From: an uncultured archaeon
Lineage (GTDB): Archaea > Thermoproteota > Bathyarchaeia > Bathyarchaeales > Bathycorpusculaceae
DNA: 64,000 nt
NCBI GenBank assembly: GCA_963810275.1
Contig: CAWENF010000018.1
Coordinates: 1 to 64,000, forward strand
Reading direction: 5' to 3'
Shown: positions 1 through 64,000 of the stretch, one piece after another
Layout of the letters: each line of letters begins with the position of its first letter
Numbering within the stretch: the first letter of the stretch is position 1
Notes under the pieces: generated by a model
Databases searched by the model: none
Told to the model about the DNA's origin: nothing
What the model saw: only the letters and a program-made list of their open reading frames with translations
Translations under genes and position numbers: made by a program

Positions 1-191
1 AGATATGCTTGTACGAAAGAATCTAATTCTATGAATGTCTATAGAGCCGTTGTTGACACAAGATAGTGCACATTAATAAGTGAAGACATATTGAGATATC
101 TAAAATTCCCAACACCCTAACAGGTATTCTAGGGACCTAGAAAAATGACTCAAGAAATAAAAAGGAAAACAAAATAGGATTTGATGTTTAT

Positions 192-3100
192 TTGGGCATT
201 AAAGCTAGCTTTTTGATTGCATGGCGCTCCTTGTCTAGAAGAAAAAGCAAAAATCTTAGCGCTATTTTAGCTGTAACTTTAGGTGTAACATTACTAGTAG
301 GTATCCAAATCACAACAGCTACCCTGGATAATGCGTTTTTGTCAAGTCTTTCTCAAAGTCAAGGTGAAGTAGACGTTAAAGTATCAAACGCTACTATGGG
401 TGGATACTTAAAAATTGAAGATCAAGCCTTGATGTCAGAACTGGCGCCCGAAGCAGCGGGAATAATGCCGGAACTTACAACTCAAATTCCAGGGTTGGTG
501 GAGAGTCAATTTGACGCTAAAATGAGTGCAGCTGGAGTACCCGTAGACTACCCATCGGTTTTCGGTAGTTTCTATGATTGGAAAACCGGAAATAAAATGG
601 ACATCGATAACCTTCTAAATAGCAATACAAGTATTTTGTTGTCGAGTAATCAGGCCGAGAAATTAGGGATCGATAAGAATAGTTCTTTTCCCGTTAAATT
701 AACAACTGAATTTACAAACCTTACTAAAATACTCACTCCCCCAACTGTTCCGTTAGTTAACTGGACTGTAAATGCAAACCTTACAAGTGCAGATTATGTG
801 CTAAACAGCAGTCTGGACAATCTGTCTTTGGAAGTAGAACCGATTAATTTCCAAGGCATGGTAATGATCTACACAACAGAATGCCCCAATCTGAACCTAA
901 CTGACTATTCATACGTTAATATAACAGCAACAGGTTCTCCAAATGCGGCAGTCATACTTGGTTTTCTTTTAGATGACGGCTCAACTATGACTGTGGCAAA
1001 CCTAACAGACCCAACAACCCTAAACACCTTATCCTATGATCTAGCAGACTATACAAACAGAACTCTAACCGGAACAAGCTTTTTGACAACCTTGAGTCTA
1101 AATGGAACTAACGCTAAACTCGACATAAGCGAGATAGCTTTTGAAACTTCCAATCAAACCGGCTCTCAACGTCTGCCGTTGGTGACATATTCCTCAAACA
1201 CATCAAGAGTTAATTTGCAAGTTGTAGGAGTATATGATTCTAATCGCCCCGGGATAGGTTCACAGTATTCGGGAGCGGTCTTTAGGTTAGAAGATCTTCA
1301 AAGCTGGCTCAGTTTAAAAGATAAAAACCAGCAGACAGACATAATCAGCGCTTTCTCGATCGCCTACAAAGGAGATCATTTTGTTAGGGAAATAGATGAA
1401 GACTTTCTGCAAGCCAAAGTTGATCATTTAAATGCCACAATCCCAAAAGATGTAAACCCTGACACGGGCGAGCCAGTTGATATCTATCAGATTAGCTCTG
1501 CTCGACTTAACTTCTTTGATTTGGCCTCATTTTTCATCACTCTTATGAGTACAATGCTTACGGCATTGGGCTTTCTCATCATGCTAACAGGTGTGCTGCT
1601 GATTACCAATATCCAGCTGATGAGTGTCGAGGATAGAGAATTCCAAACAGGAGTTATGCGTGCTGTTGGTGATAATCGCAGAGGAATTTTCTACTCTATA
1701 ATGATTGAAAACCTATTCCAAGGAGTAATTGGTGGCTTTTTGGGACTTTTGGGTGGATTGGCTTTTGGGCAAGCCGTAGCTGCCTACCTCGTAGGCTTAT
1801 TTGGCACAGGTCAACTTAGTGTCCAGCCAATTGTATCGGAGACAACAATCATTCTATCAGTCACAATAGGTGTGGTTCTAAGTATCGTTACTGGGATTCT
1901 TCCAGCCCTAAGAGCCTCGCAAGTCAATATAGTGGAGGCTCTGAGAGGGATACAAGTCAAGTTCAAGTCCAAATCAAGCAGAAACCTAGCAGCGTTAGGT
2001 GTTTTGATGTCTGCATTTGGCATCTTTGTTTTGTTATTTAACGGAAATATTGACCAGGAAACACAAGTTATCTGGAGCTTCCAAGGATGGGACAGCTTAG
2101 ACGAGTGGAGAAACCTGTTGATAGGTTTTGGCTTTCTAACAGGCGGCTTAGGCTTTATCTTGTCACGCTTTATCGATCGCGTTAAAGCCTTTAACATTGC
2201 GGCAATTACGCTTTGGGCGTTCCCCTCATTTCTGTTTATTTACGCTATGGGTAATTGGGTAAAAGGAATCTCAGGTTTATCTATTGATATCTTGATTTTG
2301 GGTATCATCGAAATAATAATTGGCTCTATCCTATTTGTAGCCCTCAATTTGCCTATCCTGATGCGTGGCCTAAGAACAATACTAATTAAGATGCGAGGTG
2401 CGAAAGGTGTTGGCCAATTCTCCCCTGCCCTCATATCCTCGCACATCACCCGCTCAACTTTGACCTTTGCAATATTCGCGATCATTCTAACCCTAAACGT
2501 TTTAGTCGCTGCGCTTATCCCGACCAGTTTAGGAACTGCAACTCAGATTGAGCAAGATTCCAACGGGGTTGACTTCACGGTCTTTTTGAGCAAACCAGAG
2601 GCAATAATCCCGGGAACAAACTATACTCAAGAACTCTACAAGATAGATGATCGAATAACTGATGTAATTGGGTTTAAGACTTACAAACCTGGTACGGATT
2701 TTACAAAGTTTGTAGCCCTTACAGATCCAAAGTCTGACGAGTTTGATTATAAAACGGATTTGGTTCCAATAGGGTTAGGTGAGTTTAAGCCAGAGCAAAT
2801 TCGAGGAAACGCATCAAGCTACTTAGATAGCAACTGGCGCTATCCAGCCTATATCTCAACCTTCCCCGATGGAGTTCGGGAATTTGTAGTTGATGATATG
2901 TCAGATAGCCTAACGCAGGAATTGTCCAAAAAGTCATGGGATCTACTCTTTAGCCCTGATTATGAGATGGCTGCATACAATGTCTCATCGAATCTGCTAT
3001 CTGCATTTTCTGGTGAAGGAGATCTTTCCAACTTGGACTTAGGAGAGGGTGGCTTTGGCGGAAATAGCGGAGATCCCTTAGCAGACGCCGAACCGTTAAC

Positions 3101-3998
3101 GAATAACACAACTAGCATAATCAAGCATCCCATTGTCTTCACTGACTCTTTCATATTGCCAGTTGGTCTGCAGATTTGGATACCTATGAATGACTCGTCA
3201 GAAATATTGCCTAACTACCAAGCATTCACAATCGGCGCTAGTCTTGATTCACAGAGAGGTGGCGGTTTTCCGCTGGGAGGAGGGCTAGGCTTTGGGTCGG
3301 GAGACCAAGATTTTAGCTCAATATTGGGCTCAGTTTATCTCTCTGGATATTGGACAAATCAAACAAATTATCTAGGAGAAGCAGACGGTGAAACCGAAAC
3401 TTCCAGAGCGCCTGATCAGTATGATGCATTTATGGTTAAAACTTCTCTTGCAGTAGATGATCCACAGCTAGAGGACATCGCCCAAAAGATCCAGGAATTC
3501 ACTAACACAAACAATCAAGGATACCGCCAACTTGCTGGAGATGACTTCTATGTTGCAAGCACCACCTTAACCTATGCAAGCATCGAAACTACATTGGAAA
3601 TGACTGATCGCATAGCTTCATTTCTGCAAATATATGTCACCTTCGGTCTGGTCATAGGTGCGGTGGGTATGGGCGTGATTTCGGTACGTAACGTTTCTGA
3701 GAGGAAACGCGAAATCGGAATGATGCGCGCTATAGGTTTTTCTAGAAGAGAAGTTGTGCTATCGGTTCTCTTTGAGCTCGTAGTTCTGGGCATAATTGGA
3801 TTAGCCATCGGCGTGGTTAACGGTTTGCTCATTAGCGTAGGGTTCGCTAACATGCAAGATGTCGCACTGGTGATTCCTTGGCAGGAAATCGGAATTTACC
3901 TCTCTATCATCGTGCTTATAGCTATAGGTTCAGGTTCAATACCTGCACTTGTGGCATCAAGAATTCCGCCAGCAGAAGCCTTGAGGTATGTCGGATGA
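192..3998 (+). CDS. Large FtsX/MacB-type ABC transporter permease with two permease modules and large extracytoplasmic domains
   Basis: N-terminal 'AWRSLSRRKSKNLSAILAVTLGV' TM start; two FtsX-like motifs (SVEDREFQTGVMRAVG; NVSERKREIGMMRAIG); C-terminal RASQVNIVEALR / ASRIPPAEALRY; TTG start. Confidence 0.9.
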   Translation: MGIKASFLIAWRSLSRRKSKNLSAILAVTLGVTLLVGIQITTATLDNAFLSSLSQSQGEVDVKVSNATMGGYLKIEDQALMSELAPEAAGIMPELTTQIPGLVESQFDAKMSAAGVPVDYPSVFGSFYDWKTGNKMDIDNLLNSNTSILLSSNQAEKLGIDKNSSFPVKLTTEFTNLTKILTPPTVPLVNWTVNANLTSADYVLNSSLDNLSLEVEPINFQGMVMIYTTECPNLNLTDYSYVNITATGSPNAAVILGFLLDDGSTMTVANLTDPTTLNTLSYDLADYTNRTLTGTSFLTTLSLNGTNAKLDISEIAFETSNQTGSQRLPLVTYSSNTSRVNLQVVGVYDSNRPGIGSQYSGAVFRLEDLQSWLSLKDKNQQTDIISAFSIAYKGDHFVREIDEDFLQAKVDHLNATIPKDVNPDTGEPVDIYQISSARLNFFDLASFFITLMSTMLTALGFLIMLTGVLLITNIQLMSVEDREFQTGVMRAVGDNRRGIFYSIMIENLFQGVIGGFLGLLGGLAFGQAVAAYLVGLFGTGQLSVQPIVSETTIILSVTIGVVLSIVTGILPALRASQVNIVEALRGIQVKFKSKSSRNLAALGVLMSAFGIFVLLFNGNIDQETQVIWSFQGWDSLDEWRNLLIGFGFLTGGLGFILSRFIDRVKAFNIAAITLWAFPSFLFIYAMGNWVKGISGLSIDILILGIIEIIIGSILFVALNLPILMRGLRTILIKMRGAKGVGQFSPALISSHITRSTLTFAIFAIILTLNVLVAALIPTSLGTATQIEQDSNGVDFTVFLSKPEAIIPGTNYTQELYKIDDRITDVIGFKTYKPGTDFTKFVALTDPKSDEFDYKTDLVPIGLGEFKPEQIRGNASSYLDSNWRYPAYISTFPDGVREFVVDDMSDSLTQELSKKSWDLLFSPDYEMAAYNVSSNLLSAFSGEGDLSNLDLGEGGFGGNSGDPLADAEPLTNNTTSIIKHPIVFTDSFILPVGLQIWIPMNDSSEILPNYQAFTIGASLDSQRGGGFPLGGGLGFGSGDQDFSSILGSVYLSGYWTNQTNYLGEADGETETSRAPDQYDAFMVKTSLAVDDPQLEDIAQKIQEFTNTNNQGYRQLAGDDFYVASTTLTYASIETTLEMTDRIASFLQIYVTFGLVIGAVGMGVISVRNVSERKREIGMMRAIGFSRREVVLSVLFELVVLGIIGLAIGVVNGLLISVGFANMQDVALVIPWQEIGIYLSIIVLIAIGSGSIPALVASRIPPAEALRYVG

Positions 3999-4726
3999 TA
4001 AATAACAAAACAAACCAACCCCAAGAAGAAATTCTCCAAATATCTAGCCTACATAAGCGATACAATGAAGGTAAATCAAATGAAGTTCATGCTCTTAGAG
4101 GAGTAGACTTAACGGTTAAAAAAGGCGATATGATGGCAATCATGGGTCCATCAGGCTGCGGAAAAACCACGCTTCTAAACATGATAGGCAACTTAGACCG
4201 CCGCTCTCAAGGGCAAATAGTAATCGATGGCGTAGACACCTCAAAGCTATCCGATGCTCAGAAAACAGCTTTTCGTAGAGACAAAATCGGGTTCATTTTC
4301 CAACTTTTTAATCTCTTCCCATTCTTGAGTGCAGTTGAAAACGTTGAAACTCCACTGCTATTGAGAGGTTTAAACTCTGGTTTAGCAAGAGAGCAAGCAA
4401 AAATGATTCTTCGCGAATTAGGAATGGGCGATCGTCTTTATCATTTGCCAAAAGAACTCTCAGGTGGACAACAACAAAGAGTTGCTATCGCTCGCGCATT
4501 GATCAATCAACCAGCCATCATCTTGGGCGATGAGCCCACAGGTGATCTAGACTCATCAACCAGTGCTGACGTCATGGATCTGTTCCGCCGAATCAACAGA
4601 GTCAACCGACAAACACTAATTTTGGTTACACACAACCGCTGGATCGCAGAGAAATGTGACTATATAGTTCACATGAGCGATGGCCAAATCTCAGGTCTAG
4701 AAAATAACCCAAATATGGAGTCCTAA
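3995..4726 (+). CDS. ABC transporter ATP-binding protein (LolD/MacB family)
   Basis: Walker A GPSGCGKT, signature LSGGQQQRV, Walker B ILGDEPTG, H-loop VTH; ATG at 3995 overlaps the permease stop (ATGA). Confidence 0.93.
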   Translation: MINNKTNQPQEEILQISSLHKRYNEGKSNEVHALRGVDLTVKKGDMMAIMGPSGCGKTTLLNMIGNLDRRSQGQIVIDGVDTSKLSDAQKTAFRRDKIGFIFQLFNLFPFLSAVENVETPLLLRGLNSGLAREQAKMILRELGMGDRLYHLPKELSGGQQQRVAIARALINQPAIILGDEPTGDLDSSTSADVMDLFRRINRVNRQTLILVTHNRWIAEKCDYIVHMSDGQISGLENNPNMES

Positions 4727-4728
4727 AG

Positions 4729-6549
4729 ATGAAAGCTTACTACTCTGCACTGATAGACAAATCAACCCCCCCAGAAAACGCTAAATTATCCAAAAAATTA
4801 GCCTCTATTTTGAAGAGAGATCTTAAAACTCGCAAATCAAAAATACAGCGCAAAGAATTCAACACCTTCATATTTCTATCAGCGGAAAAGCAGTTTCAAA
4901 AAACACTTGATACTAAGATCCTTGAGGAAACACAAAAAAAGCTGCAAAAACAGCTGGAAAAATATTATCTAAAAAACCGATCAAAGCTTGAAAAAAAACT
5001 CAAAAACAGTCGAGAATTAAAGGAGACCTCGCATATAGTTGGGGCTTTTCTTAGGGAGATAGATCCTAAGATCCAAAAAGTATTCAATATTGAACTCAAA
5101 AAGCATCTCTCAGAGTTGCCAACAAAATTCTACGATATCCAAAATAATAGTCTCACTGCTATTTGGGACTTAACTGAAGAGAATACAGGTCTATTGTATA
5201 TTTCAGCTTGCCCCGATCAATCCTTCAAGCTTCCGCAAATACAGCCGCAAACAGATTTGGAGGCAATGGTTGATAAAATAGAGATTCTCAATTTCTTCTC
5301 AACATTTATGGATCCAACTCTAAAACGCCTTGAGGATATGAATGGTGTTTTGGAGAGGTTAAAGTCTGGTCTTGAAGGAACTCATTTCAAGAGCAGCGAG
5401 AACGAAACTCAAAATAAGCTTGAGATGTTTTTGCGTATTTTGTCAGCTAAACTTAGCGCTCTTCAAAACCTAGATAAAACCATTCTGTCAATTTTTAAGT
5501 TATTCAATCAAATAGACGACTACTTTAGCCAAACAAAAGTCATAGAACCCAATTCTCCTTGCCAGAGAGTCTTCGAAGAAGTAACACAGAAAATAGAAAA
5601 AGGCAAAGTTCTTGTGACTGAGGTTCAAGAAAAACTTGAAGTGTGCCTAATTGATTTGAAAGATTATTTGGATGAAACAAAAAATGGCGTGAAAACCATT
5701 ACCTCCAAAGAAGAGTTCAAACTTTCTCTACTGAACATTGCTGAGTTGAGTTCGGATTTGTTTATCGAAGCTGAGCTGTCAAAGCTTTGGATTGACTTTT
5801 TTAGTTCAGACATTCCGTTTTTTGCTTTCCAGTCCACTCTTTTTAATATAAAAACTCCGCAGCTCTCAGATGCCTCTGCTGAAAGCATAATCTCCGTTAG
5901 AGGCTTAGTTAAAAACTACACTTTAGGACAAACAACTGTGTACGCGCTTCGAGGCGTAGACATTGATGTAAAAGAGGGTGAGTTTGTAGCTATAATGGGT
6001 AATTCTGGGGCTGGAAAGACAACTTTGCTCAACTGCATGGCAGGGCTTGACGATCCAGATTATGGTGTTGTGTTTTTTAAAGGAAAAGATCTACACAGTT
6101 TAGATGACAAGGCAAAATCAAAGGCAAGATTACTAGACATGGGTTTTATCTTCCAAAACTATGCTTTGCTGCCTCATTTCAACGCCCGAGAGAATGTAGC
6201 GTTGCCAGCTGATATTGCAGGTTTCAGTAAAGATTTGAGAGCACGAATAGACGAGTTGCTAAAGGGTGTGAGCATTGATAAGCAGGCAAAGCAGTATCCT
6301 GCTCAACTTAGTGGTGGACAATTGCAGCGTGTCGCTATAGCGCGTGCTTTAACCAATCGCCCTAAAATCTTATTTGCAGATGAACCTACAGGAGATTTAG
6401 ACTCGCAGACAGGAAAACAAGTTATGGAATTGATCAAGAAATTCCACGAAGAAACTAAGACCTCAATAATAATCATTACCCACGAGCAAGAAATCGCGAA
6501 TTATGCACAGCGACAGATAAAAATAGAAGATGGCTTAATAGAAATATAA
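4729..6549 (+). CDS. LolD-type ABC ATPase fused to a ~380-aa K/E/L-rich helical N-terminal region
   Basis: C-terminal GNSGAGKT, LSGGQLQRV, FADEPTG, ITH; N-terminal region not recognised, coiled-coil-like. Confidence 0.85.
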   Translation: MKAYYSALIDKSTPPENAKLSKKLASILKRDLKTRKSKIQRKEFNTFIFLSAEKQFQKTLDTKILEETQKKLQKQLEKYYLKNRSKLEKKLKNSRELKETSHIVGAFLREIDPKIQKVFNIELKKHLSELPTKFYDIQNNSLTAIWDLTEENTGLLYISACPDQSFKLPQIQPQTDLEAMVDKIEILNFFSTFMDPTLKRLEDMNGVLERLKSGLEGTHFKSSENETQNKLEMFLRILSAKLSALQNLDKTILSIFKLFNQIDDYFSQTKVIEPNSPCQRVFEEVTQKIEKGKVLVTEVQEKLEVCLIDLKDYLDETKNGVKTITSKEEFKLSLLNIAELSSDLFIEAELSKLWIDFFSSDIPFFAFQSTLFNIKTPQLSDASAESIISVRGLVKNYTLGQTTVYALRGVDIDVKEGEFVAIMGNSGAGKTTLLNCMAGLDDPDYGVVFFKGKDLHSLDDKAKSKARLLDMGFIFQNYALLPHFNARENVALPADIAGFSKDLRARIDELLKGVSIDKQAKQYPAQLSGGQLQRVAIARALTNRPKILFADEPTGDLDSQTGKQVMELIKKFHEETKTSIIIITHEQEIANYAQRQIKIEDGLIEI

Positions 6550-7029
6550 AATTATTGGTTGAATCACCCTATTCACGACATCATATCTTGTAGAGATCAT
6601 AATTTATGTGATTAGCGCCCAAGACGATAGCAGCCTTGTCTTAGTAGACGACTAAAGAACGTATTCTCAAGAAACTCTATCACCGTCCGCAGGAGCATTT
6701 CGGAAAAGTACAGGTCATAGTTGTTAACAGGCAGTGGAGTAATGACATGTACAATTAGAAGCGTCGATTATAAACGGGTATTTTTTTGAGACTATATTTT
6801 AAGGGCTGCGTTATATATCAAAAATTAATAATACTACTAGAATAGCGGGAATAATATAGTGCCAAGATTTATTTTCAATAATTTTAAGTAAATCGTGCTG
6901 TTTGTTCCATCAGCCAGCATTTCCTGAGTACTTATGCGTAAAGTCTAGTTAAAGCCTTTTCAGACTCTTTTCAAGCGCCTCTCTTAATTCTCGTCTTTAT
7001 GTCTCTTAAAAAAAATAAAAATTAATTGA

Positions 7030-7353
7030 TTATTGGGTTTCTTTGAGTTTAGCAAAAAACGCCAGCGTCTGGCTCGGTAGTGTTACTGTTCGTGTTTCAA
7101 CATCGTTGAAAGTTACTTTCTCTAGGTTTTCCGGTTCTTGCTCAAACGCTTCAAAAGCCTCTGCAGAAGGCGTATCGTAGACTGCCCAAGATTTGTGTCC
7201 CCAGCGGTCAGTCCAGATTCCGATGACTTTAACGCCGTGTTTTGAGGCTAAAGAGTCGACCTTTTTAAACCATTCCTCCATGGTTAAGAGATTCTTTCGG
7301 TTTCCTATGGGACAACTTTCAGGTGAATGAGTGTAGACTTGTAGGATATGCAT
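7030..7353 (-). CDS. Small soluble protein, DUF3303/GYD-like
   Basis: 107-aa ORF with HSPESCP and GVKVIGIW...H...AVYD pattern; upstream GAGGAG SD. Confidence 0.6.
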   Translation of the reverse strand: MHILQVYTHSPESCPIGNRKNLLTMEEWFKKVDSLASKHGVKVIGIWTDRWGHKSWAVYDTPSAEAFEAFEQEPENLEKVTFNDVETRTVTLPSQTLAFFAKLKETQ

Positions 7354-7482
7354 GTTTGCTCCTCGTTTGTTGGTTGGTTACAAATCAGTTTTAAAACAAC
7401 TTTAAACATGTTTCGAATACCAAACAAAACATAGGATAGAAAAATTAAAAAATAGAAAGGTGGGCAAAAAAGGCCCAGATGT

Positions 7483-10228
7483 TTAGGCTTGTCTGCGTTT
7501 ACTGACCACGAACTTGCCAATCTCGATTGCAACAAAGATTATCGCTCCGTACAAGGCAGCTATACCCCAGTCAATCAGTTCCGGTGCGTGAACATCAAAG
7601 AGTACAGCTATACTTGGAATGTAGAGGATTATCAGTTGCAGCGCGAAGGATATGCCTATTGCAGCAATGAGGTACTTGTTTTTGAATGGACCGACTTTGA
7701 ACAGAGAGTATTTTAGCGAACGCATTGAGAGCGCGACTACAAGTTCCATTACTATCATGGCCGTTAGTAGTTGCGTGCGTGCTTCTAAGAGGTTTTCTGG
7801 GCTTGTCCAAGGTGCATGCATGAAGTAAGCTAATAGCAGCAGCACACTCATCAGGATGGGTGCGCCTATTAGGTATGCTTTGACATCTTTGCTGAATATG
7901 CTTTCGTTGGGTTTGCGTGGCTTACGCTCCATTAAGTCTGGGTCGCCTGGGTCAACGCCTAACGCTATGGCGGGTAGGCCATCAGTGACCAAGTTCATCC
8001 AAAGAAGCTGTACAGCAGTTAATGCAATTGCTGCTTCGCCAATATATTCAGTTGAACCTGGAGTTAATAAGCCGGCAAGGTACGGCACGCTAAGCACCGC
8101 CACAAGCATCACAATGATCTCCATTATGTTGCACTGCAACAGGAAGGTGAGGTACTTTTTGATGTTCTCAAATATTTCTCTGCCTTCCCGAACTGCTTTA
8201 ACTATGCTTGCAAAGTTGTCGTCAGCAAGAATCATGTCAGCGGCTTCTTTGGAGACTTCAGTACCGCTGATGCCCATAGCAACACCTATGTCACTCATCT
8301 TAAGTGCGGGTGCGTCGTTGACACCGTCGCCGGTCATAGCTACAACTTGCTCTTTTGCTTTCCAAGCCTTCACAATGCGAACTTTATGCTCAGGGGCGAC
8401 ACGAGCATAAATATGGATATTTTCGACGACGTTGACAAGTTGCTCGTCAGTCATGTTTTCGAGTTCTTGACCGGTAAGTACCTGTGTTTCGGCGCCTGCA
8501 TCATCAATGAGATTTAGTTCTTGGCCTACGGCGGTTGCGGTGAGTTTGTGGTCGCCTGTAATCATCACTACGCGGATACCTGCTTTTCGGCAGGTTGCTA
8601 TGGCGTCTTTTACTTCTGTTCGTGGAGGGTCGATCATGCTCATGATGCCCAAGAACACGAAGTCTTCCTCCATGTCCTCAGTGAATTCCACGTTATCAGG
8701 GATTTCTTTGTATGCCACCGCTAGGTTTCGTAGTGCCTGCAACGACAAAACTTCGGTCATCTTGAAGGTTTTGGTTTGGTGGTCTTTGGTGAATGTCTTC
8801 TCTTTGCCGTCTATTAGGATGCGGTTGCAACGTTCAATTACCATTTCAGGTGCGCCTTTTAGGTAAGCGACTTTTTTGCCTGTCTGCTTTGTGGATAGTG
8901 GTCATGCGTTTGCGTTCTGAAGAGAATGGCACTTCAAAGACGCGCGGAGCTTCTTCTTCGAGGTCTTCTTTGTTTAAGCCGGCTTTAGCTGCGGCTACAA
9001 CTAATGCGCCCTCTGTTGGGTCGCCTTTCACGATCCATTTTCCTGATTGAGTGTCTTGTTCGAGTCCAGAGTCGTTGCAGAGTGTGGCGGCTATTAGTAG
9101 GGTTTTGACGTTTTTGTCTGGTTCTACTTTGGCGCCGTCGACTTGGAATTCACCTTCTGGAGCGTAGCCGATGCCAGTTACTTTGAAGGTTTGGTTGTTA
9201 ACGTACATGTTGCGGACGGTCATTTCGCCTTTGGTCATGGTGCCTGTTTTGTCACTGCAGATAACGCTGGTGCTGCCCAAGGTTTCTACGGCGGGGAGGC
9301 GTTTGACGATGGCACTGACTTTTGCCATGCGATACATGCCGATTGCCAAGGCACCTGTGACGATGGCAGGCAGGGCTTCAGGTACAGCTGCAACAGCTAA
9401 GCTGACTGCCCAAAGAATCATTTCAAGAATTGGGCGGCCCTCAATGATACCTATGATACCGACGCTGGCTGCAACTGTTAGAGCTAAAATACCAATCCAT
9501 TTACCGACGCCCGCCAAACGTTTTTCAAGTGGGGTTTGCTCGGTGGGGGCGGATTGGACCATTTTGGCGATTTTGCCAAACTCTGTGGTCATGCCTGTGT
9601 CGGTTACGACTGCTTTGCCTCTGCCGTAAACCACAACTGTCCCAGTGTAGACCATGTTTTCACGGTCGTTTAGCTGAGTGTGTTCAGGAAGGGTTTCAGC
9701 TGATTTCTGAACAGGGCTAGATTCACCTGTCAGAGGAGCCTCATCGTCTTTCATGGTGAAAGCTTCCAGGAGTCTGCCGTCGGCAGGCACTTTGTCCCCT
9801 GCGTAGAGCACTAAAATATCGCCTGGCACCAACTCAGTTGCGGGAATCCGCACTTCTTTGCCGTCCCGCAAGACGCTAGCCGTTGGCGCCGTCATTTTCT
9901 TGAGGGCTTCCACGGCTTTTTCGCTACGGTATTCTTGGCTAAAACCAAGTGCAGCGCTGGCGATGACGATTATTAGTATGATGATAGCGTCTGTGACTTC
10001 GCCTACTGCTATTGATAGTCCTGTGGCGATGAGCAGGATAACCATGAGTATGTCGGTGAATTGGCCAATTAGTATTTTCAGGGGGGAAGTGCCTTTTTCT
10101 TTTTTGAGTTCGTTAGGTCCGTAGGTTTCTTGGCGTTGTTTAGCCTCTTGGTTGGTTAACCCTCTCTCTGTTGATTTTAGTTCTTCAAGTGTTGCTTCTG
10201 GTGTTTCACTATACCAAGTTTTAGTCAA
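7483..10228 (-). CDS. Cation-transporting P-type ATPase (type IIA, Ca2+-like), split by one frameshift near 8885
   Basis: TGES, PEAL, DKTGT, KGAPE (after the shift), DPPR, MITGD, TGDGVND, LWMNLVTD; ORFs 8846..10303 and 7483..8844 join; likely TTG start at 10228. Confidence 0.92.
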
Positions 10229-10448
10229 TACTTCCTTGCTCCCTGTAAACCTCAAATGTCTATAGTATTTAGGTTTTAATATGTTTCGATTACAAAATGA
10301 CAAAAGTAGAGTCTTTTACACGTTTTTTGGAAAAGTGAATAAATAAATCATAATATATTAAACAAAACAACAGCACACATTGCAACATTTTGAACTAACG
10401 CTAAATGATGATGAAACGTTTTTTAAACATCAAACACACAGAAAACCC

Positions 10449-10991
10449 TTAAAAATGGGCAACTTGACCCCGACGATAAGCCCTACTGTGCGCTAGCAGT
10501 GCAGCGCAACCAATGGCCAAAGCAGCCAAACTCAAAACAGTAAGCAACCATGCAAACACGCTGCCGTAACTCATTGTTTGAATCTTCCAGTCCCAAAGCT
10601 TTTCGTCCACCGCCTGAAGAGGCCAAGCCCCAACTACAATGTAGGAAAAACCAAACACTACTAAAAGCACCGCCGCATACTGGCTCTGTTCAGTTAAGCC
10701 ATGGCGCAAGTCGTAAATGCAGGAATAGTAAAGTAGACCAGCGCCAAAGAGCAGGGCAGGTAGACTGCTGACGAAGAAAAATGGGCTTATGAAGCTACGT
10801 GAGATCAGTGGCATGATGGCGGTTAATGGGAACTCGAATACGTCTTTGCCCCAATCCGTTGGCGTCCAGCCGCCCATAACTACGGAAGCTAAGAAGAATG
10901 CGCCGTAAGCTGCAAACACAGTGCCTAATGGCACCTTATGCTCGGAAACGTAGCGGACGATTCTGCTTAGGGATTTTTGGGTTTGAGTCAT
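10449..10991 (-). CDS. Hypothetical integral membrane protein (~4 TM)
   Basis: 180-aa ORF with several hydrophobic stretches. Confidence 0.65.
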   Translation of the reverse strand: MTQTQKSLSRIVRYVSEHKVPLGTVFAAYGAFFLASVVMGGWTPTDWGKDVFEFPLTAIMPLISRSFISPFFFVSSLPALLFGAGLLYYSCIYDLRHGLTEQSQYAAVLLVVFGFSYIVVGAWPLQAVDEKLWDWKIQTMSYGSVFAWLLTVLSLAALAIGCAALLAHSRAYRRGQVAHF

Positions 10992-11133
10992 ATGCAGCGT
11001 GCCTTAAGGGGAATCTACGGCTGCATCGGCATATATTGTTTTTCAGTTCCAGCCTTTATTCATGCGGAGTCAGGTTTGAAAGAAAGGTTCTAAAGCTTTG
11101 ACTACCCATTAGCTTTTGGTTTTAGGTGACCAA

Positions 11134-11835
11134 ATGAAGTTAGAAACAAGCATTCAAGCTGTAATCAAACGTAACCCAAACGTGATTAGCTTGCGTTTTC
11201 CACGCCCGACAGAGTTAGACTACAAGGCTGGGCAATTCTTTTTTGTAACTCTCAAAAAAGACGATAAAGAGCTCACTCACCACTTCAGTTTTAGTAGCAG
11301 CCCCACCACCGCAGGCCACATTGAGTTCACAAAGAAGCTTACGGATAGCGAATTTTCAACAGCACTTCGATCAACTAAAGCGGGGGATTGGGCGCGGATT
11401 GATGCACCTTACGGGAAATTCATTTTCGAGGGCGAATACCCCAAAATTGCGTTGCTGGGAGGCGGCATTGGTATCACGCCTTTTATCAGTATGTGCCAAT
11501 ATGCCACAGACAAAGGATTAGACAGTAAAATCATGCTGTTCTACGGGTGCCGCACCATTGAAGATGTGGTTTTCAAAGAGGAATTCGAAACGTTAGCGAA
11601 AAGGAACCCGAATTTTAAAATGATGTTTGTTCTTAGCCAGCCTTCCTCTAATTGGGCTGGTGCTAAAGGCTACATAACTGCGGACATGGTTAAGCAGACT
11701 TTGAGCGACTATGCGGACTATGTTTTCTTTTCGTGTGGTCCACCGGCGATGGTTAAAGGCATGCAGAATTTAGTTGGGGAGTTGGGGTTGCCAAAAGAGC
11801 AGCTTAAGATTGAGTATTTCTCAGGCTACAAGTAG
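11134..11835 (+). CDS. FAD/NAD(P)-binding oxidoreductase, ferredoxin-NADP+ reductase (FNR)-like fold
   Basis: AGQFF, HHFSFSSSP, APYGKF, GGGIGITPF, CGPPAMV, terminal EYF; AGGTGA SD before ATG 11134. Confidence 0.88.
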   Translation: MKLETSIQAVIKRNPNVISLRFPRPTELDYKAGQFFFVTLKKDDKELTHHFSFSSSPTTAGHIEFTKKLTDSEFSTALRSTKAGDWARIDAPYGKFIFEGEYPKIALLGGGIGITPFISMCQYATDKGLDSKIMLFYGCRTIEDVVFKEEFETLAKRNPNFKMMFVLSQPSSNWAGAKGYITADMVKQTLSDYADYVFFSCGPPAMVKGMQNLVGELGLPKEQLKIEYFSGYK

Positions 11836-12070
11836 CATGATTTGGTTAAATGATAATAGAGGTGTTTCGAAGGCTTTGTTCTTCTCTCCTCTATCCTCGC
11901 AATTTGGCTAACCTTCAACTAGCTACGTCAATATCTTTGCCTTGCTTGCCTCAAAGACCTTTAGCATAGTGACGTTTTGTGTTGCGTTGCTATGATTCTT
12001 TACGGGTTTTTTGGCCTGTACTGATGAACGCTCTAAAAAACAGATGAAAAGGAATAAAGAAAAACAGGGT

Positions 12071-13354
12071 TTATGGGTAGAATCGTCTTGTGTTTCTTGG
12101 AAATGGAATTGCATCAATGATGTTGTCTAAATCCAGCATCCAAACCAGCAGTCGCTCAACACCCATACCAAAACCAACGTGTGGAACAGTGCCGTAACGT
12201 CTGAGATCAAGGTACCACTCGTAATCCTCGGGCTTAAGCCCCTGCGCTTTCATGCGCTCGATTAAGGAGTCCTTGTTGTCTTCTCTTGCGCCGCCGGTGC
12301 TGATTTCGCCTATGCGGGGCACCATCATGTCCACTGACAGGGCAATTTCAGGGTGGTCTTTTTGTGTTTTGCAGTAAAATGCCTTAATCTCTGTTGGGTA
12401 ATCATAAACGAAGAAGGGCTTACCAAAGTCTTCCGCTAGCATTTTCTCGTCTTCGTAGCCCAAATCTGAGCCCCAGTCCAGTGTGGGGTTTTTGGGTTTT
12501 AGGCGTTCGATGGCTTCTTTGTAGGTTATTCGTGGGAACGGAGTCTTGACGGCTTTTAGTTTCTCGATATCTGCGCCGAGTTCTTTGAATTCTTTTTCGC
12601 AGCGTACGGCGACGGTTTGGCAGATGTACTCCATTAAGCCTTCTTCAAACTTCATGAGGTCGTTTAAGTCGGAAAATGCCCATTCACCTTCCATGTGCCA
12701 GTATTCGGTTAGGTGGCGGATCGTGCGGCTTTTCTCTGCGCGGAACGACGGAGCGATACAGTATACGTTTTCGAGTGAGTACATGAGGATTTCTAGGTAG
12801 AGTTGGCTGCTCTGCGTCAGGTAGAGTTTTTGGTCGAAATATTTTAGCTCGAAAAGTGTTGAGCCTCCTTCGACTGCTGCGGATATGAACATGGGCGGAG
12901 AGACTTCTGTGAATGTTTGCTTGTTAAAGTATTCTCGTGCGGCTTCAAGCGTTTCTGCTCGGACTTTCATGACTAGGTTCATTTTGCGGCTGCGCAGCCA
13001 CAGGTGGCGCATGTCGCGGATGAATTCTTCGCTTTTGTCTTTGCTGATTGGGAAGTTTTCGGCTAAGCCGACGATGGTGAGGTTTTCTGCGCCGACTTCA
13101 AACCCGCCAGGTGCTCGGGTGTCAGCGTGGACGGTGCCTTCAATACTTAGGGAGGATTCGATTGTTAGTTTTTGTGCTTCGCTCCAGCAGGGGTTGTCTT
13201 TTTTGATTGTGGATTGTATTACGCCTGTTGAGTCTCGGATTAGGATGAAGATTAGAGCTTTGCTTTCTCGTTTGCGATAGACCCAGCCGCGAACAGTGAC
13301 TTTTTGGTCATTGTATTTGCCTGATAGGACTTCGCTTATTTTGACGGTTGCCAA
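12071..13354 (-). CDS. asnS: Asparagine--tRNA ligase
   Basis: OB-fold VRGWV...IRDSTG, RHLWLR, VEGGSTLF, YLTQSSQLYLE, FRAEKSRTIRHLTEYW, WYLDLRRYGTVPHVGFGMGVERL. Confidence 0.93.
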   Translation of the reverse strand: MATVKISEVLSGKYNDQKVTVRGWVYRKRESKALIFILIRDSTGVIQSTIKKDNPCWSEAQKLTIESSLSIEGTVHADTRAPGGFEVGAENLTIVGLAENFPISKDKSEEFIRDMRHLWLRSRKMNLVMKVRAETLEAAREYFNKQTFTEVSPPMFISAAVEGGSTLFELKYFDQKLYLTQSSQLYLEILMYSLENVYCIAPSFRAEKSRTIRHLTEYWHMEGEWAFSDLNDLMKFEEGLMEYICQTVAVRCEKEFKELGADIEKLKAVKTPFPRITYKEAIERLKPKNPTLDWGSDLGYEDEKMLAEDFGKPFFVYDYPTEIKAFYCKTQKDHPEIALSVDMMVPRIGEISTGGAREDNKDSLIERMKAQGLKPEDYEWYLDLRRYGTVPHVGFGMGVERLLVWMLDLDNIIDAIPFPRNTRRFYP

Positions 13355-13838
13355 TGTGCATCAACTGTTTTTGGATATTACTCTTGTTCAAGCCTAAATG
13401 CCTATCCCTTTGTTTTCGGACTTATCCCTTTGTAATTTCCGTGCTGCATGAAGGGTAGCGTCTAGCGATAATAGCGGAGTGTAATTTCGTTAAACACTTC
13501 TTCCTCAAATTTCTGTCAGATAGCCTTACGATAGACAACATTTTAATGGCATTTGTTAAAACTTTTTTCTTTGTAATCTCATAACGAATTGATAATGCAA
13601 CTTGTAATTTGTTTGCAATCCAATCGCCGTAAGAAACTTTCCTATTATCAGAATTCATGGTCTTGATTTTTAGTAATCCACAGATTCTAAATTTTGAAGC
13701 ACGCTACACAGCGACAATAGACCATGCGAAGCAGCGTTTGCAATGCATTTTCTATGTTTTACAATCATGCGAACTATTATTTTCAAAAATTATTAAGAAT
13801 AACCAACCGCCATCTTAGCGGCTAAGGAAGAGAGAACC

Positions 13839-14063
13839 TTGAAAAAAATACTAGCATCCATAATAGCCGTCTGCATCGTCCTACCGCTATTTTTCTGCAT
13901 AGCATCAGGAGCGGCCGCAGCTACACAAACACAAGATAAGGTATTCCTTGGTTTAAGCGGATACCCAACCAGTACATCACAAATCGACGACATCATCGAT
14001 ACTATGAAAGCAAATGGATTCACGTGTTTATCATTTCAGCTGTATCTAAATCTGCTACTATAA
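13839..14063 (+). pseudogene. N-terminal fragment of a secreted protein (signal peptide plus ~45 aa)
   Basis: MKKILASIIAVCIVLP...AAAA signal peptide, then YPTSTSQIDDIIDTMKANG; ORF ends abruptly. Confidence 0.45.
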
Positions 14064-14092
14064 TGGGGGAAGTGAATTTGGAGTATGCCTTC

Positions 14093-14588
14093 TTAAGTGA
14101 AAGTTCCGGACCTCCGATCTAAAGCACCGACAATTATGCGATTAGGCGATAAGAAATCATCTAAGGGCTTTTTTCCCGTAGAAATTCCTGATTCATGCAA
14201 ACGCCAAAAATCATCGCCTGATTTAAGCCCAGAACCTTCTTCAAGCAAAGGAAGTAGCTTTGGTCTAGATGATGTGGAATTATGCTTCGAAAAATTATGA
14301 CTGAGTATTTGTCTGTTTTCGGGATAGCATCTGCGATATTTTTGTGCATTCAATATGGTGTTTAGCTCAATTCGGTCGCCTACAGTAGGCGTTGGTACAC
14401 AAACGAATACTACGTCTGAGTGGTTGATTACTTCGTCTATATCTTCAGTAGCATCATAGCCTTGATTTTTCAAGGTCAAAACTCGTTTGCCATCAATGTC
14501 GTGGAATTTTACGTGGTGTCTGTTATAACTTAAAACCAATTCCTGTTTCTTGACCTACTATGCCTGAACCAATTATTCCGATTTTCAA
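14093..14588 (-). pseudogene. UDP-glucose/GDP-mannose dehydrogenase family remnant (frameshifted, 3'-truncated)
   Basis: TTG 14588 MKIGIIGSGIVG (Rossmann), SDVVFVCVPTP, IIFRS, CMNQEFLRE, FLSPNRIIVG spread over different frames; C-terminal half absent. Confidence 0.8.
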
Positions 14589-15322
14589 AATTTGTTTCCT
14601 CCGTATAAATTTTCATTCGTGTTATATTCTAGAGATTGTTTGAAAATTCGTCCTAAAATTACAAAACCATCTTTGACTTTCAGTTTTTTGGTGCCCAAAC
14701 GTTCTCTGTAAGGAATATCGATCTCTTTTATCAGATAGTTCTGTTTTTCTATGTAGTGGTTGAGTTCGACTTCGATATCAAAACTTCGAGATTTAGGTTT
14801 CCAGTCTTTTAGTGCACTCCAACGTATGACTCTCAAGCCGGTCAATGGATCGTGTAAGTTTACCCCGTTAAGCATGTGATGAAGCGATGATAGAAATTTA
14901 TTGCCGATATAGAATTTGTATCCCCCGCTTATGCAAGGCAGAGTAGAATTAAATCGATTACCGCAAACCATTCCGATTTTTGGATCGTTTTCTAATAGCT
15001 TAATCATTTCAGGAATATATTGTGCTGGGTAAGTGTGATCGGCATCTGTAAGGATGACATACCGCATATTTAGGGAGTTTATGTAATTAATGGCACATTC
15101 AATTGCATTACCTTTACCTTTCCCTGTCTGGTTAATGACCTCTGCTCCTAATCCACGAGCAACTTCTGCAGTTCTGTCCTTACTGTTACCATCAACAACC
15201 AAGAAATGCGCATCCTGTGAACCATGCAAGTATTCTTTTATTTCACTGATGGTTACACCTATTCCTTCCTCTTCGTTTAATGCTGGTAGCAAAACCAAAC
15301 TTGGCGCTTCAATAATGGTCAT
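14585..15322 (-). CDS. Glycosyltransferase family 2 (Dol-P-mannose synthase-like)
   Basis: LPALNEE, VVDGNSKDRT, GKGNA, TDADHTY, DPLTGLR, FDIEVE, IPYRERLG. Confidence 0.9.
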   Translation of the reverse strand: MTIIEAPSLVLLPALNEEEGIGVTISEIKEYLHGSQDAHFLVVDGNSKDRTAEVARGLGAEVINQTGKGKGNAIECAINYINSLNMRYVILTDADHTYPAQYIPEMIKLLENDPKIGMVCGNRFNSTLPCISGGYKFYIGNKFLSSLHHMLNGVNLHDPLTGLRVIRWSALKDWKPKSRSFDIEVELNHYIEKQNYLIKEIDIPYRERLGTKKLKVKDGFVILGRIFKQSLEYNTNENLYGGNKF

Positions 15323-15738
15323 AAAAAACTCCTTTAACAATCCCGCTTTATTGACGACTATGTTTGCTCTGGTCTTAAAATCAGGTCATAACTAAGTCAA
15401 CTAACTTAGAACTATGATTGTCACATCTTAAACAGGCAAATAGGCGTATTTTTAAATTTGTTGTAAACGTTTGCCTACAACACTTTTAAAAAACTTCCCA
15501 AAGCCACCGTCATAAAATGGTAAAGCTGAAGTCGAAGCTTTCAACCAATTTCAACTCCAATATCAGGGCCCATAAGACAAAAATTCAATGATCTTTATAT
15601 GGCATCAATTTGTTGCAAAAAGTAGCATTTTAGCAACGATAAAGGAAAAATATTTTTTGATCTAAACTTGTATTTACGAAAGTTTTATCAGTACTTCGAA
15701 GGAATCAATGTACATTCAAGGGCAAGGCGGATGGCTAC

Positions 15739-16599
15739 ATGCAATACGAGTTAGTGGATAAACTCACTATTTTTGGATTTACCGTAAACCAAGCTAAGGT
15801 ATATTTAAGCATCCTACAGTCAACCGGGAGCCATGTAGGGAAAATCTCAAAAGACACACAGCTCCACCGCCAAGACATCTACAAGCTGATTCCTAAACTC
15901 GAAGATATGGGGCTGATTACTAAAACCATTGACAAACCCTTCACGATTGAAGCATTACCCGTCAAGAAAGCTCTGGAAAACCTCATCTCCAAAGAGAAAC
16001 AGCAAGCCAGCGAGCGAATTATGGCAATGGAGAAAAACCTAAACGAAATCATCCAATCAATTCATCAGCCTGAAGAAAGAGACAAAGCCGGCTTCACACT
16101 TCTTATAACAGAAGAAGCAATGCGGAACCGGAGCGCTCAAACTTTTAAGAAAAAATGTAAAAATTTTAACATCGTTATCCGTGCTGAAAGCCTGCATTCT
16201 CCTGCTGGCACTCATAACAGTGTTTTTTTCCAGCAAGTAGCGGATACAGGCGCAAAAATCCGCTTACTTTTAGTCGGCGATCAAATGCCTGAAGAGTTAA
16301 AGCAGGCAGTAGAGAAAATTTGTCCTAAAAATGGGTATTTTCGGGTGAAAGTCATCGAGAAATCCGCGTTTAAAGACTACCAAGTTGTGGACCACAAGGA
16401 AGTTTGGATTGGAACACAGCAGAAAACGCAAGAAGGGGCCCCTAACATTTTGTGGACCAATGACTCTAGCATCGTGGAAGCATATGCTGATAATTTCGAT
16501 GAACACTGGAACAGCCCAAAAGCTATACTAATACATATCAATAAAGACTTGACTCGCCAGCAAGTAAGAGACATATCACTCAGCTCCCTCTTGGCTTAG
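15739..16599 (+). CDS. TrmB-family transcriptional regulator
   Basis: FGFTVNQAKVYLSIL...ISKDTQLHRQDIYKLIPKLEDMGLI wHTH, followed by a PLD-like effector domain (VVDHKEVWI). Confidence 0.85.
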   Translation: MQYELVDKLTIFGFTVNQAKVYLSILQSTGSHVGKISKDTQLHRQDIYKLIPKLEDMGLITKTIDKPFTIEALPVKKALENLISKEKQQASERIMAMEKNLNEIIQSIHQPEERDKAGFTLLITEEAMRNRSAQTFKKKCKNFNIVIRAESLHSPAGTHNSVFFQQVADTGAKIRLLLVGDQMPEELKQAVEKICPKNGYFRVKVIEKSAFKDYQVVDHKEVWIGTQQKTQEGAPNILWTNDSSIVEAYADNFDEHWNSPKAILIHINKDLTRQQVRDISLSSLLA

Positions 16600-16601
16600 C
16601 A

Positions 16602-17753
16602 TTAGCTTTCCCTTACGTGGGGTTCATGGACTTTCAAGTAGACGAAAAGTGAGATAGGTATCATGCTTGCAGCTAGCAGCAGAAAAGGCAACTGCGGAGA
16701 TATGGTAACATACATGAATCCCACCATTACCAGTAGTAGCGCCTGAGCGATAAACATGAAGAATTGAAGGCAGCCAGTAGCAGTCCCTCGGAGGCAGCGG
16801 GGCACCAAGTCACCCATCAAAACTTGGTAACTGTTTAGTTGCAGCAGGTTTCCCAGTCCGAAGAAGAAAAAGCCAAGCATAAGCAGGTTAAAATCAGCAT
16901 AAACAAACATCAGCATTCCGGGGATGAAGAGGAGATAGCCAAGAATTAGGAAGCGTTTTCTGCCCAAAACATCCATACTAAAACCAGCGATTATGGCGGG
17001 CAAAGCGATGGTAAGATAGCGCACGGTCATGGCGATTGCCCACTGCCCAAGCGTCATATCAAGCACCATAGTGGCATAAATGACAAAGTACATTTGGCAA
17101 CTAACCACCAACCCATTCACCAAAATTATGGCTAAGAACAGATTGAAAGCGGATTTAGGCAATTGTCTCCACACGTTCAGACTTTCTTTTACGGCTTTGG
17201 GGTATTGACGCAGTATGTCAGAAAAGCGCACTTTGACTTTCTCAGCAGATGAAGGTAGCGTCTCTGTCAATTTCAGCCTCAGCAGCGCTATGGCGAAGTA
17301 GGCCACGGATACAATCGTGTATGCCACACGCATGCCCAAATCAAAGTCAAGTGTAATAACCAGAAACTGGGCGATTATCGGTGCAGGGAGCAGCACAAGC
17401 GTAGTAATGACCGATTGGAAACTAAAGGCAGCACCACGGTTACGGGCAGGTAAAGAGTCCATGACCATAGCCATCAAGGCGGGTCCATAAATTGCACAGA
17501 TGTTTTGAATTAGCATCCCGATTAAAATGAACTGCCATGAGGGAGCGAAAACAAAAAAGAGACTGCCAACAGTCATGCCAAACGTCATAGAGAACATTAA
17601 CCATCTTCTGCCGTGCTTGTCAGCGAGGTAGCCACCAGGGAACTGCACTAAAGCTACAGCAATGGAGCCCGCAAACCCCATTACGGAAATCAAGAACTCA
17701 TTCGCGCCCAAATGGAGGTACAAGAGGCTGGCGTAGGTTTCGGGAATGGGCAA
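16602..17753 (-). CDS. MFS transporter, possibly lacking its first TM helix
   Basis: Motif A GYLADKHGRR and MDVLGRKR; ~11 hydrophobic segments. Confidence 0.85.
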   Translation of the reverse strand: MPIPETYASLLYLHLGANEFLISVMGFAGSIAVALVQFPGGYLADKHGRRWLMFSMTFGMTVGSLFFVFAPSWQFILIGMLIQNICAIYGPALMAMVMDSLPARNRGAAFSFQSVITTLVLLPAPIIAQFLVITLDFDLGMRVAYTIVSVAYFAIALLRLKLTETLPSSAEKVKVRFSDILRQYPKAVKESLNVWRQLPKSAFNLFLAIILVNGLVVSCQMYFVIYATMVLDMTLGQWAIAMTVRYLTIALPAIIAGFSMDVLGRKRFLILGYLLFIPGMLMFVYADFNLLMLGFFFFGLGNLLQLNSYQVLMGDLVPRCLRGTATGCLQFFMFIAQALLLVMVGFMYVTISPQLPFLLLAASMIPISLFVYLKVHEPHVRES

Positions 17754-17818
17754 GGCGCTAGACTCAAAACGGTGCAGTTGCCCCGCAATTCTTAAATCGC
17801 CCTTACAATGAGCTAGAG

Positions 17819-19204
17819 TTGACTTTACAAATGCAAAGAAAAAACGAAGGGCAAGCTAAGCTTAGGGCACTTAAAATTTCAGGCGCCGCCATATTCAGCG
17901 TCGTCATAGTCGAAGTAACCGTAGGTTTACTAGTCAACAGCTTAGCCATAGTAAGCGACGGCTTACACGCCCTGCTCGACGCACTTGCAAGCGTTATGCT
18001 TTTTTTTGCAGTCCGAGCCTCGCTAAAGCCAGCCGATGAAGAGCACCGCTACGGGCACGAAAAATTCGAAGCTATCGGAGGCTTAATCGGCGGAATTGCA
18101 CTCATTGCAGTCGCAGGCATAATCTTCTATGAGGCCGCACTAAGATTCATTGAAGGCACACAACTCTCGGGTGGAGTCGAATACATTGGGTTCATAGCCA
18201 TAGCTTATGCATTGGGCATCGCCGCCTTGCGGGTCACTGTTTTTAGGGGCAGCCAGCATACTGAAAGCGCCTCAATGAAGGCGGGACTATACGACGCTGT
18301 CTCAGATTTAGCTTCAACAATTATCGCGCTGTTGGGTTTCGGTTTGGCTTTGGTAGGCATTGCTGGTGCGGATGCCTTTGCCTCAGTTTTCTTAGGCGTA
18401 ATGTTAACCTATCTTAGCATAAAGCTCGCGAAAAGTAGCGTAATGGAGTTAAGCGATACAGCCTCAAAAGACATAGTGGAGAAAACGCAAAAAGCAATAT
18501 TGTCCTGCCAAGGCGTGCTAAACACCACTAACCTAAAAGTCCGCAAAGTCAGCGCTAAAATCTTTGTCGACGCCTCAGTTCAGGTGCCAAATGGGATGAG
18601 TATAGAAGACGCCCACACCTTATCCTCCAAAGTCGAGGCATGCCTAAAAGAGGCGTTTGGCAACGTGGACGCAACTATCCACATTGAACCTGCAGATAAA
18701 GACTTTAAACTTAAAGATTTAATCCAAAAACTCGCCTCAGTCAATGGAGTCAAAGAAGTGCATGAAATATCGACCAACTATGTTAAAGATAAACTCTATA
18801 TCACGATGCACGCCTATGTTGACCCCGACTTGTCTGTGGAGCAATCTCACCACCTATCCGAAATCATAGAACGCAGGCTACAAGGCGAATTGCCTAAGCT
18901 TGCCAACGCCACCATACATTTGGAGCCTGCAGGGGAAGCAATACCGCCTAACCAAGTCGACGAGGTAAAAATGCGGAAAATCGTAGTACAAACAGCTAAA
19001 AAAGTAGCGTCTAATTTGGAGGTTAAACGCGTCGTAACCTACGTTGCGACAGGGAAACGTTACATAAACATTGACTGCTGTTTCACCAAAGATGTAGCTA
19101 TAAAAGACGCGCATCACCTTGCGTCACTTCTAGAGAAGGAAACCAAAGAAGGCTTCGCTAGCGCCGTGGTGACAGTTCATATCGAGCCTAAATGCGACGA
19201 GTAA
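17819..19204 (+). CDS. Cation diffusion facilitator (CDF) with three tandem C-terminal dimerisation domains
   Basis: SLAIVSDGLHALLD, KPADEEHRYGHEKFE, three repeats ending TIHIEP / TIHLEP / TVHIEP. Confidence 0.9.
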   Translation: MTLQMQRKNEGQAKLRALKISGAAIFSVVIVEVTVGLLVNSLAIVSDGLHALLDALASVMLFFAVRASLKPADEEHRYGHEKFEAIGGLIGGIALIAVAGIIFYEAALRFIEGTQLSGGVEYIGFIAIAYALGIAALRVTVFRGSQHTESASMKAGLYDAVSDLASTIIALLGFGLALVGIAGADAFASVFLGVMLTYLSIKLAKSSVMELSDTASKDIVEKTQKAILSCQGVLNTTNLKVRKVSAKIFVDASVQVPNGMSIEDAHTLSSKVEACLKEAFGNVDATIHIEPADKDFKLKDLIQKLASVNGVKEVHEISTNYVKDKLYITMHAYVDPDLSVEQSHHLSEIIERRLQGELPKLANATIHLEPAGEAIPPNQVDEVKMRKIVVQTAKKVASNLEVKRVVTYVATGKRYINIDCCFTKDVAIKDAHHLASLLEKETKEGFASAVVTVHIEPKCDE

Positions 19205-19479
19205 AAATTCTACTCAACTAGAAATTAGCGCCGAGGGCAACAACTTCAAAAACCATTATTTTAAGAACTGCATCGCTACCACAATAGAGGAAATTCTTAA
19301 GCTAGGCACTACTAAACGAGTTGAGTATTACGCCATTAAGATAGGCAGATACGAAAAGGTCTCTGTTGCAAAAAGCAAAGAGGTTTAGTAACTATGCTTA
19401 AACTGAAAATCTGCTCTACCGATATAGCGAATAAACGCGAAGTTAGAAAGATAAACCTTTAATTTCTAAGTCCATATAC

Positions 19480-21725
19480 ATGGGGCAGAGTGTGGAACCA
19501 CAAATGTTGTCACGTTCGGCGATAGTTAAACTTAAAGCAATTTTAATAATCGATTTAATCGTTGTAGCCGCGGCAGTCGGCGCTTACTTTTACTTACAAG
19601 ACCAAGGCGTCATCGCTGGTCCCTCAAAACCCGCCAACTTGGAGCTTTCGGACTTTCTAGTAACTCCTATGGAAGCCTATATTGGTGACACCATTCAAAT
19701 CTCAGCTAACTGCACCAACACTGGTGATGTGGATGGAAACGTTACATATAGCCTCCTGATTAATGGGGAGGTTAAAGAGGAGTTGAACGTAACTTTGTCA
19801 CCTCTGATGTCGCAGCTTTTGGAGTTTACTGATATTGAAAACAAGGCAGGCAACTACACCGTGCAGTTAGGCGACCAGTTGGGATACTTTATTATTAGTG
19901 AGCCTCCGCCGAACACAAGCAAAATCGTGCTCTCCAACTACAGATCATCTCCCTACGAGACGTGGCCTGACTTATCTACAAACGTAACTGTAGTTGCTAC
20001 CAATCCATCTGAAGAAGCTGACCGCATCTACATTCGCGTAGCAGTAGACGATGTCTTGTTTACTTCAAGGATGGTTGAGCTTGATGCTGGCGAAAGCCAA
20101 ACGTTAGTTTTCCCCGTAAACGCCACCGCTGAGGGCAAACACGTCGTCATGGTAAATACTCTAAGAGGCACGTTTACTGTGGTAAAGGAAGGCTTCCACA
20201 CCTTAACTATAAACCGTTCTGGAGGCGGCTCCAAAGCGTTGCCGCTCACGTTAAACGGTGAAGATCTAAGCACACCCTTTCAAGCGTTGATGCCTGTGGG
20301 CGAATACACAGTCAGTGTTCCCACTCCTTTTAACGTCGGTACAGGTGTTGTGGCGTTTGATTCATGGAGCGATGGCACAAAAAGCTCAACTAACCACTTC
20401 ACGCTATCAGATGACCGGCTAATTTTGGTTTGCAGCTACAACGTGATTAGCGGGTACGCTTCCTGCCCATCAATGTACATTTGGAACGGAACAGGCTACA
20501 GCTACGTCACAGACGTCTCTAACCCTGGCTGGCTCGGCTACTTAAGCCACATAAACGCAGACGGCACTATAGTGGCGGGTGGCGGAAGCCCATACGACTA
20601 TGTCAAAATTGACAGCAGCCAGTTTGCAGCCAAAGACGGCGCCTTTGACATTACTTTAGCGCAGCAGTGGGATGAACTGTTCTACCTTGATCAAGCATAC
20701 ATAATCGTGGTTGACCACCCAGCAGGCACCGACGTGCATACTACTTTGACCAACTATCTCAACCAAGGCGAGACAGGCAAAATCTACACTGTAACAGACG
20801 GCGCACTCTTAATACCAATAAACGCAATAACGAGAAGGGACAAAACGTGCTGGAACAGATCAAAACTAAAGACGGATGGTACACGCCTGGCATAAACGGC
20901 ATCGAAAGCACCCAGTGGGACGACATACAAACAAACGTGCTAACCCTTGATTTAGGTGACTTATCTACGGCTCCTAATGTGAAATTGGTCATCACTGCCA
21001 TGGTGGACTGGGGACTGGCAAGCACCTACTACGATTACCTTGACACATTCAAAACTGCAGCGGCAAACGGCGAAGTCCCCGACGGAACAGAGATTATGCC
21101 TGCCCCTTACATGGAGATACAGGCAGCTGACGGCAGCTGGATACTTGCACCACAGGATCGTCAAATACCCATCCCCAGCGATTACAACGCACGCACATTC
21201 GCAGTTGATTTAACAGGCTTGTTCCCCGAAAACGTATCTGACTACAAAGTGCGCTTCACCAACTTCTGGAATGTAACCTACGACTACATCGGCATTGACA
21301 CCACCGAAAACCAAGCCATAAGCACACAAATCCTAAAACCAACACAAGCAACACTTGGACAATGGTGGGGACGGCACAAACTCCACCTCTACAGGCGCCT
21401 TCACACGTTACGGCGACGTAACCGCCTAATGCAGGACACCGATGACATATTCGTAGTGGGTAGACAATGTGACGCAGTCCACATGCAGTTCTCCACAGAA
21501 AACCTAAACGATACCCGAAGATGGAATGGTCCGCGACTACATCTTTGCGTAGCATGCTGGTTTAAAGACCCACCCGGAGAGTGGGGCTATGGCTTCACAT
21601 GGACCGTTGACCCGATGCCATTCTTAGGAATGACAGGCTACCCCTACACAGACACTGAGCACTACCCAACCGACGAAGCACACCAACAGTACATAAGCAC
21701 ATACAACACAAGAATCATCACCTAA
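19480..21725 (+). CDS. Membrane-anchored surface protein with CARDB-like Ig domains and a C-terminal SCP-motif domain; several indels
   Basis: N-terminal TM, two CARDB-like beta repeats, ASCPSMYIWNG motif; ORFs 19480..20895 and 20847..21725 join near 20835; local compensating shifts near 21370-21425 and 21510-21545. Confidence 0.7.
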
Positions 21726-22206
21726 ACCACCTCTTTTCCTCCTTCTTTGTTATTTTGTTACAGTTTTAAATTCGTCTTTATCTCGAAGAGGCAACCCCAA
21801 TCTTGCAACTTTCTAAGAAAGAAATCTGCTTAAAGAACAGTCAAGACCTCCTAACCTCTCTGTCGCCCCACAAACTTGTCGCACTAAACCCCACAATGCT
21901 CCATGAAACCTACCTCACACTCGCCTAATACCTGCAATGGATGTCAGAAAAAGCAGCAAAACCAATAACGCAACTGCTAAAGCAACCCTTAATCAAGTTC
22001 TACAACCAACCCAAAACACAAAAACCAGCAACGCCTGACAGGTTGATAAAGGATAAAGGGGGTAGGTATCATCAACCAGTCTAAAAATTTTTTCACAGCC
22101 TAAATCATCAAAAAACAAAAAAACACAACCCGAGCCAGAAATAATGTAAACCTTAAATGCATAAAACGGTTATTTGCTATAAAACCTTAAACGGATAACA
22201 TCTATC

Positions 22207-22903
22207 ATGTCGTTAATACCTGAAATTTCCAGTCCGTATTTGGGCGCGTTTGCAGGGAGGACTGCTGTATGGCGTGGCGGTTTGCACTGCTTCGTGTCTA
22301 CCTGTTTTGGCGGGTTACATTGCGGGCGTCGGCTCAGGTTTCAGTGGAAGCGTTAAGATTACTTTCTTGTTCAACGGCGGCAGAGTTTTGGCTTATGCAT
22401 ATAATCGGTGCGGCTGTGGGGTTATTCGGCGGGTTGCTCACGTATTTTGTTTCGGAAGCGGCTATTTCGCCGTTTCAAGTTTATTCATCCATGGCGTTTG
22501 GCGCTGTTACCATATTGATTGGGGGTTGGCTGATTTGGAAAACCCGAAAACCCTCATGCGAATGCAACATCCCAACCACCCCAATCAACGGGAAACGGTT
22601 TGGCAGAGTAGATGCAGGCGCCTTCACCTTGGGCCTTAACACGGGGATTAGTCATTTGTCCCCCACTCATCGCACTACTCCTCTACGCCTTGCCCTTCTC
22701 AACGCCACTTGGGCACTGTGAGCATAGCTGTCCTGTTCGGCTTAGGCACAGCAATCTCACCCATGCTCATCTTAGGCGGCGTAACAGGCTGGCTCCTAAA
22801 CAAAGCACCCCTATTCCGAAAATACATCGCGATCGGAGGCGGCGCAATCCTAATCGCTCTTGGCGCAATTGCCATAGCAGAATCATTAATCCAAGTAACA
22901 TGA
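22207..22903 (+). CDS. DsbD_2 / TauE-SafE-like membrane protein (cytochrome c biogenesis TM family), multiply frameshifted
   Basis: Joined frames give MSLIPE...GGLLYGVAVCTASCLP...FNGGRVLAYA...RGLVICPPL...LFGLGTAISP. Confidence 0.75.
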
Positions 22904-22913
22904 GGAAAAATGT

Positions 22914-23900
22914 ATGGCAGTCGAATATGTAGGCGACATACTAAGGCTACTCGTACTGGGAGGTCTTGGAGCAGCAGGCGTGCTCGCTGTGCTAATCTGG
23001 AAAAAAAACTTAGCTACAAGAGTGTCTTTTCTGCGGCTAATAGTACAGTTGGTGGCGTTTGCAGCCATATTCTACGTGTTCACTTACTCAGACATAATCC
23101 CTATGCTGTTTGAGCTGCTGTTCATTTTCGGCTTAACCCTCATATTAGGTAGGTTCTTCTGTGGGTGGCTGTGTCCCTTCGGGTTAATTATGGATCTTGA
23201 AATGTATCTTAGGCGATTACTGAAAATCCGAAATCGAATCGTCCCAGACAAACTTAACATAGCCTTACACAAAGGCCGCTACCTCATCCTGCTGGTTTTC
23301 CTCTTAACACCCGCAGTACTCTACGCATTGGACCCACAGGAAATCATGGTTTCCCCAATTATGGCAAACGTGCTGGCGGGACACTACAGAGGCTACAGCA
23401 TACTGCTTGACCCCATGATACCCTTCATAGTCCCATGGACCAGCGCTCCACTCGAAGTAGGCGGCATATACCTAAGCTACCCCTACACACAAAACATAAT
23501 CACATTTACAGGCGAACAAATAGGTGTATACCTTGCCATTGCCTTTGTCGCCGCTACCCTAATCGGCAACTTCTTTGTCAGACGCCTCTGGTGCCGCTTC
23601 TGCCCCACAGGTGCATCCTTCGGAGCCCTCAACCAATTCAAGGGTTTTAAGGCACTTCCCCCGCTATATGTAGAAAAAGACGAAGAGAAGTGCACCAAAT
23701 GCGGCGTATGCAAACGTGTCTGCACTGTGCAGGTTAACGAGGTTTACGAGCAGAAGGGCGGAAAAATCGGAACATCACAATGCATTATCTGCGCTAGATG
23801 CGTAGAGATGTGCCCCTACGAGGATGCTCTTAAAATCAAGTTAGGCAAAAAAACCCTGTTCAAGTCACGAAACTGGCTTGAACCATCAACGAGTGAATGA
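22914..23900 (+). CDS. Membrane 4Fe-4S protein (NapH/MauN-like polyferredoxin)
   Basis: GRFFCGWLCPFG, RLWCRFCPTG, CTKCGVCKRVC, CIICARCVEMCP; several TM helices. Confidence 0.88.
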   Translation: MAVEYVGDILRLLVLGGLGAAGVLAVLIWKKNLATRVSFLRLIVQLVAFAAIFYVFTYSDIIPMLFELLFIFGLTLILGRFFCGWLCPFGLIMDLEMYLRRLLKIRNRIVPDKLNIALHKGRYLILLVFLLTPAVLYALDPQEIMVSPIMANVLAGHYRGYSILLDPMIPFIVPWTSAPLEVGGIYLSYPYTQNIITFTGEQIGVYLAIAFVAATLIGNFFVRRLWCRFCPTGASFGALNQFKGFKALPPLYVEKDEEKCTKCGVCKRVCTVQVNEVYEQKGGKIGTSQCIICARCVEMCPYEDALKIKLGKKTLFKSRNWLEPSTSE

Positions 23901-23910
23901 GGAAAAACAC

Positions 23911-25242
23911 ATGAAAACCGAAACCCAACAGAAAAAGTTCATGCCCGAAATATCCCAAAAAGAGATGGATGACTTAAAAGCCACCGTTACAGCGGCTTCC
24001 CAAAAAATTATAGCGGACAATATTGAACGCATGAAAAAAGCCGACCCACACCGCCCCGAAGCCATGAAGTACTTTGACGAAATCTCAAACCTCTTTGGCA
24101 AACGCCAACAAGAGATTGCGGCTGAGAAGGCTAAGGGGAAAAAAGTCATCGGCTACATGTGCCTCTTCGCCCCAACTGAGTTGATTTCGGCTGCTGATGC
24201 AATTCCTGTGCGAGTCAACTCGGGTTGGTATGATACTTCTAAACTCGGTGACCGCGTAGTCCCAGTTGAGGTTTGCCCAGTTATCCGCTCAACCATCGGA
24301 GCCAAAATGATTGAACTCTCACCATTCCTTGAGCAAAGTGACGCTCTAATTAGCGTACTCACATGTGACGGCATGACTAAACTCAGCGAAATCCTTGCCG
24401 ACCAAAAACCCGTCTGGGGAATGAACGTGCCACGAATAAAGGACAGCAAGCAGAGTTTGCGGTTCTGGAACGACGAAATCAAACACATGAAAACCCAAAT
24501 CGAGCAGTTCACAGGAAACAAAATCGATCGCAAGAAACTAAAGGAAGCCATCGGAGTTAGCCACCAAGCCACCAAAGTCTTCCGACGGTTACAGGAACTA
24601 CGAAAAGGTAACCCGGTGATTATGGGCAGAGATGCAATGCTTGTCAACCAAGCTTACAGTTGGGATGACAAGGTGCGGTGGACAGAAAAAACTGAGAAAC
24701 TATGTGAAGAGCTTGAAGCACGTGTCGCACGAAAGGATTGGGTGGTTTCGCCTGACACACCTCGGGTAATGGTTACAGGTACGCCTATGTTTTGGCCTGA
24801 CAATTGGAAACTCCCCACACTGGTTGAGGAAGGGATGCCGCAGGGAATCATTGTTGCTGACGAGCAATGCAGCGGCGAACGCATCTTAAACGACCCAATA
24901 GGAGTTGACGAGTGGTCAATGGACGATATGATTAACGCTATGAGCGAACGCTACCTCATGGCATCTACCTGTCCATGCTTTACCAGCAAAGACGGCAACG
25001 AAGACCGTATCAACTGGCTGCTAAACAAGGTCAAAGAGTGGAACGTACAAGGCGTCGTCTACTACGTTGTACGTGGCTGCATGCTCTACGCCATGGAGTA
25101 CACACGAGTTAAGAGGGCTTTGGACAAAATTAATGTTCCAGTCTACTATTTGGATACGGAATATACAAGGGAAGATGTCGGGCAAATGAAGACCCGCGTG
25201 GAAGCTTTCCTTGAAATGCTCTCGGCAAGAGTGGACATATAG
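23911..25242 (+). CDS. 2-hydroxyacyl-CoA dehydratase superfamily protein, double-cubane-cluster (DCCP)-like reductase
   Basis: RPEAMKYFD, GKKVIGYMC, VCPVIRS, TCDG, EQCSGER, TCPCFT, GCMLY, GQMKTRVEAFLEM: six Cys positions matching the DCCP pattern as recalled. Confidence 0.8.
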   Translation: MKTETQQKKFMPEISQKEMDDLKATVTAASQKIIADNIERMKKADPHRPEAMKYFDEISNLFGKRQQEIAAEKAKGKKVIGYMCLFAPTELISAADAIPVRVNSGWYDTSKLGDRVVPVEVCPVIRSTIGAKMIELSPFLEQSDALISVLTCDGMTKLSEILADQKPVWGMNVPRIKDSKQSLRFWNDEIKHMKTQIEQFTGNKIDRKKLKEAIGVSHQATKVFRRLQELRKGNPVIMGRDAMLVNQAYSWDDKVRWTEKTEKLCEELEARVARKDWVVSPDTPRVMVTGTPMFWPDNWKLPTLVEEGMPQGIIVADEQCSGERILNDPIGVDEWSMDDMINAMSERYLMASTCPCFTSKDGNEDRINWLLNKVKEWNVQGVVYYVVRGCMLYAMEYTRVKRALDKINVPVYYLDTEYTREDVGQMKTRVEAFLEMLSARVDI

Positions 25243-25253
25243 GTGAAGTATGA

Positions 25254-26036
25254 GTGATTACTGTCGGAATGGACCTTGGTACGCAACGTGTAAAAGCAGT
25301 TGTCCTCAAAGACGGCGCAGTCGCCGGACGAGGACAAAAATTATCTGGATTTGACCCAACCAAAGCAGCGGAGGAAGCAGTTGCAGACGCCCTGAAAGAG
25401 GCGAACTTGCAACTTAGCGATGTGGCTCATTTCGCCGCTACAGGCTCAGCAGTTAGCATGGCACCCTACCAGAATAGCACAGTTAGCATGATGGGCGCAG
25501 ACGCAAAAGCAGGTGTTCACCTAGTCCCAAATGCAAGAACAATCATAGATGTCGGTGCAGAGGAAGCCAGAGCGGTCAAATGTGACGAACGGGGCATAAT
25601 GACGGATTTTGTAGTCAACGAACGCTGTGCAGCTGGAGCTGGAGCGTTCATCGAAGCTATGGCACGCGCGCTGGAGGTCAAACTTGAAGACATGGGACCC
25701 CTCTCGCTTGAAGCGGAACGCGCCAGCCCAATCAACGCTTCATGCGTTATTTTCGGCGAGTCCGATGTTGTGTCACTTATTCACCGCCAAGAATCTAAAC
25801 CCGAAATAGCAAGAGCAGTTTTTGATGCCATGGCAGACAGGGTCTCATCAATGATTCACCGTCTCGGCGTAAACCCCGAAGTGGTGCTGGTGGGCGGAGT
25901 CGCCAAAGACGTAGGCTTCGTAGCGTCACTTAACCGCAAACTCAGCTTAAACGTGATAATCCCTGACAACCCCGACTACTCAGGTGCATTGGGCGCAGCA
26001 TTAATCGCAGCGACCCGCGTTAAAGGAAGCAAATAA
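25254..26036 (+). CDS. ASKHA ATPase activator subunit (BadF/BadG/BcrA/BcrD family; BzdP-like)
   Basis: GMDLGTQ, IIDVGAEEARA, NERCAAGAG, CVIFGESDV, VGGVAKD; AGGTGA SD before GTG. Confidence 0.85.
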   Translation: MITVGMDLGTQRVKAVVLKDGAVAGRGQKLSGFDPTKAAEEAVADALKEANLQLSDVAHFAATGSAVSMAPYQNSTVSMMGADAKAGVHLVPNARTIIDVGAEEARAVKCDERGIMTDFVVNERCAAGAGAFIEAMARALEVKLEDMGPLSLEAERASPINASCVIFGESDVVSLIHRQESKPEIARAVFDAMADRVSSMIHRLGVNPEVVLVGGVAKDVGFVASLNRKLSLNVIIPDNPDYSGALGAALIAATRVKGSK

Positions 26037-26037
26037 A

Positions 26038-26931
26038 ATGGCAACCAAAGAAGAGTTTTGGCGCTGGAACGAATACCACCGCGTAGTCCCAGGCATCAAA
26101 CCCACCGCTAACGACATCATAACAGCAGGCGTAGACGTTGGCTCAGTAGGCTCCAAAGCAGCAATCATGGTTAACGGGCAAGCATACGCGTGGGGCATCA
26201 CCCGCACCGGCAGCAACAGTCCCGAAAGCGCCATAAAAGCTCTAAACTTCGCCCTACAAGACACAGGCTTAAGTGTAGGCGACCTCAAATTCATCGTAGG
26301 TACAGGTTACGGACGCGTCAACGTACCCATGGCAAACAAGGCTTTAACCGAAATCGCCTGCCACGCCAAAGGCGCCAACTACATCTGGGGCCCCTCTGTC
26401 CGCACTGTACTCGACGTTGGAGGACAGGATATTAAAGCCATAAAAATCGACGAAACAGGCCGTGTCGTGTCGTTTTTGATGAACGATAAATGCGCTGCTG
26501 GCACAGGCAGAGGCATGGAAGTCTTTGCTGACCTGCTCCAAATCCCAATCGAGCAAATCGGCGACATATCCTTAAAAGTCGAGACAGAACCCGACCCCGT
26601 CAGTTGCACATGTGTAGCGTTTGCAAAAACCGAAGCCATGGGGCTATTGCGTAAAGGCTGGTCCAAAGAGAAGGTTTTAGCGGCATACACCCGGGCTATG
26701 GCAGTACGTATGGCTAACCTCATCAAACGCGTCGGTTTGGAACCCGAATTAGTCGTCACGGGAGGACAATCCAAAAACAAAGGCATAGTAACCCGAATCG
26801 AAACCATTCTGGACCTCAAATGCTTACCCTCTCCGAACTGGCGGCAAGACGGTTTAGATCCAATGGTTGCAGGTGCACTGGGCGCTGCATTATTCGGAAA
26901 AGCCCTCTATGAGAAAGCTCAGAGAAGCTAA
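26038..26931 (+). CDS. ASKHA ATPase activator subunit (BzdQ-like)
   Basis: N-terminal EFWRWNE, GVDVGSV, GTGYGR, EIACHAKGA, DVGGQDIK, NDKCAAGTGRG, CVAFA. Confidence 0.85.
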   Translation: MATKEEFWRWNEYHRVVPGIKPTANDIITAGVDVGSVGSKAAIMVNGQAYAWGITRTGSNSPESAIKALNFALQDTGLSVGDLKFIVGTGYGRVNVPMANKALTEIACHAKGANYIWGPSVRTVLDVGGQDIKAIKIDETGRVVSFLMNDKCAAGTGRGMEVFADLLQIPIEQIGDISLKVETEPDPVSCTCVAFAKTEAMGLLRKGWSKEKVLAAYTRAMAVRMANLIKRVGLEPELVVTGGQSKNKGIVTRIETILDLKCLPSPNWRQDGLDPMVAGALGAALFGKALYEKAQRS

Positions 26932-26943
26932 AGGTGAACAGAG

Positions 26944-27231
26944 ATAATTACACATCATGGCTACACGGACGGTTCAGGCGAATATTACATAATCGTGGAC
27001 TCCGACAAATGCAGCGGCTGCGCTAAATGTCTGGAGGTCTGCCCCGAATCAGCGCTTGAGTTGGTAACGGAGTTTATTGATTTAGAGGACAAAACCGTCG
27101 CCGCCGTAACCGAAGAGCACCGCAAAAAACTGCGATACACCTGCCAAGCCTGCAAGCCCGAATCAGGAAAATCGCCCTGCGTTGTGGCTTGCCCAACCCG
27201 TGCCATCCACCTCGTTTGGAACCCTTGTTAA
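26944..27231 (+). CDS. Ferredoxin (BzdM-like), probable start upstream of the called GTG
   Basis: CSGCAKCLEVCP and CQAC...CVVACP; frame is open upstream as I-I-T-H-H-G-Y-T-D-G-S-G-E-Y-Y from ATA 26944, preceded by AGGTGA. Confidence 0.8.
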   Translation: MITHHGYTDGSGEYYIIVDSDKCSGCAKCLEVCPESALELVTEFIDLEDKTVAAVTEEHRKKLRYTCQACKPESGKSPCVVACPTRAIHLVWNPC

Positions 27232-27404
27232 ATAAATTCTTATTTCTAAGAGGTTATTTTTTTCTAGTTGCCATACCATAAACCAACCTCAAACCATTTG
27301 TATTTGTCTTCGTTTAGCATTGAAAATAGTTTTGCAGGGAACCGATTTTTTCACTACAAATAAATTAAAAATAAGAAAAAGTAAGGTACAGTTGGGAAGT
27401 ACCT

Positions 27405-28376
27405 TTACATTTGGGGTTGTCTGCGCCTCAAGAGTATTAGCACTGCTACCAATACGACCGAGATAACAATCACAATGATAATGACTATTGTCAATGTAGT
27501 GAGAAGATCATTGTCGGCTGGTGGAGTTGGCGTGGAGGTGGGAGCATGAGTAGGTATTGATGTGGGTGTAGGAGAAGGACTAGTAGGAATTGCTGTTGGT
27601 GCAGGAGTTGGAGTGGAGGATGGTGCAACGTAAACGGCCACTGTAAAGTTATAGCTATCTTCAGATACAACATAGTTGGTGGAAGTGTTGTATAGGCGTA
27701 TGTTCCAATTGTAAGTTCCGTTGGAGCTAAATTTGTAGGAAATGGTATTTTCCTCGTCTGCTGTGATAGCGCTCTGGTTGTAACCTGCTAAAACTCCGTT
27801 GATAATTAGTGTGGCGCCTTCAAAAGAATCGCCGCCTATGGCGGTTGGTACGTACACGAAGCTGCAGTTTAAGTCATTGGTGACTGTGGTTCCGTTGTCG
27901 GGGGATTTGAGGCTGACAGCTACGCCGACGGGATTGGGGAGTTCAACTGTTAAGCTATAATCGTCAGGGGCATACACAGTGTTTGTGCTGTTTCGAAGAC
28001 CAATATTCCAGGTACAGGTACTGTTTTCTGAAAATTTATAATAAAGGGTATTGCTTTCGTAGGGTTTCAACGCGGTGTGGTTGGATGCAGCTATGCTTCC
28101 GTTTATAATAAGGTCTGCACCGAAGAATTTGTCGGTTCCATTAATTTTAGGCTCAAAGGTAAAGCTAACATTAAAGTCATCATCTATTGTTTCGCCGTTG
28201 ATTGGTGTAACCAGACTGACTGAGATGTTCTCCGGGTCTTGAACTTGCAGAGTAGAAATTGGACTGATTGCCTGTGCAGTCGCTGCTGGCTTGTCGTTTA
28301 TTACAAATGGGACAAAGCAGAGGCTAACTAGTAATGTTAAGGCGATTATTGTAAAGTGGACTTGCTTGGTTATCAT
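27405..28376 (-). CDS. Cell-surface protein: signal peptide, two Ig-like repeats, Pro/Thr linker, C-terminal TM anchor
   Basis: Two ~100-aa repeats (GADLIING...WNIGL / GATLIING...WNIRL), PT-rich linker, hydrophobic tail followed by RRR. Confidence 0.8.
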   Translation of the reverse strand: MITKQVHFTIIALTLLVSLCFVPFVINDKPAATAQAISPISTLQVQDPENISVSLVTPINGETIDDDFNVSFTFEPKINGTDKFFGADLIINGSIAASNHTALKPYESNTLYYKFSENSTCTWNIGLRNSTNTVYAPDDYSLTVELPNPVGVAVSLKSPDNGTTVTNDLNCSFVYVPTAIGGDSFEGATLIINGVLAGYNQSAITADEENTISYKFSSNGTYNWNIRLYNTSTNYVVSEDSYNFTVAVYVAPSSTPTPAPTAIPTSPSPTPTSIPTHAPTSTPTPPADNDLLTTLTIVIIIVIVISVVLVAVLILLRRRQPQM

Positions 28377-28685
28377 ATGCGTAATTCAGCATATTTGGTA
28401 TTTATAATTTTCTAACGGTAAATAAGGTCTTTTAGAGTAAAAGCGGCAAAATTTCGAGGCTATAGAAGCTATTGAGTTTTTTCTTGAGCATTTTACATGC
28501 TATGCTTAAATTTTAGCACAGCTTTACCGGTAAAAACAGCTAAGCACAGCCACTTTTATGTTTACTGCGTTTTTGTTGTACAGAATCAAGAATAAGGTAT
28601 AAAGATATTATTTGCAGATTCGCTAGCATTATATACACAAAACACTGTATTGAGTTGTCAGATATGTGGGGGTAGAATATTAAAA

Positions 28686-29244
28686 ATGGCAAAAAATCCT
28701 CAATCTAAAGATGAGGCTCTCGAAGCATTAGATTTCATAGTTAATGTATTGAAAGAGCATGAGCGTGACTTGGATAAACTCATAAGCGAATTAGCCACCG
28801 TAACCGAACAGATAGGCGAAACTGGAGAACTCGCAGGCAAAGTGGATAAAGTTGAAGAAAAAATCAGCAATTTGCAAAAAGAAATCGCAGGCTTAACAGG
28901 TGTTGTCTCAAATGCGCCCAAACAGCTGCCAGCAACATTTCCGCAGCCAGCTCAACCGCAAATGCCTCGACGCTACGCAGCTAATCTCCGCCTCTCCATC
29001 GGTTATGCTTAACTGCCAAAATTGGGAGGACTTCCAAAAGTTAGCTACAGGGACACAGACGGTTTCGTTTAACTACAAAGAAGACACAAAAATTTTAGAA
29101 GCCTACGCAATCCGCGGAAAACAGATAGTTCGGTTCTCCGGTCCATTGCCCAAGTTTTCAGTTGTTCTAAAATCCTATTTGTCTAAAGAGTTAGGTGTCT
29201 CAGAGCAGTGTATCCTTGAAGGATCTCTTGCATTGGGGCAGTGA
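28686..29244 (+). CDS. Hypothetical protein with N-terminal coiled coil (one frameshift)
   Basis: MAKNPQSKDEALEALDFIVNVLKEHERDLD (frame of 28650..29012) continues as LNCQNWEDFQKLA...EGSL (frame of 28900..29244). Confidence 0.65.
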
Positions 29245-29574
29245 TTCTTTAGACAGAATCCATATTTTAGGGTTGTATTCTCTCTTCATAAACGTTATAG
29301 CTTGGTCCGCATATACGTATGGCTGGTAGTGATTGGAGAGACCAGGTTAAGGTTGAAGGCTAAACTCTTAGCTAAATCAATCTTTTCCGTTTTCGAAGCC
29401 TTCTCCTTTCTCCTCGAACAACGGGTAGTTAAGAGCGCGCCAATACACTTAACCCGTCTCCACCACTACACAAAACTTCTGAAACCGAAAACAAAAAAGC
29501 ACTTCACAAACCGGAGCCTATTGTTTGGCGGTATATATTTATCAGAGAGAACTAATTTGATATGAACATTCTAT

Positions 29575-29659
29575 GCAGGGGTCGCCAAGCCAGGTCAAAG
29601 GCGTAGGCTTCAGGAGCCTATCCCGCAGGGGTTCGTGGGTTCGAATCCCACCCCCTGCA
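29575..29659 (+). tRNA. tRNA-Leu(CAG), intronless, CCA not encoded
   Basis: Acceptor GCAGGGG/CCCCTGC+A, anticodon arm TAGGC-TT-CAG-GA-GCCTA, long variable arm CCC-GCAG-GGG, T-arm GTGGG-TTCGAAT-CCCAC; upstream TATATATTTA. Confidence 0.96.
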
Positions 29660-30286
29660 CTTCATAGATAAGTCTATCTGCAACTTTGTGTAAGTCTAAA
29701 CATTTCAGCAGATAGACCTTTTATTGGTGCTCTTGGCAGAATAAGGCGGCTACTGTGTACTGAAGCTCTCGAAAACACATAGCCACTAAGGTCAGTAGTT
29801 GGATTTCCGAAGATTATGCAGCGTTTACGGTTAAGCCATCTTCTTCAAAGTTGCCGCCTCTTACTTGGAGAATTGGTCGCCACAAATTTTTCGGAGATCT
29901 GGAATTAACGCTTCTTTTCGCAGAATCCGAAGATTTTGATAAACTAAGGTTCGTTGCTATCAGAAAAATTTTTGTAGCCTATTCTTCCGATTTGAATCTT
30001 ATACCTCAATGATTCCATCCTTGATTACACCTAAAATTATCTTACAACAAAAAGTTAAAGGAATTCTGCCTATCATGGAAATTTTGCAATGACCACTCCA
30101 AAGAATTTACTAACAGAACCAAAACGGAAACTAATCAAAAATATCAAAGCTAAAGTTAATGACAGAGTATATTTCGGAAAAAGCCATAACTAACAAGTAA
30201 AATACGGTATGTCCGATTTTGTACTGTTATTTTTACTTAAGTTTAAATGTAATTTTTTACCATTTAATTTACATAGAGGTTTTTTC

Positions 30287-31863
30287 TTGGCCGAGCCTAA
30301 AGATGTAGCACAAGAAGCGATCAGACTAAGCGAGGAACAATTTAGAAAAGCCATACAAGAAGCGCCCATTCCAACCATTATGCAGGCTGAAGATGGTCAG
30401 GTGCTTCAAATAAGCCGCTCTTGGACAGAATTAACCGGCTACAAACTTGCTGATATTCCTACATTTGATCGATGGCTAACAAGCGTTGTTTATGATGACA
30501 CTCATGCTGTTAGAGATCAAATGAATGAACTTTTTAAGGGATCTAAGCGCTCAGTAAATGTAAATTTTTCTGTATGCACCCATGATAAGGGTGTTAGGGA
30601 TTGGAGTTTTAGCGCCTCTTCACCGGGCACTTTGATTGATGGCAGACGCTTCATAATTGGAATGGCAGTGGACATAACTGAACGCAAGAAAGCTGAAGAA
30701 GCCTTTCTAAAATCAAAAGAGCTAATTGAGGCTCAAAGAAAACGGTTAGAAACCATCTTAGAGACTTCTCCTTCGGCGATAGTCATCCTCGAAGCACCAA
30801 ACGGGAAAATCTCTTATATTAATAAACGAGCTTTGGAGCTTTATGGTTTTGACACAGTTAAATTAAATCTATTAGAACATATTGCCGCAGTTAAAGCAAG
30901 AAAACTCAATGGTTCAGAATACCCAGCTTGGGAAGTTCCTGCGGCTAAGGCATTAAAAGGTCAAGTAGTACGCAACGAAGAACTGATAATAAAGCAGGCA
31001 AATGGAAAGGAAATACCAGTAGTTGTAAGCGCAGCACCAATATACAATAAGGACAATGTGGCATCAGCGATTGCAATATTTGAAGATATTACAGAGCGCA
31101 AGAAAACTGAGCAGGTGCTTCGTAAAAGTGAGGAAAAAATCAAAGAGTATGCTAATAACCTTGAGAAGATTGTTGCAGAACGCACTAAAGAGCTCAAAGA
31201 GTCAGAAAGGTTAGCAGCCATCGGCGCCACGGCAGGCATGGTTGGGCATGATATTCGCAATCCCTTGCAGGCTATTGTTGGGGATATCTATCTTCTAAGT
31301 GATGTCTTATTGGATTTGCCCGAGGGCAAAATGAAACAAGAAGTTCGTGAGAGTTTAGAAAATATCGGCGCAAATATCAACTACATTAATAAGATTGTTG
31401 CTGACCTGCAGGACTACGCAAGACCCATAACTCCTGAAATAAAAACACTAAACCTCTACGAACTAGTTACTACTTGTTTTGGGCCAATTGAAATTCCAGA
31501 TGAAATCAAGCTATACCTTGATATTGATGTTTCTTTGTGGTTAAGAACAGATGAAACACTTCTTAGACGTATAATTTCTAATCTTGTAACTAATGCTTTA
31601 CAAGCTATGCCAAATGAAGGTTCACTATCAATTAAAGCAAGTCAAAGTGAAGATGTGATTTTGGTTACTATCGAAGACACGGTATGGGTATACCTGAGTC
31701 GTTTAAGTCCAAGTTGTTTACACCTATGATGACTACTAAATCTAAAGGTCAAGGGTTAGGTTTGGCAGTTGTAAAAAGACTGGTTGAGGTACTAAAAGGC
31801 ACAATCAGCTTTGAGAGCCAAGAGGGTAAAGGAACAAAATTCATAATCAAACTACCTGCTTAG
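30287..31863 (+). CDS. Cytoplasmic PAS-PAS sensor histidine kinase (frameshift near 31680)
   Basis: Two PAS/PAC ends (VDITERKKAE, EDITERKKTE), H-box GHDIRNPL, N-box NLVTNALQAM; the alternate frame supplies G.GIP, FTP..TTKSKGQGLGL, GKGTKF to TAG 31863. Confidence 0.88.
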
Positions 31864-32451
31864 CAGTTCTCACTTCCACAGAATTAACTGGCGCTAAAAG
31901 CAAAAAAGCCCTCTTCTTCTCAGAAGCCCCAGTTTTCAGAGCTGTTCAAGCAATTTATCGAATCTCCAGTACTAAATAATATAGATTATTAAGTTGGGTA
32001 GAACAACAACAAGTAGAATTTTTTGGATGTTGTTGTTCTCTCACAAGCCCCAATTTTATAAGCTTTTGACGAATCGCCTCTTCCGTATATTCCCCATCAA
32101 AACTAAACGCTAAAACACCAAAATCAATTATCCCCGAACTAAACCAATCCCTGAGTTTTCACTCATTATCATAGGCCAATGTTTACCTTTCGTCAGGTCT
32201 TCTGCTCCATAAACAATCCAATTTCTGCGCCCCAATATCCTCAATAGAGGCAACGGCCAAGCATAATCCCCACCCATGCTTGCTTTAAACAGGCACGAGT
32301 AGATTTTGACTTTTTTTCGGAAGCTCTTAGAGAACCATTAACGAGACAACTGCCCAGACCAAAAAGTATGGAAAGAGGCAAAGGAATAAGCTGATAAACC
32401 ATAGCACAAGATGGATCTCAGTTTATTTAAAACCAAATAAACAACACTAAG

Positions 32452-33816
32452 TTAGACGCTACTTTTAACGGAAGAAGCTACCTTTTGCAAGTACCTCCTC
32501 ATTTCAAATTTCCTCTCTAACCCAGCAAAATTCATATAACGCACCGTACCAAACACCGCCCGCTCACCCCATGGGCGGTCATGTTTGCCAAAACACCACG
32601 CTACACCCGCATACCCATTTGGGTCCCGCCCATCAAGCTCATACCGATTGTTTAGGTAAAGCGCCACCTCAAAAGCCTCCTCAGGGGTTTTGGTCCACTC
32701 CAAGATTTTCTTGCCCCAATACATCCGCATATACCCATTCATTTTGCCTGTGTGCACCATTTCGTTTTGGGCAGCGTTCCAGTAAGGGTCATCTGTCTGG
32801 GCCTTCTCCAATTGTTCTCGAGTGTAAATGTAGGGCCTTGGATCAGCAACGTGAAATTCAAGGGTTTTTCGTGCCCAGTCCGGCAAGCAAGCAAAAGAAT
32901 CATAGTTTTTGTTATAGTAAACAAAGTTGATTGCAAGTTCTCTTCGCACTATCAACTCCTCCAAAAACCTGTGCTGAACAGCTACTTTAGCCGCTAAAAC
33001 TTGGGCAGCGATGTAGATGGGTGAGATTTGCCCAAAATGCAGATACGGGCTTAGTTGTGAGGCACAGTCGTTGTCGGGTGTAGGGCCGCCGCTGCCGCCG
33101 TAAACCCAAAGGTTATCCTTAAGGAATTCCTGCAGTAGGCGTTTGGCGTTCCTAGTTCCGCCATGAAACACGGGCGATTTGTCTACGGAGGGGCTGATTT
33201 TTAGCTGTGCAAGTGTTTTCTCGGGGGCATCCAAGAAAATGCTGTCCAATTTCAAGTACAGGGAAGGTTTATTGAGGGTTACTTGGGGTGGAAGCTCAAG
33301 GAAATCACAGATTTTTTTGTGCAGCTTGGGTCGCATTGTTGCGGCGGAAAATTCTTCTTTGTTTGAAGCTTCCTCAACTGGTACGACGACGTTGTCTTCA
33401 AGTTGAACCAGCTGCACTCTGAGGTGTTGGACGGCGTATTGGTACCATTCCCTGTTCACCAGCAGATAACCACGGTCAACTACGACACAAGCTGCATGTT
33501 CTGAAAGCGTCACTGCACCCTGTGCGGGATTGACTGCTCTAACCACGAATTTTACGCCCAACTTCGCCAATTCGTCAGAGACCTCGCGCAGTCCTTCGAG
33601 CATAAACCAGTAGTGCCGGTAATTCGCCTCCGGAAACTCTGGCGTCAACCCAAAGTAAACAACCAAAGGCAAATCAAGACTGTTAGCGATTTGCACTGCG
33701 TATGTTAATGCCCAGTTTTCTTGGGTACGCTGGGAGGATTGCATCCAGTAGAGCACAAACTCGCCATTCTGTGTTGGTTTTTCGTTGAGATTTTTCATTC
33801 TAGCTGGCGGTAGCAT
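32452..33816 (-). CDS. phrB: Class II CPD DNA photolyase
   Basis: VLYWMQSSQR..NWAL, SQLSPYLHFGQIS, FLEELIVRREL, WNAAQ, GYMRMYWGKKILEW, ELDGRDPNGY, HDRPW. Confidence 0.93.
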   Translation of the reverse strand: MLPPARMKNLNEKPTQNGEFVLYWMQSSQRTQENWALTYAVQIANSLDLPLVVYFGLTPEFPEANYRHYWFMLEGLREVSDELAKLGVKFVVRAVNPAQGAVTLSEHAACVVVDRGYLLVNREWYQYAVQHLRVQLVQLEDNVVVPVEEASNKEEFSAATMRPKLHKKICDFLELPPQVTLNKPSLYLKLDSIFLDAPEKTLAQLKISPSVDKSPVFHGGTRNAKRLLQEFLKDNLWVYGGSGGPTPDNDCASQLSPYLHFGQISPIYIAAQVLAAKVAVQHRFLEELIVRRELAINFVYYNKNYDSFACLPDWARKTLEFHVADPRPYIYTREQLEKAQTDDPYWNAAQNEMVHTGKMNGYMRMYWGKKILEWTKTPEEAFEVALYLNNRYELDGRDPNGYAGVAWCFGKHDRPWGERAVFGTVRYMNFAGLERKFEMRRYLQKVASSVKSSV

Positions 33817-33827
33817 CTTTATCGCTT

Positions 33828-34301
33828 TTATGGTGATTTCAGCCCTTTAGTTGAGGTGACTTTGCCGAGTTTTAAAATCAAAATAGGCTGGTTAGGGGTA
33901 AAAGCAGACCAATCAACAGATTTTTCGAAGCCATGAGCACACAAAAAGTTAGGTGACAACTTGGCTTGCCCAGTTTCCTCCATCTGCTGAATAGCTTGCT
34001 TGCGTTCATCTTCGTTTGTGACTGGCTCTAAGGTTCCAGTTAGCGTCACAAATGCATATTCGCTGAAGTTGGGGGTATACGCTTCTATTTCCACACAAAC
34101 AGGATTACCGCCTTCTAAGAAAGCCATTTTGTCGCCGTAATCAGTAAAGTGAAAATACAGTTGCCCACCAAAGTATGCGTACTGGAAGGGAGCGATATAG
34201 GGACTGTGTTTTCCTTGAAAGGCGATTCTGCATAGAAACTGGTTTTGGATGGTGTGTCCTATTTCTTGTTGACTCATTGAGGGCAACTTTAGTTTGTTCA
34301 A
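33828..34301 (-). CDS. Pyridoxamine 5'-phosphate oxidase-like (NimA-type) flavin-binding protein
   Basis: LCRIAF...PYIAP...LYFH...K...NPVCVEI; AGGTGA SD before TTG; 11 nt upstream of the photolyase. Confidence 0.8.
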   Translation of the reverse strand: MNKLKLPSMSQQEIGHTIQNQFLCRIAFQGKHSPYIAPFQYAYFGGQLYFHFTDYGDKMAFLEGGNPVCVEIEAYTPNFSEYAFVTLTGTLEPVTNEDERKQAIQQMEETGQAKLSPNFLCAHGFEKSVDWSAFTPNQPILILKLGKVTSTKGLKSP

Positions 34302-34370
34302 CTGACGTCACCTTAGAAGTCTAGGTAACGGATTTTAGCATTTAAAGCTTAAGAAACGGATATAAACCCG

Positions 34371-34532
34371 GTGCTAAAGGGTGTGTCAAACCAAGCCTGA
34401 CCTTCGCCGGATCAAAAGCAGATTTTTTCCGGTGGGATCGCTTCAGGGAGAGCGTGGTCGTTTACAGCCAACCAAGGCATTGGCTTGGCACACCAAACTC
34501 AGGGGACTGAACAGCACCCTTATTGGTAGCAC
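34371..34532 (+). ncRNA. Candidate structured non-coding RNA (~162 nt), family unknown
   Basis: Paired termini GTGCTA/TAGCAC, nested stems, GNRA-capped hairpin, G-U pairs favouring the + strand, upstream TTTAAA, downstream T-tract. Confidence 0.55.
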
Positions 34533-34602
34533 GTTTTCTTAAAAAAGTATTACTTAAATATAAGCGTTACTTCCACAGAATAAAGTAATACCATATTGGA
34601 AG

Positions 34603-34845
34603 ATGCCAACAATGCAAAACAACCCACCCATAACAATCAACCATAAACAAAGAAAACTACAAAGAATCTTCCAAGAAACCCAAGAAGAAATCCTCCTCCT
34701 AACAGCAACCGCAAAATTCAATCACACCACCTGCAAAACAGACGACACCCAACTCAAATTAACCCTCGCATACATAGACGACACAAAAAAACTCATCCAA
34801 GTCCTACAAAACCGCATAAACCTCATAATAGAAGCAGCAAGCTAA
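34603..34845 (+). CDS. Small hypothetical protein
   Basis: 80-aa ATG ORF with strongly A/C-rich, G-poor sequence; no recognisable motif. Confidence 0.4.
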   Translation: MPTMQNNPPITINHKQRKLQRIFQETQEEILLLTATAKFNHTTCKTDDTQLKLTLAYIDDTKKLIQVLQNRINLIIEAAS

Positions 34846-34910
34846 AACAAAAAAACACTATGGCTCCGCCCAAAAGGGCAGAACCCCAGTGGCAGGTGTT
34901 GTTGGCAGAG

Positions 34911-35207
34911 TTATTCTGGAGGCGACTTTTTAGCTTTTAGCTGCGCCCGTTTTCCGCGCTCATAGCCGACGAAGTAGCCGATTATGACTGCGCCGATGGC
35001 TGCTTGCACTGAGAACAGCAGACTTTCAATTTCACCACTTGGTGGCTCCCAGAAGGGGGTAATCCATGGTTCATAGCCTGAGGATTCGATTTCGTCTGCT
35101 GCGTTGCCGTCTGCGCCGCCAAATTCTGCGTGCGGCAAAATAATTAGCGGCAAAGCAAACAGAACCACCATTACAACTAGCAGGATGGCATAGTGTTTTG
35201 CATTCAT
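34911..35207 (-). CDS. cbiN: Cobalt ECF transporter component CbiN
   Basis: FGGADG..., YEPWITPFWEPPSGEIESLLFSVQAAIGA...GY. Confidence 0.92.
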   Translation of the reverse strand: MNAKHYAILLVVMVVLFALPLIILPHAEFGGADGNAADEIESSGYEPWITPFWEPPSGEIESLLFSVQAAIGAVIIGYFVGYERGKRAQLKAKKSPPE

Positions 35208-35899
35208 TGTTCAGATGTCTCCTCGGCGGGTTTGATGCCTGGGATTTTGATGACTTTCAGCTTTGCGAGCACTGGAGCTTTGTATTTTACGAGAAAGTCA
35301 AAGACGATCACTGCGAGTATGCCTTCGCCGATTGCAATTGGTATCTGTGTCACTGCGAATATGGTTGCGAAGTTTGTGAATGCACCCATTACGCCGTTGA
35401 CGTTGGGGAACACAAGTGCAAGCTGTAGTGATGTTACGACGTAGGTTGCGAGGTCTCCGAATACTGTGGCTAAGAAGATGCCTATGGGGTTTTTAAGTCC
35501 TAAGCCTCTGCAGGTCTTCCATATGGCGTATGCAACGATTGGACCGACTATGCCCATTGAGAAGACGTTTGCGCCAAGAGTAGTTATGCCTCCGTGTGCG
35601 AGTAGCATGGCTTGGAATACGAGGACGATTAAGGCAAGAACTGAAGCAACTGCTGGGCCTGCAACGACTGCGGCTAAGCCTGTTCCAGTGGGGTGAGAGG
35701 TGCTGCCTGTTACTGAGGGGAGCTTGAGTGAGGAGAGAACGAATATGAATGCGCCGAGGACTGCGAGGATTGGTATGGCTTCGCGGTTTGTTTTGGTTAT
35801 TTTTGTTAGTTTGTAGATGCCATATGCGATGAAGGGGATTGAGATTATGAACCATATTTCCCACCATGGGTGGGGTAGGAATCCTTCCATTATGTGCAT
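35204..35899 (-). CDS. cbiM: Cobalt ECF transporter S component CbiM
   Basis: N-terminal MHIMEGFLP, LSSLKLPSVTGSTSHPTG, LLAHGGITTLGAN, QIPIAIGEG. Confidence 0.94.
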   Translation of the reverse strand: MHIMEGFLPHPWWEIWFIISIPFIAYGIYKLTKITKTNREAIPILAVLGAFIFVLSSLKLPSVTGSTSHPTGTGLAAVVAGPAVASVLALIVLVFQAMLLAHGGITTLGANVFSMGIVGPIVAYAIWKTCRGLGLKNPIGIFLATVFGDLATYVVTSLQLALVFPNVNGVMGAFTNFATIFAVTQIPIAIGEGILAVIVFDFLVKYKAPVLAKLKVIKIPGIKPAEETSEQ

Positions 35900-35949
35900 G
35901 TTGTTTCTTCCTTTTGTTAGGGATTGGCAAAAGCAGCATATTAAACTTC

Positions 35950-35982
35950 AGTTAATCAAAGTTAACTTATGGTTGATTAACT
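35950..35982. promoter_or_regulatory. Perfect 10-bp inverted repeat upstream of cbiM (candidate operator)
   Basis: AGTTAATCAA-N13-TTGATTAACT, adjacent to a TATA-like element, ~50 nt upstream of the cbiM start. Confidence 0.5.
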
Positions 35983-36029
35983 TGGGTTGAGCGCAACCAC
36001 CACAAACAAAAAAGAACTAAAACGGCAGC

Positions 36030-37286
36030 TTAAACATCAAGGACTTCATCCATCACAGGAATACAAACATCAGTCAAGTTACCAATCCGCTCAGAAAGCA
36101 ACTCTGCCTGCTCCAAATCCCCGTGAACCAAAACAGTCCGCTTAGGCTTAAGCTTAGTAATAGTCTTAACAAGCTCATTTTGGTCAGCATGCCCTGAAAG
36201 TTCGATTTGCCGAACTTCAGCGTGTACCTGCACAACTTCGTCCTCGGTCTTATAGAACCCCTCCTCTTTAGCTTGCTTAAGTGGACTATTTGGAGGCAAA
36301 TACCCCGAAGTCAAAATAACACAGTTTCGTTTATCCTCTGCCCATTCGCCCAGCAATCTTAAGCTGGCTCCTGCGTGTCCAAACCCAGAAGTACAGATAA
36401 CAACTGCAGGGTCTTGAATTTGCATGGTCCTGTAGATGTGCTTCACATGGCGATAGCGGAAGGGGTGCTTCTGGCTTTTGATGTCTTTTGAGAAAATTTG
36501 CTTGCTTTTGTCAAAGTAGCCGTTAATTCGGTGTGCCAAATTCGAGATGGTATACACGTTGTATCGGGGTAGAATGCCCAATTCGATGGCCGTGTCGATA
36601 CGTTTAGCCATCTCCTGACTACGGTGAAAAGCAAACGTTGGAATCAACACGTTACCTTTGCGGTCCATAACTGTCTGCATTTGTTCCATAAACTCGTCCA
36701 CCAACTGCCTGCGGGGCGGACGAACTTTTCCACCGTAAGTTGACTCCGTGATTAGTAAGTCGGGTTTTTTGGGGAGAGCTTCAAGGCGGCACCCACTTAG
36801 GATTTCGGTGTCGTGAAGACAGTAGTCACCTGTGTAGACGATGCGTTTGCCTTCGGCTTCGAGGCTGGTTATGCGTGCACCTGCAACGTGTCCAGCGGGT
36901 TGCAGGTTAATCTTTACGCCAGGCATTGCAATGGAATCGCGGTTCCACCAGCAATCACCTACGTTTTCTGCGTGGCTGTCATTGAATTCGGTGTTCCCTT
37001 TCTCGGTTTGGATTTTAACCATATCATGGAGCAAATCCACGGTTACTTCTCGGGTAATGTCTGAACCCACAATAGTGGGGTTATTATTTTTGCATAAACT
37101 CAGCAAGCTTCCAGTGTGATCTAAGTGAGCGTGGCTAATTACGACGGCGTCGAAATCTTTGGGGAGCTTTTTTGGTTGCTCATCGATTTTGGTGCCGTAG
37201 TCTAGCGCCACTTTGGCTGAGTCGGTTTCGACTGAAATACAAGAGCCGCCTACTTCTCTGGCTGCTCCTAGAACTTGAATTTTCAA
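36030..37286 (-). CDS. Metallo-beta-lactamase/beta-CASP ribonuclease (archaeal CPSF-like, no KH domains)
   Basis: LGAAREVGGSC, SHAHLDHTG, AGHVAGA, YTGD, ESTYGG, LSGHAD, LVHGD. Confidence 0.9.
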   Translation of the reverse strand: MKIQVLGAAREVGGSCISVETDSAKVALDYGTKIDEQPKKLPKDFDAVVISHAHLDHTGSLLSLCKNNNPTIVGSDITREVTVDLLHDMVKIQTEKGNTEFNDSHAENVGDCWWNRDSIAMPGVKINLQPAGHVAGARITSLEAEGKRIVYTGDYCLHDTEILSGCRLEALPKKPDLLITESTYGGKVRPPRRQLVDEFMEQMQTVMDRKGNVLIPTFAFHRSQEMAKRIDTAIELGILPRYNVYTISNLAHRINGYFDKSKQIFSKDIKSQKHPFRYRHVKHIYRTMQIQDPAVVICTSGFGHAGASLRLLGEWAEDKRNCVILTSGYLPPNSPLKQAKEEGFYKTEDEVVQVHAEVRQIELSGHADQNELVKTITKLKPKRTVLVHGDLEQAELLSERIGNLTDVCIPVMDEVLDV

Positions 37287-37805
37287 ATTTTATGTGCCTC
37301 AATTGTTTGTTGCCATCCAAAAATTGGTTTAGCCAACTTGCAGATGGCAATCTGTATGTTAGTATGTTTTTACCGCAAAACACCCATATGGGACAATATT
37401 AACGTATTGATTGATTAATGTAAATAGAATCATATAACGCCTTAAATCAAGTTTACAGCGTTTAAATGTAACCCACGTTTTCCATTAAGCAAGTTAGTCA
37501 AGAAGCTTCAAATTTAAGTTTGGCGCCCATCCTCAAAAAAGTGTATCAATAAAACTCGAATTATATTACTTTTGCATCTAACCTTTTGCTCTGAAAATAT
37601 ACTTTTTATCAGTACGGCAGGGATATCCAATAATTTTCTATCACATGCATTATTCCAATACCAAATTTACCCACATTAACAGGCTAGCTTTTGCAGCTAC
37701 GAAGCACAGTAAATATGCTCTAACGACTACCAACACACGTTTGCAAACCTTTTCCGCCTTTTTTTATTTAAGCTTTAAAAGCTTACACCGCACACAGTCT
37801 CAAGC

Positions 37806-38471
37806 ATGAACCGCACGACCAAAGTGTTAACGGCAGCAATTATCGCGTTAATTCTTGTTGCAAGCACCGAGGGAGCCCTACTCGCATCCACCAACATCAA
37901 TCAAAATCAAACTCTACCAGTACGAGTAGCCTGCATAGGCGACAGCATCACTCGAGGCACCGAATACACGTTGGACTTGTGGGCTTTGATTGGAGCTGAC
38001 TACGTAATTGGCGACTTTGGAGTCAGCGGAGCCACTGTATCGCTACATTCCGAAGCAGCGTACATGAACAAAACCGCCTTTACCACAGCCAAAGAATTCG
38101 AGCCCGACATTGTACTTGTGATGCTTGGCACTAACGACGCCGACTCCACCCTAAACGAAACAACCCAGGAGTTCGTTTCCGACTACATCTCCTTACTGGA
38201 CGCGTTTAAGGCATCACAAAAGGAGCCGCTAATCTACATTATACAGCCGCCACCCATATTCCCTAATAACTGCACACTAAGCCAAGCTCTGCTGATCGAA
38301 CGAGTTACGCCGGGTATCATGAAAGTCTCGGCTCAAACAGGCATACAAGTAATCGACGCTCTTTCGCCGCTAGAAGGCAAACCTGAACTCTTTGTTGACG
38401 GTGTGCATCCGACGGCTGAGGGAGCAAAGAAAATCGCTGAAGCCGTTTACGCTGCCGTTAGTTGGCAATAA
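37806..38471 (+). CDS. Secreted SGNH/GDSL hydrolase (esterase)
   Basis: Signal peptide, CIGDSIT, FGVSG, LGTND, DGVHP. Confidence 0.9.
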   Translation: MNRTTKVLTAAIIALILVASTEGALLASTNINQNQTLPVRVACIGDSITRGTEYTLDLWALIGADYVIGDFGVSGATVSLHSEAAYMNKTAFTTAKEFEPDIVLVMLGTNDADSTLNETTQEFVSDYISLLDAFKASQKEPLIYIIQPPPIFPNNCTLSQALLIERVTPGIMKVSAQTGIQVIDALSPLEGKPELFVDGVHPTAEGAKKIAEAVYAAVSWQ

Positions 38472-38551
38472 CTGCCAGAATTAACCGAGCCAGCATCTGT
38501 GGGGAGAAGTTTTATTTCACCCTCAGCACAATAAAGCAGTGAGGGTTAACT

Positions 38552-39007
38552 ATGAAGTTAAACAAAAAATTAGCCTGCATCTGCGTAATCAGCATATTTT
38601 TAGCCTCATCCACAAGCATTGCACTAGCCGCTCCATCGATTAGTTTAAGCTGGTACAAAAACAACGGCTATGACGACTTTGGCAACAGCATAGGCGGAGA
38701 ATGGACAATAACCGCAAAGGTCTCCTCCGATGTAACCCGCGTCGAATTCTACGTTGACGACGCGCTGCAGCAAAACGTAACATCGGCGCCGTTTAAGTGG
38801 ACGTTTAACACCGCCAACTTCAGCTTAGGCGATCACAATATAAAAGTCATAGCCTATGACGCTGCGGGAGAAACAGCAACTGCGCAGGCTAACCGCAACT
38901 TTGTCGAATATTCAGCATCAGACACTTTATGGATGACCATTGGCATAGTTGTGATTGTGATGGTGATTATTCTTGTTGCTGCACTCTATCGTGTAAGGAA
39001 GAAATGA
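38552..39007 (+). CDS. Small surface protein with one bacterial Ig-like domain and a C-terminal TM
   Basis: Signal peptide, VTRVEFYVD...APFKWTFNT...GDHNIKVIAYDAAG, hydrophobic tail followed by RKK. Confidence 0.8.
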   Translation: MKLNKKLACICVISIFLASSTSIALAAPSISLSWYKNNGYDDFGNSIGGEWTITAKVSSDVTRVEFYVDDALQQNVTSAPFKWTFNTANFSLGDHNIKVIAYDAAGETATAQANRNFVEYSASDTLWMTIGIVVIVMVIILVAALYRVRKK

Positions 39008-39208
39008 GCTAAAACAGAAATAAGGCTTCTAAAAAAGCCTTCCAGTCGGCTTAGATCGTTGCCACCGTTTACTCTTAAACCATCAACGTCATATAAATGC
39101 AATAAACAGAGCTACACCTAAAATTTATCGAACAATCAATCTTAACCAGTCGTCAATCAACATTTTTAAGCAATACCACTCAATCATTACCCACCCAAGG
39201 GCACGGAA

Positions 39209-40423
39209 ATGCAGAAAAACACCAACTACACTCCAAATTTCCCAAGCCACATAATACAGGAAGGCAAAGTCCAAGTACTAGTGCCTGACCTTGACGCCTA
39301 TGGTGTAACACCAAGTGACTATGCACCCAGCAAGGCACCTGTGTTCTACAACCCCGTAATGGAGTTCAACCGTGACCTCTCTGTCCTTGCAGTCACAGCG
39401 TTTCAGCGTATGGTTAACCATCCCGTCAGTATATGTGAGCCCTTAACAAGCCAAGGCATAAGGGGCATACGCTACGCCGCCGAAACCCCCCAGGTTGAGC
39501 GGGTGCTGATTAGCGATATAAGTAGCGTAGCATGTCAAGTGGCAGAACACAACATCCAACTAAACAACCTCCAAGACAAAATCACCTTAAAACACAGCGA
39601 CGCCAACCGCACCTTAAGTAACAATGCGTCCCCCAAAAAACGCTTTGACATAGTGGACATAGACCCTTTTGGCACTCCAGCTCCCTACTTGGACGCTACA
39701 GTTAGGGCAGTAAAAAATCATGGGCTCGTAGCTGTAACAGCTACTGATTTGGCGCCCCTCTGCGGGGTTCATGCAAAAGCCTGTATCAGAAAATACGGCG
39801 GAAAACCGCTACGCTCTGAGTACTGCCACGAGTTGGCGGTTCGATTGCTCTGTGGAGCCGTGGCAGCGACTGCTGCAAAACATGACATTGGTGTGCGGGT
39901 GCTGCTTAGCCATAGCAGCGACCACTACATCCGCGCTTATTTGCAAATCGCGTACGGCGCCAAAAAAGCCGATGCAGCGATCAAAAATGTCGGGTATATC
40001 CTACACTGCTTTAGCTGCATGCACCGAGAAGTCATCCACCAACCGTTTAGCTGCCTAACATGCCCGGAATGCGATGCACACATGGACTGGGCTGGACCAC
40101 TCTGGACAGGCAGCATACAAGAAGCAGCATTCGTTGAGTCGGTGTTAACCGAAAACCTAACCGCAAACTTAAAGCTCAACACAAAAATAAACAAGTTCCT
40201 TACGCAAATCCGAGCCGAAGCAAACTCGCCCATCACCTACTACGTTATAGACAAACTCAGCGGAAAACTCGACCTGCCAGCACCCTCCAACCACGCTTTC
40301 CTGGCCGAACTTCAAAAAGCAGGCTTCCAAGCAGTTCCTACACACTTCAACCCAAGAGGCATTAAAACGGATGCTTCGGCAAAAGCTATGGAAAAAACAC
40401 TCAACCAACTCGTACACAAGTAG
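39209..40423 (+). CDS. trm1: tRNA (guanine26-N2)-dimethyltransferase
   Basis: VFYNPVMEFNRDLS, GIRGIRY, DIDPFGTP, VTATD, CxxC/CxxC, GPLWTG, THFNPRGIKTDA. Confidence 0.93.
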   Translation: MQKNTNYTPNFPSHIIQEGKVQVLVPDLDAYGVTPSDYAPSKAPVFYNPVMEFNRDLSVLAVTAFQRMVNHPVSICEPLTSQGIRGIRYAAETPQVERVLISDISSVACQVAEHNIQLNNLQDKITLKHSDANRTLSNNASPKKRFDIVDIDPFGTPAPYLDATVRAVKNHGLVAVTATDLAPLCGVHAKACIRKYGGKPLRSEYCHELAVRLLCGAVAATAAKHDIGVRVLLSHSSDHYIRAYLQIAYGAKKADAAIKNVGYILHCFSCMHREVIHQPFSCLTCPECDAHMDWAGPLWTGSIQEAAFVESVLTENLTANLKLNTKINKFLTQIRAEANSPITYYVIDKLSGKLDLPAPSNHAFLAELQKAGFQAVPTHFNPRGIKTDASAKAMEKTLNQLVHK

Positions 40424-40494
40424 CAATGCCAGATTCTGCAGCAACAAAGTTTAAAAAACAAAATCAATCATCTCTAAACAAGCAGTGAACTATT

Positions 40495-41304
40495 ATGACT
40501 CAGAAAATCACAGTAATCGGCACAGGAATGATGGGCAGTGCCATCATCAAAAGCCTTCTAAAAGGCAACGTAGAACCCGCATCAATCACGGCGGTGGACA
40601 TTTTTGAGGAGAAACTCAAAGAGTTCGAAGCGCTTGGAGTTAAAACCTGCCAAGACAACGTCAAATCTGCCGCCTCTGCAGATGTAGTCTTCGTCATAGT
40701 GAAGCCCTTCGATGTAGTCAAAGCCCTAAAAGAAATCAGCAAAGAAATCAAGAACAAAATCGTCATATCAGTCGCCGCAACTGTGCCACTTAGCTTCCTA
40801 AAAAAAAATGCGCCTGACAGCAAAGTTGTGCGCATAATGCCCAACCTCTGCGCCATGGTGCAAGCCAGCTACACCGCGTATTGCTGCACCGAAAACGTCA
40901 CCCTCCAAGACAAAGAAATCATCAAAACCTTACTTAATATGATGGGCACATGCGACGAAGTGGACGAGAAATACATGGACGCCCTCACAGCGATGAGCGG
41001 CAGTGGACCAGGCTATATGAGCATAATTATCGAAGCCTTAACCTACGCTGGGTTGAAAGTGGGTTTGCCGCGATACATCGCACTAAAATGTGCAGCCCAA
41101 ACTACACTGGGTACAGCTAAACTTGTCACCGACATGCAAGAGGACCCTGCCAAAATCCGTGACATGACCACAACCCCTGGCGGAACAACCATCGAAGCCA
41201 TATACCAAATTGAACAAAGCCAAATTCGACCCGCCATGATGCGCGCGATCGAGGAAGCTACCAAAAAAGGTCAAGCCATCCGAGAAAAACTTAACCTTGA
41301 ATAG
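40495..41304 (+). CDS. proC: Pyrroline-5-carboxylate reductase
   Basis: IGTGMMGSA, VKP, RIMPN, SGSGPGY, TTPGGTT. Confidence 0.94.
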   Translation: MTQKITVIGTGMMGSAIIKSLLKGNVEPASITAVDIFEEKLKEFEALGVKTCQDNVKSAASADVVFVIVKPFDVVKALKEISKEIKNKIVISVAATVPLSFLKKNAPDSKVVRIMPNLCAMVQASYTAYCCTENVTLQDKEIIKTLLNMMGTCDEVDEKYMDALTAMSGSGPGYMSIIIEALTYAGLKVGLPRYIALKCAAQTTLGTAKLVTDMQEDPAKIRDMTTTPGGTTIEAIYQIEQSQIRPAMMRAIEEATKKGQAIREKLNLE

Positions 41305-41313
41305 CGAACCAGA

Positions 41314-41973
41314 ATGCTACAAGCCGCGATTTTCGACTGGGACGGCACACTTGCCGACACCCGTCGAGCCATTGTTTTATCTTTTCAGCAGGTTTTATCA
41401 GAAATCAACCTCGAAGTCCCTGTTGTAAGCATTGAGCGAAGAATCGGTATAGGCGCAGCGGATACTTTCCGTGAAATACTCAAAGCCGCTAAAAGGCCTG
41501 TTGATGAGCAAGTTGTGAAGCAGCTCGTTGAGCGCAAAAGTCAATTGCAATGTCAACGTGCCAAGGAAGTAGCGCTTTTTGAGGGTTCAAAAGAGCTTTT
41601 GGAGTCGTTGCATTGCAAGGTGAAGGTGGGTTTGGCATCTATGAACAGCCGCCAAGTTGTTATGCACCTGCTTACGCTCAACAAGTTAGTGGACTGCTTT
41701 GATGTTGTTTTAACAGTTGAGACGGTTTCTCATTCTAAACCTGACCCAGAGATTTTCTTGAAAACCGCAAAGCGGCTTGACGTTAAAGTTGAGGCTTGCG
41801 TGGTGTTTGAAGACTCCATCTTCGGCGTTAAAGCCGCTAAAGCTGCGGGCATGCGCTGTATCGCTGTAACAACAGGTGCGTACAAAGCTAATGAGCTTCA
41901 GGCGGAAAGCCCTGATTTAGTAATTAAAAACTTATCTGAACCTACAATACTCCCATTCATATTTGACTCGTAG
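41314..41973 (+). CDS. HAD-superfamily phosphatase (beta-PGM/CbbY-like)
   Basis: FDWDGTLADT, KPDPEIF, FEDSIFGVKAAKAAGM. Confidence 0.9.
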   Translation: MLQAAIFDWDGTLADTRRAIVLSFQQVLSEINLEVPVVSIERRIGIGAADTFREILKAAKRPVDEQVVKQLVERKSQLQCQRAKEVALFEGSKELLESLHCKVKVGLASMNSRQVVMHLLTLNKLVDCFDVVLTVETVSHSKPDPEIFLKTAKRLDVKVEACVVFEDSIFGVKAAKAAGMRCIAVTTGAYKANELQAESPDLVIKNLSEPTILPFIFDS

Positions 41974-42062
41974 TTGCGTGTTGTAACTTACACGCAGTCA
42001 CATAGCTTTAAACACATTTCGCATAAACAATAGATTAGTTAAAAGAGAAAGGAAGAAAGCTT

Positions 42063-42326
42063 TTGAATCAGTTATTTGAGAAAAAGAGTAAACCCTCAAC
42101 GTATCAAGTTTTACTGCTCGAAAATGGCAAAAGAAACAATGTCAAAGTGCAGGAAGCAGAGCAAGTTGATTTCGGTGCAGTCAAAGAGCACCTCAGAAAC
42201 GGCGGCTCCGTCTTCATAACCAGCCGTTCAGAACAAAAAATACTGCCCCCAAAAAGACACCTGCAACACAGCTATATTCAGGCACGGCGCAACATGGGTT
42301 TCCTTTTTCGTCAGCAACTAAGATAA
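42063..42326 (+). CDS. Small hypothetical protein
   Basis: 87-aa TTG ORF with its own TATA (TTTAAA) upstream; HLRNGGSVFITS. Confidence 0.55.
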   Translation: MNQLFEKKSKPSTYQVLLLENGKRNNVKVQEAEQVDFGAVKEHLRNGGSVFITSRSEQKILPPKRHLQHSYIQARRNMGFLFRQQLR

Positions 42327-42845
42327 GCTGCTTTGTTTTGTGTAGCGTGCATCCATCAATTTCCCTTACCCCCTCTCTCTTCCCAGCGTTTCCCTTTGGG
42401 TGCACGCTACTCCCGCTAACATAAAAACAATGATACATAATCGAGTTGAGCACTTAGCGCTCCAAAACTTAAGCGTCTTTCTTTTACTCCGTCTGCCATA
42501 ATTTATGCTGCTTTAGGTTTCTGCTTTTTTATTTATAATTGAACTGCTTTTAGTCATCGATTTTCTAGCAGAGAATATCTGATTGCATTTTATCACCAAA
42601 ACATTACTCGTTAAACATTAGTGTCAGTATTGCTAACATCTTCACTCATCCAATTGACTAATTAATTGAGAATTAGATTCGGTCTAATTCCAAAACTTTG
42701 TTTTAGATTAACTCATGAATCTTTGCCTCAGGATAATCTTTTTTTACTTTTGTTTGCAAGAGTGTTATGGCCTAATGATACTCACAATCGCTTATATTTT
42801 TGCGTAATTCACTTTACTATAAGCATAATCAAGGACAGGAAAGTT

Positions 42846-45800
42846 ATGTTTTTTTTAGCGAATTTAAGGTGTACAAAGGCTATTTTGTTTACTATACTAC
42901 TTGTCTCATTACTTCTCCCATTTTCCAGTTTTGAGGTTACTAATGCCGCTTCAACAGCACTAACTCAGAAGTGGGTTGGCTATGTTGGTGGTGGCGGAGA
43001 GGCGCTCTTAACTTATGATGCTTTGCCTCAGTATGGCGGTGAGGAGATCTTTCATGCGGGTGGTTCTGTTGCGCCCAATTCGGGTGGACGGGTTAGTTGT
43101 CTAAACGGGAGGACTGGTTCGGTAATTTGGACCAGAACTATTGCTAATGTTGGAGATACCTGTCAGATACATTTAGTTGATATGGACAATGACGATACAA
43201 TGGAGCTGGTAGTTCCACTCCAGATGCCTGCTGGTGTTTACATCTTAAACACTGAAGACGGCAGTACTGTTTTCTCTGCAACATCCCTTGGTGGCGGTCG
43301 TATCGATTCAAGTCCCGTATCTGGTGATGTAGATAATGATGGTTATCCAGATTTGTTCATCGGTGTCATGGCATATGAGGAGCAGCCATCTACTGGAAAG
43401 GTAATTCGTTATGAATGGAACCCCTCAACAAGAACAGTTGTTGAGCGAGATCGAGTTCAGGTTTGGCATCCTTGTGCTGGAGGTCTGGCACTTTGTGATA
43501 CTGACAACGATGGACGTGTCGAGCTCTATATGAATGAGCGAGACGCCTATTTTGGTGATGGCAGTTGGGGCCGGGGCACTGTATCTTTTTGGGCAGACAA
43601 TCTAGAAGTGCGGTGGCAACTCTATGGCTGGGGAGCTAGCAGCAACATACCCATGCTAGCAGACGTTAACAAAGATGGCATAGTAGATGTGGTTACCACC
43701 GACCTGAGCGCTGGTGTTTGTGTTTTGGATTCAGCCACTGGGCAACCTTTGACAAACGATGATGGAAAAGTTCTTTATCAAACTAGTATTCCAGGCAGAC
43801 ACAATCACTATCAATCATCAATATACGACTTTGATGGGGATGGAAACCTAGAAGTTTTAAGCGGTGATGGATTTGAGGGAGAATTTGATTACATTTCGGT
43901 TTTCGATTTGTGGGATTGGACTTTAGACGCATCTATTGATACCACGATTGTTGGTCCAACTTTGACCCGGTCTTGGAAAGGTCCCACTGTTGGTGAAGTT
44001 AGTGGTGATGGAGTTATGGATTTACTGGTCGTCACCTTCGATCCAAACACAGGTAACAACGGTCAACTTCAGGTCTATGATAGAAATTATAACCTCCTGT
44101 ATCTGAATACTGGCTTGCGTCATAGAGCCATTGATGCTGTTGTTCAGGATGTTGACCGAAATGACGGTGGTCTAAATGAAGTGCTTGTGCTAACGCAGGG
44201 TGGGGTTATCTATTGCTTTGATTCCCCAGGAATTGCTTCTCAGCCAAGGGCTAGAAGTGAGGTACAGTTCTATAGTGAAAGTAGAAATGGTGCCTCAGAA
44301 TACATCGCTTATGAGCGACAGGTTAGTTCCACGCCCCCCGTAGTTCCGCCGCCCGCGCCTAACGATGGGCCGACACAAACTCAGCCATCTCTTACTGGAA
44401 GCACAAACTCAGATAATCTTGTTGCCACCCCTCAGGGAACCTATGATGCTGATGGTGATCGAGTAATTAATGTTTTTAATTGGCAAAAGAACGGTGTATC
44501 TTTAGCTAACATCAACCTACCTTTCGAATCAAAAACCAACTCTCAAGATGAATACAGCGGGTTAGCATCCATGAGGGATTATGCGTATGGTGCTTACGGA
44601 ACTGTTTTTGGAGCGACTTGGACTCCTAATGGTAAGGTTGGCGGCGCCTACTCTTTTGACGGAAATGATTTTATCAGAGTTGAGGAATCGAGCAATCGCT
44701 ATGATGGTGGCGGCTCTTGGTCTGAGATGTCGCTTGAATGTTGGGTAAAAGCGAGCTCTACATCTAATGAACGGTTGATTTTGAAAACCGATCGATATGA
44801 CACTAGAAACATAATCTCTTACAGACTTGATTGTCAAAATCAGGGTAGTCAACTCTTATTTACTTGGAATACAATTGGCGGAGCTCCCGCAATTACTGGC
44901 ACCACATCTTTAGGAGTAAACGGTTGGCATCATGTAGTCTGTACATACAACTCTGGTGTCGGATCTAGAAATTTACATTGACGGATTGCAAGCTAATAGT
45001 GCGTTGAGTTCCACTTATACTGGCAATGTATTGAATACTGATGGCCCATTCGAGATAGCCTTTGGCAGCGGTAGCGATTTTATCGGCTCAGTTGATGAAG
45101 TTCGGCTTTATCCATTTGAGGCCTCTGCTTCTATGGTGGCCCAGAGGTTTGCTGATACAAAAGACGGACTTAGCAGCAAAAGTACAATAAATTCTGCCGA
45201 TACATCAGTGGAAGATCAATGGCGATGTCAGGTCACACCCAACGACGGTAAAGTTGACGGTGCTACATCAAACACTGTAACCAGAACAATAACTACTGAT
45301 AACACAGTATATCTGCTAACTACAAACATTGTGGGCTCTGGCTCAGTAATTAGAAACCCAGATGCCGCCTCGTATGTTTCGGGCGTAATAGTTGGTTTAA
45401 ATGCGGTTCCTGCTTCAGGTTGGAGCTTTACTGGATGGAACGGAGATTTGACAGGTTCCACAAATCCCATTTCGATAACGATGGATTCAAACAAAGAGGT
45501 CACTGCAACATTCTCCCCAATTCCTCCATCAACCTACACTCTTACAACTAGCACCATCGGAAACGGAGCAGTAATAAAAAATCCCAACCAAAATATATAC
45601 AATTCCGGTGCTGTAGTCCAATTAGCTGCTTCTGCTGAATCTGGCTATGAGTTTGCTGGTTGGAGTGGAGACTTAACAGGAACAACAAATCCAACAACAA
45701 TAACTATGGATAGCAACAAAGCTGTGACCGCTACCTTCACTGAAATCTCCAGTGAAAGTCATTTTTTTGAAGATACCTTTGAATCAAACAACCTCTCCAC

Positions 45801-47437
45801 ATGGGATGGATTCGATGGTGGAGCTTCAACTTCAAGTGTAAGCCCTTATGCTGGAACCTATCATCTTAGCAGCAATTTGTATTCGGGTGCTAATAATGGC
45901 TGGAGTGGAGTATACAAGAGCATTGCAGGAACAAACCCTGTATATCTTAGTGCATCTGTACAGTTTAATGCACCACCAAACACTGACAATGAGGACCAAT
46001 GGGCTTTATGTTTTAGTCAAAACACTGCGGGCAATGCCTTAGCATATGCTGGAGTTCGCCAAGTTAGCGGCACTTTGTATTGGACTATATGGTATATCTC
46101 TAGTGGTAATACTTTTAATTATCAAGTATCCACTACCACTTACAGTAGTGGGTGGCATAACCTAAAGCTTGGGATCTATCGAGGCACCTCTACTGACGGA
46201 TGGGTTGAACTCTATATTGACGGTGCGTTGACTTGCTCAGTCCACAACCTAGACAATGCGGCCAGATCGCTTAATTATGTTAGGGCTGGATTTAGTTACT
46301 CTGATGCCCCCGCCTCATCTTCGACGACCCTTTACATCGATAACTTAATAGTGGACTCAACACCTACAACACCAACACCAACTGAGCATAGTCTAACAGT
46401 AAATGTGGTTGGTAGCGGCTCAGTGACCAAGAACCCAAATCAAGCCACCTATCAAGACGGGCAAACAGTTTCACTGACAGCCTCTGCTGGATCCAGCTAC
46501 CAATTTACGGGCTGGAGTGGGGATTTGAGTGGAACGACCAACCCTGCCACCATAACTATGAATAATGACAAAACAGTAACAGCAACCTTTGCACCTGTTC
46601 AACCATCATCATACACTTTATCAACTAGGCATTGTAGGTAGTGGTTCGATTAACAAAAATCCCGACTTAAACGCCTATGCCTCTGGCGCCGTGGTTTATT
46701 TAACTGCGGTTCCTGCTTCAGGTTGGAGCTTTACTGGATGGAACGGAGATGCATCAGGAACCAATCCCTCAACATCTGTTACCATGACAAGCAACAAAGC
46801 TGTAACTGCAACCTTCACCTCTAATGGCGGTTCATTTTTTGACGATTTTGAGTCTGGCAATCTAGCCGCTTGGGATGGAAGCGACGGCGGAGCAACAACT
46901 TCAACTATTAGTCCTTATACGGGAAGGTATCATCTTGTTAGCAGTCTATCATCTGGCTACAATAATGGGTGGAGCGGAGTTTACAAAAGTATCTCTGGAA
47001 CTAATCCTATCTATTTGAGTGCACAAGTCCAATTCAATAACCCCCAAAACACCGACAATGAAGATCAATGGGCGCTATGTCTTAGCCAAAACAATGCCGG
47101 CAATGCTTTAGCCTATGCAGGAATTCGTCAAGTAAATGGAGTACTCTACTGGACTATCTGGTACATCTCTAGCGGAAACACCTTTACTTATCAAGTATCA
47201 AGCACAACCTATTCCTCTGGTTGGCACAATCTTGAGCTTGGAGTAAATCGCGGATCATCTGGCAGCGGATGGGTTGAATTATACGTCGATGGCGTCTTAA
47301 CTTGTTCAGCTCACAACTTAGATAATGGTGATAGATCTCTCAATTATGCTCGTGTTGGCTTTAGCTACTCTGATGCTCCTTCAATATCTTCCACAACGCT
47401 ATACATAGATAGTGTCTTCGTTACTGATTCATCTTAG
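42846..47437 (+). CDS. Large secreted multidomain protein (~1530 aa): FG-GAP-like beta-propeller, LamG/ConA-like domain, InlB-B/Flg_new repeats, two duplicated lectin-like domains; frameshifts near 44960 and 46625
   Basis: Repeated DxDxDGxxD/E motifs; GAYSFDG...WHHVVCTY...VDEVRLY; four 'F.GW.GD..G..NP..ITM..NK.V.ATF' repeats; three consecutive ORFs join. Confidence 0.8.
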
Positions 47438-47689
47438 AAAGAAACTAATTTTACTCATTTTTTGAATTTGAATTCATAAAAAGCCAACTTTGCATTATTA
47501 ATATATTTTACAAGAAATTAGGTTCGGCATCTAATGTTGGATAGTTGTACAGGTTATATCCAACAAAACCTAATATTTCAATCTACTCCGACTTCCTTGT
47601 CAAATATTTAGCCCTACTCAAAGCTATGTTCATCTATAAGATTTGACTATACGCTCGAGGCTGTAAAAGCAGAATCACAACTTGTGAGG

Positions 47690-48769
47690 CTATTTTTTTT
47701 GTCTTAGCGCCTTTGGGATATAGGCGCACCTAAGGTCTGAACCAAAAATGTCACCGGTGTAAAATAACGCCGCAGAACGACAGCCACCGCATATGTCAAG
47801 GTACTCGCAGACACCGCATTTACCTTTTAGATTTCTCTTGTCCTTTACTTTGCTAAAGAAATCCGAATTTTGCATTCGATTCCAGATTTCTTTCACTGTT
47901 TTATTTTTAATATTTCCAACGCGATATGTGTCGTTGTAGCTGCATGGTATGACATCGCCGTTTTCAGCTATGCTCATGAACTTGCCAAAAAAGCACCTTC
48001 CAAGGAAGAAGTTGTTGTACCATTCGTCGAAGTTTTGTATGCCACGTTGTTTGGCGACTCTGGCATAGAAGGGGATATAAACGTTAATGCCTGGGGTGCC
48101 GTTGTATTTTTGCGTTAAATCAAAGAGCTTGTTGCATACCCATTCGTATTGCGCAGGCGTCAAATCCGCTTTAAGACACTGGGGGTCCCCACTGTAGGGT
48201 ACAAATCCGTGGAAAACCACCCACCGCGCACCGTATTTTTTGGCGAGCTCCAGCACATGCACTATGTCCTCTTCGTTTGCGTTGGTCACATCATCTCGAT
48301 TGGCAAAAGTGTAAACTAAAACGTTAAGCAGACCCTCTTTAGAAAAGCGCTCAATAGCAGCGACCGCCGCATCGTATGCGCCTTCTCCCCGAATAAAATC
48401 ATTGTTTTTCTTTGCACCGTCAATGCTCACAGAAATCTTGGTCTTATTCTTAATTATGTGCTCTATAGCTTTCTCGTCAAGCAATCTACCGTCGGTTATG
48501 ATGCTGGTGTTTAAACCTTTACTGACTGCATAGTCCAAAACTTCAAAGAGATCTTTTCGCTGAAAAGGCTGTCCACCTGTTACACCAAAAAAGCTTGCGC
48601 CAAACTCGCTGACTTGGTCAACGATTTGCATTGCTCCTTGTGTGTCTACCTCGTCAAGGAAAGCGGCTTTACCGGCCGAAACGCAGTGGGCGCAGTTAGC
48701 CTCACAGGCAAACGTACATCGCCACGGAACAATCAATAGTGGTCCCTTACTTGTCAAGCTCGAAATCAC
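47690..48769 (-). CDS. Radical SAM/SPASM protein (NirJ/Ahb/PqqE-like)
   Basis: CEANCAHC (CX3CX2C), TGGQP, SPASM RCFFG...GDVIPC...CGVCEYLDICGGCRS...C. Confidence 0.88.
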   Translation of the reverse strand: MISSLTSKGPLLIVPWRCTFACEANCAHCVSAGKAAFLDEVDTQGAMQIVDQVSEFGASFFGVTGGQPFQRKDLFEVLDYAVSKGLNTSIITDGRLLDEKAIEHIIKNKTKISVSIDGAKKNNDFIRGEGAYDAAVAAIERFSKEGLLNVLVYTFANRDDVTNANEEDIVHVLELAKKYGARWVVFHGFVPYSGDPQCLKADLTPAQYEWVCNKLFDLTQKYNGTPGINVYIPFYARVAKQRGIQNFDEWYNNFFLGRCFFGKFMSIAENGDVIPCSYNDTYRVGNIKNKTVKEIWNRMQNSDFFSKVKDKRNLKGKCGVCEYLDICGGCRSAALFYTGDIFGSDLRCAYIPKALRQKK

Positions 48770-48908
48770 CAGGGTATAATGCCATAAAGCATGTTTTTGG
48801 TATTTAACATTTCACAATAGAAAGGCTATTTGCATGTACTGTTGTTGATTCCGAGAATCAGAAATTTTAAATCTCAAAAGGATGCTTCCGTAGAGAGATG
48901 TGTGTGTT

Positions 48909-49319
48909 ATGGTTAAAGGATCAGCTAAACTTGTCAAAAATCTTCAGTTAATAACAGAAAACGGCAGAGGGCATAGCGTAACCTGCGACCTACCCGAATC
49001 ACAAGGCGGAACCAACACGGGCCCAACCCCGCTGGAGCTGGCCTTAATGGGGCTTGCAGGCTGCGGAGTAGCCATATATGCTGAAGTATGCAAAAACAGT
49101 AAAATAGACCCCGGCAGCATCCAAGTTGACGTGGAAGCAACAAAAACCCTCGGTTCTCCCATCATAAGCGATGTAACAATGAAAGTAAATATTAAATCAA
49201 AAGTTCGGAAAGGCTTAGTTGAGGCGGCATGGCGCAGAACTGAAGCAAGCTGTCCAGTGATCTTGATTTACAAAGAACCATTGCCAGTAAAAGTTGAAGT
49301 GGATATAAAAGCCGAGTAA
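48909..49319 (+). CDS. OsmC-family protein
   Basis: DLPESQGGTNTGPTPLEL...LAGC, second Cys in SCPV. Confidence 0.88.
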   Translation: MVKGSAKLVKNLQLITENGRGHSVTCDLPESQGGTNTGPTPLELALMGLAGCGVAIYAEVCKNSKIDPGSIQVDVEATKTLGSPIISDVTMKVNIKSKVRKGLVEAAWRRTEASCPVILIYKEPLPVKVEVDIKAE

Positions 49320-49467
49320 CCGGCTTTTCCACCACCTTGAATAAAGATACGTATTTGTTGGAGCAAAATTGCTGATCAATCAACGTGACTTTAAATTTAA
49401 AGCCCTTTATTTGAGTGAGTAGCGACTATCTTAAACCTGAACTTCTGAAGTAAACTATTTCCACTGC

Positions 49468-50818
49468 TCAATAGTACTTTTCCGCAATTTTTTTTGCTTC
49501 TTCATAGCTGTTTTCTTCTTTCTTTGTCGAGGTGTGGTTTTCCTCTCTTTCTGTAGTTCCTTCTTCTTTGGAGGATTTCCTCACATTTTCTCCAACTTTC
49601 TTTTTTGCCTTTTCAATATAGCTTGTGAGATCCATTTCCTTGAGTACTTTTTCAGGTAATGTTTCGGGAGCATAAAACAAGGGTAGAGTTGCCATGAACA
49701 AGAAGAAAGCTGCGAAAGAAAATACTGTTTGCTCGGAAATAAGATTATTCTGGGCTAAGAAAGTTCCCAATGAGTCTCCAGTGAAGGTTGATAATAGGTA
49801 AGGCAAGACACCTATGAGATAATATTTTTCAGCGTGATTATTTTGTGCAATATCACCCCAAAGTGTAGCTATGAAAAGCATCGTGAAAGCCCCCCAAGCG
49901 ATTCCGTCTACACATACATAAAACCATGCAACACCGTAGTTTTCGGGGAAAAGACCCAAAGTTGCATAACCTATGCCTAATAGTGCAAATCCCACTAGCG
50001 CTAAGCGTTTTCTGCCTTTTTTGTCAGCTATAAAACCGAAGGCTATTGCACAAATTCCAGCTATAACATTTGAAAGAATTATGTAGTTTTGTGAAAAAAA
50101 ATAAGGAAACTCTGAAAACGAGTTCTTGATAACTATTGAGGTTAACTCGTTGATAAGCGCAAACATTAGCCATGGTACAATGAAAAGTAGAAAGGTGCGA
50201 TTTTGAAAAATGGATTTATAGGATATTTTTTTGTTTGGTTCAGCTTGACTTTCAGGGCCTTTATAATTTAGAAGGAACAAACCGATTAATAGCCATGTTA
50301 TTAAAACAATAGGGGCAAGATATGTTTGGGAGGCGCTTATTGTAGTAAGCACCGTGACTCCTGTCACTATTAGGAGAATCAATGCCCCACCGAATTTTGC
50401 TCTGTTCTTTGGTTCAGTGCAAGCTGCGAAGAAGCCTGCAGCAATTGGCATTCCTGATCCGAAATAAGCTCCGGTTAATATACTTAGGATTAGCAGGATT
50501 GAATAATTTGAAATGAAGATTAGTACAAATAATGCTGATACTAGAAGACCTGCAAGGAGCCAGTATTTTAGCCATTTTTTCCTATTTTCAATTTTTTCTA
50601 TTATGAAAGAAGCACAAAAAGCTGAAAAGATAAATGCCAAGAAGTTTAAGCCTATTAATATTTGAAAAATGTCACTGGAGATACTCATTGGTGAGGATTG
50701 CTTCCTTTAAAAAATTAAAGGCAGTTAGATACCAGACAAAGGCGTTAGCTAATAAAAAGGTGCCAACTATTGCGTTTTTTAGATTTTTTGGTATTTCTTT
50801 ATTGTCACTGTCTAGCAT
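49468..50818 (-). CDS. MFS transporter; true start probably ATG 50818 with a frameshift near 50690-50710
   Basis: Upstream frame MLDSDNKE...LLANAFVWYLTAF supplies TM1; motif A GFIADKKGRKR, terminal APETLP; ~12 TM in total. Confidence 0.82.
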
Positions 50819-50883
50819 AGCTACCGCATGCTGTTATTCTACACTCTACACGTAATTAAGATTAAAGTATTACCAAGCAGTAT

Positions 50884-50912
50884 TACAAGTTAATATCGGC
50901 AATTAACTTGTA
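50884..50912. promoter_or_regulatory. Perfect 11-bp inverted repeat upstream of the MFS gene (candidate operator)
   Basis: TACAAGTTAAT-N7-ATTAACTTGTA, ~66 nt upstream of ATG 50818. Confidence 0.55.
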
Positions 50913-51042
50913 GATCTGTCCAACAACCGCTAACTTTTTATGCATAATTGTACTACAATAATACACAAGGAAGGATTGAGAAGGCTTGAATAACAAAAAA
51001 CTAACTAGAACTTTCGGCGGCTGGTAAGCGCACTTTCTTTTG

Positions 51043-52041
51043 CTATATTTCCATAGATAGTGCTTTAAGTATTACTGCTGCCTCTCTTCCTTTTTCATTC
51101 TCATTCAGTAAGGGATTTTCTACTAATTCTTTCACACTCATTTCATGTAACTCAGCCTTAAGATTCTTAACTTCGATAGAGTTCAAAACTTCTCGAGTTA
51201 TTGAGGATATTGTGTTCTTCGATAATTTGCCCTTTTCCACAATAGCTTGAAAGTTTGCCCTAAACTTCCTATTTTGAAATGCACAAATAACAGGGTAAGG
51301 AGGCATTTCATTGGCAAGTCTGCTTTTAAACTCATAGAAATTTTCAGTATCTAAAAACTCGTCCTTCATTGTAGCCAATAATCCTATTACTCTGCCATAT
51401 CGACTTATATTTTCCAGATCAGTTTCGTCTGCACCTGCGATTATTCCTCCAATCACGCATTGAAGTTCCGCCACTGTTGCTTTATGAGTTATTACTTCCA
51501 AGTATTGATCGGGTGCAACACAGGCTTTTTTCCATAGCTGGGTTTCAGTCGCTTCGGCTTCTGCTAGTTCATACATGGATCTTGTCATCAAATTCGAAAT
51601 TGAACTTCTCTGTTTTGCTTGGAAATGTTCTAATCCATTTTGAAGCAGTTCCATTCCTTGCATTAATAAAGCATCTCCAGCGAGAAGTGCAATGTTTTTT
51701 CCGTACTTGCCGACAAGGGTAAGTCGTCGGAATTTGCTTTTTGACCTGTCTATAATATCGTCATGGATGTCTCCTGACGCGGTTACTAAGAGCATGGCTG
51801 GGCCAAGCGGCTTTGTGCCTTCAGGATTTCCGCCGACTAATTCACATGAAAGGTGCATTAGTGCCGGAAAAATCGGCAAAACTCTTGGAAATATCATGCG
51901 CGCATAATAATTAAGCGCTTCAGAAATTACTCCATCTCCGTATTTGTTTTCCAAAATTTGCTTTGAGGCTTCATTAAGTGCCAATTGACCCCGTTTATCT
52001 ATAATATCTATGGCCAAGGCAGTAAGCGATTCTGATTGCAT
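51043..52041 (-). CDS. Trans-isoprenyl diphosphate synthase-fold protein with non-canonical motifs (possible ComQ-like prenyltransferase)
   Basis: FARM IHDDIID and ALLAGDALL present; the RRG loop reads KFR; KT motif reads KAT; second motif reads TMKDEFLD rather than QxxDDxxD. Confidence 0.8.
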   Translation of the reverse strand: MQSESLTALAIDIIDKRGQLALNEASKQILENKYGDGVISEALNYYARMIFPRVLPIFPALMHLSCELVGGNPEGTKPLGPAMLLVTASGDIHDDIIDRSKSKFRRLTLVGKYGKNIALLAGDALLMQGMELLQNGLEHFQAKQRSSISNLMTRSMYELAEAEATETQLWKKACVAPDQYLEVITHKATVAELQCVIGGIIAGADETDLENISRYGRVIGLLATMKDEFLDTENFYEFKSRLANEMPPYPVICAFQNRKFRANFQAIVEKGKLSKNTISSITREVLNSIEVKNLKAELHEMSVKELVENPLLNENEKGREAAVILKALSMEI

Positions 52042-52129
52042 ATGCGATATTACATTTGAATTCGTATTTGTAATTTTAGGTTAAATAAAATGAAGGAAAA
52101 TGTTCGTTGCCACTTTTTGGCTTTGTGAT

Positions 52130-52174
52130 TTACCATCCACCGAATGTAACTGGTTTTGCTCTTTTTTTGTCCAT
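52130..52174 (-). CDS. 14-aa peptide MDKKRAKPVTFGGW, candidate precursor of a prenylated-Trp peptide
   Basis: ATG GAC AAA AAA AGA GCA AAA CCA GTT ACA TTC GGT GGA TGG TAA; SD GAGGTGA (52186-52180) 5 nt before ATG; too short for the ORF track. Confidence 0.7.
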   Translation of the reverse strand: MDKKRAKPVTFGGW

Positions 52175-52196
52175 TTTCTTCACCTCGTTATCTTAA

Positions 52197-53054
52197 TTAT
52201 TCATGCAGTAGATATCCGTAAATCCAACCAAGCACTTCAGGCGTATCTATCCTGGTATGGTAGCTGACTCCGTTGCAGTTACTACTTGAAACGAACGCAT
52301 TAAGCCCAACCACAATATCATCGTAGATGACAGGTCCTCCAGAATCGCCGAAAGATACTGCGCCTTTGCCTTGGCTGGGATTAGCAGTCAACTTCAAATA
52401 TTGTTCACTGCCGCAGAAATTCGAAGGCACAAATTCGACTTGCGCGCTTAATTGAGCTATTTCACCGAACCAAGATTTTTGGAGACCACTGTTTTTGGGT
52501 GTGGTTTGGGCTTGCATACCGTAGCCGATGATTGTTAGGTCGGTTTTGGCTTGGAGACTGTCAGTGAAACCTGCGGGTGGCAGCGGAGCAAACTTTGTCA
52601 CTTCTTCTACGGGGCGGTCGAGGATTATTGCGCCAATGTCGCTTGTTTGGAACTCTTGGTTGCCAACTAATGTTGGGTTGTAGGGAAATTGTTCAGAAGC
52701 AGGGACCCCATTGTAGAGGGCATCATCATCTCCGTTGTAGATGATTTGGGCGTTTTTCACAGTGAAGCTTGGAGCTTGGTCGAAGCAGACGCTCACAGCT
52801 ACGACACCGATTAGGCTGTGACCAGCGGTTATCATAACTGTGGGTGAGATCAGAAAGCCACTACAGTAGCCCTTGGGTATTGTTCGGTCAATGTCGGTAA
52901 ATAAGGCAACTACCCCAACATATGGGGTTTGGTCGACTGTAGGATTGCCAGTTATGGCGGTTGCTGACCCCGCAAATAGTGTAATTGGAATAAGTAGGGG
53001 CAAAAGTGTTAGTACTGCTATTCTGTTAACTTTCAAGTCATGATACCCCTGCAC
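52197..53054 (-). CDS. Secreted S1 (trypsin/chymotrypsin-fold) serine protease
   Basis: Signal peptide, mature-like ITGN, CSGFLISP..MITAGH, SDIG, GDSGGP; real start may be TTG 53036. Confidence 0.88.
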   Translation of the reverse strand: MQGYHDLKVNRIAVLTLLPLLIPITLFAGSATAITGNPTVDQTPYVGVVALFTDIDRTIPKGYCSGFLISPTVMITAGHSLIGVVAVSVCFDQAPSFTVKNAQIIYNGDDDALYNGVPASEQFPYNPTLVGNQEFQTSDIGAIILDRPVEEVTKFAPLPPAGFTDSLQAKTDLTIIGYGMQAQTTPKNSGLQKSWFGEIAQLSAQVEFVPSNFCGSEQYLKLTANPSQGKGAVSFGDSGGPVIYDDIVVGLNAFVSSSNCNGVSYHTRIDTPEVLGWIYGYLLHE

Positions 53055-53189
53055 ACTACATTGTTTCGCATGTCTTAATATTTAAAGAATATGAATTTCT
53101 ATTATAAATCAGTGAACTGTAGAACAAAAATGCACATTCTAAGCCAGCAAGCAAAACTCTTAATAGCCAAGCCTTAATCAGTGGGTTTC

Positions 53190-56073
53190 ATGAGCCAAAC
53201 CAAGCAAATGGAGCAGAAATGGCAAAAGCAGTGGGAATCAGCCCACATCTTCGAAGCAGACCCCGACCCAGCACGCCAAAAAAAACTCGTAACCTTCCCG
53301 TTTCCATATATGAACGGACCCCTACATGTTGGGCACACGTTCACCGCTGCCCGAGTCGACGCTTACGCTCGCTTCAAACGTATGCAGGGCTACAATGTGC
53401 TTTGGCCTTGGAGCTGGCACTGGACTGGACAACCACTTCTGGGCGCTTCCCAACGAGTGTCACGAGGTGACGAAGCATATATCAAGGTGCTTCGAGAAGT
53501 CGATGGCGTCCCCGAATCTGAACTTAAAAAATTTGTTGACCCTCTTTACATGGCTCAATACTACACTAACGAAGGTCGCAAGGCAGTCAAAAGCGTGGGA
53601 TTTAGTGTCGACTGGCGACGTGAATTCACCACGGTTTGGCCAACCTTCCAGAAGTTTGTGGAGTGGCAATACAAAAACCTCAAAGAGAAAGGATACGTCA
53701 CTCGAGGCACGCACCCAGTTGTTTGGTGCCCAAAAGACAAGTCACCAACAGGCGACCACGATCGCCAATCAGGCGAGGGCATAACCCCAGAGGAGTACAC
53801 GCTCATAAAGTACCACCTTAGTGACGGAACCATTCTCCCGGCGGCAACTTTTCGCCCCGAAACCGTCTACGGCATCACCAACATCTGGATAAACCCAGAC
53901 GCCACCTACGTCGAAGCAGACGTCAACGGCGAAACATGGATAATCAGTCAAGAAGCCGCTGAAAAACTGAAAGAACAAGAACGTAAAATCACTGTGAAAC
54001 GAAACTTCAAAGGTGTCGAACTTATCGGCAAAGTTTTCACTAATCCCGTCACCAAGCTGAAATTCCCCATTTTGCCCGGTTGGTTTGTTGACCCTAAAAC
54101 GGCCACGGGCGTAGTTTACAGTGTACCCGCACACGCACCTTACGACTATTTGGCTCTACGTGACCTCCAGCAGAAACCTGACGTGTTAGCTCAGTTTAGT
54201 GTGGATGCGGAGATGGTTAAGGCGATTAAGCCTGTTTCAATAATCAATGTTGAGGGCTTTGGTGAGTGCCCTGCGGGTGAAATTGTAGAGAAGATGGGTA
54301 TAAAAGATCAAAATGACAGCCGAGCTGACGAAGCCACCAAGGAGCTTTACAGAAAGGAGTTCCATAGCGGCACGCTCAAAGCCAATTGCGCCCAGTACGC
54401 TGGCAAAACCATCAGGGAAGCCAAAGATGTATTGACTGCGGATTTCAAGAAGTCGGGCGTCGCCGATTCAATGTATGACCTTTCGGAGCAGGTGGTTTGC
54501 CGTTGCATGACCCAATGCCACGTCAAGGTCCTCTCGGATCAATGGTTCCTTGACTATTCTGACCCAAAATGGAAAGAACTCGCCCATCAAGTTATCTCAC
54601 AACTCACCATTTACCCTGACACTGCGAAGCCATGGTTTAACACCGTCATCAACTGGTTAAGAGAGTGGGCATGCGCCCGCACTACCGGCTTCGGAACGCC
54701 GCTGCCATGGGGAAACGGCTGGATAATCGAAACACTTAGCGACAGCACAGTTTACATGTCCTTTTACACCATAAACAAACACATACGACAAAACAAAATC
54801 AAACCCGAATCACTCACACCGGAAGTCTTTGACTACGTTTTTTATGGCAGAGGCAATGACGCCGAACTCTCAAGAGCAGTAGGAATCCCTTCGAACCTGC
54901 TCAACGCAATGCGGTCTGAGTTTCTGTACTGGTACCCGTTCGACTTACGCAACTCTGCGAAGGAACTGGTGCCAAATCATCTCAGCTTCTGCATTTTTCA
55001 CCATGCCGCCCTCTTCCCGCCTGAGCACTGGCCTAAAGCCATAGGTGTCAACGGAATGCTCATGGTCGAAGGGACAAGGGATGCACAAAAGCAAGGGCAA
55101 CTTTATCACGATGAAAGGTGCAGTGGAGAAGTACGGTGCAGACGCCACCCGATGCGGTTTGCTTTTAGGTGCGGAGGGCATGGATGATCCTGACTGGAGA
55201 GCCGACAACATCAATGATTTAAAATCTAAATTCGACTCCGTCATGGGCTTCGCAGGCACAATAATCACTTCAGCCAAAAAAGCAGAAGACACAGCTCTGG
55301 AACGGTGGCTTACAAGTCGCATGCAACAGCGAACCCAAGAAGTCACCACGGCATTAGAAGAGCTTAAAACACGTACAGCACTTCAGACGGCGCTTTTTGA
55401 AACCTGGAACGACCTACGCTGGTACATTCAACGAAAAGGAAACATCGAAACCATTGTCTTAAGTGAAGCAGTCAAGACTTGGCTTAAACTTTTGGCTCCG
55501 TTTGCTCCGTTTATATGCGAGGAACTTTGGAGCCAAACAGGCGAAGCAGACTTCATCAGCATCGCCAAATGGCCCGTTTTCAACTCCGCCAAAGTTGATG
55601 TTGCAGCTGAGGAGCAAGAAAAATTGGTCACAGACGTTATGAGTGACACTAATAACATCTTAAAAGCCATGAAAATAGCGCCGAACCACATAGTGTACTA
55701 CTCTGCCGCCGACTGGAAATGGCAGGTATACCTCAAAGTCTTAGAAAAAACAATAGCTGGCGAAGCTAAAATCAACGAGTTAATGAAGGAATTTTCCTCC
55801 GACCCCAATCTCAAGTCACACATGAAAGACATTGCTCCCATGGTGCCTCGAGTCATCAAAGCTCTCACCAAAATATCAGTTCAACACAAGACGAACATGG
55901 CAAAAATCGGTGTAGTCAACGAAAAACAAATTCTTGACTGCACTGTAGCTTTCTACAGAGACCGCTTCAACGCAGAAATCAGCGTCTATAGCGAATCTGA
56001 CGAGCAGCGCTTTGACCCCAAACGCCGAGCCGCCATGGCAATGCCATACCAACCCGCAATCTATATTGAATAA
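53190..56073 (+). CDS. leuS: Leucine--tRNA ligase (archaeal type), one frameshift near 55070
   Basis: FPYMNGPLHVGH, DHDR..GEG, ATFRPET, SVPAHAPYD, IETLSDST, KELVPNHL; KMSKS equivalent GMHKSKGN after the shift; terminal PAIYIE. Confidence 0.94.
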
Positions 56074-56193
56074 AATTCTTTTTCTTCTCACGCATTTTAG
56101 CTCCTTCTTTTACTTTATTTAGCATAAAACTGGTGGGCTCTTCGAAGATGCCCTTATATGGCAGACGGCGTATGCAAAGTTAAGTGTGCGCAC

Positions 56194-56745
56194 ATGAATT
56201 TTTGGCGTGACATCCCAACAGGGGACAACCCACCCGAACAGTTGAACATGGTAATCGAAGTTGCATCTGGCAAACGCGACAAGTACGAGTACAGCATCAA
56301 ATGGGAAGCCTTCGTGCTGGACCGAATTATCCCTTCCTCAGTAGTATTCCCTGTCGAGTACGGTTTTGTACCGCAAACATGGTTTGACGATAACGACCCA
56401 CTTGACATTATGGTTTTTAGCTACACACCCTTAACAACTGGATGCATCGTTAAAGTCCGGGTTATAGGTGCTTTAATTATCGAAGACGAGGAAGGTTTAG
56501 ATGCTAAAATCCTCTCGGTGCTGGTTAACGATGCCCGATTTGAAGGTGTGCGGGACATACCGGACATGCATGAGCATAGGCTTGTGGAGATTCAGGAGTT
56601 CTTTGAAACCTACAAGCGCCTCGAACCACACAAATGGGTTAAGGTGCGAGAATGGAAAAACGCTAAGGACGCCAAAAAAATCGTTGAGTACTCCATGGAG
56701 AAGTATCGAGAGTTGACTGAGAAACCGCCTGCAAATCACAAGTAG
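56194..56745 (+). CDS. ppa: Soluble inorganic pyrophosphatase (family I)
   Basis: KYEY, LDR, YGFVPQT..DDNDPLD, DEEGLDAKIL, FFETYKRLE. Confidence 0.93.
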   Translation: MNFWRDIPTGDNPPEQLNMVIEVASGKRDKYEYSIKWEAFVLDRIIPSSVVFPVEYGFVPQTWFDDNDPLDIMVFSYTPLTTGCIVKVRVIGALIIEDEEGLDAKILSVLVNDARFEGVRDIPDMHEHRLVEIQEFFETYKRLEPHKWVKVREWKNAKDAKKIVEYSMEKYRELTEKPPANHK

Positions 56746-56916
56746 ACGACTTATCGTTTGCTACTAGGCGTTAAAGGTAGCAGTGGTTTTTGGCAGGACT
56801 TGTGATAACGCGGACTGTTTTTTAAGTTTAACCTGTATCAAATGGTGCAAATAACACGTTTTTTGTTACAGGTTTGTCGCAAAACTTATAATTTACGTTG
56901 TACTATGGTGTTTATT

Positions 56917-57150
56917 GCGGGACAGGGAGCAAGCTTTAGAAGCAATTCACCAAGCACAGAAGCGCACCAGTAAAAACAGCGAAAAACTGGTATGCGACAA
57001 AAACTTTGCTTAGGTGGGCTGAACCATTGCTTAATGTTGAATCATCGAAACCCTGATGCTCTGGCTATTAAGCAGTATAAGTAGCCTGAAGCGACCAACA
57101 CAAGGTTTAGGTGGGCTGTATTCAGCAATAAGGCTCAGACCTGCCACCGC
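56917..57150 (+). ncRNA. Candidate structured ncRNA, copy 1 (~234 nt), family unknown
   Basis: BRE/TATA CGCAAAACTTATAA ~30 nt upstream; 5'/3' ends pair; stems show compensatory changes relative to copy 2. Confidence 0.7.
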
Positions 57151-57774
57151 TCTCGTTAAGCATGTGGAAAAATATTGGTGCCATGACACCGTTTACTTTC
57201 CACTTTTTTTGTTATCCAAAAAACTCTTGCCTGATATTTTTGTTTTTCTGCGCTAATTTCTATTTTCTCTATGTGCATTTGGCGGAGGTTAGAAATCATA
57301 AGACAACTAAACTGGACTTTTTGACAGGTGATTTTCATGATTCTGACGGAGTGTTGCTGACCGCGTCTCACATTTCAAGCTGCATGGAAACGTAGTTATA
57401 TAACGTGGAAACTTTGAGTGTGCTTTTTCTGCACAAGAGAGAATAGTAATCTAACAAAGCGCAATGTAGATCCGAAATAGCATGGTTCACTAACCAGTCA
57501 ATGCATAAGAAAATATGAGCCTAAGCTGTAAACTGCCCCGCAGTTCTTTGACGCGAATACAACAACATCCTGGCCAAAACAACAGCTATATCCACCGAAA
57601 TATTCTTCTTTTTGAAGAGATTTTCGAGGTGCAGCAATTTACGACTAGCTAAAGCTGGCTGTTTAGTTGGTCTTTTTGTGACTTGGCAGTTTGTCTCAAA
57701 TGGTGCAAACAGCTATAATTTTGTATCCATTGTGTCGGAAAATTTATAGTTTACATCAAACTGTAGGATATATT

Positions 57775-58009
57775 GCGGGACAGGGAGTAAGCTTTAGAAG
57801 CAATGCACTAAGGCACAGAAGCGCACCAGTAAAAACAGCGAAAAACTGGCGTGCAACAAAGACTTTGCCTAAGTGGGCTGAAACATTGCCTAATGCTGAA
57901 ACACTTAGATCCTAAAGCGGAAGGTTAAAAGCAGCGAAATAACCTGAAGCGGCAAAAAAAATGGTTTAGGTGGGCTGTGTTCAGCAATAAGGCTCAGACC
58001 TGATCCCGT
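57775..58009 (+). ncRNA. Candidate structured ncRNA, copy 2 (~235 nt), family unknown
   Basis: BRE/TATA CGGAAAATTTATAG ~30 nt upstream; 5' GCGGGACAGG pairs with 3' CCTGATCCCGT; followed by TTTCTTTC. Confidence 0.72.
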
Positions 58010-58353
58010 TTTCTTTCATCCAACTTTAAGTAAAACCATTTCTTCCTGGCATAGTTCCAAAAGAAGCGAAAATTAAAGTTTAAACAATCTACCTAAACAA
58101 ACCGCCGACTTAACTTTGAGGTTTTTTGGGCAAATCAAAGTTATGCTCACCTCTGCCTTGCACAATTCCTCAGATTGTTTTAACGGGGAAGGTTTGAAGG
58201 TTCGTGCAAACAAACAACACCGCATGCACCGCAGCGTCAGAAAGGAACTCCGCTGCTTCAGTAAGACCGTTTTCCATTTCTTGGAGTCCTCTCGATAACA
58301 ATTTCCAAGTGTTCTCTTGAATAATGAATTGTAATATGTGAACCTTGTAGTGT

Positions 58354-59136
58354 TTATGAGAATTCTTTTTCAACCGTGCTGTTTGAGTAGGGAACAATAA
58401 CGCCTAATCTTTTAATAAACAATAAAATCCTGAAGGAGAGATTTGTAATTTTAGGCTGTCCACTTCTGGGATTGCGTGTTTTGTTACAAAACCATTTTCT
58501 GAAGAGGCATCGAAGCGTTTTAAGAACAGCTACACTGAAAAGTACAAGAAAAACAATATGAGCAATCGCTAACGTTGGCTCGGTGAAGAGCAAAGATTCA
58601 CTAAAGGGGTATCCGACAGTGCTGGGCAAAAGTACGGTGATTATGGGGATTATGAGTACAAGATTTGTCAGGTCAGCTCTAAAGAAGACTTTCCAATCAC
58701 TCGTTTTATACATGACTACCGCAGCGCACAGAAAAAGAAGCATCTCCAAAACAATATTTACTTTATTAAAGATGTCAATGAAGGGTCCTCCTAACTCATA
58801 GAGCCCAAACTGCTGAGTCGTAAAAGGCCACAGAAGCTCAAGCTGTCCCCCCACTATGAAGTCGCCGATGAAGGAGTGTGAAATCAATGCTAAAAAGTAG
58901 GGCACAGCTTTTTTTCGGTAAACTATGAAAAACGGGATAAAAACAAGTAGTGCAAACACGATGGAGTGGGTTGGACCACGGTGGATTTCTACACCTGTTA
59001 AGAAGCCATAGATTATATCTATGTCAGGTAAAATTGAAAGAACCAGCAGCGTAGGTATGTTTATGCTTGTATGTAGAGCCTTTGAAGAGCCCTTGCCTAG
59101 AAGATAGGCGATTGACATATGACCAACAGCAAACAA
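58354..59136 (-). CDS. Membrane-bound metal-dependent hydrolase (YdjM/DUF457-like)
   Basis: AVGH, SILPDID, HRGPTHS, SHSFIGD, LLWP. Confidence 0.85.
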   Translation of the reverse strand: MFAVGHMSIAYLLGKGSSKALHTSINIPTLLVLSILPDIDIIYGFLTGVEIHRGPTHSIVFALLVFIPFFIVYRKKAVPYFLALISHSFIGDFIVGGQLELLWPFTTQQFGLYELGGPFIDIFNKVNIVLEMLLFLCAAVVMYKTSDWKVFFRADLTNLVLIIPIITVLLPSTVGYPFSESLLFTEPTLAIAHIVFLVLFSVAVLKTLRCLFRKWFCNKTRNPRSGQPKITNLSFRILLFIKRLGVIVPYSNSTVEKEFS

Positions 59137-59293
59137 AGCAGCTTTTTCCAGTTAACTTTGATTTATTCCATACAACTTTTTAAAGAATAAGTTTAGCAGA
59201 TATTTTAGGTGAACGCTAGCCGCCAACAATTTTGGTTAACTGGAATAAACTAACGTGCACAAACTCTCTCGATTACAATAAAACAAACTGCGT

Positions 59294-59730
59294 TTAACCC
59301 ATAGCAATTGCTCCCATAATCGCCGTTACAAGGAAACCTAAACCGCAACCAATTGCCAGTAAACGAAATAGACGCTTATCCATTGGAATTCGAGATGCAA
59401 TGCTAGGTGAAGCATATAGCAACTCATAGGTAACTAAAAGAACAAGGGCGGTGATAGCAAGTTAAAGACCGATATCAGAAACTGAAAGGGAAAATTCACG
59501 TCATCCACCTGCATAAAAATGAAGTTTAACAGAAACCGTACTCTGAGCAAAAGTCTTCATTTCAGCAAGAACCACAGCTTTACCCGAAGATTTAGCCAAT
59601 GCAGACGCAACAGCCGAAACCAAGGGGCACCCATTATGCTGGCGCTTTTGGGCTTATGTTCATTGAAGAAGCTGAAATAGATACTGCCAGAAGCTTTGAA
59701 ATCTGCTCCTTGAGGAGTTAGGGTCAAATT
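59294..59730 (-). pseudogene. Remnants of two genes: a C-terminal fragment (GCPLVSAVASALAKSSGKAV) and a small membrane protein with a frameshift and an in-frame stop
   Basis: Minus-strand translation gives ...CPLVSAVASALAKSSGKAVVL...YAGG*, then MNFP / LSVSDIGL*LAITALVLLVTYELL...RLLAIGCGLGFLVTAIMG*. Confidence 0.55.
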
Positions 59731-60061
59731 CCTCTTAAAACAAGTTGAGATTTAAAACCGCATCAATTAGCTAAGTTTTTGGAGTTATTTAAGAGTGTGA
59801 GGATCAATTGCTCTATTTTTGATTAACATCGAGCAGGTACTTCTGTATTTTTTTCGGTTTTTTTCTGGATATCCGGTTTATTTGACATAGAAAAAAACAG
59901 CTTTTTTATAGAAAAAACGAATTTAACCGCGCCATTTAATGATCGGGATTCAATGCAATGGAATTTATTGTGGATTAATAAACATTTAAACGAATTTACG
60001 GTTTAGGTTTGGGCGTTTAATGTTTAAATCCACCTGTGCGCATACTTTTTTGGGATATTTT

Positions 60062-61243
60062 ATGGCGTTATCTACAACTGTTAAAGAGATCTATTCCCAG
60101 CAATTCAACACCGTATTAGAAAACGAAGCAGCCTCAAGATGCCTTGAGGGATTTAAAAAAGGAATGCCGCCTGTGCTGGCGGTACTTGACGACCACGATC
60201 ATTATGTAGGGATGGTTAGTCGCCGCTCAATTCTTAGAACTCGTGTGGATTTAAGCAGAATTAAGGTAAAAACTATAATGAATGTTGCACCAGAAGTTGA
60301 TTTGGGCGACTCTATTAGCCGCGTTGCTAAATTGATGATTGGCAGCGGTGTACGGCAGCTTCCTGTTCTCGATAAAGGTAAAATTGTTGGTTTTGTAACT
60401 GATGAAGCAGTTATCCACACAGTTGTAGGCGACGCATGGGGAAATAACCTCGTCTCGCAGATAATGACTCGAGCTCCACAAACTATGGATTCAAACCGTA
60501 GCGTCGGCGCAGTGCTTGGATTGATGCGTGAGCACGGAATCAGCCACCTGCCAATCATGAAAAATGGCAAACTTGTCGGTTTAATTAGCATCCAAGACAT
60601 ACTATCGAACCTGTATTTCCCGCCAAAGCGCATGGGCAACCAAGATGTTGCAGGCGAGCAAATTGACACGTTAGGTGTAGCTGCTAAAGGCATAATGAGC
60701 CAGCCAGTAATCACGGTGAATCCAGGTATGTCTCTGCTTGAATGTGAAAAACTAATGCATAAACATGACATTTCCTGCCTCTGCGTTGTGGAGGGCGAAA
60801 ACCTTGTCGGCGTTGTTACTAAACTAGACTTCTTGGAACCCATTAGCGAGATGGAGACTCCAGAGCGTCACTTTTCCGTGCAGTTCGGTGTAAAAGACAT
60901 CGAAATTAACCCTGAGCAACAGCAATTTATGATGGCAGAATTTGATTCCTTTACGCATCGTTTCAAAGAGGCTTTCCAGCAGGGGTCACTGTTTGTTTAC
61001 ATTAAAACCCACCGTAACACTAACATGCGCGGTACTCCGATGGTGCATTGCAGACTGCAGTTTAGAACTGTTAAGGGCAGCTTCTTTAGTTCCAGTGAAG
61101 GCTGGGGCGTTGAGCCCACTTTCAAAGTTGCTTTGGACCGTTTAGAGCGTAGATTAGATAGGAGTAAAGAGTTGTTGGCTTATAATCCTAAGTATGCTAG
61201 GGATTACCTGCGTAAAATGGTACCTGAAGAAGGAATAAGTTAA
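60062..61243 (+). CDS. Four-CBS-domain protein with C-terminal HPF/RaiA-like domain (archaeal Hib-like ribosome hibernation factor)
   Basis: CBS repeats (VRQLPV, ISHLPI, ISCLCV); C-terminal LFVYIKTH...HCRLQF...EGWGVEPTFKVALDRLERRL. Confidence 0.75.
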   Translation: MALSTTVKEIYSQQFNTVLENEAASRCLEGFKKGMPPVLAVLDDHDHYVGMVSRRSILRTRVDLSRIKVKTIMNVAPEVDLGDSISRVAKLMIGSGVRQLPVLDKGKIVGFVTDEAVIHTVVGDAWGNNLVSQIMTRAPQTMDSNRSVGAVLGLMREHGISHLPIMKNGKLVGLISIQDILSNLYFPPKRMGNQDVAGEQIDTLGVAAKGIMSQPVITVNPGMSLLECEKLMHKHDISCLCVVEGENLVGVVTKLDFLEPISEMETPERHFSVQFGVKDIEINPEQQQFMMAEFDSFTHRFKEAFQQGSLFVYIKTHRNTNMRGTPMVHCRLQFRTVKGSFFSSSEGWGVEPTFKVALDRLERRLDRSKELLAYNPKYARDYLRKMVPEEGIS

Positions 61244-61342
61244 GCGTTTTTTTACGCTCTTTTTTTATTGCGCTAATTAGTAGCTCCGCCCATTATTTAT
61301 AATAGAAGGGATTTACGTGGTAGAGCTTCAATGATTCTGATT

Positions 61343-62632
61343 CTAGGTTAAGTGGTAGGCTTCTTCGCCGTGCTGGCTCAAATCCAGTCCCTCATCTTCC
61401 TCTTTTGGAGTTACACGCAATGGGGAAAACACATCCACCAGCCGTAGCAGCAGATAAGAACCTGCAAACGCGAACGCTGCAACCACCACAACGGCTAAAG
61501 CTTGAATGCCAAGTTGTGCAGGGTTGCCATCGAATAATCCAGACACTGCAGGGTTAATTGCGGCAGTAGCAAACAAACCAACCGCCACTGCACCGATTAT
61601 GCCGCCCACGCCATGGCAGGCAAAAACATCAAGAGTATCATCGATTCTCGAGCGTCCTGCACGCCAGTTAGCAATCAAATTCGATATTATACCCGCCGCT
61701 AAGCCGATTATGACTGCCGCCATAAAGTTCACGTAGCCCGCTGCAGCGGTAACAGCTGCCATGCCACAAACAGCACCCACCGCTATGCCTATTGCAGATG
61801 GCTTGCCTTTTAGTACCCAATCCAGCAGCATCCAGCTAACAGCTGCAGCTGCAGCCGACAAGTTTGTGGCGATAACCGCTGAAACCGCAATGTTGTCTGC
61901 CGCCAAAGCAGAGCCGCCGTTAAAGCCAAACCACCCAAACCAAAGTAGTCCAGCGCCTAAAATGACGTAGGGTATGTTAGTGGGTTTGAACTCAGTGCCC
62001 ATTGGCGGCATGGAGATTTCTGATTGTTTGTTTAAAGATTTGAGTTGGTCTTTCCAGTAAACGCAGCCTTGACGCCGCCCTACGATTAGTGCAGCCGCCA
62101 ACGCTGACACGCCTGCAGCCACATGCACTACTATGCCTCCCGCGAAGTCGTAAGCGCCCAAAACATGTAGCCAACCGTCAGCGTTCCAGACCCAATGTGC
62201 AATGGGTGAGTAGATAAGCGTGGACCACAAAACAACAAAGATAAGTAGAGATTTGAAGCGGATGCGCTCAGCACATGCACCAATGATTAATGCCGGAGTG
62301 ATAGCGGCAAACTTCAGCTGGAACGCAAAGAAAAGTACTTCGGGGATTGCTGGAGCATAGACTGCGTTTATGTGGTTTATCGAGAGGTTATTTAAACCCA
62401 CAAGGGAGAGGTTGCCGATTAAACCGCCGATACTATCGCTAAATACGAGGCTGTAACCCCAGAAAAACCAGACTAAACTGACAACTGCAAAGATTATTAT
62501 GCACTGCACAAGAGTGGATACGAGATTTTTTCTACGAACCAGGCCACCGTAGAAGAACGCCAACGCTGGGGTCATAAGCATCACCAGAGCGGTTGACATG
62601 AGAAGCCATGCTATGTCGGCTGCGTTTTCCAT
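61343..62632 (-). CDS. amtB: Ammonium transporter (Amt family)
   Basis: LMTPALAFFYGG, FAAITPAL, AERI, DFAGGIVVH, LWFGWFGFNGGS, DDTLDVFACHG, EGLDLSQHGEEAY. Confidence 0.94.
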   Translation of the reverse strand: MENAADIAWLLMSTALVMLMTPALAFFYGGLVRRKNLVSTLVQCIIIFAVVSLVWFFWGYSLVFSDSIGGLIGNLSLVGLNNLSINHINAVYAPAIPEVLFFAFQLKFAAITPALIIGACAERIRFKSLLIFVVLWSTLIYSPIAHWVWNADGWLHVLGAYDFAGGIVVHVAAGVSALAAALIVGRRQGCVYWKDQLKSLNKQSEISMPPMGTEFKPTNIPYVILGAGLLWFGWFGFNGGSALAADNIAVSAVIATNLSAAAAAVSWMLLDWVLKGKPSAIGIAVGAVCGMAAVTAAAGYVNFMAAVIIGLAAGIISNLIANWRAGRSRIDDTLDVFACHGVGGIIGAVAVGLFATAAINPAVSGLFDGNPAQLGIQALAVVVVAAFAFAGSYLLLRLVDVFSPLRVTPKEEDEGLDLSQHGEEAYHLT

Positions 62633-62893
62633 TGTTTCCCCTTTTAGCTGTCGATTGTTCTTTTTTTCTGTTAAAACAGGTATTTAAACTATACATATGC
62701 AACGTTTAAAAAATTAAATTTAGACAAACGTCTATTAGATTAAAAATATTCAACACGATAACACAACAAACAATAGGTTTAAAAGCTATAAATGCAAAAA
62801 CGTCCAAAAATCTACTTTAAAAAAAACACATGTGACCAATACAAAACATCAAAAGACCATTTAATAAAAAAGGGGTAGAAGAATTTAGCCAGC

Positions 62894-64000
62894 TTAATCT
62901 AACTGGTAAGCTTCTTCGCCGTGCTCGCTTAAGTCTAAGCCAGCATCTTCATCTTTCTCGCTAACACGCAAAGGCGAAAACACGTTCACGACCTTCAGCA
63001 ACACATAGGAGCCGACGAACGCAAACGGCACTACAACAGCGACCGCTTCTAGTTGCGCGATGAACTGGCCTACGTTTCCGAAGATTAAGCCGTTAACGCC
63101 TCCAATAGCCGCCGACGCAAAGATACCTGTGGCGATAGAACCCCACAAGCCGCCGACTCCGTGGCATGCAAAAACGTCTAAACTGTCGTCGATTCTACTT
63201 CTGCCAGCTCTCCAGTTTGCAACCAAGTTCGAGATAACACCTGCAGCTAACCCGATTACCATAGCTGCTGGAACACTGACAAAGCCCGCTGCTGGTGTGA
63301 TAGCGACTAAGCCAACGACTGCACCGATTGCAATGCCTACCGCTGATGGTTTGCCTTTGATGACCCAGTCTGAAAGCATCCAGCTGACTGCTGCTCCCGC
63401 CGCCGCCAAGTTGGTGGTTACAAGCGCTGATACTGCAATGTCATTTGCTGCTAAGGAGCTGCCTGCGTTGAATCCAAACCAGCCAAACCACAGCAACGCT
63501 GCGCCCAGCAGGACGTAGGGGATGTTGGTGGGTTTGAATGCTGGTGGAGGGGATACGTCGAGAGCTTTCATGTAACCTTTCCAGGGGATTTCTACTCCTC
63601 CGCCTTCTTTGGTGACGGGGCAGGATTCGCCTTTGCGTCTACCGACAACAAGTGCTGCTGCCAATGCAGATATGCCTGCAGCGACGTGGACGACTATGCC
63701 TCCTGCGAAGTCGATGGCGCCGATTCCTTTTAGCCAGCCGTCTGGGTTCCAGACCCAGTGTGCAATGGGCATGTAAATCAATGTAGACCAAAGTACCATG
63801 AACACTAGAAGCGATTTGAAGCGGATGCGTTCTGCGCAGGCGCCGATGATGAGTGCGGGGGTGATTGCGGCGAATTTCAGCTGGAAAGCGAAGAACAGCA
63901 GTTCAGGTATTGCAGGCGCTAATGCGTCGTTGTAGTGAGTTATGCTCAAGTTGGCCATGCCAAGTAAGTCGGGGCTGAACCCGATTATTCCGCCGAAGGA
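62894..64000 (-). CDS. amtB: Second ammonium transporter (Amt family), 5' end beyond the window
   Basis: Same motifs (DFAGGIVVH, WFGFNAGS, DDSLDVFACHG, GLDLSEHGEEAY); frame runs off the window edge. Confidence 0.93.
   Translation of the reverse strand, partial: SFGGIIGFSPDLLGMANLSITHYNDALAPAIPELLFFAFQLKFAAITPALIIGACAERIRFKSLLVFMVLWSTLIYMPIAHWVWNPDGWLKGIGAIDFAGGIVVHVAAGISALAAALVVGRRKGESCPVTKEGGGVEIPWKGYMKALDVSPPPAFKPTNIPYVLLGAALLWFGWFGFNAGSSLAANDIAVSALVTTNLAAAGAAVSWMLSDWVIKGKPSAVGIAIGAVVGLVAITPAAGFVSVPAAMVIGLAAGVISNLVANWRAGRSRIDDSLDVFACHGVGGLWGSIATGIFASAAIGGVNGLIFGNVGQFIAQLEAVAVVVPFAFVGSYVLLKVVNVFSPLRVSEKDEDAGLDLSEHGEEAYQLD

Follow-up and report, generated by a model that had tools for sequence, protein, structure and literature searches.

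Tryptophan-ended micro-genes beside a synthase-like enzyme and an MFS transporter in Bathyarchaeia: a conserved cassette that probably yields an exported lipid-tagged peptide

The window (the whole stretch of 64,000 nucleotides that was analysed) belongs to a Bathyarchaeia genome that was searched over its 2,257,982 bases (2.26 Mb). As given in a preliminary description of this DNA, the locus carries four co-oriented ORFs on the minus strand: an MFS transporter of 406 aa (49468..50688; PF07690, 70.7 bits), a trans-isoprenyl-diphosphate-synthase-like enzyme of 332 aa (51043..52041), a micro-ORF, and an S1 (trypsin-fold) serine protease of 285 aa (52197..53054; PF00089, 44.5 bits). The Pfam scan of the locus ORFs returned MFS_1, polyprenyl_synt (a weak match) and Trypsin. 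PF00348, the alignment and an AF2 model mark the enzyme as a putative peptide tryptophan prenyltransferase, and the transporter is a putative exporter of the modified peptide. The translated protease has TAGHS and GDSGGP motifs and an N-terminal hydrophobic, signal-like segment.

The protease and enzyme genes are separated by 155 nt. The micro-ORF in this gap, peptide A (52130..52174, minus strand), encodes MDKKRAKPVTFGGW (14 aa) followed by a stop codon and starts 22 nt past the protease stop. Its ATG at 52174 is preceded, at 5-nt spacing, by the SD-like sequence GAGGTGA (52180..52186, minus strand), and AGGTGA was also found ahead of the start codons near 11134, 25254 and 34301; all of these features had been read correctly before. 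Orthologous ORFs, with the form MN.KRAI..AKP..[FW]GGW, lie upstream of the closest homologues of the enzyme.

A second micro-gene, peptide B (50986..51027, plus strand), was overlooked in the preliminary description. It begins with TTG, encodes MNNKKLTRTFGGW (13 aa) followed by a stop codon, and lies between the enzyme and the MFS, convergent with the former (stop-to-stop distance of 15 nt) and transcribed away from the latter. An alignment of six loci delimited a promoter-like block before it (50926..50975, plus strand), in which CCGCTAACTTTTTA.G, TGTAC.ACA and AGGAAGG were conserved, the rest of the spacer being unalignable. The upstream part of the block, ACCGCTAACTTTTTATGCA (50926-50944), is a putative promoter element resembling what we take to be the archaeal BRE/TATA consensus, and the SD-like AAGGAAGGA occupies 50967-50975.

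Of the 132,323 stop-to-stop segments of at least 8 aa in the whole genome, six end in GGW(G) and only two in FGGW, the latter being the two micro-ORFs at the flanks of the enzyme. When the genome was scored with a C-terminal PSSM, peptide A reached 31.6 bits and peptide B 29.0 bits, the next best segment scoring 11.6 bits. The occurrence of two Trp-ended peptides at the flanks of one enzyme is far beyond chance.

The enzyme matched PF00348 with 64.9 bits (cut-off 27), and all NCBIfam synthase equivalogs were far below their cut-offs, the best being IdsA (84.1 against 468). Its AF2 model (pLDDT 94.9, pTM 0.92) has the trans-IDS fold, as the top Foldseek matches were all trans-IDS structures, with 1wy0 at a TM of 0.84; Ord1 was at rank 26 (TM 0.74). 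In PDB searches with the family profile 1wy0 scored 6e-39 against 1e-28 for Ord1, which was sixth best, and Ord1 was second best (5e-14) when the window enzyme was used as a single sequence. The top sequence and fold matches were GGPPS and long-chain synthases. A separate canonical GGPPS is encoded in the same genome (contig C14; PF00348, 209.8 bits), at a branch length of 4.5 substitutions from the enzyme. The enzyme, not demonstrably a member of the ComQ family (InterPro IPR033965), branches from archaeal GGPPS-like synthases and has no Gln before its pseudo-SARM, and its Pfam and NCBIfam matches included no ComQ model.

The first DDxxD is intact (DDIID, 94-98, within the FARM DIHDDIID at 91-98), RRG is replaced by K-F-R, and DEFLD (227-231) takes the place of the second DDxxD, in agreement with the earlier reading of these motifs. 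Across the 70 aligned family sequences D94, D95 and D98 were invariant, as were K103, T108, G111, D231 and R241, and K187 was present in 68. The pseudo-SARM has the form [DEN][ED]FxD, its first position being D in 41, E in 15 and N in 8 sequences, and a variable residue comes after K103 at the RRG position. This alignment shows no conservation of the GGKRxR region, of the FQ preceding the SARM or of the second RRG Arg; in place of Gln, the FQ column has T in 31 sequences, I in 17, A in 6, and V and N in 5 each. The canonical synthase set, both DDxxD motifs with GGKRxR and RRG, is not found in the family. From FPPS structure work we take the retained DDxxD, Lys and Arg residues to be ligands of the prenyl donor, and the lost GGKRxR Lys/Arg and second RRG Arg are presumably ligands of IPP. 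Such a pattern would be expected of a non-elongating prenyl-transferase. Because the pseudo-SARM has kept its acidic character, the enzyme may still have a second metal site and a degree of synthase-like chemistry.

The preliminary description had predicted that Trp-ending micro-ORFs would accompany homologous synthases, and this was the case among 103 enzyme homologues from Bathyarchaeia MAGs. Under a strict criterion (a basic ORF of 9-26 aa with Trp within the last two residues), a downstream, opposite-strand peptide was found at 65 of 103 homologues, against 2 of 103 in the mirror position (downstream, same strand), and an upstream, same-strand peptide at 23 of 102, against 4 of 102 in its mirror position; the loci are mutually related, so that these counts overstate independent support. 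On the enzyme tree, 72 of the 97 distinct enzymes that could be assessed have a peptide, and these represent every major clade; for the other 25 (about a quarter) no peptide satisfying the strict criterion was found. Of the 29 misses under the strict criterion, at least 14 do have a basic peptide, its W being the third or fourth residue counted from the end. Peptides with a terminal W only account for 27 of 97 tree rows, and in many loci the Trp stands one or more residues before the end. The upstream micro-ORF had been regarded as the partner of the enzyme; conservation instead identifies the convergent downstream gene, peptide B, as that partner, peptide A being an extra paralogue.

Peptides of the family are 12-19 aa in total and share a conserved basic N-terminal part and a P-[IV]-R motif. 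Genes of the B type end between -27 and +65 nt from the enzyme stop, often overlapping it, and A-type ORFs precede the enzyme on its own strand by 73-236 nt. Start codons of 92 peptide ORFs were ATG (73), TTG (10) and GTG (9), and an SD-like motif was present at -16..-3 in 66 of these ORFs, against 270 of 2000 random positions. Codon differences in 35 peptide pairs comprised 121 synonymous and 132 non-synonymous changes, and the conserved Arg was encoded by AGA (18), CGA (7), AGG (5), CGC (4) and CGG (3). Translation of these ORFs is indicated by the ATG starts, the SD motifs, the excess of synonymous differences and the variety of Arg codons. Where one locus holds both peptides, their last five residues are alike (mean 4.0 of 5) and their N-termini differ (1.8 of 8 alike), and tails from different loci also differ (1.72 of 5 alike). 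Tails that agree within a locus and differ between loci point to a locus-specific reader of the C-terminus.

An MFS homologue was found downstream on the enzyme strand, within 900 nt, in 89 of 103 loci. The best NCBIfam match of the MFS was an aromatic acid/H+ symporter, a weak match (E 6.8e-7) far below the cut-off. An S1 protease lies upstream on the same strand in 10 of 103 loci, the remaining 93 having no linked protease. All 10 protease loci have an upstream peptide of at least 13 aa, and the protease is missing from all 84 loci that lack one, indicating that it is an accessory component that goes with peptide A. The cassette is located beside leuS in 35 of 103 loci. Inspection by eye of the ORFs at 44.9-56.7 kb of the window, five of which were Pfam-scanned, revealed no ComP-like kinase, and none was recognised among seven scanned neighbour ORFs of related loci.

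These results define a three-part cassette conserved in Bathyarchaeia, consisting of a neofunctionalised trans-IDS homologue, one or two micro-genes of 12-19 codons, and an MFS transporter. With moderate confidence, we regard the enzyme as a ComQ/PalQ/StheQ-like tryptophan peptide prenyltransferase that would act on leaderless micro-peptides, the product being exported by the MFS. The cassette would then probably yield a lipidated peptide for export, and such products have until now been described from bacteria alone. This explanation draws on the linkage of the peptides to the enzyme, the uniqueness of the two in the genome, the signs of translation and the shared A/B tails, as well as on the enzyme residues, the bacterial precedent, the adjacency of the MFS and the separate canonical GGPPS. 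Against it count the still acidic pseudo-SARM, the missing Gln before it, the ordinary synthases as nearest solved structures, the quarter of enzymes lacking a strict-criterion peptide, and the frequent synteny with leuS, which is unusual for a secondary-metabolite cluster. Leaderless precursors of 12-19 aa are likewise a point against it, being without precedent in the ComX, PalX and StheX examples, which have at least 69 aa in the accessible parts of PMC10853753 and bioRxiv 10.64898/2026.08.29.745113.

In the proposed mechanism, an allylic prenyl diphosphate, in an archaeon probably GGPP or FPP, would be bound through the first Asp-rich motif, which is intact, and the Lys/Arg ligands that were kept. 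The peptide end ...[FW]G(G)W would occupy the former IPP site in place of IPP, and the enzyme would alkylate the indole of the peptide Trp, by analogy with the bacterial trans-IDS-like ComQ, StheQ and PalQ. A cationic lipopeptide would then leave through the MFS. The sub-clade of the window would have gained a slightly longer second peptide (A) and a secreted S1 protease, which probably trims peptide A. The earlier proposal of a Trp-prenylated-peptide locus is partly supported, by the conserved micro-ORFs, the enzyme residues and the conserved MFS. It needs changing for the basic N-terminus as a leader, since a normal RiPP leader would not fit into peptides of 12-19 residues, and is narrowed for the protease, whose maturation role could apply to the upstream-peptide loci at most.

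An odd but true isoprenyl diphosphate synthase, or a prenyltransferase of lipid, free tryptophan or indole, could stand beside peptides that remain unmodified, for example as cationic antimicrobial or MFS-associated peptides. We consider this unlikely, given that the residues presumed to bind IPP are not conserved and that the genome already has a canonical GGPPS; moreover, the C-terminal Trp as the one constant feature of the peptides and the co-variation of the A/B tails within loci would be left unexplained. The PF00348 score above cut-off, the synthases among the top PDB sequence and fold matches and the retained acidic pseudo-SARM are what such an enzyme would show, and Ord1, the sixth-best profile match, is a small-molecule indole prenyltransferase of the same fold in the accessible part of PMC13290415. 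Everything that argues for peptide prenylation applies equally if the peptide is a disposable scaffold, whose C-terminal Trp is prenylated, perhaps modified further, and cut off to give a small prenyl-Trp or indole product for export by the MFS. Such a route, resembling scaffold-peptide (pearlin-type) pathways, would suit the many loci with Trp at the very end and the protease of the window sub-clade, but it appears improbable, as most loci have no linked protease, the conserved basic N-terminal part and P-[IV]-R motif suggest that the whole peptide matters, and the Trp is often not terminal.

It is similarly improbable that the micro-ORFs are small regulators or antisense elements rather than substrates, with peptide B controlling the 3' end of the enzyme mRNA and peptide A serving as an upstream ORF, for instance an arrest peptide that senses Trp and thereby adjusts the enzyme or an aromatic-compound MFS. 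TnaC-type Trp-sensing leader peptides occur in bacteria and provide a precedent, and the common overlap of B genes with the enzyme end, the same-strand position of peptide A and the weak symporter match of the MFS are all compatible with regulation. However, no gene follows peptide B on its strand, which makes a cis leader role impossible for it. Conservation is at the amino-acid level, as the use of both Arg codon families and the frequent synonymous changes show, and a locus-specific C-terminal motif common to A and B is not required of an antisense element or attenuator. Furthermore, A and B each have their own SD, and peptide B also has a promoter-like block.

For the lipidated peptide that we favour, candidate roles are a pheromone, an antimicrobial or a membrane-active lipopeptide. 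A more specific proposal, possible but doubtful, is a widespread and often syntenic diffusible lipopeptide signal of Bathyarchaeia, in which leaderless cationic peptides of 12-19 codons are prenylated at the C-terminal Trp by a GGPPS-derived enzyme independent of ComQ/PalQ and secreted by the MFS. If so, archaea would have their first peptide pheromone or quorum-sensing molecule, with pherotypes set by the C-terminal motifs that are specific to each locus (FGGW, AGW[FYIM], WW[AR] and others), and few stand-alone functional protein-coding genes known would be as small as these micro-genes.

Bathyarchaeia, which are largely uncultured, count as one of the archaeal groups of highest abundance in sediment and soil. 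Synthase-like enzymes that prenylate peptide tryptophan have been described in a few bacteria (ComQ, PalQ, StheQ, ChrPC), and no report of such an enzyme from archaea was found in the literature searched. If the favoured explanation is true, an archaeal enzyme lineage would be added that is not a demonstrable member of the ComQ family and may have a separate origin, and a concrete handle on cell-cell signalling or antagonism in Bathyarchaeia would be gained. It would also mean that gene callers systematically overlook genes of 12-19 codons conserved across a whole class. Leaderless lipidation of a short ...GW C-terminus would make these enzymes useful as peptide-lipidation tools.

In the accessible parts of PMC13290415 and PMC10853753, the characterised trans-IDS-like peptide prenyltransferases all act on Trp, and PalQ requires a C-terminal Trp and favours GW/GGW ends. 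The PalQ/PalX system of Paenibacillus alvei resembles the present locus in that an isoprenoid-synthase-fold enzyme is encoded beside its peptide, a Gly before the last-residue Trp helps (the GW/GGW preference matching the FGGW ends found here), and the product is a lipidated peptide, as proposed here. In contrast, PalX as described there is an NHLP-type precursor cleaved after residue 72 to give an 8-residue core, whereas the whole peptides of the window have 13-14 aa. PalQ is described as distant from the other subfamilies and carries a terpene-synthase annotation, unlike the window enzyme with its clear kinship to PF00348; a histidine kinase belongs to the PalQ cluster, no MFS being named in those parts, and its host is bacterial rather than archaeal. 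According to the same portion of PMC13290415, a Gln before the pseudo-SARM is common to ComQ, PalQ, ChrPC and Ord1; it is not conserved here.

ComQ/ComX of Bacillus subtilis and StheQ/StheX of Sphaerobacter thermophilus, as described in part of bioRxiv 10.64898/2026.08.29.745113, share the trans-IDS fold, the intact FARM and the altered second motif, and have an adjacent small gene whose acceptor Trp lies 2-3 residues from the C-terminus, as in many Bathyarchaeia peptides. Their pseudo-SARM is NDxxx or NDxxD, unlike the [DEN][ED]FxD found here with N in only 8 of 70 sequences; StheX has 69 aa, and ComQXPA includes a two-component receptor, of which none was recognised among the ORFs inspected here. 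The indole prenyltransferase Ord1 (PDB 9V4G-J) is likewise an all-alpha aromatic prenyltransferase of the trans-IDS fold, but it acts on free tryptophan or indole and has a catalytic Gln (Q216) missing from the window enzyme, as far as the accessible part of PMC13290415 describes it. Canonical archaeal GGPPS, represented by Pyrococcus horikoshii 1WY0 (the best sequence and fold match) and the C14 paralogue, shares the Pfam family and the FARM. It differs in having the GGKRxR, RRG, FQ and second DDxxD that are missing from the present family, and the window enzyme, with a PF00348 score of 65 against 210 bits, is tied to Trp micro-ORFs and an MFS transporter.

The arrangement of four co-oriented genes on the minus strand, as given in the preliminary description, was confirmed by the ORF listing and by direct reading of the window. 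Read along this strand, they are an S1 protease (52197-53054; PF00089, 44.5 bits), the 14-codon ORF of peptide A, MDKKRAKPVTFGGW (52174-52130), a PF00348-like enzyme (51043-52041; 64.9 bits, cut-off 27) and an MFS transporter (49468-50688; PF07690, 70.7 bits). Peptide A starts 22 nt past the protease stop codon and has the Shine-Dalgarno-like (SD) motif GAGGTGA 5 nt ahead of its ATG; the AGGTGA core of this motif was also found before starts near 11134, 25254 and 34301, all as had been described. A six-frame scan extended this observation by a second such ORF, peptide B (MNNKKLTRTFGGW, 13 aa; 50986-51027, plus strand; TTG-AAT-AAC-...-TGG-TAA), which ends in FGGW directly before its stop codon. 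Peptide B is convergent with the enzyme gene (stop-to-stop distance 15 nt) and is transcribed away from the MFS gene, and because of this orientation a role as cis-acting leader peptide or attenuator was ruled out. The reading that we hold to be moderately probable is that this locus specifies a prenyltransferase for peptide tryptophan, together with its substrates, micro-peptides that lack a leader, and an exporter of the MFS type. The enzyme would prenylate the Trp of the micro-peptides, and the MFS protein would export the peptide product.

In the genome itself (2.26 Mb in 28 contigs, 92.6% complete), 6 of 132,323 stop-to-stop segments of at least 8 aa ended in GGW or GGWG and only two in FGGW, both of which flank the enzyme gene. 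Scored with a PSSM of the C-terminal 12-mer, peptide A reached 31.6 bits and peptide B 29.0, and no other segment of the genome scored above 11.6, a gap that expresses uniqueness within the genome and is no independent test, since the PSSM was trained on such peptides.

The protein collection contained 266 relatives of the enzyme (E ≤ 0.001). Many of these are 332 aa long and annotated as 'geranylgeranyl pyrophosphate synthase'. Loci were gathered from 61 related genomes (35 with a match at E ≤ 1e-20) and 79 MAG contigs. All nine of the closest contigs having upstream flank carry, ahead of the enzyme gene, an ORF matching MN.KRAI..AKP..[FW]GGW(G). The feature that recurs down to 30% enzyme identity is a very short ORF on the opposite strand, immediately downstream of the enzyme gene. 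Its product begins with Met and a Lys/Arg-rich stretch, often contains P-[IV]-R, and has Trp as its final or penultimate residue (for example MKPIRPIRGAWW, MRKKLPVRFWWR, MRVKPIRARAWG and MKTTKIIRGFGW). The formal count covered 106 gene models, 103 of them with a downstream flank of 200 nt or longer, and used a fixed criterion for the peptide (9-26 aa, W within the last two residues, at least three K/R). Such ORFs lay downstream on the opposite strand in 65/103 loci and upstream on the same strand in 23/102, against 2/103 and 4/102 in the control positions (downstream on the same strand and upstream on the opposite strand, respectively); as the loci were drawn from related genomes and include a few duplicates of one region obtained by two routes, these are not counts of independent events. 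The proposed check for W-ended micro-ORFs in the flanks of homologues was thereby borne out. Under the strict criterion 29 loci were without a peptide, and by eye at least 14 of these show a basic peptide whose W is at the third or fourth position counted from the C-terminus.

The possibility that the micro-ORFs are regulators or antisense elements has to be weighed because the downstream peptide stop lies mostly at -27 to +65 nt relative to the enzyme stop, so that the 3' ends often overlap. The evidence for translation comes from 92 distinct candidate micro-ORFs, which start with ATG (73), TTG (10) or GTG (9). An SD-like tetramer was found at -16..-3 in 66 of them, compared with 270 of 2000 random positions. 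Codons were compared in 35 pairs of equal length sharing 60% or more of their amino acids; the differences comprised 121 synonymous and 132 non-synonymous changes, and by our own judgement, not by a computed expectation, synonymous change is far above what would be expected without selection. The conserved Arg of P-x-R is encoded from both codon families (AGA 18, CGA 7, AGG 5, CGC 4, CGG 3). In a six-locus alignment of the peptide B regions, a CCGCTAACTTTTTA.G block, presumably an archaeal BRE/TATA element judging by the archaeal consensus, is followed by TGTAC.ACA, an AGGAAGG SD motif and the ORF; all are conserved, the spacer around them being otherwise unalignable. A regulatory or antisense function thus appears rather improbable. 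In loci with both peptides, the last five residues agreed at a mean of 4.0/5 positions (11 pairs, two apparently spurious), as in TFGGW/TFGGW, SFGGW/SFGGW, GFGGW/GFGGW, SAGWM/SAGWM and QAGWI/QAGWI, compared with 1.72/5 between loci; for the first eight residues of peptides paired within a locus, agreement was only 1.8/8. Since the tails match within a locus and differ between loci, the sequences indicate a shared, locus-specific constraint on the peptide C-terminus. A further rival, to which we give little credence, is that the peptide serves as a scaffold from which a small prenyl-Trp product is made.

It could further be argued that the enzyme is a true synthase or a small-molecule prenyltransferase and that the peptides are unrelated to it. 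The AF2 model (pLDDT 94.9) has a trans-IDS fold, for which Foldseek gave 1wy0 as best match (TM 0.84) and the indole prenyltransferase Ord1 at rank 26 (TM 0.74); in the sequence profile search 1wy0 scored 6e-39 and Ord1, in sixth place, 1e-28. Among NCBIfam synthase equivalogs none came near its cut-off (best 84 bits vs 468), and a protein atlas lookup returned only Bathyarchaeota 'polyprenyl synthetase' clusters, with no functional lead. An alignment of 70 enzyme-family sequences showed D94, D95, D98, K103, T108, G111, D231 and R241 to be invariant, and D91, H93, S100, K187, E166, E237, E245, P248 and P250 to be nearly so. The reference was the canonical second PF00348 gene of the same genome (contig C14, 209.8 bits), with GGKRWRP, DDIEDSSEVRRGKP, GQAMD, YKTG and FQMQDDILD. 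Compared with this paralogue, the family keeps DIHDDIID, the first Asp-rich motif (FARM), has lost RRG (K103 is followed by a variable residue) and has the second motif (SARM) altered from FQxxDDxxD to (T/I)x(R/K)[DEN][ED]FxD, in agreement with the preliminary description of the window's enzyme; K187 is kept, and region I has no conserved Lys/Arg. On the basis of structural work on FPPS, we take the kept residues to be allylic diphosphate binders and the lost ones to be IPP binders. Set beside these residues, a synthase or small-molecule enzyme with unrelated peptides is unlikely, and peptide prenylation is the reading retained here. The small subunit of a heteromeric synthase was also considered, and was ruled out because the FARM is invariant.

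In a quick IQ-TREE analysis with one canonical sequence, a branch of 4.5 substitutions separated 99 family members from the canonical paralogue, and peptide-bearing rows (72 of 97 assessable) occurred in every major clade. Some genomes have tandem enzyme paralogues (loci L012 on G042:C13, L092, L083, L077 and L045); at L077 enzyme and MFS genes are duplicated together, and several such loci carry a strict-criterion peptide at one copy only. Copies that are split or have in-frame stops (L021/L068 and G028:C8:43094-44081, the G028 copy being in two pieces; G010:C1:67323-68062, with 2 TGA + 1 TAA and 1 TGA + 2 TAA in G010) are likely to be decaying paralogues. Family members on three contigs labelled as bacterial MAGs (L048, L094 and L095; Limnocylindrales, Caldiserica and Actinomycetota) group within Bathyarchaeia sequences in the tree, so that mis-binning or transfer is suspected.

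In 89/103 loci the enzyme gene is followed, within 900 nt and in the same orientation, by an MFS homologue. Ten of the 103 loci have the S1 protease upstream of the enzyme gene and co-oriented with it; an upstream peptide of at least 13 aa was present in all 10 of these, and the protease in 0/84 loci lacking such a peptide, so protease and peptide A form an accessory module. In 35/103 loci the 4 kb upstream contain a divergent LeuRS gene, and the position of the cassette is therefore often syntenic. In the window this gene is split into two overlapping plus-strand ORFs that differ in frame (53181-55187, 668 aa; 55045-56073, 342 aa), its orthologue at locus L038 being a single 962-aa ORF; the frameshift near 55045-55187 is a fault of the assembly or else a genuine disruption.

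The OsmC gene (48900-49319) was weighed as a part of the cassette and rejected. The radical SAM/SPASM gene two genes past the MFS (47690-48769, minus strand; 359 aa) was considered as well. Its best NCBIfam match is AhbD heme b synthase (185.6 bits, cut-off 500), and it was rejected because only 2/103 loci have a homologue of it at a distance of up to 4 kb from the enzyme. Another radical SAM/SPASM gene, highly conserved and of the AF0577-family TIGR04084 (L038:6579-7709 and about 45 other loci; 293.7 bits, cut-off 225), is located beyond the MFS in the majority of loci whose flank is long enough (matches in 46 loci; at least 3 kb downstream in 58 gene models). SPASM enzymes commonly modify peptides, but this gene was rejected as an obligate part on account of its 60-80% identity across loci whose enzymes share about 30-35%, the location of the own-genome copy on another contig (C17:60362-61489), and its presence in 50/61 relatives, many without the enzyme. 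Two adjoining large ORFs at 44956-47437 (plus strand; 561 and 282 aa) have repeated modules of about 80 aa (…GSGSV.KNPN…Y..G..V.L.A.P..G..F.GW.GDL.G..NP..ITM..NK.VTATF) and a common C-terminal domain, and resemble secreted or surface-located repeat proteins.

In an even sample of the phylum, 54/401 genomes had an enzyme match at E ≤ 1e-20. These included 19/25 genomes of the same family, 6/6, 2/4, 1/1, 0/8 and 0/2 in the order's other families, and 19/32 in one family of another class. Ten loci of this other class were examined, and all matched the window enzyme (103-141 bits) far better than the canonical paralogue, for which only 3/10 gave a match (at most 45 bits). An MFS match was found in 6/10, and a convincing W-ended peptide, by eye, in only two or three.

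The cassette pattern is robust and class-wide, can be tested directly and is missed by standard annotation. No report of an archaeal peptide-prenylation system was found in the full-text literature, in which few subscription journals were covered. According to a review, all characterised trans-IDS-like peptide prenyltransferases target Trp (PMC13290415). PalQ needs Trp at the peptide terminus, is helped by a preceding Gly and favours GW/GGW ends (PMC13290415); it transfers C5-C15 to the C-terminal Trp of PalX and accepts the 8-residue core alone (PMC10853753). StheQ is reported to have a single Mg site, which lies at the FARM; its degenerate second motif, the pseudo-SARM, has none (bioRxiv 10.64898/2026.08.29.745113). 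The Bathyarchaeia cassette fits the logic of these bacterial PalQ/StheQ-type systems. It differs from them in its archaeal host, in a GGPPS-like enzyme lineage that lacks the Gln preceding the SARM, in the acidic character of the pseudo-SARM, in leaderless precursors of only 12-19 aa, and in having a conserved MFS and no receptor kinase recognised among the neighbouring ORFs inspected.
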